Part shown: positions 1-8,344 of the stretch, in pieces
How positions within the stretch are numbered: position 1 is the stretch's first letter
Layout: the number at the start of each line of letters is the position of its first letter
Assembly: GCF_006345805.1 (NCBI RefSeq)
Contig: NW_021828465.1
Span: 1-8,344 of the forward strand
DNA length: 8,344 bases
Source of the DNA: Octopus sinensis
Taxonomy: Eukaryota
Direction: 5' to 3'
The notes under the pieces: generated by a model
The model's database searches: none
Seen by the model: the letters and a program-made list of their open reading frames with translations, nothing else
What the model was told of the DNA's origin: nothing
Translations under genes and position numbers: made by a program

Positions 1-203
1 TCTCTCTTAGAAATAAAGCCAGATGAACATACATACGTACACACACATGCAGATACTTACGTAGTGCGTATACACATGTCATACTGATGAAGATGTCTGC
101 CTGAGATGCAAACTAATATCTCTTCACGCACTGCTCTACTATATTTTCTATAGAAGCTGGGCTTTCTCCGTCTTTGTCTCTCTCTTTTACTGCACCTGTT
201 CCT

Positions 204-701
<498 letters not shown>

Positions 702-963
702 TCCCCTTTAACTGGCTATTGCTAATGTCGACACAAACCACCATAAGTTCTCCCCAGAATTCTAATGATTGCATAAAATCTTCAAAAGCGGCTATGGCTC
801 TGTTAGATCATCAAAAAGATGGTGTTTTTCCTATATGATGACTTTTTATAGACTTCTTCATTACTACTAAAATGTGATTTTTATGAGCTATGTCACAGAT
901 ATTGAAGGAAAAAAAGAGAAAAGCGTCTCACTTCAATGGACCGTATTCCCCCACATTTCTTCC

Positions 964-1066
964 TGTTGGTGTTGTTGTTGTTGTTGTTGTTATTGTCGCT
1001 GTAAATCATGTTGTTGTTGTTGTTGGTGTTAGTGATGATTGTGATGATTGCAATGATGGTTATGGT
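964..1066. repeat. (GTT)n microsatellite grading into a degenerate (GAT/GGT)n tract
   Basis: gttgttgttgtt runs at about 964-1030, followed by gatgattgtgatgattg. Confidence 0.9.
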
Positions 1067-1098
1067 GGCTTTATATAAGAGGTGCCTATAGATCTAAA

Positions 1099-1162
1099 GT
1101 GTGTATTGTGCGTGTGTATATGTGTTGTGTGTGTGTGTGTGTTTGTGTATGTGTGTGTGTGT

Positions 1163-1198
<36 letters not shown>
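1099..1198. repeat. (GT)n microsatellite
   Basis: Imperfect (gt)n run of about 100 bp. Confidence 0.95.
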
Positions 1199-1200
<2 letters not shown>

Positions 1201-1358
1201 TTGCATCAGAGAGACATGCCACAAGCGACGAAACACAGCTAGGAAATGCAAGCAAAGTAATCCCGTTTTATAGCTGTGAGAGATTCTGTTTGTTTGACAA
1301 CTTGGCAACTTGCCAATCGATATGTGATATTACGACTTCTAACTCGTTTCAGACTGAA

Positions 1359-1383
1359 CTGCTGTTGCTGCTGCTGCTGCTGA
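1359..1383. repeat. Short (CTG)n microsatellite
   Basis: ctgctgttgctgctgctgctgctga. Confidence 0.85.
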
Positions 1384-1396
1384 TGAAGTGCTGCTT

Positions 1397-1975
<579 letters not shown>

Positions 1976-1979
<4 letters not shown>

Positions 1980-2365
1980 CATTGAAGGTGAAACTGAGTG
2001 TATATAAGTCAATGGTCTTGACAACATTGCTTGTACCGAAAGACACGTCAGCCGGCTTGTCGAATTTGTTATGCGGTGCTTTCGTACTATCTCCAACATT
2101 AAAGCAAGTGACCATATTAATAACAGTGAGGTACTAATAAAATGCAACATATCAGTTGTTGAAGCCATCTTCATCAAAATACACCTCAAATGGACAGGTG
2201 ATCTCTCGCGAATGAGTGATATCAGAACACAGAGGTAATTGCTCTTTAGTCAGTTCTCAACAGAAGTCACGCTAGCAAAATGCTGCCCCTCCGAATGGAA
2301 ACCTTACCTGAAATTGTGGCTTTGTGGAAAGAAACGAAGCAGGCCTTGCCGTCTACTCAAGAAAA
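1976..2365 (+). mobile_element. Decayed non-LTR retrotransposon fragment (RTE-clade-like LINE), ORF2 region C-terminal to the RT domain
   Basis: The frame from 1976 reads [19 protein letters not shown]. After a frameshift/deletion, the frame from 2032 reads [74 protein letters not shown], with an in-frame stop at 2236-2238. This matches the recalled RTE/BovB-type pattern TKLxVYxxxVLxTLLYG...RCLRxILxIxWxDxIxNxEVL...LRWxGHxxRMxDxRxPKxLLxxEL. The 3' boundary is approximate. Confidence 0.85.
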
Positions 2366-2382
2366 CACTGCAAATTATCAAC

Positions 2383-2790
2383 GGAGTGGCTGTGTGGTAA
2401 GTAGCTTGTTTACCAACCACATTGTTCCAGGTTCAGTCCCACTGCGTGGCACCTTGGGCGAGTGTCTTCTGCTATAGCCTCGGGCCGACCAATGCCTTGT
2501 GAGTGGATTTGGTAGACGGAAACTGAAAGAAGCCCATCGTATATATGTATATATATATATAAGTGTGTGTTTGTGTGTCTGTGTTTGTCCCCCTAGCATT
2601 GCTTGACAACCGATGCTGGTGTGTTTATGTCCCCGTCACTTAGCGGTTCTGTAAAAGAGACCGATAGAATAAGTACTGGGCTTACAAAAGAATAAGTCCC
2701 AGGGTCGAGTTGCTCGACTAAAGGCGGTGCTCCAGCATGGCCGCAGTCAAATGACTGAAACAAGTAAAAGAGAGTAAAAAAGAGAGTAAG
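2383..2790 (+). mobile_element. tRNA-derived SINE, family 1, nearly full length (octopus-type)
   Basis: Pol III A box TGGCTGTGTGG (2387-2397), B box GGTTCAGTCCC (2430-2440), internal (TA)/(GT) tract and a repeated gagtaaaa-type tail. A second homologous copy lies at 5086-5345. Confidence 0.88.
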
Positions 2791-2820
2791 CAATCAAACG
2801 AACTGAGTCAATCAAACAAA

Positions 2821-2981
2821 CTGACTGAAGAGGGGCAGAAATAGCCCGACGCCAGACAAGTATGTTGGTCCCATTGCTAGAATGTGGCAAGAGCCTGATC
2901 CCTTACACGCAATATATCGGATGCTGCTATGCCTCGTTAACCAGCTGGAGGAGATGTCCTCATGGGGTTATAAAAATCGCA
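2821..2981 (+). repeat. 161-bp direct repeat, copy 1 (starts with a degenerate hammerhead-like motif)
   Basis: Ungapped alignment to 4234-4394 gives 147/161 identical by manual count. Confidence 0.95.
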
Positions 2982-3019
2982 TACCAGTGTGGTTTCGGGT
3001 TATTTCTGTCTCTCTCTAG
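2979..3019 (-). ncRNA. Degenerate minimal hammerhead-ribozyme-like motif (Penelope/retrozyme type), probably inactive
   Basis: The minus strand reads CTAGAGA-GAGAC-AGAAATA-ACCC-GAAA-CCACACTGG-TA-TGC. It aligns without gaps to the plus-strand copies CTGAAGA-GGGGC-AGAAATA-GCCC-GACG-CCAGACTGG-CA-TGT. It keeps GAAA, stem III and a GUA triplet but has a mutated CUGANGA box. Confidence 0.5.
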
Positions 3020-3120
3020 AACCGAACATGTCGTCTGTAAGAGATGGCAGTAGTTCTCCCCACCTTGCAATATATATATAAATTCAAGCGACACAGTCGC
3101 TGATTTTAGAAGATCCAATG

Positions 3121-4058
3121 CTAGTTCTAAAATTTCTCTGAGAGATCATCGCAATAGTTGTTCTAGCAAGTAAAATTCGTAACTACTCTAGTTCTAAAAT
3201 TTCTCTGAGAGATCATCGCAATAGTTGTACTAGCAAGTAAAATTCGTAACTACTCTAGTTCTAAAATTTCTCTGAGAGATCATCGCAATAGTTGTACTAG
3301 CAAGTAAAATTCGTAACTACTCTAGTTCTAAAATTTCTCTGAGAGATCATCGCAATAGTTGTACTAGCAAATAAAGTTCGTAACTACTCTAGTACTAAAA
3401 TTTCTCTGAGAGATCATCGCAATAGTTGTTCTAGCAAGTAAAATTCGTAACTACTCTAGTTCTAAAATTTCTCTGAGAGATCATCGCAATAGTTGTACTA
3501 GCAAATAAAGTTCGTAACTACTCTAGTTCTAAAATTTCTCTGAGAGATCATCGCAATAGTTGTTCTAGCAAGTAAAATTCGTAACTACTCTAGTTCTAAA
3601 ATTTCTCTGAGAGATCATCGCAATAGTTGTACTAGCAAATAAAGTTCGTAACTACTCTAGTACTAAAATTTCTCTGAGAGATCATCGCAACAGTTGTTCT
3701 AGCAAGTAAAATTCGTAACTACTCTAGTTCTAAAATTTCTCTGAGAGATCATCGCAATAGTTGTACTAGCAAATAAAGTTCGTAACTACTCTAGTTCTAA
3801 AATTTCCCTGAGAGATCATCGCAATAGTTGTTCTAGCAAGTAAAATTCGTAACTACTCTAGTTCTAAAATTTCTCTGAGAGATCATCGCAATAGTTGTTC
3901 TAGCAACTAAAGTTCATAACTACTCTAGTTCTAAAATTTCTCTGAGAGATCATCGCAATTGTTGTACTAGCAACTAAAGTTCATAACTACTCTAGTTCTA
4001 AAATTTCTCTGAGAGATCATCGCACTAGTTGTACTAGCAACTAAAGTTCGTAACTACT
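3121..4058. repeat. Minisatellite/satellite array: exactly 14 tandem copies of a 67-bp unit
   Basis: Unit ctagttctaaaatttctctgagagatcatcgcaatagttgtWctagcaaVtaaaRttcgtaactact starts at 3121, 3188, 3255, 3322, 3389, 3456, 3523, 3590, 3657, 3724, 3791, 3858, 3925 and 3992. There are no indels, only a few substitutions per unit. Confidence 0.99.
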
Positions 4059-4076
4059 TCAACATGGCTGTCTGTT

Positions 4077-4408
4077 CGAGCGGAATTTACTGCGATTTTT
4101 TAATCCCAAGAAGACATCTCCTCTAGCTGGTTAACAATGCACAGCTGCATCCAACATATTTGGAGCAGGGGGGAAAAAAACCTTACAACCTTCTAGCGAC
4201 GGAACCAGCATACCACTCTGGTTAGGGCTGTTTCTGACTGAAGAGGGGCAGAAATAGCCCGACGCCAGACTGGCATGTTGGTCCCGTTGCTAGAATGTGG
4301 AAAGAGTCTGTTCCCCTACTAGCAATATATCGGGTGCAGCTATGCATCGTTAACCAGCTGGAGGAGATGTCCTCATGGGGTTAAAAAAATCGCAGTAAAT
4401 TCCGCTCG
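4077..4408. repeat. ~330-bp imperfect palindrome (head-to-head inverted copies of one repeat family)
   Basis: 4077-4236 is the reverse complement of 4249-4408 (roughly 80% by eye, higher in the outer half), with a 12-nt loop actgaagagggg at 4237-4248. Confidence 0.93.
4234..4394 (+). repeat. 161-bp direct repeat, copy 2 (hammerhead-like motif at 4238-4278)
   Basis: 147/161 identical to 2821-2981. It also forms the right arm of the 4077-4408 palindrome. Confidence 0.95.
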
Positions 4409-4828
4409 GCATATCAGAGTGAAACATGCCAATAATTGGCTTGACAGGATCAGGAAAAGCAGACGATTAAGTAATCCATTACCGGAAAGCATCGATGAAG
4501 GAAGATCACTGTTGCTAGCTAATCCGCAATTGCAAATGTTTCGGGAAGTATCCAGCGATGAATGGAAGTTTAAGCGTGACGGAAAAAAACCCACATTAAA
4601 TACAGACGAATGAGCTATCCGGTATTGCAGCAATTGTTCCATTAGGATATTTATTTGGCCGTAAGATTAATACAATTACAGAATTTAGATTGTGCATTAA
4701 GCTAGGTAATTCATTTTGTTGATAATCTGTTGAGTAATTAAGAAATCGTTACTCACGGGTTTACCTCACTGCCTGGTGAATTGGAGGTTTGTAATGTACT
4801 ACACACGTACACACACACAGAGTCAAAC

Positions 4829-5066
4829 GTATCTGTTTCTTTACTACCCACAAGGGGCTAAGCATAGAGGGGACAAACAAGGACAGACAAGGGCATTAAG
4901 TCGATTACATCGACCCCAGTGCGTAACTGGTACTTAATTTATCGACTCGGAAAGGATGAAAGGCAATGTCGACCTCGGCCGAATTTGAACTCAGAACGTA
5001 GCGGCAGACGAAATACGGCTACGCGTTTCGCCCGGCGTGCTAACGGTTCTGCCAGCTTGCCGCCTT
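4829..5066 (-). mobile_element. tRNA-derived SINE, family 2, with target-site duplication
   Basis: The minus strand starts aggcggcaagctggcagaaccgttagc and has a B-box-like GAGTTCAAATTC (4981-4992). Its central gtcgacattgcctttcatcctttccgagtcgataaattaagtaccag block resembles a conserved central domain of metazoan SINEs. It is flanked by acacagagtcaaac (4815-4828) and acacacagtcaaac (5068-5081), 13/14 identical. Confidence 0.85.
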
Positions 5067-5085
5067 AACACACAGTCAAACAATA

Positions 5086-5345
5086 GGCGTAGGCATGGCT
5101 GTGTGGTAAGAAGTTTACTTCCCAACCACATGATTCCGGGTTCAGACCCACTGCGTGACACTTTGGGCAGACCAGAGCCTTGTAAGTGGATTTGATGGAC
5201 GGAAATTGAAAGAAGCCCGTCGTATATTCATATATTTATATATGTATTTATAATGTGGGTGTTTTTGTGTCTGTGTTTATCCCTCATCGGCGTTTGACAA
5301 CCGATGTAAGTGTTTTTACGTCCCCGGCGCACTAACAATTCTGCA
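5086..5345 (+). mobile_element. tRNA-derived SINE, family 1, diverged, internally deleted and 3'-truncated copy
   Basis: Colinear with 2383-2655 (tggctgtgtggtaag...ggttcagacccactgcgtg...gaaagaagccc...tgacaaccgatg...gtcccc). It lacks about 25 bp after ttgggc and lacks the tail. Confidence 0.85.
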
Positions 5346-5631
5346 TTAGAATATTAATCACAGAACGATAAGCTTTAGAAACATCGGTGCATTACGTAAG
5401 AATTTGTCCTAGAAAGTGAGGATTTGGTTATGAAGAAAGTGACAGACCCGAATCGCAAAATGTTTGATAATAACATCGATAGGGGTTACATGCTGCCCTT
5501 TCAACAAGTTTTAATGTTTTACTCTTCCACTTACAGAGTGTACATAAAACTTGTATGTTAGCCAGTCTCTTTCTTAGTATTAAAATCCAAGCTTCTCCAG
5601 ATTATGTCTTAGATATTTAATATATACATAT

Positions 5632-5908
5632 ATCACCGTGACCAGGCTATCAGATGTTGCTACACATCGCTGGTCACAATGCGCTTCGCATTGTTTTAGC
5701 CTTCAAATGACGCCACCCCGCTGGCTAAGTGAGCAGGCCAACAGAAGAAAGAGTGAGAGAAATTTGTGGCGAAAGAGTACAGCAAGCCTCGTGGAGCTTT
5801 AAGTGTTTTCGCTCAATAAACACTCACAAAGCCCAGTCTGGGAATTGAAATCGCGATCCTACGACCGCGAGTCCGCTGCCCTAACCACTGGGCCATTGCG
5901 CCTCCACA
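5632..5908 (-). mobile_element. tRNA-derived SINE, family 3, tail type A
   Basis: The minus strand starts tgtggaggcgcaatggcccagtggttagggcagcggactcgcgg (A box TGGCCCAGTGG, degenerate B box GATTTCAATTCCC). Its first ~165 nt match 7415-7589, and it ends in a TA-rich tail. Confidence 0.85.
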
Positions 5909-5923
5909 TATACATACATACAC

Positions 5924-5973
<50 letters not shown>

Positions 5974-5987
5974 TTGTATGTGTGTAT

Positions 5988-6044
<57 letters not shown>

Positions 6045-6131
6045 TATGTATATATATGCATACATACACACACACGTACACACACACTCACCCACATACA
6101 CACAGACACATGCACACTTACATATATATAT
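5909..6131. repeat. Compound (TA)n/(TG)n/(CA)n microsatellite
   Basis: Direct inspection. Confidence 0.93.
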
Positions 6132-6133
6132 TA

Positions 6134-7005
6134 CATGGAAAAATGCGAGCAAGAGTAATAATATTCTTAAGATTATAAACCTGGAAAATTACAGGACAAT
6201 TTATCACACTTGGAGAAATCCAGGACATCTTATTGCATCTGGTAAAGTGGAGAACAAGAAAATTTTTACCTAAAATATTGCAGCTAAGGATAAAATTTCA
6301 AATAAAATATTTAGATTTAGAAAATATTAGCTTTTATTAAGACTAAAAAAATATTACAAGCTGTTACTTCTATTTGTTATTACTTGTTACTTCTATTAGA
6401 AATTAAAAATAACTCAAAATATTTTGCACTTTAAGAAAATTCATTATTTTAATTATTAATTAATAATTGGAAATTTGGAAATAGGTCATAAAAATAATAG
6501 TAATACATAATTAGTACAATAACTAGTATAATACAAAAATTAGTTATATATTACAGTAAAATCTACCTATAACAACAAATTCACAGTAAAATTTGCTTGA
6601 GTTATTGCCTAAGTTATTGCCAAGTTTTCACATTTTTAGTCTTGACCCAATGCCTATTTTTTACATAATGAACTTGCCTACCATACATACTAGTCTACTT
6701 TGCATAAAACTTTAGCTATATTGATATTTCTGTCTCACATTTTTAAAGTATTCTAGTGTGTCAATATTTCAACAAAATGATGGTACTTTTTTGGATTATA
6801 ATATTACTTTGTAAATTAAAATCAAATGATTGTTAATATTCAGATTTTGCCTTAGCAGCAATATTTAAAGTAAAAATCTACATGTTCTGTACGTTACCAG
6901 ATAAAATAACTTATCCTGAAGTTTTCCAAGTGTAATAATTTGTCCTGTACTTTTCCAGATTTATAATCGTAAGAATATTATTTCTCTTGCTCGCATTTTC
7001 CCATG
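6134..7005. mobile_element. MITE-like non-autonomous DNA transposon with long terminal inverted repeats, TA-flanked (Tc1/mariner-like)
   Basis: About 6134-6300 is the reverse complement of about 6838-7005, with the first 66 bp 61/66 identical. The ends read TA|CATGG...CCATG|TA. The interior is very AT-rich and non-coding. Confidence 0.8.
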
Positions 7006-7415
7006 TAATCCATGTTTCCAGGCTATGCTATTATTCTAATTAATTATGTGTCAAATGTGTCAATTAGCGGTGTCGCAACTTTTTTTATACAAATTTTTGT
7101 TCCTTGGGAGGAAAACTATGAAATTCTTCACGGTTTCTTCTATCGTTGAAGCTAAGATAAATATATTTTGCTTTTAAAATGAAAAAGTTATTGAGATCTT
7201 AACTTGATTGGTGGCGTTACTTACTTTCCTATAATATTGATGTAAACTTTTTTCTACTGGATCAAATCTGAATTTTTTTATACCAAAATGTAGCTAGGAA
7301 CTAGTACTCTTCAAACATGATAACGGTTCTCCATTTGGTTAAGAACTGAATAAGCAACACGCTCTGAAATATGCAGCGTGTGAGTAAATTGCGGCCTTAA
7401 GAATATTATTCAACT

Positions 7416-7790
7416 GTGGAGGCGCAATGGCCCAGGGGTTAGGGCAGCGGACTCGCGGTTTCGATTCCCAGACTGGGCGTTGCGAGTATTTATTGAGCGA
7501 AAACACCTAAAGCTCCACGAAGCTCCGGCAGGGGATGGTGGTGATCCCTGCTGTACTCTTTCACCACAACTTTCTCTCACTCTTACTTCCTGTTTCTGTT
7601 GTACCTTGTATTTCAAAGGGCCGGCCTTGTCACTCTCTGTGTCACGCTGAGTATCCCCGAGAACTACGTTAAGGGTACACGTGTCAGTGGAGTGCTCAGC
7701 CACTTACACGTTAATTTCACGAGCAGGCTGTTCCGTTGATTAGGATCAACCGGAACCCTCGTCGTCGTAACCGACGGAGTGCTTCCATTC
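7416..7790 (+). mobile_element. tRNA-derived SINE, family 3, tail type B, full length with an 11-bp TSD
   Basis: A-box-like TGGCCCAGGGG and B-box-like GGTTTCGATTCCC. A perfect direct repeat ATTATTCAACT lies at 7405-7415 and 7791-7801. The head is shared with 5744-5908 (-). Confidence 0.9.
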
Positions 7791-7854
7791 ATTATTCAAC
7801 TACTACCGTAGTTGAATAATATAGTTTTTCCATAATTAATATTTTAAAATTACC

Positions 7855-8344
7855 CTCTTTCTTTCTTCTTTCATTCATGACCTTTTTCAGTTCCTTCTTC
7901 TCGTATTTTTTCTTTCTATTCTTTTCTCCTATTCCCTCCTTTCTTCTTACCTTTCTGTCTTTCTTTCTTTCTTTCTTTCTTTCTTCTTTCTTTCTTTTCT
8001 CCTTCCCTTTCTTCATCTTCTTACTCTCATACTCTCGTTTTTCTTATATCCTTTTCCGTTCCTTCTTCTCTTTCCCACCTTTTCTTTTACTTCTTCATTC
8101 CTCTTTTTATCAATACAAACCCTTACTCCTATTTTCCTTTCATTCATTCATTCCTTCATTTATTCATCCATTCATTCATTGTTTCATTCATTCCTTCATT
8201 CTTTCTTTCCTTCTCTTCACCACCTTTTTATATCCTCAATTCCTTACTTTACATCGCTAATGCTTCTTTAATTCTTTACTTCTTTTTTCTTTCTTTCTTT
8301 CTTTCTTTCCTTCTTTCCCCACCTCTCTCTCCCTCTCTCTTCTT
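7855..8344. repeat. Polypyrimidine low-complexity tract ((TTC)n, (TTTC)n, (TTCA)n, (TC)n)
   Basis: About 490 bp almost devoid of G on the + strand. It explains the F/S/L-rich and K/E/R-rich ORFs. Confidence 0.92.

What the first reader, a model, noticed from the sequence alone, without database searches (positions are those of the whole stretch)
2825..4278. Four fragments of one repeat reconstruct a minimal hammerhead ribozyme of the Penelope/retrozyme type
Seen: four homologous motifs at 2825-2865 (+), 4238-4278 (+), 2979-3019 (-) and 4208-4236 (-, 5'-truncated). The plus copies keep CTGAAGA-G-GGGC-agaaata-GCCC but read GACG instead of GAAA. The 2979-3019 copy keeps CCC-GAAA-CCA-cac-TGG-TA but reads CTAGAGA. 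The composite is CUGAAGA-G-[GGGC..GCCC]-GAAA-[CCA-nan-UGG]-UA^UGC. Stem III is kept in three of the four copies (ACCAcacTGGT, ACCAgagTGGT, GCCAgacTGGC, the last with a compensatory A-U to G-C pair). Established: Penelope-like elements and metazoan retrozymes carry minimal type I hammerheads with a short palindromic stem III, often with an extra nucleotide after CUGANGA. Inference: this is a decayed ribozyme-bearing retroelement family. Limits: no single copy has an intact core, and only one base pair of stem I is visible in the plus copies.
Basis: partly seen in the sequence, partly recalled or inferred. Interest (0 to 1): 0.8.

Follow-up and report, generated by a model that had tools for sequence, protein, structure and literature searches.

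The report
Hammerhead repeat family targeted by LINE
The four motifs are broken pieces of an abundant 355-base repeat whose other copies keep a complete hammerhead motif, predicted to self-cleave, and a LINE retrotransposon inserts at one fixed spot just upstream of that motif in three related repeat families and likely rides along when the repeats are copied.

Summary
The four motifs belong to one locus of a dispersed, ~360-nt tandem-unit family (A) in a 2.7-Gb animal genome. No window copy is intact, but 10 of 43 sampled A copies keep both core boxes and stem I. The ribozyme is a canonical type I hammerhead, not the minimal Penelope type. Two related families (B, C) keep the same fold with covarying stems. 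All three fit non-LTR retrozymes, and their insertions bear Penelope-type marks. Cleavage and circular RNA were not shown; RNA-seq was inconclusive. An added result: an L1/Tx1-like LINE inserts about 27 nt upstream of the core. Of 40 LINE hits, 36 end at this site, with duplications of about 15-19 bp where both flanks survive. Of those 36, 27 lack the upstream target flank and so were likely re-copied together with the repeat. This scan earlier noted a Tx1 aimed at hammerhead-bearing Penelope ends in a vertebrate (unchecked notes). Eight paper searches turned up no report of this targeting. Verdict: a new member of a known kind, with an unusual hyperparasite.

The parts
2821..2981 (+). 5'-truncated retrozyme-A piece (unit 27-185); decayed hammerhead at 2825-2865 lacking the 5' strand of stem I, GAAA mutated, stem III broken; likely a local duplicate of the 4234 copy
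   Evidence: 17% diverged from column majority
2979..3046 (-). End of the minus arm (unit 1-68): empty, decayed LINE target site (3046-3029) followed by a hammerhead with the first box mutated; stops a few nt past the predicted cleavage site
3047..3187 (-). Minus arm, last third of the unit (unit 219-335 aligned; the rest is read from the sequence)
3121..4058 (-). 14 tandem copies (95% matches) of a 67-bp internal segment of the unit (219-285), spanning the first preferred 3' end and reaching the second; a later local expansion (inferred)
3992..4239 (-). Start of the minus arm (unit 36-285), beginning inside stem II; includes the 4208-4236 motif; head-to-head with the plus arm
   Evidence: 13% diverged from column majority
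4234..4408 (+). Plus arm (unit 27-199); decayed hammerhead at 4238-4278
   Evidence: 13% diverged from column majority

Best explanation
The window holds a decayed, inverted insertion of a ~360-nt tandem repeat family whose other copies carry a complete type I hammerhead motif, most likely a non-autonomous retrozyme copied by Penelope-like machinery, and an L1/Tx1-like LINE inserts at one fixed site just upstream of that motif and likely hitchhikes. Mechanism, step by step. (1, inferred from published retrozymes) Tandem units are transcribed and cut by the hammerheads into ~355-nt monomers that can be circularised; the palindromic stem III favours cleavage as a dimer. (2, inferred) A Penelope-like RT-endonuclease starts reverse transcription at one of two internal sites of the unit and inserts the copy into AT-rich DNA. 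This gives fixed 3' ends, variable 5' ends, partial tandems and head-to-head inverted arms; these patterns are shown. (3, shown) The LINE's 3' end joins the unit about 27 nt upstream of CUGANGA, a few bases before the distal stem I, with a duplication of about 15-19 bp, so the downstream ribozyme stays whole. (4, inferred) LINE-bearing repeat RNA is then copied from the repeat's own start sites back through the ribozyme into the LINE and truncates there. That would explain why most LINE copies have no upstream target flank. The window's own copies are predicted to be dead.
For: Family and fold: 1170, 2501 and 2984 first-look candidates for A, B, C. Intact core plus at least 5/6 stem I pairs in 10 of 43, 39 of 53 and 29 of 43 copies. 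Stem I is paired in 81%, 97% and 88% of cells against 11-67% when slid; the commonest pair differs between families at 5 of 6 positions and is a standard pair in all 18 cases; U1.7 is present in 83 of 87 copies. Natural copies fold with the long stem I (z -1.4 to -3.4), and L015 folds into the three-way junction. Units are 353-360 nt, GC 38-45%, with dimers and arrays of three to four units, and are homologous (global z 5.7-18.4). Penelope marks: two preferred 3' ends in each family (A and B at about 230-239 and 280-299, C at about 220-229 and 270-289); head-to-head inverted arms in 9 of 28, 25 of 29 and 14 of 29 loci; intact RT plus GIY-YIG elements exist in the genome. PMC11167929 reports two internal start sites and AT-rich targets; PMC8557442 reports inverted 5' copies and a one-sided tail. 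LINE: a query without ribozyme sequence gave 40 scored hits; 36 end at the site (A 15, B 11, C 8, two further variants), 1 is off-target and 3 lack the tail end. All 7 new hits of a tail-only query also end there. Duplications are clear in L143, L166, L170, L173, L179, L018 and L046. Tandem LINEs are separated by one target piece (L173, L168, L329). LINE subfamilies mix targets. The LINE-A junction is bridged by contigs of four differently coded organisms. Hitchhiking: 27 of 36 have no same-strand target flank upstream within about 7 kb; the repeats behind them stop at the same two ends; L185 has LINE tail plus repeat C in both inverted arms.
Against: No cleavage, circle or strand-specific transcript was shown. 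Three RNA-seq runs gave both orientations equally, no pile-up of ends at the predicted cut, and 82-87% of reads running on into unlike sequence. Rfam found no hammerhead family in the window or in six loci with intact copies. Only 4 of 43 A copies pass the strictest descriptor. B and C have a mismatch at the base of stem II. Three of the four intact natural copies folded (L024, L070, L200) do not give the active core as their lowest-energy structure. No partner Penelope element shares sequence with A, B or C (0 of 40 PLE loci; one weak 71% match among 30). All counts come from the best-scoring 30-40 hits per search, not from a genome-wide tally. Later insertions or deletions could hide some upstream flanks (L163 was such a case). 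Tx1 membership was not tested by phylogeny. PMC11167929 found that ribozyme cleavage was not needed for insertion in vitro.
Confidence: 0.8

Rival explanations
1. Family A is the terminal repeat (pLTR) of an autonomous Penelope-like element not sampled here, and the window holds ordinary truncated ends of it.
For: Inverted 5' arms and two 3' ends are Penelope hallmarks. bioRxiv 2026.07.22.740005 derives retrozymes from pLTRs. A PLE ORF lies beside an A copy in L005 and in L010.
Against: The 29 other loci of the L005 PLE family and 10 extended PLE loci have no A, B or C sequence. Those PLEs carry their own minimal hammerheads. The L010 ORF is on the opposite strand. The unit runs head-to-tail into itself.
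Confidence: 0.1
2. The LINE does target the repeats, but flank-less copies arise from its own action (3' transduction of read-through RNA, or large target deletions) or from later deletion, not from Penelope-driven re-copying.
For: 5' truncation and inversion also occur in L1-type elements (own knowledge). L141 shows a small target loss. One off-target insertion with a short duplication exists (L167).
Against: The repeats behind flank-less LINEs end at the same two sites as LINE-free repeats. The inverted arms in L168 and L185 overlap the direct arm in sequence, as in Penelope insertions. A site-specific endonuclease would not place 27 of 36 copies in unrelated DNA.
Confidence: 0.25
3. The LINE captured a hammerhead repeat once as its own 3' end and there is no ongoing targeting.
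For: Most copies show only the 3' junction.
Against: At least three different repeat families follow the same tail. The tree needs repeated switches (13 changes, minimum possible 6). At least 7 copies have target duplications, several tandem insertions exist, and an ORF1-only element uses the same site.
Confidence: 0.03
4. The motif is not a working ribozyme in any copy, only a relic sequence.
For: Family A is old (median 9% from column majority). There is no Rfam match and no RNA end signal. In bioRxiv 2026.07.22.740005, 8 of 9 tested Xenopus dimers did not cleave.
Against: Covarying stems around invariant core boxes in three families imply selection for the fold when the families were spreading. 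This rival concerns present activity only.
Confidence: 0.15

Closest known systems
Metazoan non-LTR retrozymes (Cervera and de la Pena 2020, PMC7229834), especially mussel (350-390 bp) and axolotl Rtz_353
   Same: Non-coding 353-360 bp units, GC under 50%, tandem and dispersed, canonical type I hammerhead with palindromic stem III. Family C has the U-U mismatch at the base of stem II described for axolotl HHR_Amex2, and a 1-bp stem III with palindromic tetraloop like HHR_Amex1.
   Different: Not reported for cephalopods in the main text (supplements not seen). Family A has a longer 5+1+5 palindrome and a bulged stem II. Circular RNA is not shown here. A resident site-specific LINE is not described there in the parts read.
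Minimal hammerheads in the terminal repeats of Penelope-like elements (PMC4209133)
   Same: Palindromic stem III, predicted dimer cleavage, inverted and partial-tandem insertions.
   Different: Those have a long stem II (7-8 bp), a short stem I and flank an RT/GIY-YIG ORF. A, B and C have a 3-4 bp stem II, a 6-bp stem I with distal stem, and no ORF. This genome's own PLEs carry the minimal type, including the U3-A8 core variant.
Target-specific Tx1-clade LINEs: Tx1L in Tx1D, Tx1-Mar, Keno, Kibi, Koshi (PMC4494074)
   Same: Two ORFs (zinc-knuckle ORF1; endonuclease-RT-zinc finger ORF2), a fixed site and strand in a multicopy repeat, long target duplications, tandem insertions.
   Different: The target is a ribozyme repeat, at the homologous site of several families only about 57-65% alike, and most copies appear to have been re-copied with their target. 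That paper's figure legend lists 'satellites' among Tx1 targets without naming them in the text, so overlap cannot be excluded.
R2 elements in 28S rDNA (ribozyme processing of a co-transcript; recalled, reference seen)
   Same: A site-specific LINE in a transcribed tandem unit whose RNA could be released by ribozyme cleavage.
   Different: R2 encodes its own 5' ribozyme and a restriction-like endonuclease; here the ribozyme belongs to the target and lies 3' of the element.

Membership tests
Type I hammerhead ribozyme | CUGANGA, GAAA and UH boxes in one copy at proper spacing | tested here: met
   15 of 43 A, 40 of 53 B, 32 of 43 C; not met in any window copy
Type I hammerhead ribozyme | Stems I-III with covariation | tested here: met
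   Stem I pair types differ across families at 5 of 6 positions; stem III at least 80% palindromic in 72 of 87; stem II 3-4 bp, with a basal mismatch in B and C
Type I hammerhead ribozyme | Match to an Rfam hammerhead model | tested here: not met
   No hammerhead family at E<=10 in the window or E<=1 in six loci; a library match, not a structural criterion
Type I hammerhead ribozyme | Self-cleavage | not testable with these tools
   Needs in vitro transcription
Non-LTR retrozyme | Non-coding 150-450 bp unit, GC under 50%, in tandem with one hammerhead per unit | tested here: met
   Units 353-360 nt, GC 38-45%; tandems in 2 of 28, 11 of 29 and 7 of 29 loci
Non-LTR retrozyme | Stable self-paired monomer | tested here: inconclusive
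   Circular folds z -2.0 to -5.6 for five monomers, -1.1 for a sixth, chimeric slice; antisense scores are similar
Non-LTR retrozyme | Expressed as linear and circular monomer RNA | tested here: inconclusive
Penelope-like element terminal repeat with minimal hammerhead | Flanks an RT plus GIY-YIG ORF on the same strand | tested here: not met
   One adjacency in L005 not repeated in 29 sister loci or 10 extended loci; none in 30 GIY-YIG loci with 1.5-kb flanks; sample only
Penelope-like element terminal repeat with minimal hammerhead | Long stem II, short stem I | tested here: not met
   against PMC4209133
Penelope-mobilised insertion | Two internal 3' ends, inverted 5' arm, AT-rich flanks | tested here: met
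   AT-richness read from printed flanks, not counted
L1 group LINE | ORF1 plus ORF2 with AP-type endonuclease, RT and C-terminal zinc finger | tested here: met
   zf-CCHC, RVT_1 and zf-RVT. The endonuclease region missed Pfam on its own but aligns at 33% to a PF03372-bearing relative. Best solved relative of the profile is human L1 ORF2
Tx1 clade | Target-site specificity with long duplication | tested here: met
   36 of 37 complete tails at the site; duplications of about 15-19 bp
Tx1 clade | RT phylogeny inside Tx1 | not tested
   No named Tx1 reference appeared among the listed relatives

The most novel reading that the evidence does not exclude
A three-tier parasite system: a LINE lineage specialised on hammerhead retrozymes, which themselves depend on Penelope elements. 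It inserts where the ribozyme is left intact, uses the host repeat's hammerheads to cut out (and perhaps circularise) its own RNA, and owes about three quarters of its genomic copies to Penelope machinery rather than to its own enzymes. If the vertebrate case noted elsewhere in this scan is the same lineage, ribozyme-flank targeting would be an ancient, widespread niche.
Probability: 0.35. Interest if true: 0.75.

Novelty: new variant of a known kind. Interest (0 to 1): 0.52.

Why it matters
The repeat alone extends retrozymes to another animal group and is modest news. Its insertion pattern gives genomic support for the open proposal that Penelope elements mobilise retrozymes. The LINE adds two testable points: a retrotransposon endonuclease that follows one site across diverged ribozyme families, and natural 'cargo' insertions showing that the retrozyme's mobiliser can copy kilobases of foreign RNA placed upstream of the ribozyme. 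That bears on whether the template is an uncleaved transcript or a re-ligated circle.

Tried and rejected
Rfam gave no hammerhead hit. An exact 35-letter core pattern found only 8 copies, as expected for an old family. The PLE beside L005 was followed as a possible partner and rejected; the GIY-YIG search also gave no partner. MAFFT could not align family C structurally with A and B, so covariation was counted by anchoring on the core boxes. Sequencing runs: no RNA holder listed. Raw RNA reads of one related label were laid on a B/LINE locus and were inconclusive. Distant LINE relatives in metagenome contigs (24-41% identity to the first protein of the query alignment): 3 descriptor hits in 80 loci, none at a LINE 3' junction; only L239 was read closely. 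The closest relatives (about 43-49%, ENA) could not be fetched with flanks. L335/L336 looked like a composite tandem but is a local duplication including flanks. The ESM Atlas and PDB searches gave only generic L1-type names. Lunse et al. 2017 on dimeric hammerheads was not held and is not relied on. My automatic duplication finder missed degenerate cases and mis-placed three junctions (L170, L172, L180); these were re-read, and L180 and L179 are not part of the 40-hit tally.

Full report
Observation. The window is a whole 8.3-kb contig of a 2.72-Gb animal genome. The host is probably an octopod: the nearest named relative of the LINE described below is from Argonauta hians (59%), and the SINEs look familiar from recall. 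The four motifs are present as written. They are not four independent insertions. Mapped on a natural monomer, the locus is a plus piece (unit 27-185), a minus arm longer than one unit (36 to 360, then 1 to 68) swollen by 14 copies of a 67-bp internal segment, and a second plus piece (27-199) head-to-head with it. The two plus pieces start at the same base and share private changes at 91% identity, so one is likely a local duplicate. No window copy passes a hammerhead descriptor or folds better than shuffles.

The family. The repeat has 1170 first-look candidates. Over 43 distinct copies the column majorities give CCAGUA, CUGAAGA, GAGGC-AGAAAUA-GCCC, GAAA, a palindromic stem III, a GUA or GUC triplet and UGCUGG. 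Ten of 43 keep both boxes and at least 5 of 6 stem I pairs; four pass a stricter descriptor that also demands an unbroken stem II. Stem I continues past an internal loop into a distal stem, and U1.7 is present in all 15 copies with both boxes. This is the canonical type I design. PMC4209133 (parts 1-2 of 4 read) gives the minimal Penelope type a long stem II and short stem I, which is not what is seen. The unit is about 360 nt and runs head-to-tail. Two related families came to light: B (353 nt, 2501 candidates, median 4% from majority, arrays of up to four units) and C (357 nt, 2984 candidates, 6%). They are homologous to A and keep the same fold with different sequence: all 18 commonest stem I pairs are standard and differ between families at five of six positions. 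Size, GC content and arrangement match the non-LTR retrozymes of PMC7229834 (passages and parts 2-3 of 6 read; supplements not seen). Rfam did not recognise any copy.

How it moves. Copies end at two preferred unit positions about 50-55 nt apart in all three families, and head-to-head inverted arms occur in 9 of 28, 25 of 29 and 14 of 29 loci. PMC8557442 (passages) describes inverted 5' copies and a one-sided tail for Penelope-like elements. PMC11167929 (parts 1-2 of 4) traces the tail to two internal start sites and AT-rich targets. bioRxiv 10.64898/2026.07.22.740005 (parts 1-3 of 5) argues that animal retrozymes depend on these elements. The genome has Penelope-like elements with long intact frames, but they carry their own minimal hammerheads and share no sequence with A, B or C in the loci examined. 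Mobilisation in trans is therefore an inference from the pattern, and the partner is unidentified.

The LINE. Five of the first 28 outside loci had the same foreign tail just upstream of the ribozyme, four of them with LINE ORF2 sequence. A search with its ORF2 end, containing no ribozyme sequence, scored 40 of 710 candidates. Thirty-six end about 27 nt upstream of the core of A (15, one with an 18-nt loss), B (11), C (8) or two further variants; one is elsewhere with a short duplication; three lack the tail end. Seven new hits from a tail-only query all end at the site. Full-length copies are about 5.1 kb with a zinc-knuckle ORF1 and an endonuclease-RT-zinc finger ORF2. Duplications of 17-19 bp are clear in seven loci and degenerate ones of about 15-17 bp in three more. 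Tandem insertions separated by one target piece occur. On a tree of 39 copies the target label changes 13 times (minimum 6, shuffled mean 20.7), so it is clustered but not fixed, and supported subfamilies contain more than one target. Contigs of four coded organisms bridge the LINE-A junction. The targets share CTAGC, which is the 5' arm of the distal stem I, and the duplication leaves the downstream ribozyme whole. Target choice among repeats is a known habit of Tx1 elements (PMC4494074, passages), but Tx1 membership was not tested by phylogeny.

Hitchhiking. A primary insertion must leave target sequence upstream. Nine of the 36 do. Twenty-seven are 5'-truncated against unrelated DNA or an inverted arm, with no same-strand target junction within about 7 kb. 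The repeats behind the LINEs stop at the usual two ends. In L185 both inverted arms consist of LINE tail plus repeat C, one ending near each site. The simplest reading is that LINE-bearing repeat RNA was copied by the repeat's mobiliser, through an uncleaved or re-ligated ribozyme. I put this step at about 0.65. Later rearrangement could hide some flanks, and all tallies rest on top-scoring hits.

Expression. Three RNA-seq runs of a related label cover family B pieces at roughly 70-300-fold in 12 million reads, equally in both orientations, with no pile-up of ends at the predicted cut and most reads running into unrelated sequence; 31 reads span an empty target site. This fits copies embedded in host transcripts and neither shows nor excludes circles.

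Novelty. Eight paper searches listed no report of cephalopod retrozymes or of a LINE aimed at retrozymes; 'Tx1' with 'retrozyme' gave 0 papers. I judged these lists from titles and abstract openings, apart from the papers named above and PMC10294476 (passages, no mention of hammerheads). Subscription papers, Repbase and supplements were not seen, and PMC4494074 lists unnamed satellites among Tx1 targets. Two unchecked notes of this scan describe a Tx1 aimed at hammerhead-bearing Penelope ends in a vertebrate; I had reached my reading before seeing them and did not test them. The repeat is a new member of a known kind. The multi-family targeting and apparent hitchhiking make the system a new variant. 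Interest 0.52.

Noticed in passing
L168:2551-3700 (minus): A 1.16-kb element with only an ORF1-like frame (zinc knuckle) sits in the same target site with an 18-bp duplication, in tandem with the LINE; a related 5' end follows the target piece in L160.
   Followed up: partly
L169 and L174, just after the LINE tail: Two further diverged repeat variants are hit at the homologous site, so more than three families exist.
   Followed up: no
L132-L134, L297, L298, L307, L311-L313: Autonomous Penelope-like elements with long open frames carry minimal hammerheads with the U3-A8 core variant in their 3' repeats.
   Followed up: partly
window 2387-2635 and 5096-5326: Two copies (85%) of a SINE-like repeat (families D17, D18, D20); recalled as typical of octopods, not tested.
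   Followed up: no
window 6130-6294 and 6845-7009: 165-nt inverted arms, 84% complementary, 550 nt apart, like a MITE.
   Followed up: no
window 1980-2330: Decayed fragment whose translation resembles the end of an RTE-type reverse transcriptase (resemblance recalled).
   Followed up: no
L239:16-75: A clean hammerhead motif with palindromic stem III at the start of a metagenome contig, 2.8 kb upstream of a distant LINE ORF2; no junction or duplication seen.
   Followed up: partly
L026:2-1312: A 437-aa open frame resembling a Helitron-type helicase next to a family A copy (resemblance recalled).
   Followed up: no

Follow-up and report, generated by a model that had tools for sequence, protein, structure and literature searches.

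Structure of the locus

The window analysed here comprises the first 8,344 nucleotides of contig NW_021828465.1 of Octopus sinensis. Between positions 2824 and 4408 it contains pieces of one repeat: a minus-strand unit with a 14 x 67-bp array inside it, and an arm on the plus strand at either side (Table 1). Read from 4236 down to 2979, the minus unit runs from monomer position 330 across the predicted cleavage site and through the array (positions 151-217, fourteen times) to position 3.

Table 1. Parts of the locus at 2824-4408 of the window, and LINE loci elsewhere in the genome. Monomer position 1 is the first base after the predicted cleavage site.
Record	Positions	Strand	Feature	Details
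Window	2821-2823		3-nt microhomology with 4234-4236	outer junction of the duplicate
Window	2824-2981	+	left arm, monomer 318 to 118	2821-2981 is 91% identical to 4234-4394
Window	2824-2981	+	left-arm hammerhead, broken	GACG for GAAA, stem III broken, 5' strand of stem I missing
Window	2979-2981		3-nt microhomology common to left arm and minus unit	tail-to-tail junction
Window	2979-3025	-	downstream hammerhead copy, broken	core CUAGAGA at 3019-3013, GUA at 2984-2982
Window	3026-3120	-	ordinary internal repeat part, monomer 218 to ~311	includes the 5' strand of the long stem closing the ribozyme
Window	3121-4058	-	14 x 67-bp array, formed in place from monomer 151-217	single-locus minisatellite, alternating unit variants
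Window	4059-4236	-	monomer 330 to 150	21 differences in 176 nt to the family majority
Window	4237-4408	+	right arm, monomer 318 to 132	head-to-head with the minus unit at 4236/4237
Other loci	L016:26-1473; L028:958-1471; L103; L119; L122; L140; L211-L240		LINE loci	

A preliminary description of this DNA had singled out the minus-strand unit as bounded by two ribozyme-like motifs. The strings quoted for these motifs are found where it placed them (4236-4208 and 3008-2979, minus strand), the GUA triplets end at 4211 and 2982, which is 1229 nt apart or 358 nt with the array collapsed to one unit, and the array itself has 14.0 units of 67 bp with 95% matches. The two motifs are indeed homologous parts of one repeat family, but the quoted strings correspond only to the 3' half of a hammerhead, and two working ribozymes do not bound the 1229-nt unit: both are broken. 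Nor does the unit stand free, since this repeat is present on the plus strand at both of its sides (2824-2981 and 4237-4408).

At the upstream end of the minus unit the hammerhead is cut off at the inverted junction: the 5' strand of stem I, CUGANGA and most of the 5' strand of stem II are missing, and UAA stands for GAAA. In the downstream copy (family-model match at 2952-3055, 50.5 bits) GAAA and stem III are still intact, CUGAAGA has become CUAGAGA, stem II is mismatched and the 3' strand of stem I is lost. The hammerhead of the right arm has GACG for GAAA and GCA for GUH and lacks the 5' strand of stem I. Active retrozymes are defined by two consecutive intact hammerheads (10.64898/2026.07.22.740005); here, none of the four ribozyme copies is intact. 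An Rfam search of the window returned no ribozyme family at E <= 10, only microsatellite-driven matches of the miRNA type.

A dispersed 356-nt repeat family with a predicted hammerhead

Three DNA searches of the same genome (2.72 Gb) gave 1306, 236 and 407 first-look candidates, of which 40 each were scored; the first search yielded 104 matches among the 40 scored of 1306 candidates, and the copy number of the family is to be read as a lower bound. The majority sequence of the family, built from 130 fragments with the window as seed, repeats every 356 nt; a few T are missing from it near position 221. It contains a complete hammerhead of type I: a stem I of 6 bp, CUGANGA, a stem II of 4 bp with one bulge, GAAA, a stem III of 3-4 bp, and either GUC or GUA. 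Stem I is extended by a long interrupted helix, with an internal loop there and a loop II of 7 nt. When 41 copies were aligned (40 of the 43 full-length matches and one window copy), the core bases were kept in 32-41 copies per position and the whole core in 14, and 85% of the paired cells could pair, compared to 32-48% with slid partners. Covariation within the family did not exceed that of shuffles, 193 of 500 of which reach the score; this is what one would expect of copies in neutral decay.

The majority monomer, folded as a circle, has a predicted energy of -142.8 kcal/mol (-97.4 +/- 5.8 kcal/mol for 60 shuffles, z -7.9). The longest stop-free frames in a dimer of the majority are 39 aa (sense) and 67 aa (antisense), and the repeat is thus non-coding. 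By its sequence-level features, namely the type I hammerhead, the head-to-tail monomer of 356 nt, the absence of coding capacity and the strong predicted self-pairing, the family is a non-LTR retrozyme with a predicted hammerhead. We found no published description of the family; it may have an entry in the supplement of PMC7229834 or in Repbase.

The divergence of its copies marks the family as old: median identity to the majority is 87%, and the 13 exact genome-wide matches to a 30-base core pattern lie in copies with 81-93% identity to the majority. The preliminary description had left undecided whether 3020-4076 belongs to the element. It does, because the 67-mer, 3009-3120 and the hammerhead co-occur in a fixed order at many loci; this is the opposite of the counter-evidence named there, a 67-mer and a segment 3020-3120 found at a single locus only, or elsewhere without the hammerhead. 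The suggestion of a retrozyme-like, non-autonomous and Penelope-linked element of about 356-358 nt is likewise supported.

Insertion marks of the family resemble those of Penelope-like elements

Insertion ends were mapped in 59 non-redundant loci with 113 segments, after exclusion of 15 window records and overlapping duplicates from the first 89. Of the 3' ends, 69/113 fall at two internal points of the monomer (37 at positions 160-178 and 32 at 213-231), and 0/113 lie 8 nt or less from the cleavage site (positions 348 and 16 come closest). These counts are biased, since the loci are the top BLAST matches to three window queries; copies with their end at the cleavage site are out of reach for the first query but not for the third. 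The 5' ends are scattered. Most ends in the two 3' clusters adjoin a TA/CA microsatellite or AT-rich DNA. We found 30 head-to-head junctions, in 29 of the 59 loci, and no tail-to-tail junction. Longer than one monomer are 23 of the 113 segments; five cross two cleavage sites and the longest has 660 nt. Such copies read past the 3'-end sites into the next ribozyme, with no ORF in between.

Partial tandems, inverted 5'-truncated copies, a tail of 30-40 bp and a bias for microsatellites are described for Penelope elements (PMC8557442), and a Penelope RT is described to start downstream of the hammerhead, at two sites within the RNA and on AT-rich targets, with no requirement for ribozyme cleavage (PMC11167929). 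Because the insertion marks match these published features, we infer that the copies of the family were likely inserted by the enzymes of a Penelope-like element. Multimeric transcripts of active copies, by analogy to known retrozymes, would have cleaved themselves to monomers and circles; a Penelope-type protein with RT and GIY-YIG domains would have nicked AT-rich DNA, and reverse transcription would have begun at internal RNA sites (monomer ~170 and 221-228) rather than at the ribozyme cut. The products would have been cDNAs of one to two monomers with a head-to-head inverted copy, in the window at 4236/4237. The right arm is accordingly likely a Penelope-type, inverted and 5'-truncated copy joined head-to-head to the minus unit. 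Within the window this junction is the only Penelope mark that remains, both original 3' ends being lost. After insertion, the window copy decayed by 13-15% and every ribozyme was lost.

A different view of the same marks is that the repeat is the pLTR of an autonomous Penelope element and the loci are its 5'-truncated tail-end copies: all insertion marks are Penelope-like, and Penelope pLTRs carry hammerheads, of a minimal form (PMC4209133). We consider this improbable. The sequence closes on itself with its period of 356 nt and no ORF, and about a fifth of the segments (the 23 mentioned above) exceed this length; the only coding DNA joined to the repeat is a LINE inserted with target duplications (see below), and the helices have canonical sizes (stem I 6 bp, stem II 4 bp) and not those of the minimal pLTR form.

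The genome has frames for putative Penelope enzymes: there are 147 GIY-YIG matches among 150 scored of 5029 candidates, and frames of 775-883 codons with both RT and GIY-YIG are present. An autonomous element sharing sequence with the monomer was found neither in the 30 of 147 GIY-YIG loci that were fetched nor in the six that were extended, an RT and GIY-YIG ORF joined to the repeat was found neither in the window nor in the 59 family loci, and the family model had no match in 19 further Penelope loci. Several candidates for a partner were rejected. Family-like matches next to three GIY-YIG ORFs either had been inserted separately or were in antisense orientation, the hammerhead near an intact Penelope ORF at locus L180 belongs to a sister retrozyme inserted there separately, and DNA shared upstream of three loci, considered as a Penelope body, proved to be a LINE.

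Young Penelope-like families with RT and GIY-YIG frames of 775-883 codons are found at L175, L178, L179, L180 and L186-L210; they have a further open frame upstream and a tandem arrangement. A search with the core pattern did not find a hammerhead core near the ends of these families (L175, L178-L180, L186-L210).

A probable local origin of the 67-bp array and the left arm

All 13 of 13 genome matches to the unit junction of the array (with at most one mismatch) lie in contig NW_021828465.1. Tandem pairs of the 67-mer are absent from 56 other loci and an internal array is absent from 72 locus records; elsewhere the monomer contains the 67-mer only once, and its best match outside the array has 91% identity over one unit. 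Other loci with the same flanks, proposed in the preliminary description as a check, do exist, but in none of these 56 loci is the 67-mer in tandem. The array majority differs from the family at 9/67 positions, similar to the flanks of the array. Its units differ from each other by a mean of 2.8/67, at only nine variable columns and with alternating variants, and all 14 have eight derived sites in common, at most four of which occur in any of 70 family copies. Because the array majority is as diverged as the flanks while the units are nearly alike and share these derived sites, the array likely grew at the DNA level after the copy had decayed: positions 151-217 would have been duplicated and then expanded to 14 units by slippage or unequal exchange. 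The description of the 67-mer as hairpin-rich did not hold, as the array folds no better than shuffles (DNA folding, z-scores +0.34, +1.02 and +1.10). Contigs of runs X1, X2, X3 and X7 cross the unit junction, with fewer than 31 letters on one side, too few to be regarded as bridging; in runs X5 and X6 the array interior is hardly covered, and no joint spans the array.

The two plus-strand arms share 15 derived changes, of which at most four are found in any of 101 other copies. The loss of GAAA is among them, and one of its two changes is present in 0/66 other copies. The arms differ from each other at 13/157 sites, compared to differences from the majority of 20/157 for the right arm and 46/315 for the minus unit; the duplication is therefore younger than the unit. 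As far as the order of local events can be told from one locus, this suggests that the minus unit and the right arm were inserted together, head-to-head, and that the left arm is a later local copy. Through a template switch, with 3 nt of microhomology at both ends, a copy of 4234-4394 would have taken the place of the original 3' end of this unit. That the minus unit ends 3 nt after GUA is not supported as a trace of RNA cleavage; this boundary cannot be fixed, as the left arm has the same 3 nt, and the end is best read as a probable breakpoint of DNA repair. The junction at 2981 is bridged by contigs of all four of four runs from three studies (X1 may be the source sample) and is thus not an assembly error. 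A tail-to-tail geometry such as that at 2979-2981 has no parallel in the other 59 loci.

A separate case of DNA-level duplication at a palindrome was observed at L037:714-1638, where a whole inverted retrozyme insertion lies in a tandem duplicate with a period of 433.

We consider it very probable that the stretch from 2824 to 4408 is a decayed and rearranged copy of a dispersed, non-coding retrozyme repeat that was later altered in place, a judgement that covers the joint model of a non-LTR retrozyme, a likely Penelope-like insertion and a putative later amplification of 67 bp and duplication of the arm.

The cargo model of the preliminary description is by comparison very improbable. Under this model, two hammerheads would have released the 1229-nt unit, which would have retrotransposed through RNA and taken the array along, and so have served to spread the satellite. 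The unit does run from cleavage site to cleavage site, its left boundary falls exactly at GUA if the three shared bases are assigned to the left arm, and 2821-2981 and 4234-4394 can be read as a target duplication of 161 bp. However, this target duplication is ruled out by divergence, the arm duplication being younger than the unit and its tail-to-tail geometry without parallel; both bounding ribozymes are broken, and none of the 113 mapped family ends lies near a cleavage site. Judged from the sequence, the 67-bp array is not cargo spread by RNA, since its junction is confined to one contig, there is no tandem 67-mer at the 56 other loci, its units share derived sites and all four ribozymes are broken. 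With this the idea of a satellite vehicle fails. What the locus holds is a dead and rearranged repeat, of less importance than the family.

A shade less probable still is that the first duplication of the 67-mer arose during insertion, when a telomerase-like Penelope RT copied the same template again, and that the units were homogenised afterwards. The unit (151-217) spans the initiation site at ~170 together with the greater part of the tail from one site to the other, and the array junction is without microhomology; yet the unit stops 4-11 nt before the second site, in a copy that continues past it, the 14 units combine their eight shared derived sites with the differences given above, and nothing of the kind is seen at other loci, old or young. 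A reading of the palindrome at 4077-4408 (332 nt, 78%, from self-comparison of the window) as a MITE or a fold-back DNA transposon, with terminal inverted repeats, can practically be dismissed: similar palindromes do occur at other loci, but each locus has a different centre (the breakpoints of the 30 junctions are scattered), the arms derive from a single tandem monomer, there are many non-palindromic copies and no target duplication is seen at the outer flanks.

A young sister retrozyme family

At L180:5452-5772 we found a sister family with a period of about 352 nt, which is also present at L181-L185, L196, L197, L199, L200, L207 and L208; its copies are 95-99% alike, with one older piece at 80%. 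It is collinear with the retrozyme family of the window at 56% identity, and both sister monomers that were folded have a complete predicted hammerhead. In the comparison between the families, 21 of 37 doubly changed pairs still pair, compared to 14.0 +/- 2.8 by shuffle (16 of 2000 shuffles reach this); 38/117 pairs are broken, on a rough alignment. Hairpins conserved in both families lie at monomer positions ~55-145. Of the 18 sister segments (11 loci), 17 end at two points homologous to the 3' ends of the first family, with a query that favours the outer end, and head-to-head junctions are present in 6 of the 11 loci.

Previously, the enzyme that moves animal retrozymes has been argued from co-occurrence (PMC7229834) and from homology (10.64898/2026.07.22.740005). 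An old and a young non-coding family with Penelope tail and inversion marks at homologous positions point to the enzyme as well as the RNA element read by it.

A LINE next to hammerhead repeats

At monomer positions 291-310, four loci (L016, L028, L103 and L140) have an inserted LINE with RVT_1 and zf-RVT domains, which we take to be Tx1-like from its motifs. The insertions have target duplications of about 14-21 nt and differing 5' truncations. An exact core of the pattern CUGANGA...GAAA...UH lies 28-34 nt downstream on the same strand in 10 of 30 LINE 3'-end loci (9 of 29 without the seed), in three distinct repeats, and in none on the other strand. In an earlier, overlapping set, 12/28 loci had cores at 26-34 nt, compared to 64/9914 background windows. 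Other LINE loci show other targets. Further hammerhead repeats beside LINE 3' ends were seen at L104/L105/L114, at L121/L123-L126 and at L112, L119, L122, L213 and L228; at least two of these repeats are distinct from the family of the window. In the literature searched, we found no description of hammerhead repeats as targets of a LINE, although Tx1 elements are known to target satellites and other transposons (PMC4494074).

These observations may form a chain of three tiers, in which Penelope enzymes copy several retrozyme families from two conserved internal starts, never from the ribozyme cut, and at least three unrelated retrozyme families are in turn targeted by the LINE, 26-34 nt upstream of the core; the RNA template would be circular or multimeric and the LINE site fixed. 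This reading is tentative, and our own leaning is slightly against it. If it is true, the RNA choice of the Penelope RT could be tested on the young sister family as an active substrate without coding capacity; this family is the best candidate for RNA tests.

Relation to known elements

The metazoan non-LTR retrozymes described by Cervera and de la Pena (2020, PMC7229834), among them mussel repeats of about 350-390 bp, resemble the octopus family in several respects: they have a non-coding tandem unit in the range of 170-400 nt with one type I hammerhead per unit, are strongly self-paired as a circle (here by prediction) and co-exist with Penelope elements. Unlike these, the family described here is old, its arrays have fewer than two monomers, which is shorter than many published retrozyme multimers, and the copy in the window has an internal minisatellite.

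With endonuclease-positive Penelope-like elements (PMC8557442 and PMC11167929) the family shares 5' truncation, copies in partial tandem, inverted 5' copies joined head-to-head, 3' ends at two fixed points, AT-rich or microsatellite targets and a hammerhead upstream of both ends. It differs from them in having no ORF, a tail of about 46-57 nt instead of 30-40, and a canonical rather than minimal hammerhead.

Li, Clavereau and Pollet (2026, 10.64898/2026.07.22.740005) reach the same conclusion, that retrozymes derive from Penelope elements and are not autonomous. Their study argues from co-occurrence and pLTR homology, mostly in vertebrates, and the words 'tail', 'head-to-head', 'initiation' and 'octopus' are absent from the main text; the evidence from insertion ends presented here is support of a different kind. 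For minisatellites born inside transposable elements (same source), an internal piece is likewise amplified in tandem; unlike satellites of transposon origin in general, the array described here has one locus, 14 units and no sign of spread.

Other features of the window

Dispersed SINE-like repeats are found at 2385-2775, 4825-5070, 5085-5330, 5630-5910 and 7415-7790 of the window, with 85% identity between 2387-2635 and 5096-5326; the part from 2700 to 2772 has very high depth in all four runs. Two MITE-like inverted repeats of 165 bp (6130-6294 and 6845-7009) are 84% complementary, lie 550 nt apart and are unrelated to the retrozyme copy. The segment 1980-2375, located between a microsatellite and a SINE, is GC-richer and has short frames (76 aa at 2008-2238); it could be an exon or a transposon remnant.
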